Source of the DNA: Laetmonice hystrix
Taxonomy: Eukaryota
DNA length: 60,000 nt
Assembly: GCA_965235115.1 (NCBI GenBank)
Contig: OZ249436.1
Span: 7,256,001 to 7,316,000, forward strand
Direction of reading: 5' to 3'
The position numbers and the translations under genes were made by a program. Below, in pieces: positions 1 to 60,000 of the stretch. Position 1 is the stretch's first letter; each line of letters opens with the position of its first letter. The notes under the pieces were generated by a model. The model made no database searches. It was not told the origin of the DNA and saw only the letters and a list, made by a program, of their open reading frames with translations.

Positions 1-3000
1 CAATGACTGTTTGCCGTAAAGGTTTAGTTAACAATGACAAATGGCGTTGTACGCCTTTTCTATATCAGATATCCCATCCCCAAGTAAGAAACAAAGATAG
101 AAAGAGTACAGAGATATTGCAGACAAGAAACACCAGGGTGCAGCGCAGCTCTACTGTAGCGGCACGGGGGCGGCGACTGCACTGCCATCTTCCGGCTACC
201 GGTGGAATCACCACGTATACCTGGCCGGGCTGGCGGGCACCTGTGGCTCTTAGGTTAAAGCAATGAGAAGCGAAAAATGGCTACATTTCGGATACGTCAA
301 ATTGAAACTACGCCCCCCAAAGTTATGATTCTTAGGCCAGATGTATAACTGTCAAACGTATAGGTCTCGTACGTTCGCTACAGATATATGGTTGTGATGT
401 GTATACTTCCCATTTGAGTATTTCTCCAGATTTTAACATTAGATGCTCCTCGCCAGTATCTTTCATTTCCGCTACCTCGCTGTAGTGTTTGCATGGCTAC
501 TAGGCAAGTCGGTAAGATGTAGGGACTTGTCACTCTACTGGTTGGCCGCCCACACTGCTTGGCCTCACAGTGTACTGTTTGGCCTGACTGTACTCTTTGG
601 CCTCACTGTAGTGTTCGCTTGGGTGGTAGGCCAGCCAGTACCTTGTAGCGATTCCTCACTGTACTGTTTGTCCTCCCTGTACCGTTTGCTTGAATACAAC
701 AGTAGCCATTAATATAGGGACGCCTCATGTTTCATGTTTCCATGCCTTTATTGTCCAGGAGGCAGGCCATACGTTTCGTCTCTCATCTACTCCCATCTAA
801 TCTGTGTCCCCTACAGACCATCTGTAAGCGTGCGACAACGTTGTCAGGTCGTCCCAATGACTGTTTGCCGTAAAGGTTTAGTTAAAAATGACAAATGACG
901 TTGTACGCCTTTTCTATATCAGATATCCCATCCCCAAGTAAGAAACAGAGAAAGAAAGAGTATTGCAGACAAGAAACACCAGGGTGCAGCGCAGCTCTAC
1001 TGAAGCGGCACTGGGGCGGCGATTGCACTGCCATCTTCCGGCTACCGGTGGAATCACCACGTTTTCTTGCCCGGGCTGGCGGGCACCTGTGGCTCTTAGG
1101 TTAAAGCAATGAGAAGCGAAAAATGGCTACATTTCTTATACGTCAAATTAAAACTACGCCCCCCAAAGTTATGATTCTTAGGCCAGATGTATAACTGTCA
1201 AACGTATAGGTCTCGTACGTTCGCTACAGATATATGGTTGTGATGTGTATACTTCCCATTTGAGTATCTTCTCCAGATTTTAACATTAGAGGCTCCTCGC
1301 CAGTATATTTAATTTCCCCTACCTCATTGTAGTGTTTGCATGGGTACTAGGCAAGTCGGTAAGATGTAGGGACTTGTCACTCTACTGGTTGGCCGCCCAC
1401 ACTGCTTGGCCTCACAGTGTACTGTTTGGCCTGACTGTACCCTTTGGCCTCACTGTAGTGTTCGCTTGGGTGCTAGGCCAGCCAGTACCTTGTAGCGATT
1501 CCTCACTGTACTGTTTGTCCTCCCTGTACCGTTTGCTTGAATACAACAGTAGCCATTAATATAGGGACGCCTCATGTTTCATGTTTCCATGCCTTTATTG
1601 TCCAGGAGGCAGGCCATACGCTTCGTCTGATATCATCTACTCCCATCTAATCTGTGTCCCCTACAGACCATCTGTAAGCGTGCGACAACGTTGTCAGGTC
1701 GTCCCAATGACTGTTTGCCGTAAAGGTTTAGTTAACAATGACAAATGACGTTGTACGCCTTTTCTATATCAGATATCCCATCCCCAAGGAAGAAACAGAG
1801 AAAGAAAGAGTATTGCAGACAAGAAACACCAGGGTGCAGCGCAGCTCTACTGAAGCGGCACGGGGGCGGCGACTGCACTGCCATCTTCCGGCTACCGGTG
1901 GAATCACCACGTTTTCTTGCCCGGGCTGGCGGGCACCTGTGGCTCTTAGGTTAAAGCAATGAGAAGCGAAAAATGGCTACATTTCTGATACGTCAAATTA
2001 AAACTACGCCCCCCAAAGTTATGATTCTTAGGCCAGATGTATAACTGTCAAACGTATAGGTCTCGTACGTTCGCTACAGATATATGGTTGTGATGTGTAT
2101 ACTTCCCATTTGAGTATCTTCTCCAGATTTTAACATTAGAGGCTCCTCGCCAGTATATTTAATTTCCCCTACCTCATTGTAGTGTTTGCATGGGTACTAG
2201 GCAAGTCGGTAAGATGTAGGGACTTGTCACTCTACTGGTTGGCCGCCCACACTGCTTGGCCTCACAGTGTACTGTTTGGCCTGACTGTACCCTTTGGCCT
2301 CACTGTAGTGTTCGCTTGGGTGCTAGGCCAGCCAGTACCTTGTAGCGATTCCTCACTGTACTGTTTGTCCTCCCTGTACCGTTTGCTTGAATACAACAGT
2401 AGCCATTAATATAGGGACGCCTCATGTTTCATGTTTCCATGCCTTTATTGTCCAGGAGGCAGGCCATACGCTTCGTCTGATATCATCTACTCCCATCTAA
2501 TCTGTGTCCCCTACAGACCATCTGTAAGCGTGCGACAACGTTGTCAGGTCGTCCCAATGACTGTTTGCCGTAAAGGTTTAGTTAACAATGACAAATGACG
2601 TTGTACGCCTTTTCTATATCAGATATCCCATCCCCAAGTAAGAAACAGAGAAAGAAAGAGTATTGCAGACAAGAAACACCAGGGTGCAGCGCAGCTCTAC
2701 TGAAGCGACACGGGGGCGGCGACTGCACTGCCATCTTCCGGCTACCGGTGGAATCACCATGTATACCTGGCCGGGCTGGCGGGCACCTGTGGCTCTTAGG
2801 TTAAAGCAATGAGAAGCGAAAAATGGCTACATTTCGGATACGTCAAATTGAAACTACGCCCCCAAAGTTATGATTCTTAGGCCAGATGTATAACTGTCAA
2901 ACGTATAGGTCTCGTACGTTCGCTACCGATATATGGTTGTGATGTGTATACTTCCCATTTGAGTATCTTCTCCAGATTTTAACATTAGATGCTCCTCGCC

Positions 3001-6000
3001 AGTATCTTTCATTTCCACTATCTCAATGTAGTGTTTGCATGGCTACTAGGCAAGTCGGTAAGATGTAGGGACTTGTCACTCTACTGGTTGGCCGCCCACA
3101 CTGCTTGGCCTCACAGTGTACTGTTTGGCCTGACTGTACTCTTTGGCCTCACTGTAGTGTTCGCTTGGGTGGTAGGCCAGCCAGTACCTTGTAGCGATTC
3201 CTCACTGTACTGTTTGTCCTCCCTGTACCGTTTGCTTGAATACAACAGTAGCCATTAATATAGGGACGCCTCATGTTTCATGTTTCCATGCCTTTATTGT
3301 CCAGGAGGCAGGCCATACGTTTCGTCTATCATCTACTCCCATCTAATCTGTGTCCCCTACAGACCATCTGTAAGCGTGCGACAACGTTGTCAGGTCGCCC
3401 CAATGACTGTTTGCCGTAAAGGTTTAGTTAAAAATGACAAATGACGTTGTACGCCTTTTCTATATCAGATATCCCATCCCCAAGTAAGAAACAGAGAAAG
3501 AAAGAGTATTGCAGACAAGAAACACCAGGGTGCAGCGCAGCTCTACTGAAGCGGCACTGGGGCGGCGATTGCACTGCCATCTTCCGGCTACCGGTGGAAT
3601 CACCACGTTTTCTTGCCCGGGCTGGCGGGCACCTGTGGCTCTTAGGTTAAAGCAATGAGAAGCGAAAAATGGCTACATTTCGGATACGTCAAATTAAAAC
3701 TACGCCCCCCAAAGTTATGATTCTTAGGCCAGATGTATAACTGTCAAACGTATAGGTCTCGTACGTTCGCTACAGATATATGGTTGTGATGTGTATACTT
3801 CCCATTTGAGTATCTTCTCCAGATTTTAACATTAGAGGCTCCTCGCCAGTATATTTAATTTCCCCTACCTCATTGTAGTGTTTGCATGGGTACTAGGCAA
3901 GTCGGTAAGATGTAGGGACTTGTCACTCTACTGGTTGGCCGCCCACACTGCTTGGCCTCACAGTGTACTGTTTGGCCTGACTGTACCCTTTGGCCTCACT
4001 GTAGTGTTCGCTTGGGTGCTAGGCCAGCCAGTACCTTGTAGCGATTCCTCACTGTACTGTTTGTCCTCCCTGTACCGTTTGCTTGAATACAACAGTAGCC
4101 ATTAATATAGGGACGCCTCATGTTTCATGTTTCCATGCCTTTATTGTCCAGGAGGCAGGCCATACGTTTCGTCTATCATCTACTCCCATCTAATCTGTGT
4201 CCCCTACAGACCATCTGTAAGCGTGCGACAACGTTGTCAGGTCGTCCCAATGACTGTTTGCCGTAAAGGTTTAGTTAACAATGACAAATGGCGTTGTACG
4301 CCTTTTCTATATCAGATATCCCATCCCCAAGTAAGAAACAAAGATAGAAAGAGTACAGAGATATTGCAGACAAGAAACACCAGGGTGCAGCGCAGCTCTA
4401 CTGTAGCGGCACGGGGGCGGCGACTGCACTGCCATCTTCCGGCTACCGGTGGAATCACCACGTATACCTGGCCGGGCTGGCGGGCACCTGTGGCTCTTAG
4501 GTTAAAGCAATGAGAAGCGAAAAATGGCTACATTTCGGATACGTCAAATTGAAACTACGCCCCCCAAAGTTATGATTCTTAGGCCAGATGTATAACTGTC
4601 AAACGTATAGGTCTCGTACGTTCGCTACAGATATATGGTTGTGATGTGTATACTTCCCATTTGAGTATTTCTCCAGATTTTAACATTAGATGCTCCTCGC
4701 CAGTATCTTTCATTTCCGCTACCTCGCTGTAGTGTTTGCATGGCTACTAGGCAAGTCGGTAAGATGTAGGGACTTGTCACTCTACTGGTTGGCCGCCCAC
4801 ACTGCTTGGCCTCACAGTGTACTGTTTGGCCTGACTGTACTCTTTGGCCTCACTGTAGTGTTCGCTTGGGTGGTAGGCCAGCCAGTACCTTGTAGCGATT
4901 CCTCACTGTACTGTTTGTCCTCCCTGTACCGTTTGCTTGAATACAACAGTAGCCATTAATATAGGGACGCCTCATGTTTCATGTTTCCATGCCTTTATTG
5001 TCCAGGAGGCAGGCCATACGTTTCGTCTCTCATCTACTCCCATCTAATCTGTGTCCCCTACAGACCATCTGTAAGCGTGCGACAACGTTGTCAGGTCGTC
5101 CCAATGACTGTTTGCCGTAAAGGTTTAGTTAAAAATGACAAATGACGTTGTACGCCTTTTCTATATCAGATATCCCATCCCCAAGTAAGAAACAGAGAAA
5201 GAAAGAGTATTGCAGACAAGAAACACCAGGGTGCAGCGCAGCTCTACTGAAGCGGCACTGGGGCGGCGATTGCACTGCCATCTTCCGGCTACCGGTGGAA
5301 TCACCACGTTTTCTTGCCCGGGCTGGCGGGCACCTGTGGCTCTTAGGTTAAAGCAATGAGAAGCGAAAAATGGCTACATTTCTTATACGTCAAATTAAAA
5401 CTACGCCCCCCAAAGTTATGATTCTTAGGCCAGATGTATAACTGTCAAACGTATAGGTCTCGTACGTTCGCTACAGATATATGGTTGTGATGTGTATACT
5501 TCCCATTTGAGTATCTTCTCCAGATTTTAACATTAGAGGCTCCTCGCCAGTATATTTAATTTCCCCTACCTCATTGTAGTGTTTGCATGGGTACTAGGCA
5601 AGTCGGTAAGATGTAGGGACTTGTCACTCTACTGGTTGGCCGCCCACACTGCTTGGCCTCACAGTGTACTGTTTGGCCTGACTGTACCCTTTGGCCTCAC
5701 TGTAGTGTTCGCTTGGGTGCTAGGCCAGCCAGTACCTTGTAGCGATTCCTCACTGTACTGTTTGTCCTCCCTGTACCGTTTGCTTGAATACAACAGTAGC
5801 CATTAATATAGGGACGCCTCATGTTTCATGTTTCCATGCCTTTATTGTCCAGGAGGCAGGCCATACGCTTCGTCTGATATCATCTACTCCCATCTAATCT
5901 GTGTCCCCTACAGACCATCTGTAAGCGTGCGACAACGTTGTCAGGTCGTCCCAATGACTGTTTGCCGTAAAGGTTTAGTTAACAATGACAAATGACGTTG

Positions 6001-9000
6001 TACGCCTTTTCTATATCAGATATCCCATCCCCAAGGAAGAAACAGAGAAAGAAAGAGTATTGCAGACAAGAAACACCAGGGTGCAGCGCAGCTCTACTGA
6101 AGCGGCACGGGGGCGGCGACTGCACTGCCATCTTCCGGCTACCGGTGGAATCACCACGTTTTCTTGCCCGGGCTGGCGGGCACCTGTGGCTCTTAGGTTA
6201 AAGCAATGAGAAGCGAAAAATGGCTACATTTCTGATACGTCAAATTAAAACTACGCCCCCCAAAGTTATGATTCTTAGGCCAGATGTATAACTGTCAAAC
6301 GTATAGGTCTCGTACGTTCGCTACAGATATATGGTTGTGATGTGTATACTTCCCATTTGAGTATTTCTCCAGATTTTAACATTAGATGCTCCTCGCCAGT
6401 ATCTTTCATTTCCGCTACCTCGCTGTAGTGTTTGCATGGCTACTAGGCAAGTCGGTAAGATGTAGGGACTTGTCACTCTACTGGTTGGCCGCCCACACTG
6501 CTTGGCCTCACAGTGTACTGTTTGGCCTGACTGTACTCTTTGGCCTCACTGTAGTGTTCGCTTGGGTGGTAGGCCAGCCAGTACCTTGTAGCGATTCCTC
6601 ACTGTACTGTTTGTCCTCCCTGTACCGTTTGCTTGAATACAACAGTAGCCATTAATATAGGGACGCCTCATGTTTCATGTTTCCATGCCTTTATTGTCCA
6701 GGAGGCAGGTCATACGTTTCGTCTATCATCTACTCCCAAGGCCAGATGTATAACTGTCAAACGTATAGGTCTCGTACGTTCGCTACAGATATATGGTTGT
6801 GATGTGTATACTTCCCATTTGAGTATTTTTCCAGATTTTAACATTAGATGCTCCTCGCCAGTATCTTTCATTTCCGCTACCTCGCTGTAGTGTTTGCATG
6901 GCTACTAGGCAAGTCGGTAAGATGTAGGGACTTGTCACTCTACTGGTTGGCCGCCCACACTGCTTGGCCTCACAGTGTAGGTAGGCCTACTGTTTGGCCT
7001 GACTGTACCCTTTGGCCTCACTGTAGTGTTCGCTTGGGTGCTAGGCCAGCCAGTACCTTGTAGCGATTCCTCACTGTACTGTTTGTCCTCCCTGTACCGT
7101 TTGCTTGAATACAACAGTAGCCATTAATATAGGGACGCCTCATGTTTCATGTTTCCATGCCTTTATTGTCCAGGAGGCAGGCCATACGTTTCGTCTATCA
7201 TCTACTCCCATCTAGTCTCTGTGCCCTATAGGGCCTACATAGATCTACCATCTGTAAGCGTGCGACAACGTTGTCAGGTCGTCCCAATGACTGTTTGCCG
7301 TAAAGGTTTAGTTAACAATGACAAATGACGTTGTACGCCTTTTCTATATCAGATATCCCATCCCCAAGTAAGAAACAGAGAAAGAAAGAGTATTGCAGAC
7401 AAGAAACACCAGGGTGCAGCGCAGCTCTACTGAAGCGGCACGGGGGCGGCGACTGCACTGCCATCTTCCGGCTACCGGTGGAATCACCATGTATACCTGG
7501 CCGGGCTGGCGGGCACCTGTGGCTCTTAGGTTAAAGCAATGAGAAGCGAAAAATGGCTACATTTCTGATACGTCATATTGAAACTACGCCCCCAAAGTTA
7601 TGATTCTTAGGCCAGATGTATAACTGTCAAACGTATAGGTCTCGTACGTTCGCTACCGATGGTTGTGATGTGTAGGCCTATAGTATAGGCCTACTTCCCA
7701 TTTGAGTATCTTCTCCAGATTTTAACATTAGATGCTCCTCGCCAGTATCTTTCATTTCCACTATCTCAATGTAGTGTTTGCATGGCTACTAGGCAAGTCG
7801 GTAAGATGTAGGGACTTGTCACTCTACTGGTTGGCCGGCCACACTGCTTGGCCTCACAGTGTAGCCTACTGTTTGGCCTGACTGTACCCTTTGGCCTCAC
7901 TGTAGTGTTCGCTTGGGTGGTAGGCCAGCCAGTAGATTCTACCTTGTAGCGATTCCTCACTGTACTGTTTGTCCTCCCTGTACCGTTTGCTTGAATACAA
8001 CAGTAGCCATTAATATAGGGACGCCTCATGTTTCATGTTTCCATGCCTTTATTGTTCAGGAGGCAGGCCATACGTTTCGTCTATCATCTAGGCTACTCCC
8101 ATCTAATCTGTGTCCCCTACAGACCATCTGTAAACGTGCGACAACGTTGTCAGGTCGGCCCAATGACTGTTTGCCGTAAAGGTTTAGTTAACAATGACAA
8201 ATGACTTTGTACGCCTTTTCTATATCAGATATCCCATCCCCAAGTAAGAAACAAACAAAGAAATAGTACAGAGATGTTGCAGGCAAGAACACAAGGGTGC
8301 AGGGCCGCTCTACTGAAGCGGCGGCGGAGGCGGTGTCACATCGAAAACTGACCCCCGTGGTAAATTGACCGCCGGGTCACTTTTCCACAGTGTAAAAGTG
8401 ACCCTCCCTGTATAGTAATCTGACCATCAAGAAAAAGTTAAGACATTTCTTGTTCCGTTTATTTTTTATATTTATGGAAAGGATACAAAAGGATGTTTTT
8501 GTTCACATGTCGTACTCAATTTATCAATCTGCGCAATTTGCAAATAGTGTTAATTCAAATAGACCTAACCCTAAACTTACCTTAACCCTAAGCGAGGAGT
8601 GTAGAGTCTACATGTAGCACCCGTATCTGCTGGTTTGCCCTTTTAAATTTGCGCAAGTCGCGAAAGTGAGTACTGCTGAACAGGTGTCAAAACTGTTGAA
8701 AAATACCAAGAAGCAGGAAAATGACGATAGATTCCAATGTAAAGACGTTGTGCCTAATATCTATGTTATTCAACCTGGGTCATTTTTCCACAGGGGAGTT
8801 CACTTTTCCACTGTGGTAAAGTGACCCGGGGGTCGATTTACCATGTGGTAAATTGACCCCCGGGTCACTTTACCACGGGGTCACTTTACCACATCACAGC
8901 GGCGACTGCACTGCCATCTTCCGGCTACCGGTGGAATCACCACGTATACCTGGCCGGGCTGGCGGGCACCTGTGGCTCTTAGGTTACTGTTTGGCCTGAC

Positions 9001-9235
9001 TGTACTCTTTGGCCTCACTGTAGTGTTCGCTTGGGTGCTAGGCCAGCCAGTACCTTGTAGCGATTCCTCACTGTACTGTTTGTCCTCCCTGTACCGTTTG
9101 CTTGAATACAACAGAAGCCATTAATATAGGGACGCCTCATGTTTCATGTTTCCATGCCTTTATTGTTCAGGAGGCAGGCCATACGTTTCGTCTATCATCT
9201 AGGCTACTCCCATCTAATCTGTGTCCCCTACAGAC
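1..9235. repeat. Satellite array of ~850-bp monomers with a 4247-bp 5-mer higher-order repeat; continues off the left edge and degenerates at the right end
   Basis: The anchor caatgactgtttgccgtaaagg recurs at 1, 855, 1705, 2555, 3401, 4248, 5102, 5952, ~7285 and 8161. Variant monomers recur exactly 4247 bp apart (ORFs 443/4690, 895/5142, 1332/5579, 1738/5985). Deletion junctions lie at ~6738 and ~8985. Confidence 0.98.
8334..8898. mobile_element. Non-autonomous TIR element (Ginger-like MITE) inserted into a satellite monomer
   Basis: Interrupts the monomer sequence ...ggcgg|cgactgcac. It begins TGT and ends ACA, with a 4-bp duplication GCGG at 8330-8333 and 8899-8902. Imperfect TIRs are made of gtggtaaa(g/t)tgaccc sub-repeats. 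TGT..ACA ends with 4-bp TSDs are typical of Ginger DDE transposons; the family call is an inference. Confidence 0.8.
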
Positions 9236-9508
9236 AAGAAAATTCGCCCCTTCGTCTGAGAGCCGACGAATTGTCCCTCTCAGATGCCAGGAAATTGCAT
9301 CTTTGGGAGCCCTGGGGTATTTACCCCCCCCCCCCCAAAAAAAGTGATTGATGGTGCCCTTTTCTGGTTGATGGTGGCCTTTTTATAAGAGACTTATAAG
9401 GAAGTGTCACCAAAGACGGGCATCACTCGATTGGGCATTGACCTCTAGGCGCCCTAATGGAATGTTACCCCCCCCCCCCCCAATCGCAAACAGGTTGCGC
9501 CGGCCCTG
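9236..9508. mobile_element. Truncated DNA-transposon/MITE fragment abutting the end of the array
   Basis: Poly-C tracts followed by the terminus-like ...ttgcgccggccctg. No matching left end or TSD was seen. Confidence 0.35.
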
Positions 9509-10020
9509 AAATGTGTTGCCACTCCGACTTCTAAAGGCGAAGTAAAACAAGGGAATTTGACTCAAATATCCTAAGCATTTTCTCCGAGATGAGCGAAGAT
9601 CCGACTTAAAAAATCCGACTTATGCATAGATTTTCACAGAGTAAAACATTATAAATCATCCGTACCACCAAAGCCCTTTGTCCGAGATAAGCAAAGATTC
9701 GACTTATGCTAGCTTTACTACAAAACGGGGCCATCCATAAATAGAAAAGTTTAGAAGAGTCGATCAAACATAAATCATCCTCTTTTTTTTTAAATAAAAA
9801 GACTTTTTCTGATAACCCGACATTTCTGAAGGGTGGAGCGGGATTCTGAAATGTCGGGTTTCCAGTTTAATACAACGATCCGATACATTGTCCCTCTTTT
9901 CTTTCATGCGGAATGTTAATCTATGTTTTCTTCTGCTTTTCTTCAACATTTTGCATGGTTATGACTGATTTAGGCCTAGGTATGTAGCCTACATGTACTT
10001 TGTAAGGCATCATAACTCCG

Positions 10021-10136
10021 TGCGCCCTCTGGTGCAAGCATGCGTGTCTGGTCGGCCCCCTGGTGGCAAAGGCAGAAACTGAGAAACTGAGAAAGTAGGT
10101 TGCTGTAGTTGCCTCGTAGGAAAATTCTTTGGTCTG
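10021..10136 (+). promoter_or_regulatory. Candidate promoter and non-coding first exon of the RNA-binding-protein gene, with two CTCF-like motifs
   Basis: tgcgccctctggtg (10021-10034) and cggccccctggtggc (10053-10067) match the reverse complement of the CTCF core CCACCAGRGGGCG. A possible donor ctg|gtaaaa lies at 10136/10137. The TSS cannot be proven from sequence. Confidence 0.35.
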
Positions 10137-10778
10137 GTAAAATTTACTCTCATCAAAAAACTAAAAATATCGATCTTAATTTTAAACTTTATATAAATAT
10201 AAAAACAATACCATAATATGGCTCAAAGATGTTAACATGTAAAGAAACAAATTCATATGATAGACTCTTTCCAATCGAAAGGTAGGCAAGCAGAGAGTGC
10301 GTGCACCGGCTTTGTCGGCCATTTGTATTGGATGCTGGGTAAGAAATGTAATGTTTGTATCTTTATGGAAAGAAACCGAATCCTACCTGTGATGCTGTAA
10401 CATTGATGCTTAACTTTTCTGTCATCTACACCATATTGGTGTCGGGGTTGGAAAGAGAAATACCATGTGCAGGAAACAGAAAGTGTGGAGGAGCTGTGGC
10501 ACAACGTTCCACGACCGCGGGAACTGTGTGGGTTTCCTACAACAAGGGGTTGGGGCCCCTCGGGCCTCTGTCTATTGTTTTATTGGTAGCGTGGAATGAC
10601 ATAAATTCAGGCCTGCTAGGGGCCGGGCAGGGTCGCCCGTCAGACATGGCGCGAACCCGTGGGGAAAAATGACGCTCGCGAGTGTTCAGTCGTAGCCAGG
10701 ATTTATAGTCGATTCGCCGTTTCGACCTAGTCCTACACAGTTAGACGTGGACACCGTTAAACACTAACTTCGCGTTAA

Positions 10779-11768
10779 AGGTGCATTTTATGGGAAAAAG
10801 TGACAAATCGGTATTTCAAAGAACTTTTGCTGTTTTCATGAATAGATCCTTCATTAAATTGCTTGGTAAACACATCAGTTCCATTTTGCGTGCAAAATCG
10901 AAGTTTTTGGAGCCCCCTTGCTGGCTATCTGCCCATCGTTTGCACGTGGCTTTTGTTGACACACGTGACACGCAGAACCCTCGCGCATGCTCAGACGGTT
11001 TGTTTTAAAGCGTTTTGCATGGCTACGAACGGGATGGAGATGGCGAGTATAAACGCCAAACATTTCGTGTGTACGTTTAGATTTATCAGTCAGGAAATTG
11101 TCTGACACTCGATCGTGGTGGAAGGAATAGGGAATAGCGGCTCCGTACATACCTACCGACCGTGTCCCGTGTGTCTACCCCCGCTCCCCCAACACACACA
11201 GCCTGACCGGCCGATCGTGACCTCATCGTGTGACACTCGACTGTCTCGAGCCAGTTTCACCACTATCGACCCCGCCAACCTCGCCAGCGGCCCCCTGCCT
11301 TGGTTTCCGAGATTGACTTGCTGTCTTTTCCAACTTCTGTATCTTTCTTTCCTTGCCCGCTTCACTGCTGATTCCATAAAATATTTTTTGGGTGAGAACG
11401 ATAAGCCGGCTGTTTACAACTAAGCGAAGCACGTGACCAAGCACCCAGTGACCCACTCTCCAACGGCAGAGGTCAGAGGTCGTGCATGCGCGGTGGGAAC
11501 AAGTTTGCCAAGAGTGCACAAACAGGATGTGACGCAGTACGCGATTACACGGGTTGATGGGAGGTTGTCTCCCAAATTATGGCGCGAGATGTGCTATCAG
11601 GAGAAATCTACAGGTTTGGTCGAATAGAATCTACTTGTGCTGCATACGCAGCGAAAACACGTCGGAGGACAAAATGCTGTGGTAGGATTATTTACTTAGT
11701 CCCCCAGTACACGGTCATGTTGGATAATCGCCGGAAATCCTCAAAAACGTACATTTTAGCATGCCCTT
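10779..11768 (+). mobile_element. Kolobok-like non-autonomous DNA transposon (long copy, ~990 bp)
   Basis: Flanked by TTAA (10775-10778 and 11769-11772), with termini aggtgcat...atgccctt. Both ends are homologous to the inverted copy at 33558-34076. Confidence 0.8.
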
Positions 11769-12496
11769 TTAAGGATGTGGGACAAGCCATAGAGAATTTA
11801 CCAAATGCGTGGGTTGGCTCGGTTTCAACGCCGATTTCAAACCCCTGTCGCGATGTCTACTTACAATAAAATGCCCATGGGCCATGTTAATGTGTATAAC
11901 TTACTTAAAACTTAACTTACAGGATCCTCTTCTGGCAGCTAGGCCTTAGTTAGGCCTCTAATGCCAGCTCGTTGCCGGTTTGTTTACATTTTAGTGCTCG
12001 CTAGGATCTTGGTCAAGGAATTGTCTATTCCGAAGGTGATTTTGACTTGTCAGGCCTTTTGTTGTAAGTTCAGTCCGACTTATTAAAACTCTCCATCGCC
12101 ATTTGGCATCCGTGATAACATGAATCAGCTGGTTCCGGTTCCATTTGCACATGCGCAGTACCGACAGACAACAATGGCGGACAGGAATGAATCTTCGATT
12201 TGCTTCGATTGAGGGTATAAAAACGGCCGTAATATATTACAGAAGGAGCGCATTACTTCCTAAACTGTGCGCTGCACGTCGTCAGATGTAAATGGAAGTA
12301 ATCATGTATTCGTAGAGATATGAATCGGTGCCGTTTCTTTATTTGAAGGGATTTTGCAAATTCTCTATGACGATTCCAACGACCCTAACACGCTAGTGTA
12401 TAGGGGAGAGTCTACGGCTAGTTTTGACCCACATACATTGCCACAACCGAGTCGATTCGCCCCACCCCTAACATGTTAGCCTAGACGTCCATCCCT

Positions 12497-13714
12497 TGTT
12501 ACAACCGCTAATGTAATAACGCCCACTATTGTAATAACTGGGGTGCTAGGGGGGTACCAGGGAAGTACCACCAGAGTACCGGACAGGACCAGGGGAGCAT
12601 TTTTGGGGTACCCTCTGAGTACCCTCTGGGTACCCCCTGGGTACCCAGAGGGTACCAACCCCCCTGGGTACCCAGAAGGTACCAACCGGGGGTACCAGGG
12701 AAATACTAGTGGAGTACCGGACAGGACCAGGTGAGCATTTTGGGGGTACCCCCTGAGTACCATCTGGGTACCCCCTGGGTACCCTCAGGTACCGATCTGG
12801 TCGGTAGCCCTTGAACAAAGTTTTATTACAATAGCGGTTGCGAATTCTGACGAACGCTACCGCTATTGTAATAACTGGGGTGCTGGGGTACCAGGGAAGT
12901 ACCACCAGAGTACCGGACAGGACCAGGTGAGCATTTTGGGGGTACCCCCTGAGTACCATCTGGGTACCCCCTGGGTACCCTCAGGTACCGATTTGGTCGG
13001 TAGCCCTTGAACAAAGTTTTATTACAATAGCGGTTGCGAATTCTGGCGAACGCTACCGCTATTGTAATAACTGGGGTGCTAGGGGGTACCAGGGAAGTAC
13101 CACCAGAGTACCGGACAGGACCAGGGGAGCACTTTGGGGGTACTCCCTGAGTAGCACCGAAATGGTCGGTACCCTTTGAACAAAGTTTTATTACAATAGC
13201 GGTTGCGAATTCTGCCGAACGCAACCGCTATTGTAATAAAACTTTGTTCAAAGGGTACCGACCAGATCGGTACCTGAGGGTACCCAGGGGGTATCCATAT
13301 GGTACTCGGGGGGTGCCCCCAAAGTGCTCCCCTGGCCTGTCCGGTACTCTGGTGGTACTTCCCTGGTACCCCCCTAACACCCCAGTTATTACAATAGCGG
13401 TTGCGTTCGCCAGAATTCGCAACCGCTATTGTAATAAAACTTTGTTCAAGGGCTACCGACCAGATCGGTACCTGAGGGTACCCAGGGGGTACCCAGATGG
13501 TACTTAGGGGGTACCTCCAAAATGCTCACCTTGTCCTGTCCGGTACACCAGTAGTATTTTCCTGGTACCCCCCGGTTGGTACCCAGAGGGTACTCAGAGG
13601 GTACCCCAAAAATGCTCCCCTGGTCCTGTCCGGTACTCTGGTGGTACTTCCCTGGTACCCCCTAGCACCCCAGTTATTACAATAGTGGGCGTTATTACAT
13701 TAGCGGTTGTAACA
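12497..13714. mobile_element. Foldback (near-complete palindrome) non-autonomous transposon, 1218 bp, 6-bp TSD
   Basis: Termini TGTTACAACCGCTAATGTAATAACGCCCACTATTG...CAATAGTGGGCGTTATTACATTAGCGGTTGTAACA. ATCCCT is duplicated at 12491-12496 and 13715-13720. Internal ~196-bp GGTACC-rich modules reverse orientation at a central 45-bp stem (13163-13207/13220-13264). Confidence 0.92.
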
Positions 13715-14130
13715 ATCCCTATCTCACTTTTGCTGGGCTGCCTGTGCGAGTTGATGGGGGGAAGACATCGCAAAATACGCCTTGCAGATCAGACACCCCA
13801 CCTTGCCATAATCATTCTGCCCCAAGCAGTGTTTAGGTCCAGCCAGCCCAAGAAGATGGCGACCAAGTGAAAGTGAAAACATAATTGAGGATTTTTTACT
13901 TTTTTAAAATTTAAAACAATTCTACTGGTTTGAAAACGTTAATTTTTGAGGGTTCTTTTAGTAATATGGGGGGGGGGGTACCCATGTATTACGGCTGCCA
14001 AGAATTTTCAGAGACTTTTGGTCTGGGCCACTGACATGCCTGAAAATACATGCTGTATTGATTCTGTATTTTGTCTTTTGCAGGATATTTTGCCCAGGAG
14101 TGAATTTCCCTTTTTTCAACCAAACACAAA

Positions 14131-17100
14131 ATGGCAAGTAAAGCTAGTGAGAAGAAGGCTACAAAGGTTGAGCCTGACACAGAGGAGGCAGGAGAGTCGG
14201 ACAAGCCTGAAGGAAACAATGGGGATATGCAAGTGTTGGATGAGGTGATTGATAATGACGATGGAGCAGGTCAGTGGTAACAAATAGCTGGAATATATGC
14301 GAATTTAAGTTGTAGAAACGTGATTGAAAAGGATTTCTTGTGTGTCTCCCAGTTGCGTATGCATGCATTTGCTTTATGACTAATTAGAGTACTTGAGAAT
14401 TACACTCTTTTAGTGGCACATCTACTGTTAGATAAAAAGATGTCGTAGATCTGTGTTTGGCATGTGAAAAGCAACATTATAGCATTTAATATGGTTGATT
14501 TATTCAGGGGAGGAAGAATTTGTAGAAGATGTAGGGGAGTTTGGTGAGGATGTGGAGGATGAAGAACATGGTGAAGAAGAAGAGGAAGAGGAGCTGGAAG
14601 GAGACCTTGCTGGTGAAGATGAGGGTGAAGGAGAGGATGAGACTTTGCTGGAAGGAGAAGAAGAGCGTGGTGGGGAAGAAGAATTAGATAAATCAGGCGA
14701 GGGTGAAGACCAAAGTGGGGAAGCAAAAGCAGAAGACGATGCAGACGCAGGAGCTGAGCCAAAGAAGGAAGAGGATGCAGAGGAAAAAGGAGACGCAGAG
14801 AAAGGTTAGCACAAAGAATGATATTATATTTAAAAGTATGTGAAGGAAACCAAGATTTAAGGATATGCATTCTTTAAAAAAACATGTAGACTGTTTCACA
14901 AATCGTAACAAAGGGGGTTATTTTAAATGAATTTGCATTACGATGTACATACCCATGCACTTTTAAAATTTCAATGTATAAATGGTAGGTTTTTATCAGT
15001 GTGAAGAAATCTGTAATAACAGAAATTGAAAAAAACAAAAGTCCAAGAGGCTAAAACCCCAAAAGTAATTTTTGCTGTTTGCAACTTGTGAAAAAAACAA
15101 CATGTGGACGTACAGTGTAGCATAAATGATTGCTACTCTGGTGCCAGGGTTGGACAATTTTTTTTACGAGTCACTGGTCCAGGACCAGTAACTCAGAAAA
15201 GTTGTTGGTCCTGCTCTTGGATCCACCGGTCCTATTAAATAACAAATACATCAATAATCAGGAACAGTAACTCAGAAAAGTTGCTGGTCCTGCTCTTGGG
15301 TCCACTGGTCCTGTTAAATATCTGAAAAAAAATGCATCAATAACTTATATTCACTAGTTGTTAACTTTATTTATAATTTTCATTAGACTTTGCCATCTTT
15401 ATAGATTATGCATATGATTACAAAATTTAAGGGGCCATTCAAGTATTACATATGCAAAATTTTCAAAACTATAGATAGGTTTAGCCAAGAGACCGTCGGA
15501 CGACCGCTCATATATTTTCACAAACTTATCTGAAGCAATAATATGTAGGTCCTGGACCTCGGGCTAGTGGATTTGTCAAACTCTGAGTGCATATATTTCT
15601 TGTAGCAAAACCTAATGTTTTCAAAGTTCTGTCACAGTGGCAACTTTACTCATTAAACTGTAACCTTGAAAGGTTAAACAACAGGCTGGAGCTAGAGCAG
15701 AAATCTTCCTTCCTTGTGGTGCCATATCAGACCTTTCACTGTTTCTCAGCAGAGGATGATAGCATTCCACGTTGTCCATATGGTCATAAGTTACGAGAGG
15801 ACACCAGTTCTAACCGTTTTGGCTGCACCGCTGATGACTGTCGTCGGAAGAATGACCCCAATATCCTAGGTATGCCCTTTGGCCTCATGTTCCAATTGGG
15901 TGACATACTAAGTGGGCTTGACAGTCTAGGTATAGCCAAGAGCATTAATGTGTGCATTGTTTCCTGTGGCTAACCTAAACCTTTGACATAAATACACAGA
16001 ACAAAAGTAAACTTGAAAAGATTTCATCTGTTAGCCGTCTATAATCACTGTGGAATACAGTGACTGTGTTACTGAAATTTTGTACCATCATGTCGCATTA
16101 GGCCACAGGCCTCGTGGCGACAATTTATTCATCCCCTGTAAATTCGAAATTCTGAAATCCAAATCTATGAAGATCTAGATGAGGTGCCTTGAACAATGCT
16201 GTATTTTCAGCTACCTCATATTTAGAAAACAACAAGACATTAATTTAGTGTTCTTACAAATGAACATCATATTTTAGCAACTATCTGTCAGAAATTTTGT
16301 CCTAATTAAAAGCAAACTTGGTGTTATCCTTTGCTTTTGGCCAGTATTTCTTTTGAAAATGTCTTGTATGCCTTGTCTAAGCAAGTGAAATTGTATAAAT
16401 GACTATTTGTAACATCCCTTTCTTGGTTCAGATTTTCATGAAAGTCCCCTTGTCCTGGGTGTTTTTTGCTTGCATAACTTAAACCAGCCTAAACATAGCT
16501 GGCTGGAGCTCGCATGATTAACTAAATGTGGTCATCGATTTCACAGGGTTTTAGAATTAGAAGTCTGAGAAAAGTGAAGCATCCCATTTTTCCAGTTTAG
16601 TCCAAATAAAATGAATGACAAGACAATGGAATAACTTCAAGTTGTTTGTGTAACAATAAAGGATGTATTTTCACTGGTAATTGAAAGAGATTCCAGTTCT
16701 CTTTACTGTAGATGCATGGGAGTCAAACACGTACAACACATCTGTACATTTCTACAGCCTATCTTTCAGACATGAAATCACCTGAAGCACACAGGGAATA
16801 CAAAGAACGCCTATTCCTCCCTAACTACAAGTCTTTCAAGATAGGTGAGTATATTTTTCATTAAAGACAACCTCAGCTCTAGATTTAATCAAAAGTCTGT
16901 CTTCCTTTAATTCTACTGCTGTAGCTGAAGACAGATTTTGTATCATGAGTAATGTTTCAGTGATTTCTGTAAACAACATACTCCTTGTAAATCAAATGAT
17001 TTAAAGTAGTAAACATCATAATGAGATATGCCTGTATGTATTGTCAATCAGACCTGAAGGTTGCTGCCAAGGTGCGTTCAGTCATGGCAGGGCCACTCGA

Positions 17101-20100
17101 CCTAGATGACCTGCAGGATGATAAGGTCAAGGAGATCATTAATGAGGCTGAGGAATTCTTCATCCGATTCCACCGTAATGAGGACAACAAGTGCACGGGG
17201 TGGGTGCAGTAGAGATTGGTTTCCTCTCAAAGTTGATAGACAATCAACAAGCTAACAGATGATGTCTTAGTACCGTACTACAATTCCACCTTTGGTCCAT
17301 AGACCATTAGTTTCTGTTGCCATTATTTTAGATTGCCTGCCAATAAAATCTTTAAGCCACTTTCCAGGGTCGACAGTCCCAATGCTTAGACTGCATTGTT
17401 ATTAATTCATTTGACTTCTTCCTCTTGTTTCAGACATGTCCAGTTCCGCTTTTCAACATTTGAGGAAGCAACAGCAGCTGTTGAAAAAATTGAAAAAGTG
17501 AAGGAGGGTCTAACAGTGAAACAGCTTGTCGGCGGTCTTAACGTCGGTGAGTATTACATTGACAAGCAGGAGGTCGACTTGTCCATTCCAAATTATATTT
17601 TGTCATCAACCAATTGATTTTTAGAATCCAAAAAGAAGAATGCTACCAGTTCAGGGGTGGCAAGATGTTTGACAACCCGACTCGCCCACGGGACCGTTGA
17701 TTATTCGAACTGTACTAGTCCCGGAGGACTTTCTGCTCATCCTTATAATTAAGCATATCACAGGGTTCTCACCAGATATAATAATACCTGATTCCCCCCC
17801 AAGCCTCTAACAGCAGCAGTGTTCCATCGTTACAGGTCAGGTGGACAAGTTAATTCGTGGAGTTGATGATGACATTGAAGTCCCAGCAGGTAATGTACAA
17901 GCCTCTGATATTAAGCCAAGTGGGCCCGTTTATGTCTTTAAGGAATGGGAGGACGCTTTCTCTGGGAATGTCATTGGATGATGGACAGGATAGTGAGGAT
18001 GTGTTTCCAGAGAATCTCAAGCTTCCTGTCTCTGTTGAGTTTGAATTTTGTGGAGAAAGGGAAGAGTGGGAAGAAAGTCTTGAAACTATGATGTTTGGTA
18101 GGTTGGGATGGGGCACGTTTTATAGGATATATGAGGGAGACTATACAAAAAGGGCTATTTGGTTATTAATGAAAGTCCCTTAAAGTTAGTGTTACATTCC
18201 GAGATAGAATGACTTTAAATATGTGACGTGAAAGACAGAACAGGAGTGGTAAGTGACAGTATTAATCTACAATTCATAACCTATGCCAGAACATATTTTG
18301 ATTGGTAACTTTCAGAATATCACATTCTCGAATTCGAACTAATGGATGCTCCATATTACAAAACAAAAGCTTATCCAATAAGATTATAAAAATGCATAAG
18401 ATATTTTGTTTAACATTCTAACTGTCAAGTAAGCATGTCCCCTTAGTAACGGCCCCCTCTTTATTTTACCCATATTTTTTAGCAGAATTTTGTTTTTGAA
18501 CTTTATTCCCCATAGAAATCTTGATTTTCAATTGTATTATCTCATTCATCAGACCTGTATGATGAAGAGAAGGGGATGTTGCTAGCTTGTTCCTAACATG
18601 ACCGCTTCCATTGCAGAGACAGTTAAGAACCTAGTGAGTGTTTGTGGCATTCCAACGACTACCACCAAGGATCAGCTATTGGCTTTGTTCCCGCAGGCAC
18701 GGATCAAACTGATGGCCATGAAAGCCAATGGAACACCCAAAGGGTAACGACCTCTGACCTTGCTGAGTACGGCCGCCCAGCCAATCGGCCAGTCAGCTTT
18801 TTTATCTTCTTCCATCACACGATCACCATAGTAACCGCCCCTTCAGAACCCACTTCCCCCATCAGGCCTTGGTGGACATCGTCATGGTGATTCCAGCCTC
18901 ACTGAAGATAATAAATAATGGTATTAAGAAATAGAGGCTGGAGATCACACATTGACCCGGAGTTTGCAGGTAGTTATAAATATACCAATGTGGAGCAGTG
19001 CTGCCTCAACCCAAGGGGCAGCACCTCCACTGGAAATAAAGCCCCGCCTTGGACGTATGTTCGCCCCACTTGTGGTGTCAGTCAGAAGGGTAATTATTGT
19101 GTCAAATGCACGGTATGAAATTCACACACACATGCTACACTCATCTCCCGCCATATGTAACTACCAACATGGCTGCAGGGAACGAAAACAAAAATGGAGG
19201 GCCTTGTTTTAAGTATTGATGAAAAAAAGGGGAATCGCTCTTGAAGAGTAACCACAATTTTCCTCAAGAATATCCCTTGTCATTGGAATAAAAACCTGGG
19301 ATAGAATGTCTTCTTTATCAAGATACAGCATTTTGGATTCAATCCAGTTCTTGGATTCTGAACCTCTCGACACAAACACCTCCACGAGGCATTGGAAATT
19401 GTTTTCTACCTAATCTACATGCAGTGGATAGGGGCAAAGGTGCGCGTGAAATTTGGCACAGAGCCGCGAGATAAGGAATCATCAATAGTCATGATGGGGT
19501 GACCTAGTGTTTGCCTAATGGCATATAGAATGGCGACTAGGTTCTCTTGAAGCTGGGGATGGAGTTCTCATGGAATCTGAGGGATGTCAGGCACCAGACC
19601 TGTTTAAGCAGCCTAGGATAGCTTGAGACTATCTAGCTAACACTGCTAGTACTAGTCCAAGTCTAACACTTTGTTCCAGTGTGAAACTCAACATTTGTAA
19701 GAGAAAAAGATGTCTTAGGACCAACTCTGTGTTGCTGAGGTCAGTATGCATGTTGGGAGACATGATGGTACCCGTGCTTCTCTGTGTAGGAAATGTTGTT
19801 GAAATCTGTTTGTTGCTGCCATGATGTGTTCTTCCAGATACATCCTAGAAGGGAATTGACATGTTGTCACGCCTCACCCATTCTGTGGATTATGATCTGG
19901 AAGAGCAGCCAGCTAACGAGAAGCAAGCAGTAACCAGCACAGAGACTGTTCACTACGTTGGATACAACATAAACAGTACACCAGCCACTTGGCGAGCCGA
20001 GCAGCAGTATGCTGTTCTAACGCTGCCATGGACATACATCATCACAGAGCTGTCAACGTTAACGGCTCACACAAGGACAAGTTGACAATCAGTAACAGAA

Positions 20101-23100
20101 AGCGAACTGAAAAGCTTTCCGAGATGCCAGGACGTTCATCACACAGTCAGGCATGCATGATGTTGCTGCCTCTTGTGTTCATCGTAAACCATGGACTGTT
20201 GACGTACTTTCGTCATTTCCACAAGGCTACTTCTTTACATCGGACAACGCCACACATCTGCAGAAGTTATAATCAAAGCCACTTGTGTTTCAGGATACTG
20301 CTGAACTGTCGGTTTTGTGGAAAGGTTCTCCTAAGATCCAAAAGACTGAAACGTTTTTGACCTGAACTTTTGAAACTTTTGAAAACAAGTCACTGCCTCA
20401 TTCAGTGCCCAGGTGACTTCATAAAACTGGTTTTGAATGGTTTTGAAAGATTTTAGTTGAAGTAGCAGAAGCTTTCCACATTTCATTTTCGTATATTCTA
20501 CATGTGTTTACAACATACAGATGGAGGACTGCAAACTAAGCCACAATAAGAAAACGGCTCTTTTTTTAAAAAGAAGATGAGCTGTTGCTGATCCAAATTG
20601 AAAGGGTTGGCTTGACCGAAGTGTTCCCTCTGTATGGGCTGTTGATACCATACTGTGCTGGCTGCGCCTTTCGACAGTATGTGACTGGTGTTTGACTAGG
20701 ATCTATTTTTGCAGGTACGCATACATTGAGATGGATGATGAAGATCAGGCCAGGAAACTGGTGGAAGATCACAACAAGAAACCGCACATTGTCGAGGGCC
20801 ACAAGCTCTATTTGGAGAAGATGAAGGCTCCACCTGAACTCTTCATGGTCATAGACTCGGGTAACATCTCATTTACTAAAGCCTCAGATATTTCAAACCC
20901 ATAGGCTGGGCTTCCGCTAACTGTTCGCCACATTCGTATCGGTGAAAACAATAGCAAAATGGTAAAATGGAATATAAAAAAATACACCATGTTTTCGACA
21001 CACTGGTGAACTTCAAAATCCGGAGATGGAGGAAATTCATCATCATGCCATCTATTTCTGATTTTATATTATGTTTAGTTGGAAAAAAAATAATATGGTT
21101 ACCCGGTAAACAAATTTTGATGTGGCTAAAGTATTTGGTTACCCGTTCAGCCACAGTGGCTAAGGACTATTCTTGCATCTATAGAGGAAGCCCAGAGAGG
21201 GAATTTCCTTAGTAGGGACACAGCCTGAAAAGCCAAGTAATTGATAGAAAATTTCTCTCTGCAAATTTTGCATTGCATCAAAGTAGAGATTTGTTTCCTG
21301 AGCAAAGGTCCAGCCATAGTAATTGTCAACCATAATGTTTGCATCACACTATATTTATACCCATGATATTGTCGTTAGGTCCTGGGTAATGTAGATATAC
21401 GTGGACATCCCTTAATACTTAGAGGCAATCTCTTTCTCTGGATGTGTAAGTCATTAATGACTTTTTGACCTGCAGATGATGTGTTAACGGAGGAGGAACG
21501 ATCCAAGATGGTGCGCACCCTGAATGTTAGTCAGATGCAGTTAGACCGCAGGGGCTCTCGTATGAAAGCTAAGGAGTACCAGGACCTCGTTAGGGTAAGA
21601 GAGTTATTAATCACCCTATGAACTGGTGGAGGGTTTGATACATTGAGACCAAGGTTTTGAGCTGAATCTGGTTATGTACTCTTGAAGATTTCCTGCTGAC
21701 CTGATTTACTGAAAAATTAAATTTGACAACTACCATCTTACATTCACTCCGATTCCATTATGTTGAATCCTGTTACAAATTGCAGAAAGTGAAGATGATG
21801 AAACAACAGTTGGCTAACGACAATCGCAAACGACGGGAAAAAGGACTTCCACTTCCAAAATCAACAATGAGGCGACCGACAAACATGCCTAGTCGAAGTT
21901 CCTATGGCATGACACACCCAAGGTAGACTAGACCGTACAATTATAAGCCTTTGATCATTTTTAAAGTCTTTCAGCTTTACTTTTAAAAATGAAAAGTGTG
22001 AAAATAAAAAATGTAGGTGAATGTAAGTTTCATCTTGAATAGAAAATCCATAATGAAGAGTTATAATTGCAATTCTAGGGGAATTGGAATGCGATCATCA
22101 AGGCCAGATAATGGAAGACCGCGGCGAGACGTTCCATCCCTCATGAGGTCACCACTTCCTAAAGGTCGTCCCACTTACAGAAGTAGTCGGGGTATGGGTG
22201 TAAGTGTTCACAGCTTTGATTCTTTTACTAAGTTTCTCATCAGAAGACACTGGTATGACTTACTAGCCTGGAGTATCGAACTTTACTGTACCATACCATA
22301 CCGGATTTACGTGGAGTGGTCGGAGTAGACAAAAAAGTGCCTCAAGGCATCGTCTGCCCTGGGGCGGTAATGCCTCAAGGCATCGTCCGCCCTGGCACGG
22401 TAATGCCTCGAGGCATTGTTCGCCCTGAAAGGGTTAATAGGGCTCTGCCGCCACCTTAGCAGTCCCCTGGACTCCTAGCCAGTAGTTTTCTAATTTCTCA
22501 ATTTTGGATGTTGGCAGGTATGCAGTACCATTATAAAATGACATTCCGAGCAGGGAAAGTTACTCCTATCTGTTTTTATTCCTGCATTGTCTGCAGTTTC
22601 GAACTTGTTCAAGTCTCCTGAAATTCACAGTAACCATATTGTCGGATGTTTCAGAGCTCAGACGGCCGTTACCACTCTCCCCCAAGCATGCGCAGCTCAA
22701 GCCCTAGAGGGGAGGGGTATTATGGCCATGGTCCATCCCCGAGTTCTCGTAGGGACATGGGTCCTCCTCGCCGCATGGAAACAGACAGAGGTGATAGGTT
22801 CAGTTCCCATACAGGAGAGCGAGGTTCCAGTCGGTATGGAGGAGCTGAACGTGGAGCACGATCTGGAAAGTTAAACACCCATCAAACAGCAAACGCTGTC
22901 AACATGTTGGTGGGCCTCACCAGTCTGATCAGGTGGGTCGACTCTTCACGAATCCAAAATTGTGGGGGGAAGTGGAAATTGTAATTTATAATTCAACTGA
23001 ATAAAAGATACTTGAGGTTGTACTGGTTGACTGCAGCAGTCAATCAGGGATGAGAATCATCTGCAGATTTCCGTGTTTTTTCCCCTTCATCAAGCATTAT

Positions 23101-23957
23101 AATATATAATTAACATATACTATCATGTCATGGCGTTTCTGCATTTTCTGTGTTTTTCCTTGTTCGCCGTTCTCATCCCTGGTTAATGGAAAATATACAT
23201 TGACAGCTCCAGTCACCAGATGTTTTTAAATTTTCTTAAGATATAACAAGATGAGAAGATCTGATCAGTTGGATAACAAGAAAATAGTTGATTGAATTTG
23301 ATGTGTTGTCTTGTAGTGAGATGCAGAGAAAGACGCCTGGAAGTTTCCCAGAACGTCGCCATAGCAGCAGCGCGACAGGCCCTGGCAGTAGGGAGAGGTG
23401 GCAGCAGTCGTCGTACTCAGATCGGTCCCGAGGCCGGTCGAGTAGTGACTACGCCAGTGGAAGTGGTGGCGGGGCAGGTTACAGCACTGCTAGCAGTTAC
23501 AGCCGTGAGGGGGGCAGCTCGTACAGGGACGACTGGGGTGGTACACGAGGTGAATCGATGAGAGCCAGTGGACATAGTGCTGGACACAACAGCTATGATG
23601 ACCCATACTATGAGGATCGCAGCGGACGGAAGAGGACTATGTCAGATAGAGGCAGTGGCTATGGACAAGGTACGTCCTATTTTCTCATGTTTTGTTTTTT
23701 TAATGTTCACTGTAGTTTATGATACATTCTAGGATATTGGTTACAAATTTGCCTTAGTTACTGATGTTGTAATTTGTTTTATATTCATTAATAAAAATTC
23801 ATATTTGGATTTATCACCTGGAGACATTGAATACATGAAGTTTGTTGTGGTTGTGATTACAGAGTCTGATTACTATGGAGGACGCAATGATAGAGGAGGA
23901 CCCAAGCGGCCCAAGATGATGAGTCGGGGCAGAGGGGGAGGGCGAGGACGATACTGA
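14131..23957 (+). CDS. Multi-exon RNA-binding protein (~773 aa): acidic N-terminus, putative CHCC zinc ribbon, two RRM-like domains (the second nucleolin-like), coiled segment, RS/RG-rich low-complexity tail ending in RGG
   Basis: Hand-spliced GT-AG exons with consistent phases: 14131-14269, 14508-14804, 15750-15869, 16770-16844, 17052-17199, 17434-17546, 17836-17889, 18617-18743, 20715-20860, 21476-21594, 21786-21922, 22079-22199, 22655-22932, 23317-23669, 23863-23957. Total 2322 nt in a single open frame. It starts MASKASEKKATK; RRM2 reads LVSVCGIPTTTTKDQLLALFPQA...KGYAYIEMDDEDQARKLVE (RNP2/RNP1); it ends KRPKMMSRGRGGGRGRY*. Confidence 0.88.
15145..15585. mobile_element. hAT-like MITE remnant in an intron
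   Basis: Imperfect TIRs cagggttggacaa...ttgtcaaactctg and an internal duplicated block cagtaactcagaaaagttg(t/c)tggtcctgctcttgg. No clean 8-bp TSD. Confidence 0.45.
22335..22437. repeat. Three 33-bp tandem units ending in a piggyBac-like terminus
   Basis: tgcctcaaggcatcgtc(t/c)gccctgg..cggtaa occurs three times, followed by gaaaggg-TTAA. Confidence 0.55.
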
Positions 23958-24925
23958 TCACCAAACCCAGTGGTAAGTACCAGTTATCCCAAGAATTAAT
24001 TATAAATTACATCAAATTGAGAACCAGGAAACAACTAAAACAAAGCATGCACTGTCGTTGGATTGTAATAAAATAACCACAATTATTTTACTCTTGATTC
24101 AGAATGATATACAACTTGGACAAGTACAGATCTGTCATGCACCAGAGAGCAGAGAAAAACGGACTAGTAGAATGGTAGCCGCGCAGCACTTCAATAACAG
24201 TTCCATTGATGACGTGTGTGTGTGAGCCAGGTTACCCATAGCTACATTCAGTGTTGATGAATATGTGTGTATCTGTGTGTGTGAAATGTGAAAACCAGTG
24301 TGTTCTTTTGGACGGCGGAGGACTATCGTCTAGAAGGAGCGAGAGTGAAATCGCCATACTATGAACAGTGGAAGAAAGTTTATTAAACCTTGGCACGCAG
24401 TCTCCAGGGGCATCCGATAATCGTTATACCCGGAAGTCTGCTGGGAGGGCCACCAGAATAATTTGATCAGATTATATATACTTTCATTCATATTTTATAG
24501 ACCCAAGTTTGTAGTTAAGTCCTAAACAAATGTGCTTCATGTAAGTAGAATGTGTTCTACATTTGTCAGTCATCAATGGTGAAGATTGGCTGCTTCATGT
24601 TTTATGGCCTTTTTTTGTTCTTGTGTAATGCCCATCAGGAGTCTGTGTCACGTTCCCTTTGATACACGTGTTGTCATTATAAGTTAAAAAGTACGTCGGC
24701 ATACATTTTCAATCACTGACAGCCATTGGATTCAATTTACGCTCAGAGTTGTAAAATCTTAATGTAAGTGCCAATACGATTTTTTTTTTCTTTCTTTTAA
24801 TTACAAAACTTCAGAAGACAAAGTGAAGTTGACTTTGGATTATTTTTTAGCTAAGAACTTTACATGTATGTCGGTGATTAGTACGGTATATGGAGATTCG
24901 ACTACGTCTCCTGGCATATAATAAA
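23958..24925 (+). other. 3' UTR of the RNA-binding-protein gene, including a UTR intron at 23973-24102
   Basis: Donor gtg|gtaagt lies 15 nt after the stop and the acceptor ttgattcag ends at 24102. Candidate AATAAA at 24920-24925; the true end is uncertain. Confidence 0.5.
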
Positions 24926-25539
24926 ATACATATATACTAGATGAAGTGTTGTGGTATCTGTGTACTTTACTCCAGTGTGGAATAAGCACTTTAGTTTTCG
25001 GCCGCCAGTTTGCCAAGGCGGCCAGACCAGCCTGTTCACATTTGTTAGTCAAAATATCGTTGATAAAATGAATATGATTTATTAGGACCTGCCCTCATTA
25101 TTTAGAGGATTTCTTTTCGAAATTGAAAGATTGAAAGACTTGAAATGGCCTGTTCAGAATTTTGGGAGAGACTGTTGTCATATGAAACGTCAGTGATCAG
25201 GGATCCCTATCACAAAAAGCATCGATTATTATGACAGTACAACCAGAGGGGATACGCATGCTATGAGGTGCCGCCGAAGAAACTGACCAAGTGACTAAGT
25301 GCGTTTAGTGCGACTATCTCCCTCCAGATGGCGCCCTACGATTGCAGCGCCGTGCGACGGTGCGAGTGGAAAGCGTGTGAAACTCGCGCTGAAAATGTTG
25401 GTGTTAGGCCCACTACCTACTCCACCCATGAAGTAAATGCTCTCTGACCCTTGACGTCGGGACATCCAATGTTGGATCCAGGTGATGAAAAGTGAACGAA
25501 GATTTGCAACATAACACCCTCTGATCACTCAGCTCTGAT

Positions 25540-25672
25540 GCAGCCACCTGGTGGTCACGGTCTGAGTAATAAATACTTCAGCGAATACTATTTTACGCTA
25601 CACAGTAATAACATGGCCTCGTGGTAAAACGAAAAACGAACTCGGGAAAGGACACTTCGATCCCTATCTCAC
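25540..25672 (+). promoter_or_regulatory. Candidate promoter and non-coding exon 1 of LYRM1
   Basis: CTCF-like gccacctggtgg near 25543 and YY1-like aacatggc near 25610. A consensus donor cac|gtaagt at 25672/25673 lies upstream of the acceptor ending at 27729. Confidence 0.4.
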
Positions 25673-26111
25673 GTAAGTCTGTAATTTCACGGTGGCTTGT
25701 TACCCTCATGGGCTTTGAGTTTTGGGATTCTTATTCCTGAAAAGTGTTATTTCGATTTCGGTATGTGTATGCTAATCTGGACCCTAATCTGTGGTAATGC
25801 ATAATGGGCCCTTGCGCTGACGCATCGCCGTCGGCATCGCCATCGGCATCGGGCGATCGGCATCACTGCGTCAGCTGCTCGGAGTCTGACCATGGCATAT
25901 AGAAAATAACGTATGTCGTAGGTTCCATGTTCTCTGGGGTGCGTTCCACAAGGTACCCGGACATCTCCGCCCCTTCCCTTCTTCGCCCAGTAAATTCCCA
26001 ATTGAAAAACACTGGGGCATCCAGCCAATTCGGGGGGGGGGACCTTAGATTTTCCTTCTTTTTTTTTTAACTAACGTTAGCCTATAATGTACCACCCCTT
26101 ATCAAAATCCT

Positions 26112-26996
26112 GGGGGGTGTTTCACTAACAAGCTTTAGTCCGACCCAGTCGGACCGTCCGTCCCTTGAAAAGTCGGACATGCGACGGACAGTGTCCAAAA
26201 AGTGTTTCACTAAGCTCATCCTACCGTGGTCCGACGGAGTCGGACTGTCCGACGCTGCCATGCCGACATGACAATAGACAAAGAGCGACGTCACAATACC
26301 ACGTCGAGCAAACGTGCATTTCCCAAGCGTTGATCTACTTATATATTCTGGCGGTTTGTGACGTACAAAAGATGTTTTGAGACATCTTCTCACTCGGCAA
26401 TAGCTCTCACTGATTTTCATTGTGTGATCTTCCGTTATTAGCCTGTAAGGTGCAGATTTTATATATTTAATAGATATAAAACGTGTCACTTTTCGGCCAC
26501 AGATACGTTGCTAACGTTGTCCTGATCCAAGGTCAATTTTTTCCTTCCGGTTCATATATTGAGGTTTGAGAAGATAACGTCACAATCTAATTGGGTCAAT
26601 CTGGCACAGCGACATGCTTGCAACATATCGGTTCACTTGTAAAAAACCAATGTCTGTGAATGCTATAATAATCAGATTCATCTAATAAGGGTACGAATAC
26701 AAACATGAAAACATTCACGACAGGAGGAGTGAACTTTAAACATTAGTAAGGACGACGGAATTTCGCAAATTGGCTGCCAAAGTTGACATGTCGAGAATCA
26801 AACAGTAGTTGGTCCGCCATGTTTTTTGGTCCGACCGCCGTGTAGGACAACTCCCGAGTAGTCCTAGAAAGTCGGACAGTCCGACCGGGTCGGACAGTTT
26901 AGTGAAACACTTTTTTAAAACACAGACGGTCCGACTGGGTCGGACATGGTCCGTCGGCCAGTCGGACTGTCCGTCGCTGTTAGTGAAACACCCCCC
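26112..26996. mobile_element. PIF/Harbinger-like MITE, apparently nested in an older element spanning ~26010-27157
   Basis: Perfect 19-bp TIRs GGGGGGTGTTTCACTAACA...TGTTAGTGAAACACCCCCC in a CWG context, with many subterminal gtccgac/gtcggac repeats. Outer imperfect TIR pair: cactggggcatccag (26010) and ctggatccgccactg (27143-27157). Confidence 0.8.
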
Positions 26997-27767
26997 AGGA
27001 TCCCCGACTGCGACTGTCCTGAGGGGGAGAATTTGCTTAGGGGGTTTAGCGTGGTCAATTCAGAAAGTTCAATGGAGAAAAAAGAAATTTGGCTGCCTAA
27101 AGTCATAGTGGGGCTTTCAACCCCCTAAACCCCCCTACCCCGCTGGATCCGCCACTGGCCTATTATTATAATTACATTCACACACTTCTGCCACCACCAA
27201 TAAATTATAATATTTTCAACGTGCAAATAAGATTTTATTCAACCTGTATCTAAACAGTATTTTTTCTTTACCATATTACCAGATGATCTTCTCTAGTCCA
27301 GGGATCCACACGCTAGACCAGACCTATAGTCACAGGAATGGATCAAGGAACAGGCATGATAGACTAAGGTGAGAATTATGAGTAATTGGACTGGCAGCAT
27401 ACAAACTTAACCTGTAAGTCTTTCATGATGACTTAATGTAGTTTGAATCTTAGTTTCACCATCAGCAGGAGGGTGTTGCCCCCTTACAAAATTAATTAAA
27501 TTAAACTCCTAATTTTATGCTATTTGTAAATCTGCTGGAGTTTACTTTACCTGGCTGTCTAGATATACCATGATGTGTGGCTTTTTAAGGAAATCGGTAC
27601 AAGAGAAAAAATAGCATGGTAATGCATAAAGTAGCTGTAATTTGAGAAGCTGAAGAGGACAAAATATTCAAACTTTATCAGGTCTTTTGTCAACTTGATA
27701 TATAACGTGAAACACGTTTTGTTTTGCAGATAATCTAGTAATGATGGTGAGGTAGCTGGTAGAAATT

Positions 27768-30700
27768 ATGTTTCGGAAAGAGGTTCTGTCACTGTATCGT
27801 CGCATTCTGCGGGTTGCAAGGACCTGGGAAGCCCTGGATTCAAGCCAAACAGCAGCAGAACGAGATTACATTAGAACTGAAGCTCAGACCATCTTTAAAA
27901 GTAACAAAAATGTAAGGGTCTAAAGATACCGTCACCTCCTTAAAGTATATGTAGCTGCATTTTGTTCAAGTCGACTTTATCTTTTCCTCTAGATATTCGT
28001 ATTGAATGAGCATACAATGTATAAGTTTATTGTTGTGTCACTAAACTTTTTCTTTTCTATTTTCTTTGACTTGGCTGGCACACCTTTGTCAGTTAGTATT
28101 TTAAACGTTGTTGCAGGTATTACAATCAGTAATTAGGCTGACAAATCGAGTTTGTAATCTCTTCAAATCCAGCCCTGTTTGTACGTTTGGCTGACCTTGT
28201 GGTACATGTACATGATTTTTACACCAGGTGGCAGCACTGAAAAAAATCGCCTTTGGTGCTGCCACCTGGATCATCTATGTTGTATCATGGTTGGGAAGAA
28301 ATGACATAATTTGGAGTCTTTAAAAAAGGAGTCCTAAGACATAGTGACATACCCAATTCGAGCCAATGAACGTATATTGCCTAATAAGCGTACACCTGTT
28401 TTTTGAATCAAAACAGAATAACGATGTGTCCCATCTGGCATCACACTGACTTAAATCAGAAGACAGTCATCTGGTATCGTTTTACTGCTTGTAAATATAA
28501 AATTGGCAGGTAGTTCAAGCTCTGCAATCCCTTTGATTAATCTCCTGCCAGGTATATCTTCTTTTTATTTTTTTACCCTCGAGCATAAGCCTACTCTACG
28601 CTTATTTGGAGACGATGACAGTTTACTGTAATAGGATTTTTTACACAAGAAAGATATAATTAATAAATGAGAAATGTTGATGGGCCTGTAGGTGGGTTAA
28701 GGTTTATAAGTCGTATCTTTAGGCACGCCTGGACGTGTTAGGAGTGGGGGGGGGGGGGCGGTCAGAGAGCCGGTGCAAAGTCCTACATATGGATCCCCAG
28801 GCGGCCCCAGGCGGGGCCCCCACGACAGACCGGCGCAGGTCATTAGTTTGTAGGCCACAGGCCAGCGCCGCCCTGGCGTATGCTGCTTTCCCGGAAACCG
28901 CTGGGCATGTATTATGACATTGTCAAATGGGCCCTTTACCTGAGCTAAATGATTGAAGATACTGCGTCCATCTCTGCCCCCATACCACACTCCCCTCCCG
29001 GCGAGAGGTTGCTGAGATATGTGATAATTGTTGACTGACCCATGAAGACTGGTTGCGACCCATGGCAGCCCCAGGCCAAATCGCGGGTATTTTGGTGCCT
29101 TGACCAGGAGCCCAGACTTTGCCAGGCGACTTTGTTATCATAACGTGTAAGCGACTTAATCAATTAGTGAACCAGTAAGATAAGAATGTATGTTTATTAG
29201 AAGGGACTTTCACAGCCACGGTATGGGGACAATTCCAGGCATTACGTGAGGCTTATATAACATATAATTATGATTCATTCTGACAATGTCGCATGAACTC
29301 TGCTATTTCTACTTCATGTTGCTGCTCACCAAAGCCACCTCCTAGAAAGTAACTGTATATCGTCTGATAGTTTTTGCCAGCTGCATCCCGTATTTTTTCT
29401 CATAGTTAAATGCCCGTAGAGTGGGATGATGATTGGAAGAACCGTAGCCACTCGTGCATCATTCACTTTATCAATGGAATGATCACCTCATGAGGCTACA
29501 GGTTAACCATCGTGTCACACCTGTAGCGACTATGTTTTTAAAATACATTATTTATGACAATTGGGCGGTCAAGGTTGTAAACTATCAGGACATAAATTTA
29601 GGCCGGAGAAGCAAGAAACTAAGCAGGGCGGGTATTTGAGGCCTGAACACAGTGGGAACCCCAGCGAAATCAAGATTACATTTAGAATATCGCCAAGGTG
29701 TGAAGACTACAGAATCCAAGCGTCTAGTGGTTGACAGCAGGTAGTGGAGAACGTCAATCATGGTGATAAGTTTGTCGACCAGTCATAATAAACAATATAA
29801 ACGAGTTACGAGCAGGGCTGTGTTAGGGGCGGGGCCCGCCGGCACTCACTGCTCGGGAACCATCGTGTAGGTACAGATAGTGAGGTTTCATGTCGAATTA
29901 CAAACGGGTCTGAAATCATGTGCGCTAGCAGTGCCTTTCACTAAAAGTAGATCGAGAGGGTCAAAGTATTAAACAGTACCATAGGCCGCCCTCATTTGAT
30001 AGCTTGGTAACCTTGGAAACGATGGAAACTTGGTAATGAACGCCAACACTGATCAAAGACCCGTACCATTCTGTATGTTTTAGATGTGAATGCATAGAGT
30101 AACCGTAAGAACTGTTTGCAGACCAGGGAAACATTCCTGAATCAAGGTAGCCCTGTGACGAGAGAAGTAAGAGAGAAAGGGGGAGGATTACAGGGACATA
30201 TTTCCATTAAACCTGCTTAAATGATTTGAAACGAGTGATGAACCTCCCCATCCATGCGTACACGTTAACTCAAAATTGAAGTAACAGGTCGTACTGCACC
30301 TTGTCCATAGTAATATCTGATATCGGCTCGGTGTGTAGTACAGGCATGTATCCCGGGGATGAGAGCGATACCCACTCATGACAAAAATATTTCTGTCCCC
30401 AGAAATTCCTGAGACAAACTTATTGTGTCATCACCCCACCCCACCACGACCAAGTCCGCCCCCACAGCGGGGAGTCTGGCTGTGGGGCCTGGCCCGGAGT
30501 GTCGATACGTCATGTCGTACGTCGATACGTCATGTCGTACGTCGATACGTCATGTCGTACGTCGATACGTCATGCCGTACGTCGATACGTCATGTCGTAC
30601 GTCGATACGTCATGTCGTACGTCGATACGTCATGTCGTACGTCGCTACGTCATGTCGTACGTCGATACGTCATGGAGAATTGATGGAGAGTTCGCGATTC

Positions 30701-31972
30701 ATGGCAGGAATGGTGATACATAACCGTCCTTGATTTCAGGTACGTGACCCTGAAGAGATCAAGCAGCACCTACAGGAAGGTGACGCCAGGCTAGAAATGG
30801 GTAAGATCGATTGAATAAACGTAGCGTCTTGCCTAAACTTTCATACTCTTTAACCGTATCCTGAAGAGGTAACGATTTCTTTTGTCTTTGTAAGTGCATG
30901 AGGCACCAATGTCCGCTTGGAAGCAATATGGCTGGGGTAGGCCGTCATCCGTCATGCTCCCCCCCCCCCCATACCCTCCCCCGCTGTTCTACCCACTGGC
31001 CCAGTACGGGGGCCAAACCCCAGCCCTCCAACCCAAGGGTTCAACCCCTTTTTTTTACCTGCCATATCTCTTCCATACGAAACGAACAGATATTGGATAT
31101 ATCCCGAGCGTTGCTTACAGTTTATGGCGTCAACACCCTAGCGACAGGATAGAAGGCGGTTGAAATACTGACGAGCCGAAAGGAAGAAGTCTAAATATTC
31201 GTGGGGCGGGCAGCCTGGGTCCTCTCTGATTGATGCGACCTTACATTTTGAAGGATGGGATGGCGTTGATTTCTTCCTTAAATTATGTGTCCTTTACATG
31301 TTACTTGCTTGTTTTTCAGCGCTGCACTACAAAATACCTTACCCCAGGCATGTAAGTATATGTAGGCCTATATGACGTGAAGACGTCCAAGTGCCTATGC
31401 TCAGGTTCTGGATGACCTTTATGTCCTGTGTACACAAAAACCTTCTGACCCTTCTAAATTCTTTCGGAAATTCATGTTTTTACGGGTGTTTGATTTAATA
31501 GCGCTGGAATTTCAAAAGTTCATGGAAATATAAACACAACAATGTCTGCGTGGCAATAACCCAATGTAAGAGGGGCCCATTATAGGAGGCTGGCATTCCA
31601 CAAGCCTGCCTCTATCTCTCTGTCTCTCTCTTTCGCTGTCTCTCGCTCTCTCTCGCTCTTGTTCCCTCTCTCTTTCTCGCTCTTGCTCCCTCTCTCTCTT
31701 GCGCCCTCTCTATTTCTCTCTCTGTCTCTCTCTCTTGCTGTCTCTCTCGCTCTGTCTCTTGCTCTCTTTTGCTCTCTCTGTCTTACTCTCGCTAATTTTC
31801 ACTCACTCTCTCTCACTCCCGTTCTAGATGCCCGACACTGTGTTTTATGTTTGAGCAGGTCAACTTCCCACAACATATGATCAGTCCTTACGCTACCAAG
31901 ATGCGAGGCAGCAAAAGACGATTGAAGCTGTCTCGACCCATCTATGTCAAGTCGCTCGATAAGGAAGAGTAA
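27768..31972 (+). CDS. LYRM1: LYR motif-containing protein 1 (mitochondrial LYRM family), 116 aa, 4 coding exons
   Basis: Exons 27768-27911, 30740-30800, 31320-31351 and 31859-31972 splice in frame to MFRKEVLSLYRRILRVARTWEALDSSQTAAERDYIRTEAQTIFKSNKNVRDPEEIKQHLQEGDARLEMALHYKIPYPRHVNFPQ...LSRPIYVKSLDKEE*. It has the LYR motif plus the LHYKIPYPR and S(K/R)PxYxxS motifs I recognise from LYRM1. Confidence 0.93.
30500..30673. repeat. 20-bp CpG-rich minisatellite (~8.7 copies) in a LYRM1 intron
   Basis: (gtcgatacgtcatgtcgtac)n. Confidence 0.95.
31610..31815. repeat. Degenerate (CT)n microsatellite
   Basis: CT-rich simple sequence upstream of the last LYRM1 exon. Confidence 0.9.
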
Positions 31973-33557
31973 ACGTGTTGGTTTGTTACGGCCACTGTGA
32001 CACAAACCTGGAGTTCTCTTCAAACAGAAACTTTCACGGCGAAATCGAGGCGGTGTACGTGAACGTTATGGATCTATGGAAGATATCAGGGATGTGCAGT
32101 GTCTACTCAAGTGTACATATTCGGGGTGCTCCTGTACCAAAGTTGTAGTGTAGTAGGAAAATATATCTAAGAATTTAAGATGTAAGTGTATATGCAGACC
32201 CTAATCTATTACCCAAGAAGCCTGTGGATCGAAGCCTGTGTATGAAGTGACATCATATGAAAAGTATATCTCAAGTATTTTTGCCTTTGTTCTTTGTTTT
32301 ATCCCGTTTTTTTATAATTTTATCAGTAGAGTATTGATGTAGCTCGATCGAGGGTATTAGGGTATCGCGTCATCCGTAGTATCGTGCTATAAGGCCTGTA
32401 GGCGTTGCTCAAGGAAGGCATGGGGTGGGAGAGTCCCCCTGGGATTACGGCTGGGGAGTGGAAGGGGGGTGCGTAAGAAACCTTGACTTTTTTACCACAT
32501 CATCAATCCTACATAATACATAGACGGTATTTTATCTATCCCCCCCCCCCGTCTCAGGATCGTCTGAGTAATCGTCGTTGGGTATTTTTAACGAGGCATT
32601 AACGATTACGAATTTATTGATTTGCACTGGGGATAACATTTTTCTTGGGACCGGAAACCGTGGGGCTATAAGATGAATTTCTTTTCCCTCCAATTTTTGT
32701 CCATCCTATTTTTCCGCATGCGCCACCTGATGGATATATTTCGAACTATATTTAAAGAGGACGGTTATGACGAGAAGGATAACGAAATCGTCTAAGACCG
32801 CCCCCTGAGGTCGTCGTTTCGTAATCGTTATTTAGGCACTATACTTCTATACTTTTTGGAATAACCCTTCAAGCAAAAATCACCTTGACCGGTTCACACT
32901 AGCCAGGTGAGGGGGTCCCTGTCCCTATCTGTGATGTGTTGTTACAATTTTAGAGAGTTTCAGGGATGAAGGGCGTCAGTTAGGGCAACATATGGGAAGT
33001 GGAGGCCAATTTGGTAAATATAATAAGCAGATTCGATATGTCTTGTGTCCACGAAAGACAATATGCAGTGTCAGTGAGCCGACAGTAGATCTAAGCGTGA
33101 CGTAGGCCTACGTTGTTATGTGGAGACTAGTACACGAGTCCCTACCTGCCTTGAACAGTGGAGAGTGCGCTGCATTCGGTGTCAGGTTTAGTGTCGTCTA
33201 GCTCAGCTTGTGGCATCCACAAACAGACCGATACAATGAGATATATCCTCGACGGCTCTATTAGTGCCAGGAAACGCACACTAAGCCAGCGAATCTAAAC
33301 ACCAGTATTAAATAGTCGTTCTCTCAGCCATGTGCACTGAATGACCGAATGTGTTGCACCTGTTCTCTAACGATCAGGTGGAAGTGTAGAAAACTTCTGG
33401 GTTTTTTTGCCTCGGGAAGATCCGATTCACTTACCGTAAAGCAGGTGTGAAAGGAATGTAAGTCCGCCGGAATGCAAGTCCTATGCAGGTCCTATAAGAC
33501 TCCTATAAGACAATATCATATCGCTTGGTTCACATCTGGCTTAATTCTTATTCTTAA

Positions 33558-34076
33558 AGGGGCATGCTATAGAACACGTTTTGGAGGATTTCCGGCAATT
33601 ATCCAACATGGCCGTGTACAAGGGATCCAAGTAAATAATCCTACCACAGCATTTTGTCCTCCGACGTGTTTTCGCTGCGTATGCAGCACAAGTAGGTTCT
33701 ATACGACCAAACGCATAGATTTCTCCCGATAGCACATCTCCCGCCATAATTTGGTAGACAACCTCTCATCAACCCGTTGTAGAAAGTATTTGCATACTGC
33801 GTCACATCCTGCGTGTGCACTCTCTGCATGTTCTTAGTCACGTGCTTCGCTTAGTTGTAAACAATTCAGCAGTTGCACTCAATCGCCCGGCATCAGAATG
33901 CCACCCAAAAAATATTTTACGAAATCGGCAGAGAAGCGGGCAAGGGAGCTTCATAAACTTCGATTTCTCACGCAAAATGAAACTGATAAGTCTGTCTTTG
34001 TTTACCAAGCGATCTCTTATGAAAACAGCAAAAGTTCTTTGAAATACCGATTTGTCAAGTTTCCTCATATGCCCCT
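33558..34076 (-). mobile_element. Kolobok-like non-autonomous DNA transposon (short copy, 519 bp)
   Basis: TTAA-AGGGGCAT...ATGCCCCT-TTAA. It is the reverse-complement homologue of 10779-11768 and lacks ~470 bp of its interior. Confidence 0.85.
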
Positions 34077-34321
34077 TTAAGCGATGGCGACGGCGGACGC
34101 GTTTTGCGACCGAATGTTCATCAGGCTAATTCTTGGGCGATTTTAACGTAGAAGAGCCACGCTAATTTCAGCGCCACTCGCAAATTGACATGACTTCCCT
34201 GCGGAATCCTTCAGGCGAGTGCGCGAGTGTTGGTAAAAGTTTGGAAATTTCCCAATGCTTGCATTAAAAGAACGCTGTCATCGCAAACGCCGATTTTTCT
34301 CAATCTCTGGGAAAAGATCGT

Positions 34322-34437
34322 CATAAGTCGTAATAACGACATACTAAGTCGTAATAACGACATACTAAGTCGTAATAATGAGATAGCTATATGTCGTAAT
34401 AACGAGATAGCTATGTTGTAATAACGAGATAGCTAAG
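34322..34437. repeat. 21-bp tandem repeat (~5.5 copies), probably a MITE subterminal array
   Basis: (taagtcgtaataacgacatac)n grading into tatgtcgtaataacgagatagc. Confidence 0.8.
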
Positions 34438-35717
34438 TCTTCTTCTTCATCAAAATCACAAACATTGTAGCAACAATGGCCAGTCGCTTCTTCCTTCTTC
34501 TCTCCTCGAGAACATAAAATCTCTGTCACTGTAAAGTCTGCCGTCCACATTCCATGATCCCTGCCATATCTAATCATAATGACCGAAATTTGCGCCCGAA
34601 TCGTAGAGTGGGAGCGCCCAAATCGGGTGATATCTCATTAGTGGTAATCAGGCGAATATGAAGAAAAAATTCGGCCGAGTCAAATACGGCCATATCTATA
34701 ATCATAATGACCGAAATACGTGGGATGGCCCCAGTGACACAGTAAATTAGCATAATGGTGAATCTGCCTTCTTGTGAAAATGACGTCGTGGTGGACAGAC
34801 AGAATGTAGGGAAATGAACTCTTTTTTTCTGGGGGGGGGGGGGGGGGGGGGGGAGTATGACCCGACCCCGTAGCATAGCTTTGCAGCTCTGGTGGTTGCA
34901 CGCGTTTCATTGCGCCCATACTTTATATAGGCAACGTGGCTTCACTATAGATCGACAGGGACCTGCTCGATGTTTCATGCAGGCAAAGCTAGGCTACTTA
35001 CATTTCTTCACACGTCAGTGAGGAGCAAAACAAAAGTCCCAACAATAGAGCGCCTACAATAGTCAAATATGACTCAAGCCATGAACACCGGACTGCAGTG
35101 TGGAGAGGGCGCTATGAAGGTTTGTTATCATGGTTGAAAACAGGGTGAACAGGTCTGGCGAGATGACTGCAACAGTCGTTAAAACAAAAATTGGAAAAAT
35201 ACTCTTGAAATTCCAACCACCTGTTTGATCTTCCTATGTAGAAAGGCTAGGAAGGCGAGGCTATTTCCGCTCGGGAGCAAAAGATGTTTTCGTATGCAAT
35301 CAAGATTACCAGGTCCTGGCTTAAGCTGATCGTAAGCGCCATTAAATATCTGTTAGTATGTTCTCATTGGCCGTTTGACAGTGCTGTCGTCTTCTGTAAC
35401 TGTTGGATGACATAAAAACGCAACTCATATGGTAGTTCAGTTGAATAGGACTCTGACTTGTTGGAGTACTCATACGGAGGCCTTTTTTGTGGGTGGTTCG
35501 TACGCATGCGGCCTGGAATTGTTATTGATGTCTTTGTGTAAAATGTGTGCTTAACGTGCTGTTAATAATACGTAGGCTCGCAATTTATAAAAGAAAAGGG
35601 TGGAGAAGGCGTGTAAATGTATTTTCAACTTTATCATTTCATTTTAACGACACGCGATCCTCCCAGCCGGGTCTGCGTTGGGGCGCCGTGCATAGTAGTG
35701 GTAGTATAGAATGTAAA

Positions 35718-35777
35718 TGAGAGAGAGGGAGCGAGAGAGAGCGAGAGAGAGTGAGCAAGAGAGAGCAAGTGGGGGCG

Positions 35778-35862
<85 letters not shown>

Positions 35863-35883
35863 GCAGAGACAGAGACAGAGAGG
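35718..35883. repeat. (GA)n microsatellite
   Basis: Long AG dinucleotide run with gaca interruptions. Confidence 0.95.
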
Positions 35884-37665
35884 GAAAAAAAGAAAAAAGA
35901 AAAAGTGAACGTGGTCTTAGTCGACTAGATACGTTCATCCTACCGTTCGAAGATCTGGCGTCTGAGACAACACGTGATAACCCAATGATAGCCGCCATAC
36001 GGAACTATGCCACAGATCGACCCACTGACGGGGAACGGGTTGTATTGCTACATCCCTTTAGAAGAGTCATGTCGCACTTTTCTCAGCCTTGCACCCTCCC
36101 GGCTCCAAGTGGACACTTTGCGACTCATCATACTGTCAGTGTTTGAACCATCAGCACGTGTTGCCAGACTACGACCGAACGTGGACCCATGCAAGCTCCT
36201 TCCGACCCATCAGCCAGTTCATGGGAGACAGACCCGAGTCTATCTAAGCGATACTTTCAGACGTGACCGTTCACTGTACATGTGACCAATGGTTTCGTGG
36301 CTTTATATAGTGGGGAGGTCAAGCTGGACCTCCAGAGTGGTGTCCAACACAACCACATTGTTTTAGTAAGATAAAGACATTTTACAGGCGACAACCAAAG
36401 CCTTGGAGGTGTAGACCCCGTCTGGAGCACTAAAAATGGGGCGACCATCCATAGTTTCTTCCTGCATGTCGATTTTATTACAAGATATTAATAAAAATGA
36501 TAAAATCAGGGCAACATGGACAATGAGGCACGTGACACCGACGTTCTGCATACGACAGTTGTCACCCAGCGTCACGAGCCACATAATTACAGTCAATTAT
36601 ATACAAATTAGGGTTTCCCCTCCAAAGCCAATTGCCTACATGGCTGTATTTTAGTGGGTTCTTTATCACCAAGCAATATAAGTGAGAACGGACTTAAACA
36701 TTAGAAGGTTTCCTGGGTAGATCAATTTCATATTAATCAAGACACCATTTCCACCGTCCTGTCTGTCCAAATAAAGTCAAGGTGCTACAACAAAGCAGGT
36801 CTGGCGGTGTCATTCTGTCTACAGGTAAAACCGTTGACTGTAACTGACTGAATGACGTACAGAGTCACCGGCGTGAGGTGTGATAAACAAACCTGGACAA
36901 TGGACACCACCACCTGGTATTAATAGCACAAGAATTTAAAAGAGGAGTGCGTGTACTTGCATATCTTTCACCTACTCTATTTACCACACAGATCTTGCTT
37001 AATTTTATATAGGAGTTCAATAAATTATGCCCGATGGTTAATTAATCACTTGATTATTGTTTGTTCACGAAGGAGTAAAAGTTTTAATAGCAACTAATGC
37101 AATGTGTGCCCCTGACTGCATGGATCTGCAGCTATATCCGAAAACCATCCGATTTCTGCCATGCTGCCTTTTTTTCTTAGTCAAAGAAAAAGAAATCAGT
37201 ACCACTCAAGTAATCCTTTGAGACTATAAAATTACGCGCATCGGCAAGTAAAGCGATAATGATTTTCTTCGTTTTCCTCCCAATTGACACAATTATTGTA
37301 TGAACTAAGCATCAAGATGCTTCGTGCGCTATCAAATGGCGTTATTATAATACGAAGGGTTTAAAGCCAGATTTTAAGCCATCATCTCCCTCCAAGTGAT
37401 GCCCGCCTTAGATTGTATTTAAAACCCAATTAACCAAATATCAATTTTGAGGACCTAAAAGATTATAGAAGAATACACACACTCTGATGCCCGTGCATTT
37501 AAAAAGAAAAACACTCTCACGCCAGTGCCAGGATGACTTTAACAGTGGAATGTTCTGTAGAAATCATGTGTAGCTCTATCTAGGAAAGCATATATTCCGT
37601 TTCATCTCGAAAGAGGGGGAGGGTTCATTGTCCTGCTCGACCACCAAAGCTTCATTGTTATGGAA

Positions 37666-37825
37666 GTGGCGGTGGCCGAGTGGGAATGGGCGTTGATACC
37701 TTATATCCTGTAATCTTGGGGCCGGGGTTCGATTCCAATAGAGGACTATACAACTTTTCTCTTTCCGGACATTCTCAAAGTAACTGGGTTACGCCTGATG
37801 CCCGTGCATTTAAAGAAAAACACGC
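37666..37825 (+). mobile_element. tRNA-derived SINE-like element or tRNA pseudogene
   Basis: Pol III A box GTGGCCGAGTGG (37672-37683) and B box GGTTCGATTCC (37726-37736) without a pairing acceptor stem. The tail ctgatgcccgtgcatttaaa(aa)gaaaaacac also occurs at ~37484. Confidence 0.6.
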
Positions 37826-37834
37826 ACCTGCCTA

Positions 37835-38030
37835 CTGTAATAACTACTTTTGTCACAGGTCACCACTTTTGTCACACAAAATGCCCACTTTTGTCACAGG
37901 TCACCACTTTTGTCACAAAATCGCCCACGTTTGTCGTTTTCGAGAACACCACTTTAGGCGTAATATTTTTTACCAGTTTTGTCAAACTTATCAAGGCCAC
38001 GACTTTTGTCATGTGCCCACTTTTGTCACA
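37835..38030. mobile_element. One end of a TGT-terminated TIR element with subterminal ccacttttgtcaca repeats
   Basis: About 6 direct copies of (cc)acttttgtcaca follow tgtaataac. The architecture parallels the terminus at 12497, but no partner end was found. Confidence 0.45.
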
Positions 38031-40053
38031 CCGAACATTTTCCCCTAAACCCCCTCATTTCCACCAAAATCTACTTTTTCACCCAGTCTAACACATGAAA
38101 CACATGTTCATAGGGAACTGGCAGATTGTGTCGACATTCGCGATTTTATGGGCTGATCACGACGTGCAATGCGAGACGTAAAACGCCCACAAACCTCCAC
38201 AGCTCGGATTTTCAATAGGACCTTGTCAACATAGGCGTAATAAATAGTAATAGGACAACAGAATTCCTTTTCATGGGAACAACGGCCGTTTTTTTCTCAA
38301 ATTAATTCTTGTTGTATACTCTTTGTTAGCCCCATCTGAATTGCATTCTGGGACAGATACCCCCCCCCCCCCCAATCTACTCCCCGGAACCTTCAAACGT
38401 CAAATCAATTGCTCAAATCGATACGGTATCAATTAATAAGAAATACAAGACAGATAACAGTGACGACGTTATGCGCTCAAAGCAATTCTTTATTTCCTCC
38501 TAAATGTGTTGTTCCAGCGGATGCATATACAATAATTGTCATATTCAAATACTTATATATGTACAAAGGTGTGTAGTCAGTACTCTAATAGGATTGACTA
38601 TACGGAGCTGGGTGGGCACATAGGAACATATAAAAAGAACGTACATACACTCAGTTGCTTCTTCCTTCGTAAACTGGGAACACATACGAAATGCAGACAT
38701 ATAAGTAGGTCAGCTCAATTCATATATATAATTCTTTGTCCATTTCATTTCTAACCCACCTCACTCATAATCATGTCATGCTCAAATGTCATATATTTGT
38801 CTGTAGGGGGTATTTTGGTCACAACACCAGACTTCAGTACTAGTCTGCAGACCGGGGTATCAGTTTGATGAGGGAGGGCTACATTACTATTAAAACAAAA
38901 TCCTTAACATCAATAATAGATAACTTACAAACACTGAATTTCTTACACGGCACTGATTAAGTGATTCATCTGGGGAAATCCTGCAACAGAACTGTCTTCT
39001 CTGAGTCAATAAATTAAAACCGCCATAATAATGACCGTTATTATGTAAATCTACTAGTACCTCGGATCGGTATACCAGCAGTTAAAGGGCCCGTTCAATA
39101 ACGCAGAACACAAGCCAACCTCGACCAATAGGATCAACCTATGGACGGATCTGCCGACCTGTCTCCCAATGCTGACCTCTCCAATCTATCTACCGGCGAG
39201 CCCTGATGGAATGTAACCTTCTACGGGTGTCCTTCACCTTTGACCTCTTGACCTATCTCTCGCAAACCTACCCTGCAGAACTTCTAGTGAATGGGTGGTG
39301 TTGGGTTTGAGGCACACCGCATTCAGCGACAAAACAATGTCGTTGCATCCATTAACAACCTTTCTCTTCCGTTGAAAAGGGGTGGGGTCAAACACATTCA
39401 TGAAGACGGGCGGCCTTTTAAATCTTTGAGAAATAGATTAAAATAAATACTTCGGCTTCTTTGTCTGACAAGAAACTTGTCAGATTCTCACAGACTATAA
39501 TATTATGATATACACAACACGTAATAGTAAAAAAGTGACTTTACGGATTGGGTGATGAGACCAAAAAAGCAATATTTCACAGAAACGAAGCAAGATAACT
39601 TACTTTAACCTAATTAACCTACTAAGATAACATTTGTTCATCAATGGTATCCTTAACAATTACTTATCCTGCTAATCTTCGTGTTCATCTATAAAAGTAT
39701 GTCAATCTTTTCTTCTTTTTATCGTTTTTACTGGTTTCAATCGTAACAATTCAGAATAAGCACTCTGAGGGGGGAGAGGGCATGTCACTCCACAACTGAT
39801 ATCTCGTTTACAGTAAAAACCAGATGGGTTGATCATTATTTAATAAATAAAAAACACCTCAGCAAGCCAAAACAAAAGTAGTAGTTATCACGCGATACTT
39901 TACGACGGCAAATCTTGGTGCGCTACCACGGTAAACAGGATCTATAATATTATAACCATCGAACTGGTGCGACCATGGAGCAATGAGGTTGAACGTTGAG
40001 TCACGGTCTCAGTCACTGGAAACCTTTCTCTCCCTAACGTACACGTGCCAGGT

Positions 40054-40238
40054 AAGGAGACGGAGGGCGCTCACCACCACACCGACCAACAAGGAGACGG
40101 AGGGCGCTCACCACCACACCGATCAACAAGGAGACGGAGGGCGCTCACCACCACACCGACCAACAAGGAGACGGAGGGCGCTCACCACCACACCGACCAA
40201 CAAGGAGACGGAGGGCGCTCACCACCACACCGACCAAC
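40054..40238. repeat. 37-bp minisatellite, 5 copies
   Basis: (aaggagacggagggcgctcaccaccacaccgaccaac)5. Confidence 0.95.
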
Positions 40239-43200
40239 TGTCCTTACCACATGGCACTGCCATCATACAACCTGTCCTTCTCGATCCCCACCTCTCCTTC
40301 TCGCAATCCACTCGGTATTTCTCCAGTTCCACCAACAGGCTGACCAGCCCATCCACTCAATTTCCATCTGTTCCTTGCAAACCTTTCTCGCTAAAGGTCC
40401 TCACCCATCTGGTACGAACGCGTACTGTACCCTGCCCAAGACACCCCTCACCGGAGGGGTATCACAAATTACCCGCCACCTGTTCTTTAACTGACTTCTA
40501 CCTGTGACACCCTTCTATTCAGGTATCCCTTAAGGTTCTATCCTATGTGCTATGTTACAAAGTGTCTCACCATACACGTGAAGCTTTATAATACAGGTTT
40601 GTACATAACGTCGTGTTGACAGGCTCTTACATACACACGTATTCACTCACACCCACCGTATTCACCCACCCCCACGCACCCCCACACAGATCTATCAACC
40701 TACTTAGAAACAGCAGTCTTTTTACCTCTTTCCCCGTTCCAATCACTTTCTAAACGTACCATGGTCTCTTTCTCACACAAAAATTGGCACAAGGCACTAA
40801 GATACAAAACATGTTTGTCATTGATTGCTGACATGATTGCAGTTACTCCACAACATCAACACAGAATGTAAAGAGGGTACCATTTGAGCATGACACACAA
40901 CCAATTGCCATAACCCTCCACTCTTTAACCGTGTAGATTTCTTGTACGCAGAGCCCCTCAGCACCATACAGAACATCCTCAACTGCATATAAAGAACGAC
41001 AATCTTTTTGGTCAAACAGTGTTAGTCAAACACGGCCATGCAATTCTATTATGGTTTTTTGACATTGGAAACCACAAAAACAGATCCTGGTGGATTTTCA
41101 CGCTTGTCTAGCTACGTACTGAAACAGTCCTGGACGAAACAACAAACGTTTTGTCGAACATTGTGTTCTCCAGATTTGTGTCGATTAGAAAAGGGCAGAG
41201 AACTGCAATCACCAAGTCGTGTGTACAATGTCAAACCAGTTATGGAAACCGACAGATCACAAAACCGATGCTACTGACTGACAGCTCAATAAAACATGTC
41301 ACTGTCGTACGGACTCTCATTTATAAGCACATTAAAGGCGTTAGTACGGGATTCCGACTCGTGATTTCAACAACAACTGAACTTCAATCATACAAAAATA
41401 AACCGAATTTTGTTACAACCTTTCCAAACTGAAACACTCGACTAAATAATTATGGTAATGTCATGGTCTTTCACATTATTGTAAACACTTACGACACGGT
41501 TGTATATATCAACAATTCTAGAAATACATCTTGACTGGCAAACTATCCTGTTGACTCATTAAAGTTGACACGCCAGTACTCTCAGGATTCGTTACACATT
41601 TCCAAACACTGACATTTTATGCATGCATGGTGTCTCATCAGACTTATAAAATACGACTTATTCAGTACCCCCCACCCCAACCTTGCACATATATATGCCC
41701 AAAGATTTGCTGAATATCTGGAACCATAGGCGAGAACCAGCATCAAGACTTCATAGCGACCATACATTATAATTAATTTGAATCAGAACACTCAGTTCCC
41801 CTACTGGTGTTTTCATGATCTGTAGTCACTCTTGATTCCTAAGATGTGTGTGTGTGACCTTCAAATTCATGTTTGTTACCAAGTAGCTTTAGCGGAATTC
41901 ACAGCTACTCCTCGCCCTTGATTATTGCTTTAGTAATGCCAGAGACTGGCTCTAAGTCAGTCTTTACAGTACTTGAGTATGAAAAAACGTCAGCTAAAGA
42001 CGAAGGGTCTTTAGGAAAACTGTCCTGCAGGCAAGTACGAGAACAAAGTTTTCTATCAAAAAGGTTTGTCATTAGATGCTATATCTCCGGGTCGTCTACC
42101 TCACCATACTGATCTGACGAGACCGAACGTATCACTCCACATATATCACACATTGTAGATCCACACCAGTGTCCGTGCACGACTCGGCGGGGTCCTGTAC
42201 CCAGGGCTTCCGCTACTCCAGCCTCTCGTAAGGTCCGCTGGGAAATGTCCTAGAATTATTGTTGCCGAATACACTGACCACTGCGAGGGCATCCCTCCAC
42301 ACACGGCCTGCGGAGATGGGTATCATTTAGACCCTCTCTTCATGTCCACACCTCCTCTGCCAATTCGCTCAAATGCCTCTGGTCGGACCGACTGAAGAGA
42401 AACCTACAGCCGCCAGTTTAAGTACCACTGTACAAGTAGTCTCAGCTACGTGCAAGCTGTCGTTGGTAGGCTCCACGCTTACCAAACACTGCATGATGAT
42501 GCAAGTTTCCGGGGAAAGCCCCAGATTTCCCATAACACACTGCGAGGAGCATTTCTAGGGTAATATCATTATGCCATGCACAAATCCTGTATATATTATA
42601 TGTCTCTTCACTACTCTACATGAATCGCCATGACCTAGTGGCTGTGGACTGTCTAACCCTAACCACAGGCACACTTTGAATGAACACCAATCCAGCAAGC
42701 CCTGTGGGTGAGCGTGTAAATATGGGTCACACAATGGTACCTTACGGACCTTCGGAAACACTTCCAACATATTCGGTTCAGGTCAACACTTTCTTGAGCA
42801 GACTGCACGTCGTCATTCATATTTGTACATACCAGGAAATTCCAGCGACAGCTTTTAAAGCCACACACATAATTATATTGCTGTTATTAGTTCCTTGTCA
42901 CATATAAACTGTTTTCACGTCAGTCATCACAGGAACGGGAGCACTCATTTTGAAACAGGACCAATGTTGGGGGGGGGGGGACTGCCAAATCCAAATCGCC
43001 TTGGAATGTCAAAACAAAATACATCAATATTACATGAAGCGCACCTCTTGACTGTGGCAAAACCTGTGATCACACACCAAAAGAAAAGGCTCTTGCAAGT
43101 TGGGTCTATTGTACTCTTTGGTTTCACTGGCTAAAGCTCGAAAAAATCCAAAGGTAGCTGTGTAGAGATCTATTGACTTCATTCCCCTACTTCCATACTT

Positions 43201-43441
43201 TAGGTACCTAGGAAGTATCTCACCTAATGCTTACCTTGCTTGTGCTACAACCTGTGTACGTACTCTACTCGCTAGATTCAAGCCCTATGTAGTGGGGAGT
43301 TCTATAATACACGCCCTCACCGTGTAGCCTGGGGAGTTGGTCGTATACCCGTTCAGGCCAAACCTCGAGTTGGGCTTACCTGGGTACCTTAGGTAACTCA
43401 GTGGGTGTTTCATTGGCAACAGCTCCTAAAGCGATACTTAA

Positions 43442-43501
43442 GTACCATATAGTGACTTGTACCATATAGTGACTTGTACCATACAGTGACTTGTACCATA
43501 T
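43442..43501. repeat. 17-bp tandem repeat, ~3.5 copies
   Basis: (gtaccatatagtgactt)n. Confidence 0.8.
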
Positions 43502-46371
43502 TGGGCCACTATACCTGGTGTAGCAGACTGTTACCCATCTGTCTGTCGTTCTTCCTGCTAGTCTACAAGTAATGCCATACCATCTAGCTTGAATCAAACT
43601 AAATAATACTTCTACTAATAATAATAACAATAAATAGGGATGGAATTATTGTTTCTACAACGTCTGCTCAAAGAGTGTTCATATACATTAAAATATATTA
43701 ATTCCTGGAAAGAAATGTACTCCAACCTTTCCTAACGTAGGCTGACAAACTAAGCTAAAACTAAGTTAAGCAAATCTAAATGTTTAGTCGCATGAATTAT
43801 CTGTTGATTAACGTACACCATGGCTAAAGCCACTCTGAAGGGCTGCTCACAGCTACAGCTAGGCCACACGACGCTGCAGAAACCTTTGTGAACTTAACGC
43901 TCAGTCATAATTTCCAAATCAACACATAGTACACAGCTGAAACCACACTAACAAATTAGATTTCTTTAACGCGAAAATTTCAAGTCATACTTGCACAGAT
44001 TTTTCACAACTGGTGTTCGTAAAAACTGGAATGGGAGCACGAGACCAGTATTCCACATTTTACCGTATCGAATATTTTCTGTTCCAATTGTTACTCGTCA
44101 ATGACGTTCAACAGACCTGTTATTGGAATCTTGCAATATGGGCCTAAAACTAGATGCACTAGACACTTAAAAATAGAAAAGTACTAGCTGGAAATGTTTC
44201 GAGGAAGACTGTATACAATTTCTATGATAATGAAGTGGCTTCAATGTGTAATGTTTTTGACTTAAAAATCAAGCCTAATTTAGCCTTAGCTTGAGTGTCT
44301 TTTCGATGGCGATGGACCAACGGCTACATTTCATCGGGAGGATAAGTGTTCGGCCTTCGACATTTTGAGCCTGAACTTGTGCTCCGCTACTGCAGTCTGG
44401 AATTCTTGTGTAGTCATTGAGATAGCGCGAGGGAATGTTCACACATTGTATGTCTGTAAATGTATGTGTAGTATGACATTGGCTGCCCTCAATGACAGCG
44501 GCTGGACTCATATTGTATCTACTCTGTCCACACCGCAATCCTCCAGCCACTAGTCTAAGCCTTGCCAATCAGGCCGGTGACAATAAGTCCACAGTATACA
44601 TTTCTTGGTATGTTTCTGTCCGCGCAATAACTACCCCTCAGGGTTTATTTGAGAAAGGTTCTCAGAGTGGACTCTCTGAATTCCTAGACCCTGTCCTATA
44701 ACGCCATGAGTTCTGCCGCGTAGTCTGTCGTTATCAGATGGAGTCTGGTTTCCGAATGATGCCAGGGCTTTGTGCAGCGGATATATATAATAATTTCTCA
44801 AATAAAACACGAGGCATTCTTTGGAACCAACTTTCCCTGTCGACGGTTCATATCGGGTATGGCTTGGGGACACATTGGCGTGGAACTGTTCCTATGGCGA
44901 CACTGGCGAAACAACCTCTGCTGTTCCAACTGCGACAACTCTGGCCAAGTGAGCACAGTTCGGTGACACAAAGCAGTAGCAGTAGCAGCAGATGGGATAC
45001 AAAAACCTGGCGTTTGATACGGGCAGCTTCACCAACTCGATTTGATGGCCTCTGTGTCTCCCTTTGTCTACACATTTCACCCTAACTGAGATTCTACCTC
45101 TAGCCTGATGCTGCCAACCTCCCCCGGACACTGGACGCGGCCGGTTCCCGACACACCCATCGGTGAAGAAACCTCCTCAGACTTTGCCAAGCTTTGGACC
45201 CTGAACTTTTTTTTGAGGGCAAGTGGGTAAAATTGCCAAAGTCTCAGGAAAAAATAATATATATGAAATGTGTTTTGGTGATGACGACACCTACCTTTGG
45301 TATCATCATCCGCTAACACACTTACTGTGCAGAGTGCCACACTCACACTGTTCGTTACCAGTTGGACCATTGTTAGTACGCCGGCCCACAACACAGTCGG
45401 GTCCTCTATGCATACTGGTGCACTTTTTATATATCTATATATATTACACACGCACACTCTTCTGTATAACCAACTCCGGCAGCCGACCTGATTGTTGACC
45501 TCAGATCGTTAGGTCTACATGTTGACAACCCTAACATCCAATGTCGAGGGTTGGAGAGTTGTTTCCACAAAGTCCTTGTGGTATTTTTGGCCTCATATAT
45601 TTTGCGTCTGTGGGATTCCTAAAGTACCAAGTATTGGGTTATGTCCCTCTAATACTGTACTTGTACAGTTACTAGCATCAAGCAGGCACAGTGAACGGTG
45701 AGTGAGGAGACAGAAACTCTGTCCATTGTCTCCTCGACTAACTCATGTCTCGGTATTCTGTGCCTCGGTTCTAAGGGATCCAACATCCCTACGTCTGAAT
45801 GGTCACAGTCAAAGCCTTCACCTTAGGCCTTGAAATAAGATTAGCCATTCCGACCGTTTGGTTTTATAGAGTCGATTCTCATTCTTCTTCCTGCCAGACT
45901 ACTTCAGAATGGAGCAGACATGTAACAAATTGTCTTCGGTTATTTCACATCTTTCTCTGGTCTCTGAGGAGGGTGTTGGCAGAGCCCGTGGCTCAGCACT
46001 AAGGCTCATGCTAACAGTAAGTAACCACTAGAGGGCTGGGCGACCAGTGCTGCCCCCTGGTGGTCGAACCCGAAGTTCTGCCAAGGGAGGATTGCACAGT
46101 CACATTACATTTAAGAACACTGCAGGATCCAGAAAATCACATGTTGTTGAGCAACAATTTTAAAAAGTTTACCACAAACTGACTGTCTACATGTGAACTC
46201 TGTGCATGGTTAGACCACCGCAATCCTGGCAGATCATACTGAAGGAAATATAACGATAACTGTGACCTTTCAAAAGTCACCAGATGACCTTTATAAGATC
46301 ACTCAGGACACTTCGCAAGGTCAGCTTCCTTGGATGAACAGCTAGACCAACCAAAGCTTCACTCCAAAGCT

Positions 46372-47345
46372 TCAGGACTTGGAGGTTGCAGTTTCCATAA
46401 TCCTCTCAAAACTGGAACCACCCAAATCACTGGCCGAGTAGAGGTCGGCTTCTTCAATGTTGAATAGATCCAGTACGTCCTGAGTCTTAGGTGTGAGAAT
46501 TGGGTCGGACTGAAAGGCCATGGGAGCGTTGGCACTGAGTGGAGTAAGGCCTGAGCTGGGGATGATGACGTCCAGCCACTCGGAGACGTCCATCATAGGT
46601 GACGGGTCGTGTACGTCCTCACTCAGGTTCAGTCCCAGCTGGTTGAGACTCGGCTCAGAGCCGTGTACACTGCCGCCATGGGTACTGCCACCGGAGGACC
46701 CCGGCACATTGAGGAAGTCATGGTGCGGGTCACCAGTAACACCGCGGGACGATGACGACCCAGGCGAGCCGACAGAATTGAGTACCGTCCTCATGGTGTT
46801 GGGTGTGTCGAGCACGTCAGGCAGGTCGAGAGCGTTCATGGTGGTGTCCGAGTCCGACCAGTCCATGGTGATGAAGGGCAGGTCAGCCAGACTGCTCGGA
46901 AGGTCGCTGATGTTCATACCGTTACCAAGGTCATGACCGAAGGACAGAGTGTTGGAGAGCGAGCTGAAGCTGAGAGGCGGCGGGACGTCCTTGCGGGCCG
47001 GACTACTTGACGCTGATGTCGGCGTTATCAGCGAGGGCAATGGAGAAGCTAGTGACGAGGAAGGAGTAACGTTAGTTTGAGATGTTGCGCGGGAGCTGGG
47101 CAGAGAACTAGAGTCGACAGACTTGTTGTAGGTGTTAGTGACAGGGGCCGACACGGTGCTGAATGAGGCGGGCATGGAGAACAAGATGGCCGACGATGAG
47201 GACGTAGGCATGACGACAGTGGAGGCGGCCGTATGGGGCGCTGACATCAGCTGGGTGATCGTCGGGGCAGACGTTTTCTGTACCGGCAAACCGGGCTCCC
47301 GCTTGGGTGTCAACGGCGGCTCGTGGGCAGCACTGGCTGGCAACT
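46372..47345 (-). CDS. MRTF: Terminal coding exon of a myocardin-related transcription factor (MRTF/MKL/myocardin family); the rest of the gene lies beyond the right edge
   Basis: Acceptor ttcctgtgtttcag|AG (phase 1) opens ~324 codons of S/T/P-rich then acidic sequence. It begins ELPASAAHEPP, compared with EISADFKEPP that follows the DDLFDILIQSG motif in vertebrate MRTFs as I recall it. It contains MDVSEWLDVIIPSSGLTPLSANAP, matching the MRTF C-terminal transactivation motif (EWLDITMPNSSSGLTPLSTTAP). RPEL and SAP exons are not in the window. Confidence 0.78.
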
Positions 47346-50180
47346 CTGAAACACAGGAAAAATGCAATGATTACATGTCTTTTCCAAACAATGTGTTGAT
47401 ATGGTAAAACTGGGTTTATATCGGTTAGTCGACCCGTCGACTTTCTCTCCCTCCCCCAGCCCCAGCTGCCATCTGGCGGGGTGATCATGAAACATTAACA
47501 CAATGTAGTTGTTTATAGACATGAAAGTAACGACTGGAAAAGAAAATCTAAAGATTCCCGGCGACGGTGTAGCTGGTCGCATTTTATCAAGACTGAACCG
47601 GTCCCCGCTAAATCCGGTATACGGCAGATGCCCTCTTACCAGAACAATTTCAGCGTCCGCGGACCCGTCAAAAGAGAGCGGTGTTTGGGATGTTGGGCAA
47701 GTTTTACAAGAACGTCTAACAGGTTTTACACCACCCCCCCATAATGCATTTCGAGATCGGATTGGCATCGATCTCGTTGACCATAAATGGATGAAACAAA
47801 ATCGGAATTCCGAGGAAAATGGGGAAACTCTCATGCTGATTCAATATATAACAATACATACAAGTAAGGTACCACCAGCCTATATAGCCTAAAACTTCCG
47901 ACTGACAGTCAAGATTTCAATGCCATCTTAAACCTATCCTGTGTAAACAAACGCTCAGTTATAAGAGCGCTGCTTTTATGACCTTTGGCAGCATTTTGAG
48001 AGAGGCCAAATTTGATAGAAGCCATGTGGCTTCCATTTGCATCGAGCGTCCTCTCATTGCACACTGAGAGGCATATGGGCCATTCTGGTTGTACGACTAA
48101 CCTTAAACACATCATTTTATATCTCCTCAAACAAAATGTCTTCAGCTTCAGACATCCTGTCCACACCTTGCTCAAAAAGTGAAGGAGCTTGGGGGAGAAT
48201 GAGGAAAAAAAGGAGAGGTCTAACCGAGCTCAGAGTCTGTTTAGTTTAGAATAGTAAAATATCGATATAAAGAAGATGTTATCTGCGTGCTGGGAAGTCA
48301 ACGTGTCACTTCTACCTTTCAATAAGTGGTTGTCGCGGTTTTTTCCTCATCTCATCATCCTAGCTATATTTTCGAGGAGAAACATGATGAGACAGCAAAG
48401 GGCAATGAAATGTTGACTAATGTGGCAGGTGTGTGCTGTCGGGATGCCCGACTACACACTATTTATCACACCAAACCTTTCCACTTTTTGCCCTGCATGT
48501 TGAGACAGAAATTAAAGGTGTAAATTTGGGACATTCCTTCGTGTTACCGACACCCCGTGTTGACATATAGATGCACGGGATCGGTAACATCGTGCTCATA
48601 GTAATATATGACTCCAGATTTTATTAAAGACTCATAGAAGTGCGTTCACATGACATTGTAAAATGCACATTCACCAAATCCGGCTTTCAATAGCAAAGCT
48701 TATGTGAGGGATTCTGAATTTGCCAACGATAACCGCATACGACAGTTGTTTTTGCGATATTGTAATGTGACCATCGAGTTGAAACCTTCCTTGCCGGTAA
48801 ATGCCAAACCTTCAAAAGGTCAACCAACATGTGCCCTTCACTTCCACTATCCCCCTAACGGCTCTTTTTGAAATGACCTTTCGACTAGGTCAAACCAGAT
48901 TTACGGCCTGGCCATTTCTAGGCACCCTGACAGGCATCTCAACACTTATAACCTTGCTCGGATAACGTATGGCGAGGTGTGGTTGGAATTATTGACCATA
49001 TTTCGGCCAGGTTGATCCAGCGGATACCATTACAGGCCTGGCCCGGCCTGGGCCGAGGTCGGGCCACGTGCCAGCCCTGACGGCACCACAAGGTTGACAT
49101 CAGAGCTTCACCGCCTGCAACAAATTCCTTTGGAGGGATTCCGCCAGAGCCTGGCCTCGGTTAAAGGTAAAGTTGAACCGGAAGCTATTAGCAACAGGGG
49201 CCTAATCATAGTATTGGGCTAGACAGGGCAGGACCGAGTGGCCAGGGACTGGGCAGGGTCGCGGTTGGCCGGTAGATTAAGCAATGCTGAAAGCAAACAT
49301 GGCTTGCTCAACAGCTGTTAAAGAGTTGCCTCGCTGCCGGCCGACCCGAGGCTAGCAGAGCCGCCAGATGAGACTGGACTCTGCATCTCCCAGCTGTTTA
49401 ATTAAGTCTAGGGTCGTGGCGCAGTCTGAATGCAGGACCAAACAGCTAGATGTATTGACTGAGGAAGAAGATCTCAGCGGCACAGCTGCCCACACCATCC
49501 ATCCTTGGGTATCAGTACAGCAACCACTCAAGCTTGTCTGCTGTCTGACACCCCGCGCCTTCACCCCTCTCCCGTCCAGGAGGCACGCATACCAGGAAAG
49601 GCAGTGGAGCACATTTGGTAGCCTACATTAACCTACAGCAACACCCACACCCACGCTAAAGGACACACCCACACCCAGAGGCCACGCGACCCTTCCCCAC
49701 CATACCACAGGATCCTTTGCCCTCATCCTCTGGCCTCCCAGTATGATTTGTCTGAGTCTTCCTCACACAATCTTGCCAAGAGAGGCGGTATTTGCAATCA
49801 GCCTGCCCTGGGAAACCTGCCCCTGGGGTGCCCCATCCGTATCCCAGCAGCACTACCCGGCTTCTTCACTATGCTATCAAGGCATTGCAAGATTTCACTC
49901 ACTTTAAACACACTGCATACAATACATGTACATTTTTAATAATAAATACCCGTCAACATTTCAAAATTATCCAAGACTTGAAACTTAAACCTTTCCTATA
50001 TCAGCGGGAATACTGTGGGTGGACAGTAGTGATCTAAATATCCGTAGGGACCGGGGGGGATTTTTAAACTGAAAGTGCCCTTTCAAAAGATGAGGCACAG
50101 CTCTCGGCCGCCACAAACTTCATGTGCCCCCCTCCTCCCCCACTAGGGCAGCACACTGGTGGGAGGACCGTGCATGAATA

Positions 50181-50776
50181 ACTGAGACGTCCTCTCTATG
50201 TTACACTGGGGGGCTACAGTTGCTAGGGACTGGGGAACGTCCTCTCTATGTTACACTGGGGGGCTACAGTTGCTAGGGACTGAGGAACGTCCTCTCTATG
50301 TTACACTGGGCGGCTACAGTTGCTAGGGACTGAGGAACGTCCTCTCTATGTTACACTGGGCGGCTACAGTTACTGAGGAACGTCCTCTCTATGTTACACT
50401 GGGCGGCTACAGTTGCTAGGGACTGAGGAACGTCCTCTCTATGTTACACTGGGCGGCTACAGTTGCTAGGGACCGAGGAACGTCCTCTCTATGTTACACT
50501 GGGCGGCTACAGTTGCTAGGGACTGAGGAACGTCCTCTCTATGTTACACTGGGCGGCTACAGTTACTGAGGAACGTCCTCTCTATGTTACACTGGGCGGC
50601 TACAGTTGCTAGGGACTGAGGAACGTCCTCTCTATGTTACACTGGGCGGCTACAGTTGCTAGGGACCGAGGAACGTCCTCTCTATGTTACACTGGGCGGC
50701 TACAGTTGCTCGGGACTGAGGAACGTCCTCTCTATGTTACACTGGGCGGCTACAGTTGCCAGGGACTGAGGAACGT
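50181..50776. repeat. 50-bp minisatellite, ~12 copies, with a 193-bp 4-mer higher-order period
   Basis: (tgaggaacgtcctctctatgttacactgggcggctacagttgctagggac)n. Copies 4 and 8 are 43-bp deletion variants; copies 7 and 11 carry the cgagg variant. Confidence 0.97.
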
Positions 50777-51945
50777 TAGAAGGTGTGAACCTGCCATTAC
50801 TAGACACACCTCCAGACCGGAACCCTACACTCAATACTGATATGTTGGTAAATATCAAAGGTCACACCACGGCTATCAATACCACCCCCTCCCTTCAAAC
50901 AAAAGCACCTGCATTGATAAAGAAACAACTTTAAATCTAGTTTTATTGAATTCAAGATTGTTGTCCTGGGTGTTTCAAGGGTTTTCATGAAGGTGATGGG
51001 AGTAAAGATGAAAGCTCACATATATCACCCTTGCCGAGCTACTGTTACTCCTTATAATCATTCCCGTCCCTAATATTCCTCCAGGGCGGGGTTGACCTGA
51101 GTTATAAAGGTCGGAGTTTTCAACAGATGCTGGAAAACATCGATCATTACGTCAGGAATTGGTACCATTATCTTGTAACACCTAAATAACATGCTCCTAA
51201 AAATAAAGGTTCTGGCCACGCGCTTACAAAAAACCGCGATAGTAGACATGTTGGCAAACTTTGCTCAAACACTCAATGACCAATAGGTTTGAGGGTACTC
51301 ATCCGGGAGGAACCCTACATCCTATACACCATGACAGGGGGGAACCGACGACCACACTGGGAGTTTGTGGGGGGTGAGGGTGGAGGGGTGTTATGCTGCA
51401 GCCCCACGGGAAAATGACTGGCAGCCTGGGTTACCATGGCGAATATTGGAGGTAGAAAGGTCAGCCAGCCCTGTTTATCACCTGGACCGCCCTGGAATAA
51501 CTGAGGCTGGGGGCTGGCTCACACATCCCACTGTTATGTCACGAATTGGTCACGACCACACGTCAGCCATCTGTCAGATAACAGGCCTATACAGGTTACC
51601 TCCCCAGCCAACTCTCAGCTCTCCCCGGACCCATTATACATATACAGCTCAAACTGTATATGTTCCACATTAGCTTCAGTACTAACTTTACACCGTTTCT
51701 ACAATGTCTGGAGAGCTTCGCTTATTCTTAGCGTTACATCACAACTTGGCAGGTTCTAATTTTCACCTATGAACCTTTTCCTACTCACTAAAATTTCACC
51801 AATTTCTCTGGCTAAAATCCTGAGATGATGAGTAAAGTTACTGGTTCCCTGTCCAAATTGTCTTAATCCCCCATGCGTTTAAGCAAAAGTAACTTTCATT
51901 CCCAAATTAAAAAGAGAAAACATAGACATGATGACTTTCTTTCGG

Positions 51946-52101
51946 TGCACATTTATTACCTTTAAAGAAAGTGTAAAGGTGCACATTTATAACCTTTAAA
52001 GAAAGTGTTATGGTACATTTATAACCTTTAAAGAAAGTGTTATGGTACATTTATAACCTTTAAAGAAAGTGTTATGGTACATTTATAACCTTTAAAGAAA
52101 G
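51946..52101. repeat. ~32-bp AT-rich minisatellite, ~5 copies
   Basis: (acatttataacctttaaagaaagtgttatggt)n. Confidence 0.92.
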
Positions 52102-52513
52102 AGTAATAAGTAGAGGGAGCTACTGAAACGCTTGAGGTGGCGTTTTCCTCCACCTGGTAGGTCACCATATAATGGGTTTACCACGAACCGTGAAGACTGA
52201 GTATGTTTGAGGTGGTGGTCGGTGCTGCCCCCTATCGGCGCTCCAATCCCCACCAACCAGTGTCCTCCACATGGCCGGAACATGCCCTCCTCAATGCCAA
52301 GTCCCTCATGGCTCCAGCCTCTACCGCCACCGCCGGTCGCCACCGCCGGTCGCCACCGCCGGTCGCCGTCAGAGAGCGGTGGATGGGGCGGGGACCTTTT
52401 CAAGTCGCTCGACCAACACATCGATTTATTCCCGCTCTCCGGTCAGCCATTCCCCCGACTCACTGACAGATATCATCAAGTGTATGCTACATCAAAGCTG
52501 GCTTCAAATATAG

Positions 52514-52706
52514 CTTCCCTTCACACTGGTGCCCGGCCTGAGGTACTTCCCTTCACACTGGTGCCCGGCCTGAGGTACTTCCCTTCACACTGGTGCCCGG
52601 CCTGAGGTACTTCCCTTCACACTGGTGCCCGGCCTGAGGTACTTCCCTTCACACTGGTGCCCGGCCTGAGGTACTTCCCTTCACACTGGTGCCCGGCCTG
52701 AGGTAC
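52514..52706. repeat. 32-bp minisatellite, 6 copies
   Basis: (cttcccttcacactggtgcccggcctgaggta)6. Confidence 0.96.
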
Positions 52707-52923
52707 ATCAACTGGTTAACCTAACATAGCTGGAATATTGGCCCGATAGGTGGGGGGAGGGGGCTGACAGGCGACACTCGTGAGTTTAGCTCTCCGACCG
52801 GCGGAGATCAAGGCCAGGTGGACCGTGCCGCTGACTCTTCCAATCAGTCACCGTACACCTGGGTCGGCGTCACAGGGCATACAAACGGGGCCAGGTCGGG
52901 ATGTATCCCGGTCCCCAGGCCTC

Positions 52924-53268
52924 GCCCCGGCCCCAGCCCCCAGCCCCCAGCCCCCGGCCCCAACCCCCGACCCCGGCCCCGGCCCCGGCCCCCAGCCCCC
53001 GGCCCCAACCCCCGGCCCCCGGCCCCCGGCCCCCGGCCCCCGGCCCCGGCCCCCGGCCCCCGGCCCCCGGCCCCCGGCCCCAGCCCGCGGCCCCCGGCCC
53101 CCGGCCCCCGGCCCCCGGCCCCAGCCCCCGGCCCGCGGCCCCAGCCCCCGGCCCCCGGCCCCCGGCCCCAGCCCCAGCCCCAGCCCAGCCCCCGGCCCCC
53201 GGCCCCCGGCCCCCGGCCCCCGGCCCCCGGCCCCCAGCCCCCGGCCCCCAGTCCAGCCCCCGGCCCCC
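52924..53268 (-). repeat. G-rich simple repeat (GGGGGCC/GGGGCC/GGGGCT)n with G-quadruplex potential
   Basis: The plus strand is a mosaic of ggccccc, ggcccc and agcccc units over ~345 bp. Confidence 0.95.
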
Positions 53269-53790
53269 GTGGCAGGGGCCCGGGTGGTGAGAACACATCC
53301 CCGTGCAGGTAAGTGCCTCCGACTATTAATAATGACACCCCTCACTTGTCACCCCGCCCACCTGCTGCGGTGATCAAAGATGACACCTGGAATGACTGGA
53401 AGCACACCTAGATGCGCAATATCGTAGCCTCCTCAGCCTCCCACCGACCCACAACAGCCCGAGCTATGTACTTACATTCCTTTAGAGATTGTTGAACCCT
53501 GATAATACAGGGATTCTAGGTGAGAGGTCACAACACGCCACAACGCCCAGGTGTGCCTTCTCCCGACTCTCCACCTGGGACACAATGCTTCCCTTTCTAC
53601 CACACAAGCAGGGAAATCAAAGACAGTATTTCATACAAATCCGTATCTGTTTCTTTATTTTTGTAAACATCCAGACGAACTGGTACAAGTCGGGTCTACT
53701 TACCGTCGAATCAAATACTGACCAGGCATTCATGTATGAATATACGAAGAAGGAGAAGAAGAAGAAGGAGAACACCGTATATTATTTATA

Positions 53791-54056
53791 AGGAGTCCAG
53801 GGTAAAGGGCCATAACTTCTCAACCTGTTCAGGTAGGAGTCCAGGTATAAAGGGCCATAACTTCTCAACCTGTTCAGGTAGGAGTCCAGGGTAAAGGGCC
53901 ATAACTTCTCAACCTGTTCAGGTAGGAGTCCAGGTATAAAGGGCCATAACTTCTCAACCTGTTCAGGTAGGAGTCCAGGGTAAAGGGCCATAACTTCTCA
54001 ACCTGTTCAGGTAGGAGTCCAGGTATAAAGGGCCATAACTTCTCAACCTGGTCAGG
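53791..54056. repeat. 44/45-bp alternating minisatellite (89-bp dimer x3)
   Basis: aggagtccagg(gt/tat)aaagggccataacttctcaacctgttcaggt starts at 53791, 53835, 53880, 53924, 53969 and 54013. Confidence 0.96.
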
Positions 54057-54164
54057 TGCACGTGTCCATCCTCTATGGCCCGTGACGGTGTGCGGGTTTT
54101 ACGATCCGGCCTGCCGACCGTAGTCACGACCGACCGTCACACTCTCCGCCCAGGCACCCTCACT

Positions 54165-54284
54165 CACACATCAACCTACCAGTACCGCCGCCACCCATGG
54201 CACCCACACATCAACCTACCAGTACCGCCGCCACCCATGGCACCCACACATCAACCTACCAGTACCGCCGCCACCCATGGCACC
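54165..54284. repeat. 40-bp minisatellite, 3 copies
   Basis: (cacacatcaacctaccagtaccgccgccacccatggcacc)3. Confidence 0.93.
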
Positions 54285-55053
54285 GCCTCATGCCTGAGTG
54301 GGTTCCACACTTCTCTCAATGTCCGAGTCAATATTTGTCTCCTAGCCGTGGTCGACCCCATGGTAATATTGTCATCAAACTAGGGAGTAAAACTAAAAAT
54401 CTATAACTACCCTTCGTCCTAAACCGACTCCCGCCTTAAAACAGAAACCGGGGTATGGGACAAAATAAAGAGTTTATTAAAATCCCGGCACTGATGACAT
54501 GTGGTCGCTGTCACGTGGTCACTGACGGGGCGGCCATTGGAGGGCACTCCCCGTCTCCGTAAAAGTCTTTTAACAGTCCCAGTTAAAATCCCCCAAAACG
54601 TATCCCTAGCCTTGCCCGTAATCATCCCTCGGCCTCCCATGGAAAACTCACCATGGGGGGATAAACCGTACCCGCACCCAGGGGGGCTACTGACCAGCTG
54701 TTGGCCCACTTCGTATCTCACCCCTACAGTTAACCCCGGCCTCCAGTCCCTCGTGAACCCAGGGTAAACCCATCCCATTCCCGGCGCAGCCACCGACCTG
54801 GATCTCCCTCGACCCTGTGGGTGTCCACCCGGGGCATGTATAGGAGAAAATCATCTGTAGGAAATGTATAGAGGCACTGAATGGCAGTGACCCGTACAAA
54901 CCATAAATATACCTACTTGGGACATAGTGAGGTAAGGACGCATCTCACCTGCCAGGTGGGAAACTGTCATGATTGATAGTCCTTAGTGGTCAACTGGAAG
55001 TTTAACCAAAAAGTACGGTCTTCAGATGCTGAACCACGTTTACATCTGACTTG

Positions 55054-55683
55054 CATAAGACCTTCTCTTTCTCAATGACTGTTGAGGGACTTCAGTTACT
55101 TCAGAAAGACTCCTGACCGACTGGTGTAAAACTTTCTGATCCCTGAGCAGTGCTGACAGCCAGGTCAGGAAGGACCTTTCATAAGACCTTCTCTGTCTCA
55201 ATGACTCTTGAGGGACTTCAGTTACTTCAGAAAGACTCCTGACCGACTCCTGTAAGACTTCCTGATCCCTGAGCAGTGCTGACAGCCAGGTCAGGAAGGA
55301 CCTTTCATAAGACCTTCTCTTTCTCAATGACTGTTGAGGGACTTCAGTTACTTCAGAAAGACTCCTGACCGATTCGTGTAAGACTTCCTGATCCCTGAGC
55401 AGTGCTGACAGCCAGGTCAGGAAGGACCTTTCATAAGACCTTCTCTGTCTCAATGACTGTTAAGGGACTTCAGTTACTTCAGAAAGACTCCTGACCGACT
55501 CCCGTAAGACTTCCTGATCCCTGAGCAGTGCTGACAGCCAGGTCAGGAAGGACCTTTCATAAGACTTTCTCTTTCTCAAGGACTCTTGAGGGACTTCAGT
55601 TACTTCAGAAAGACTCCTGACCGAACCTGTAAGACTTCCTGATCCCTGAGCAGTGCTGACAGCCAGGACAGGAAGGACCTTTC
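55054..55683. repeat. 126-bp tandem repeat, 5 copies
   Basis: cataagac(c/t)ttctct(t/g)tctcaa recurs at 55054, 55180, 55306, 55432 and 55558. Confidence 0.96.
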
Positions 55684-56046
55684 TTGTTCTACATAGACTG
55701 CCTGGCAGCTCATGGTATTTCAGCTATCAAATCCCCGTTAGTGATCCACTAAGTTACTCAGGCACTAAAGATGGGGCACGACACTAACTTTACCCATAAA
55801 TATGTCGGATTCGGCCACGTTACATGTCGGTAACCAGTGTTATGCTATAGATGCTCGTCTTTTCTAACTGCAGTTTTCACAGTGCCTTCAGTGACCCCTG
55901 CACCAGGTTCCCACGCCACACCCTATAAATTGTTTCCTATCTCGGTCGGTATTATGTGGAAGCCAGCAAGCTAACCTGAACTGACTTCCCAAGCCCTGGC
56001 AATGCTTTGGTTACAGTCGAAAGGTTCCAGTTGACAGCTGGGGGTC

Positions 56047-56519
56047 TCCTGGGCAGATGCTGGGGCCGATATTACATTTGTACACGTTCAAGTCTTTCCT
56101 ATGTCCCCTGGACAGATGCTGGGGCCGATATTACATTTGTACACGTTCAAGTCTTTCCTATGTCCCCTGGACAGATGCTGGGGCCGATATTACATTTGTA
56201 CACGTTCAAGTCTTCCCTATGTCCCCTGGGCAGATGCTGGGGCCGATATTACATTTGTACACGTTCAAGTCTTTCCTATGTCCCCTGGACAGATGCTGGG
56301 GCCGATATTACATTTGTACACGTTCAAGTCTTCCCTATGTCCCCTGGGCAGATGCTGGGGCCGATATTACATTTGTACACGTTCAAGTCTTCCCTATGTC
56401 CCCTGGGCAGATGCTGGGGCCGATATTACATTTGTACACGTTCAAGTCTTTCCTATGTCCCCTGGACAGATGCTGGGGCCGATATTACATTTGTACACGT
56501 TCAAGTCTTCCCTATGTCC
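56047..56519. repeat. 59-bp minisatellite, 8 copies
   Basis: (ctgg(g/a)cagatgctggggccgatattacatttgtacacgttcaagtctt(t/c)cctatgtccc)8. Confidence 0.97.
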
Positions 56520-57244
56520 TCTAGTTTCTCACGAGTTCACTCCGGGGGAAGATGTGACAGTTACCAGCATAAAATGTAGATTGAACAGAGTTGGAAATTT
56601 CTATGTTCCAAATTGCGAGATCTAACTGAGACAGATGATAATCCTAGTGTGTACAATATTTATGTCGGTATTTGTCTGAGTGTCTGCGAATAGCACAAAC
56701 AATCAAAGACTCAAATGTTGCTAATCTAAAGTTGACATCTTGGTCAGCAATCGGACCCCTCTCTCTATTTCCCGTTACCAATGACAGAAATCTACCATAC
56801 CGTAGGCCACCAACTGTACATTCATCAATCTCGACTTGACTCAGTTATCACACCAATCAATGTCATTCCGATACGACATTTAACATCTTTGACCCCTGTG
56901 ACGTCAGAGTGCATCATTTCAAAACCCTGACTGTCTAACCTCATCCCATCCAAGTCAAGTCGATCCTGCCCTGATGCCCGTCTTGGACCATCTGTGGAGG
57001 GTCTACCATCCTAGTCATTCCCGCGGCGTACGCGTGCTGCCACCTGCCGACAGTGACCCACATTAGCACAAGGTCAAGGTGACCACAGTCCTACCTCTCG
57101 TCCTGACCCAGTGTATCACAGTGGGGTCTCGTGTCTTCTGTAGAAATTGAAGGCAGATAACGCCCTCTGTGGTTTCATTCGCTCTCCGCCTCATTTCCCT
57201 TCACCTGCCCTTCGCCTGCTGCTTGTCTCCCCGCCCCTATCGGA

Positions 57245-57335
57245 CTTTCTAATTACGTCCAGCTGACCCTGACTGCACTTATTACATCCAGCTGACCCTG
57301 ACTGCACTTTCTAATTACATCCAGCTGACCCTGAC
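57245..57335. repeat. ~28-33-bp tandem repeat, 3 copies
   Basis: attac(a/g)tccagctgaccctgac occurs three times. Confidence 0.85.
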
Positions 57336-58782
57336 CGGGCAGATTCACAACTCCTGTCCCGAACATAGCCAAACCCAGGTACTTCCAGGCTAATAATGGA
57401 GTCACAGGCAGAACGTATGGATCATCCGGCTTAAAAGGTGAACAGTGGACCAACCAATCTTTATGTATGATAAACAAACGACATGGGGTCACCCAACTAC
57501 TTTTGGTATGTTGCCGGTTTGATGTCTAAGGGCGGGTAGAAGTCATTTATTTAGGAGATTCATATGGAGTACACTGTTTTTATAATGAGGAGTGATAACA
57601 TTCAGCCTTTGCCATGAAAAGTTTTAAGAAAGAACTGTTTCCTATAATCAGCCCTAACCTAAAACAACTTTCCGTACATGTAAAAGGTAGTACCAGTTTG
57701 TATGAAGAGCCAGTCCCACTCAACATGCGGTGCTGCCTAACTACATGCCTTTCCGACCAGCTGGAAGGTACGCCGTGCAGGAGGCCTGATGACCTTCCCC
57801 CTAGCGGTGACCTCTGGCCTCACGGCATCCTTCCTTTGAAGTCCCCCCACTAACTTCTGCTGCTCCTGACGCTAATGACAAATACTTCCGGACGCTATTG
57901 ACTGAGACGCTGGCGTCCCATCAGTAGAATACCCTACACTGATTGGAGTAACGTTGAATCGTTGGAACATCATCTTATGTAACACTGACCAGGCAGTAGC
58001 TGCCCCCAAGGGTGGTACGTTACAACACTGCCATTAAGGTAATGGCTTCAAGCAATGAGGCTAATAATACTACTGCTAAATGGATCAGTGTAATGACTTA
58101 TAGCTGAAACAATATCTTACGTCATGTTGGATCAGAAAGATCCATGTTCGAGGAGACCCGTCTGATGCTGCGGTAATCACCATAATTTATTAAACATTAA
58201 ATAGACTATGTTTAGTCGTAGCCTTCTGGTAAACACGTTGTCACTTGGAGCACAAGAGGCGCAGTGACCAGCAAACCCTTTCATTGCATTCTTATATTCG
58301 GATTATTTCTCCAATGGTGCAGACTCCTGAAGAACCTTCACACGTGTAAGCCTTCGAGGTGTCCTATGCCGGGGTGTGGGACCCCAACTTGTGCCTGGCA
58401 CCATGCTGGGCTGGAATCCATAATAGTCTACTTACACTTCTGAGGCAATCTACCTTGGTGATCTAGGGAGGGGCTGCCTGTGGCTAACAGTGGGAGTCTG
58501 AGCCTATAGAGGAGTACATAGATCAGGACAGAGACCGACGGCAGCACGCCGCCTCTTCCTGTCGTGTACGACCGTCAGCAAGCTGGGGTCAAACCAAACC
58601 GGGCCACGACTGATGGTCTGACCGGCCTGCCTGTCACTGACACCTGTTTTAACATAACTTAATTACACCTGGAACCAAGGTCATCATACTAAGTCTTCAG
58701 TAATACAGGTCACAGTCAGGCAGCTGTATCAGAGGTGAAACTCACATTTCGTGATCGGAGGTTTACATGCACAACCGGTACA

Positions 58783-58985
58783 TTTTGACCGTCAAACTTT
58801 GCGAATACTGGGAATTTACAATTTGACCGTCAGACTTTGAGAATATTGGGAATGCTCAGTACAATTTGACCGTCAGACTTTGAGAATATTGGGAATGTTC
58901 AGTACAATTTGACCGTCAGACTTTGAGAATATTGGGAATGTTCAGTACAATTTGACCGTCAAACTTTGAGAATACTGGGAATGTT
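58783..58985. repeat. 43-bp minisatellite, ~5 copies
   Basis: (caatttgaccgtcagactttgagaatattgggaatgttcagta)n. Confidence 0.93.
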
Positions 58986-59466
58986 GGTAACATTTAATGG
59001 ATCCTAAAATAAACCGCTAACAAGACAGGTTTGCGAGCGTCAGACTTTCTCTACACCCAATATAACCCGACTCGTGTCAACATGGGGGCATTCTCTGGTA
59101 GGGCACCGCTCTTTCCGTGACCTTCACACTGTGACAAATAACAACCAAGGTCAAAGTCCGGTCGGCATGCAACCTTCCATCATGATGGTGCTCAGGTAGG
59201 GGTTAGCTGTGACTGGTGTGGGTTATTACCTGGTGATTAGCTACAACAAGCCAAGCAAAGCCGGCCTGTTGAGAGCCCGCATCGAACTGGCTTTATGTAG
59301 GATTCCGTTACCACTCGTTACATTACGCCCAGCCACTGGGGGCTGCCATCGCCATGCGGCTACCTTGATAGATCCAGGTAATCGTGTCTGAAAACTCATC
59401 TCTCTTCTCCTTCATACACCATCGACTCGTGATAAACAGACTCCTCATGCACAAGGTTAACACCTT

Positions 59467-60000
59467 ATGTTGTGGGAAGCTCTCTACACATTACTGCAGG
59501 ATCTATCCCACATGTTGTGGGAAGTTCTCTACACAGTACTGCAGGATCTATCCCACATGTTGTGGGAAGTTCTCTACACATTACTGCAGGATCTACCCCA
59601 CATGTTGTGGGAAGCTCTCTACACATTACTGCAGGATCTATCCCACATGTTGTGGGAAGCTCTACACATTACTGCAGGATCTATGTGGGAAGTTCTCTAC
59701 ACATTACTGCAGGATCTACCCCACATGTTGTGGGAAGCTCTACACATTACTGCAGGATCTATGTGGGAAGTTCTCTACACATTACTGCAGGATCTACCCC
59801 ACATGTTGTGGGAAGCTCTACACATTACTGCAGGATCTACCCCACATGTTGTGGGAAGCTCTACACATTACTGCAGGATCTATGTGGGAAGTTCTCTACA
59901 CATTACTGCAGGATCTACCCCACATGTTGTGGGAAGCTCTCTACACATGACTGCAGGATCTACCCCACATGTTGTGGGAAGTTCTCTACACATTACTGCA
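59467..60000. repeat. 45-bp minisatellite with 43- and 36-bp variants; runs off the right edge
   Basis: (atgttgtgggaag(c/t)tctctacacattactgcaggatcta(t/c)cccac)n. Confidence 0.96.

Follow-up and report, generated by a model that had tools for sequence, protein, structure and literature searches.

Excision of cut-and-paste DNA transposons leaves short footprints by a mechanism that is textbook knowledge. For Sleeping Beauty, the available text of PMC6943129 gives the footprints TACAGTA and TACTGTA, and describes a footprint as the first or last 2–4 bases of the element. A Tc1 scar, taCATGta, is quoted from another work in the accessible part of PMC3520976, and what is available of PMC9976928 reports footprints of 0–4 bp for the pogo element Passer. 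Excision normally leaves no countable record. A multi-copy satellite supplies the empty alleles, so that footprints in its monomers can be read directly, sorted by the donor tip that they match and compared with point substitutions.

Here we describe such a satellite in Laetmonice hystrix, in a stretch of 60,000 nucleotides (assembly GCA_965235115.1, contig OZ249436.1, positions 7,256,001 to 7,316,000, forward strand) that we call the window. A preliminary description of the window had attributed a cluster of small insertions at TA to the coming and going of TA-targeting cut-and-paste elements. Our analysis supports that reading: a single TA becomes TA, insert and TA, and elements with GG and GAG tips occur in the same genome. 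We consider it likely that the insertions were left by the excision of pogo-superfamily DNA transposons whose target is TA, some two tip bases remaining on each flank before the ends were joined, although the link from these donors to the scars is one that we infer.

Results

The window opens inside an array of ~850-bp monomers, which is ~36 kb long in all and starts 26.8 kb before the window, so that no more than its right end is included. By monomer alignment, this right-hand part spans 1..8333 on the plus strand, with monomers starting at 1, 855, 1705, 2555, 3401, 4248, 5102, 5952, 7285 and 8161 and a part-monomer at 6739–7284 that follows an internal jump. At the jump (6738/6739) the array steps from monomer position ~794 back to ~334; the scarred zone starts right after it, and its right side begins between the T and the A of a native TAGGCC. 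The last monomer is split by an unrelated 565-bp inserted element at 8334..8898, which has TGT..ACA ends and imperfect inverted repeats, is accompanied by a GCGG duplication of 4 bp, and resembles Ginger-type elements. Terminal satellite fragments, also on the plus strand, follow at 8899..9236. A large nested inverted repeat with GGTACC-rich units of 11, 22 and 196 bp lies at 12530–13670. That the monomer might be an RNA gene is ruled out by the lack of any Rfam match up to E 1 in 3300–5200 and of any tRNA in the window.

Every window monomer was aligned to an inner monomer. Relative to the inner monomers, all seven of the expansions first described are present, and, as had been stated for the early part of the window, there are none in 1–6977. 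Each of the seven sites expands a TA, and the empty allele occurs in sister monomers in 7/7 cases. At 6978..6989 the monomer site cacagtgTActg carries the stack TA-GG-TA-GGCC-TA, which would take two events; other monomers have GGCC, GCC, GAC or TA there, and the copy at 7862..7868 has TA-GCC-TA, so that one monomer position does hold different inserts, a GG stack and GCC. A second stack, TA-TA-GGGCC-TA at 7227..7237, would again require two events. The scar TA-GATC-TA at 7240..7247 had been thought to replace a GA. However, the plain-TA allele CCTACATACCATCTGTAA is present in 4 inner upstream monomers of the array (649 matches genome-wide, the first 100 of them listed), and thus a TA was expanded here as well. 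At 7673..7693, TAGGCCTA-TAGTA-TAGGCCTA replaces TATA, adding 17 letters in at least two GGCC events; this monomer site is the one most frequently hit in other arrays. The remaining scars are TA-GATTC-TA at 7933..7941 and TA-GGC-TA at 8089..8095, where two upstream monomers and a copy on contig C19 have GGCC. A copy of the 8089 scar lies at 9200–9206 in the terminal fragments, as noted earlier.

Stacked scars and the variety of inserts per site support the earlier suspicion of repeated hits. At least 10 events at the 7 scarred sites stand against 5 substitutions in 1.4 kb. From the frequency of six scar words in the 200-kb sample described below, 0.77 sites would be expected in 1,422 bp, where seven are present (Poisson p 2e-5). 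Scar words outside the array were confirmed at 9971, 9985, 31363, 33086, 33103 and 49619. The first two belong to a stack at 9971..9997 in flanking DNA, made up of TAGGCCTA, TAGCCTA and TACATGTA, for which no empty allele was found in the assembly.

Contigs from four sequencing runs were aligned to 6700–10300, X1–X3 representing one sample, which may be the source of the assembly, and X4 a second organism. The main satellite contig of X4 is without the 8089 insert, an allele that is consistent with the short form being the older. In X1–X3, thousands of satellite copies mask the edge alleles; a single-copy contig, with 5 gaps in all, differs at 9983–9994, which hints at polymorphism of the 9971–9997 stack and at a possible allele with other scars.

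The insertions had been described as confined to the edge monomers, which does not hold. TAGGCCTA (TA-GGCC-TA) occurs in 5/33 upstream pieces of the array, three at the 6978/7862 site (the closest of them 1.7 kb ahead of window position 1) and two at the 8089 site, and the scars in these five pieces go back to two events copied by duplication. Other arrays are scarred too. In those at 21.5, 51.9 and 60.06 Mb of contig C1 the scars lie in many or all monomers, and some arrays are fixed for a scar; at one monomer site, the two letters of the short allele are replaced by three or more in 4,346 copies (100 listed). In the 219 monomer pieces of the fetched stretches, the inserts at TA are TA, GG, GGC, GCC, GGCC and GGGCC, together with stacks, and further GATC, GAC, GACTC, GAGTC, GAATC, GATTC and CATG. 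The inserted letters are stereotyped regardless of the flank and do not copy it.

The genome searched comprises 627 Mb in 35 contigs. The enrichment expected of genome-wide scarring is present: TAGGCCTA has 168,757 copies, compared with 3,469 for its reversed control, although the first matches run at satellite spacing, so that part of this number reflects array amplification. In 20 evenly picked 10-kb stretches (200 kb), 16 words of the form TA-palindrome-TA were compared. Strong excess was seen for GGCC (58 vs 2.6), GATC (19 vs 2.4), CATG (22 vs 5.7) and the TATA insert, TATATATA (27 vs 9.8), and weaker excess for AGCT (6 vs 1.9) and ATAT (13 vs 4.9). In the same sample TAGGGCCTA occurred 9 times vs 1.5, TAGGTA and TAGACTA showed no excess, and TAGGCTA only a slight one (23 vs 17). 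A transposon-biased sample of 408 kb gave the same leading words, with TAGACCTA in excess as well (26 vs 9.7). Scars are thus common both genome-wide and inside arrays, and at the edge a known process is locally concentrated.

At the right edge of this array, two scarred pieces (1.4 kb) hold 7 scarred sites and 5 private substitutions, against no private scars and 27 private substitutions in 35 interior pieces; for these post-hoc groups p is 5e-5, or 1e-3 when 2 shared interior events are counted. The left edge (five pieces) has 18 private substitutions and one TA doubling, and differs from the right edge with p 2e-3, again for post-hoc groups. Across the arrays examined, which were not randomly picked, the ratio of private scars to private substitutions is 28/292 within 2.6 kb of an array end and 2/180 inside (p 3e-4). 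This test is conservative, since both inside scars come from the final two monomers ahead of a 2-kb gap.

It is possible, though on the whole unlikely, that the edge is not hit more often, and that weak homogenisation at the ends of arrays has simply left it with older monomers. Weaker homogenisation at the ends of satellite arrays is described in the available text of PMC12692304, and private substitutions are indeed denser at the edges examined here (292 in 35.8 kb, compared with 180 in 128 kb inside). The contrast also shrinks when this array and the site by which arrays were found are left out (14/258 vs 2/153, p 0.06), when only long arrays are taken (5/120 vs 2/133, p 0.27), or when only the initial 6.7 kb of the window serves as the comparison (p 0.2). 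However, age alone does not account for an edge at which scarred sites outnumber private substitutions while the interior has 27 such substitutions and no private scar. The right edge is therefore a one-sided local hot spot and not simply an old edge. The cause is probably that border DNA is easier to reach, or that it is repaired less often off a neighbouring monomer; we regard both as candidate causes. Scars showed no link to CpG richness in the 200-kb sample. Nor were they linked to CTCF-like words: 3, 4 and 9 of 294 lay within 150, 300 and 1000 bp (p 0.34–0.94). Pairs of such words occur at 10021–10066, 25–60 bp to the right of the 9971–9997 stack, and at 46025–46066.

Profile searches for donor elements returned at least 151 matches to DDE_Tnp_4, at least 57 to DDE_3 and at least 150 to DDE_1; the best 30 loci per family were examined, with 20 wider stretches each for DDE_Tnp_4 and DDE_1. 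Genome-wide, there are 197 GG-tipped ends (control 0) and 156 GA-tipped ends (control 12). The commonest tip classes are GG, GA and CA, the last comprising the Tc1 and Tigger types, and to these three classes correspond the excess palindromes GGCC, GATC and CATG. The donor had been proposed to have GGC...GCC termini. A family of this kind exists and is of the ISL2EU type, but the elements that best suit the role of main donor have GGG(G/T)..(A/C)CCC ends, from which two letters of each tip would stay behind. The proposal also included a donor class tipped GA..TC, and this was found in the form GAG..CTC when loci were scanned for TA-flanked inverted repeats; one such element has a 692-residue DD35D frame. 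GAG..CTC tips predict scars of GACTC and GAGTC, both of which are seen in monomers. GATTC and GAATC would require GAA tips, which 1/100 listed GA ends has.

Copies with GG and GA tips contain long open DDE_1 frames with a DD35D or DD36D triad. PF03184 (DDE_1) scored above cut-off in 5/5 proteins scanned, of which 3/5 have HTH_psq, 1/5 has HTH_Tnp_Tc5 and 2/5 have neither domain; the catalytic triad is DD35D in 4/7 proteins and DD36D in 3/7. Terminal inverted repeats measure 24–27 bp (4/4 elements), and complete copies are flanked by TA on both sides. On sequence resemblance to the elements treated in the available parts of PMC7386202 and PMC7325037, the donors would belong to the pogo superfamily and appear Fot-like.

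Among distinct element ends, 6/82 lie at a scar TA, compared with 0.97% of all TA (p 1.6e-4). The GA-tipped element L195 has a GGCC/GGCCC stack at its flank, and L315 has one GA tip and one GG tip. A G before or a C after the TA is found in 16/18 complete GG elements (39% expected, p 2e-5), which is compatible with GTAC-like sites; for monomer TAs the same context does not separate hit (10/14) from unhit (30/49) positions (p 0.55). No pogo element lies inside a monomer among the 55 end loci checked, partial searches found no site filled in one copy and scarred in another, and a pattern search for an element at the 6978 site, made in one orientation and blind to GGGT tips, returned only the window's own scar.

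Several observations concern the elements themselves. The near-identical pogo copies L181–L184 begin with two, three or four G (GG, GGG, GGGG), as though the cut were made at varying positions. Behind the DDD domain, the transposase frames of L181, L187, L194 and L198 have long in-frame tandem repeats of low complexity, whose sequence differs from family to family and whose copy number is variable. Whole elements of other types do occur in monomers, at G000:C7:25487315-25489592, C1:60032126-60034550, C1:50598921-50601120 and C1:14323040-14325297. The one on C7 lies at a monomer TA and is L31-like, its two tips being unequal (CTC, GAC); among the others are a TAC..GTA type that has duplicated 6 bp and a TGT..ACA type of 2.2 kb.

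Not every TA element qualifies as a donor of the GG series. Classic Tc1 and Tigger elements were rejected, since their CAG..CTG tips fit TACATGTA only, and so was the L31-like family, whose CTC..GAC tips could account for TA-GAC-TA but for none of the GG scars.

Discussion

Excision of pogo elements could produce the scars as follows. Insertion at TA of an element tipped GG..CC or GA..TC would duplicate that TA, in keeping with the TA seen on both sides of complete copies. By analogy with Tc1/mariner, excision would leave 3′ overhangs of tip bases. Two GG overhangs cannot pair, so both would be filled in, yielding TA-GG-CC-TA; trimming, or a cut of three bases, could give GG, GGC, GCC or GGGCC, and GA (GAG) tips could give GATC, GAC or GACTC. 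Each of these forms is seen in monomers. A new scar adds a TA, which may be hit again to form the stacks observed; the 6/82 ends suggest a preference for such sites. Turnover of the array would then drop or copy scarred monomers, as the shared interior scars and the arrays fixed for a scar indicate. The proposal that concerted evolution erases scars inside the array is therefore half of the picture: it removes scars, but it also spreads them until whole arrays are fixed. The balance of ~169,000 scar words to a few hundred listed ends weighs against this account in that very high turnover would be needed, although array amplification makes up part of the number.

The ISL2EU-type family offers another source for the GG-type scars, but an improbable one. 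Its members are elements of the TA-GGC...GCC-TA form with a transposase, as sought in light of the preliminary description: copies of ~7–11 kb end in TA|GGCCRTTCTYAATATT and encode DDE_Tnp_4, HTH_Tnp_4 and YqaJ, with the DDE transposase and a YqaJ frame in 3/3 elements scanned. With GGCC..GGCC ends, 3-base GGC overhangs might pair through GC and resolve to GGCC, GGC or GCC, and in the 219 monomer pieces GGC and GCC scars are indeed common whereas GGG and CCC scars are not seen. Yet the family has only 11 ends genome-wide, and it leaves the GA series unexplained. Its context also misfits. ATA stands beside the tip in 9/11 ends and the other two are without TA, whereas the scarred satellite positions 6978/7862, 7933 and 8089 read GTAC or CTAC. 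The flanks of the family, ATA..TAT, can be read as a duplication of AT or of TA, and the published ISL2EU target is A|AT|T in the available text of PMC4482050. Loci L119–L138 comprise many ISL2EU-type families with open frames, several of them flanked by ATA..TAT; some have unequal tips (GAC/GAG, CAC/GAC), and some loci lie in tandem arrays with a period of 6–13 kb.

In a further account no whole element was ever present, and short palindromes are written at a broken TA by a repair polymerase or during an attack that the transposase aborts. This would suit the roughly thousandfold excess of scars over element ends and the finding, in partial searches, of no filled allele at any hot site, but it is about as improbable, because the inserted letters are not copied from the flanks and strong excess is limited to palindromes that match element tips in the genome.

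Excision of pogo elements thus remains our preferred account. A broader view, to which we give somewhat less than an even chance, is that a few hundred elements are a leading source of small insertions in this genome, through a fast cycle in which pogo elements insert, leave and are drawn to their own scars, so that at hot spots footprints outpace point mutation while arrays record, erase and amplify them. If the excision account is true, short words like TAGGCCTA and TAGATCTA, here and in genomes of a similar kind, are mutational scars and not binding motifs, transposition is far more frequent than one would judge from copy numbers, and genome sequence reveals how an unstudied pogo group cuts.

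No report of GG- or GA-type scars at such scale was found in a literature search that mostly did not extend to subscription papers. The scars resemble Tc1/mariner footprints in that a TA is duplicated around 2–5 letters equal to the tip bases of a TA-flanked element, and they share the both-tips form TA-xy-y'x'-TA with the Tc1 scar; TACATGTA itself is in excess here and has been inserted into a monomer. They differ in that the tips are GG or GA rather than CA and that the both-tips form dominates. Moreover, the nematode scars are described as rare, as far as the available text goes, whereas here they occur once per 3.7 kb, are stacked, and are spread by satellite amplification.

The putative donors are like Fot and Fot-like elements in having an HTH_psq and/or HTH_Tnp_Tc5 DNA-binding domain. 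Most of those elements have inverted repeats of 40–60 bp, according to the accessible part of PMC7386202; the repeats here are 24–27 bp, 3/7 proteins are DD36D, and long low-complexity repeats stand behind the catalytic domain. The other candidate family shares with ISL2EU elements of the PHIS superfamily, as described in the available text of PMC4482050 and PMC9179366, two frames, DDE_Tnp_4 with HTH_Tnp_4 and a YqaJ exonuclease; one family here begins with GG(CC), but its ATA..TAT flanks, few copies and sequence context misfit most of the satellite scars.

The gathering of private variants at the array edge has a parallel in the satellite array ends of PMC12692304, as far as that text is available. 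As in the rice excision catalogue, of which PMC4423477 was available in part, excision is read by comparing filled, empty and scarred alleles. The rice excisions described there mostly left deletions or filler DNA; those of the present satellite would have left short, stereotyped scars, which at the array edge outnumber private substitutions.
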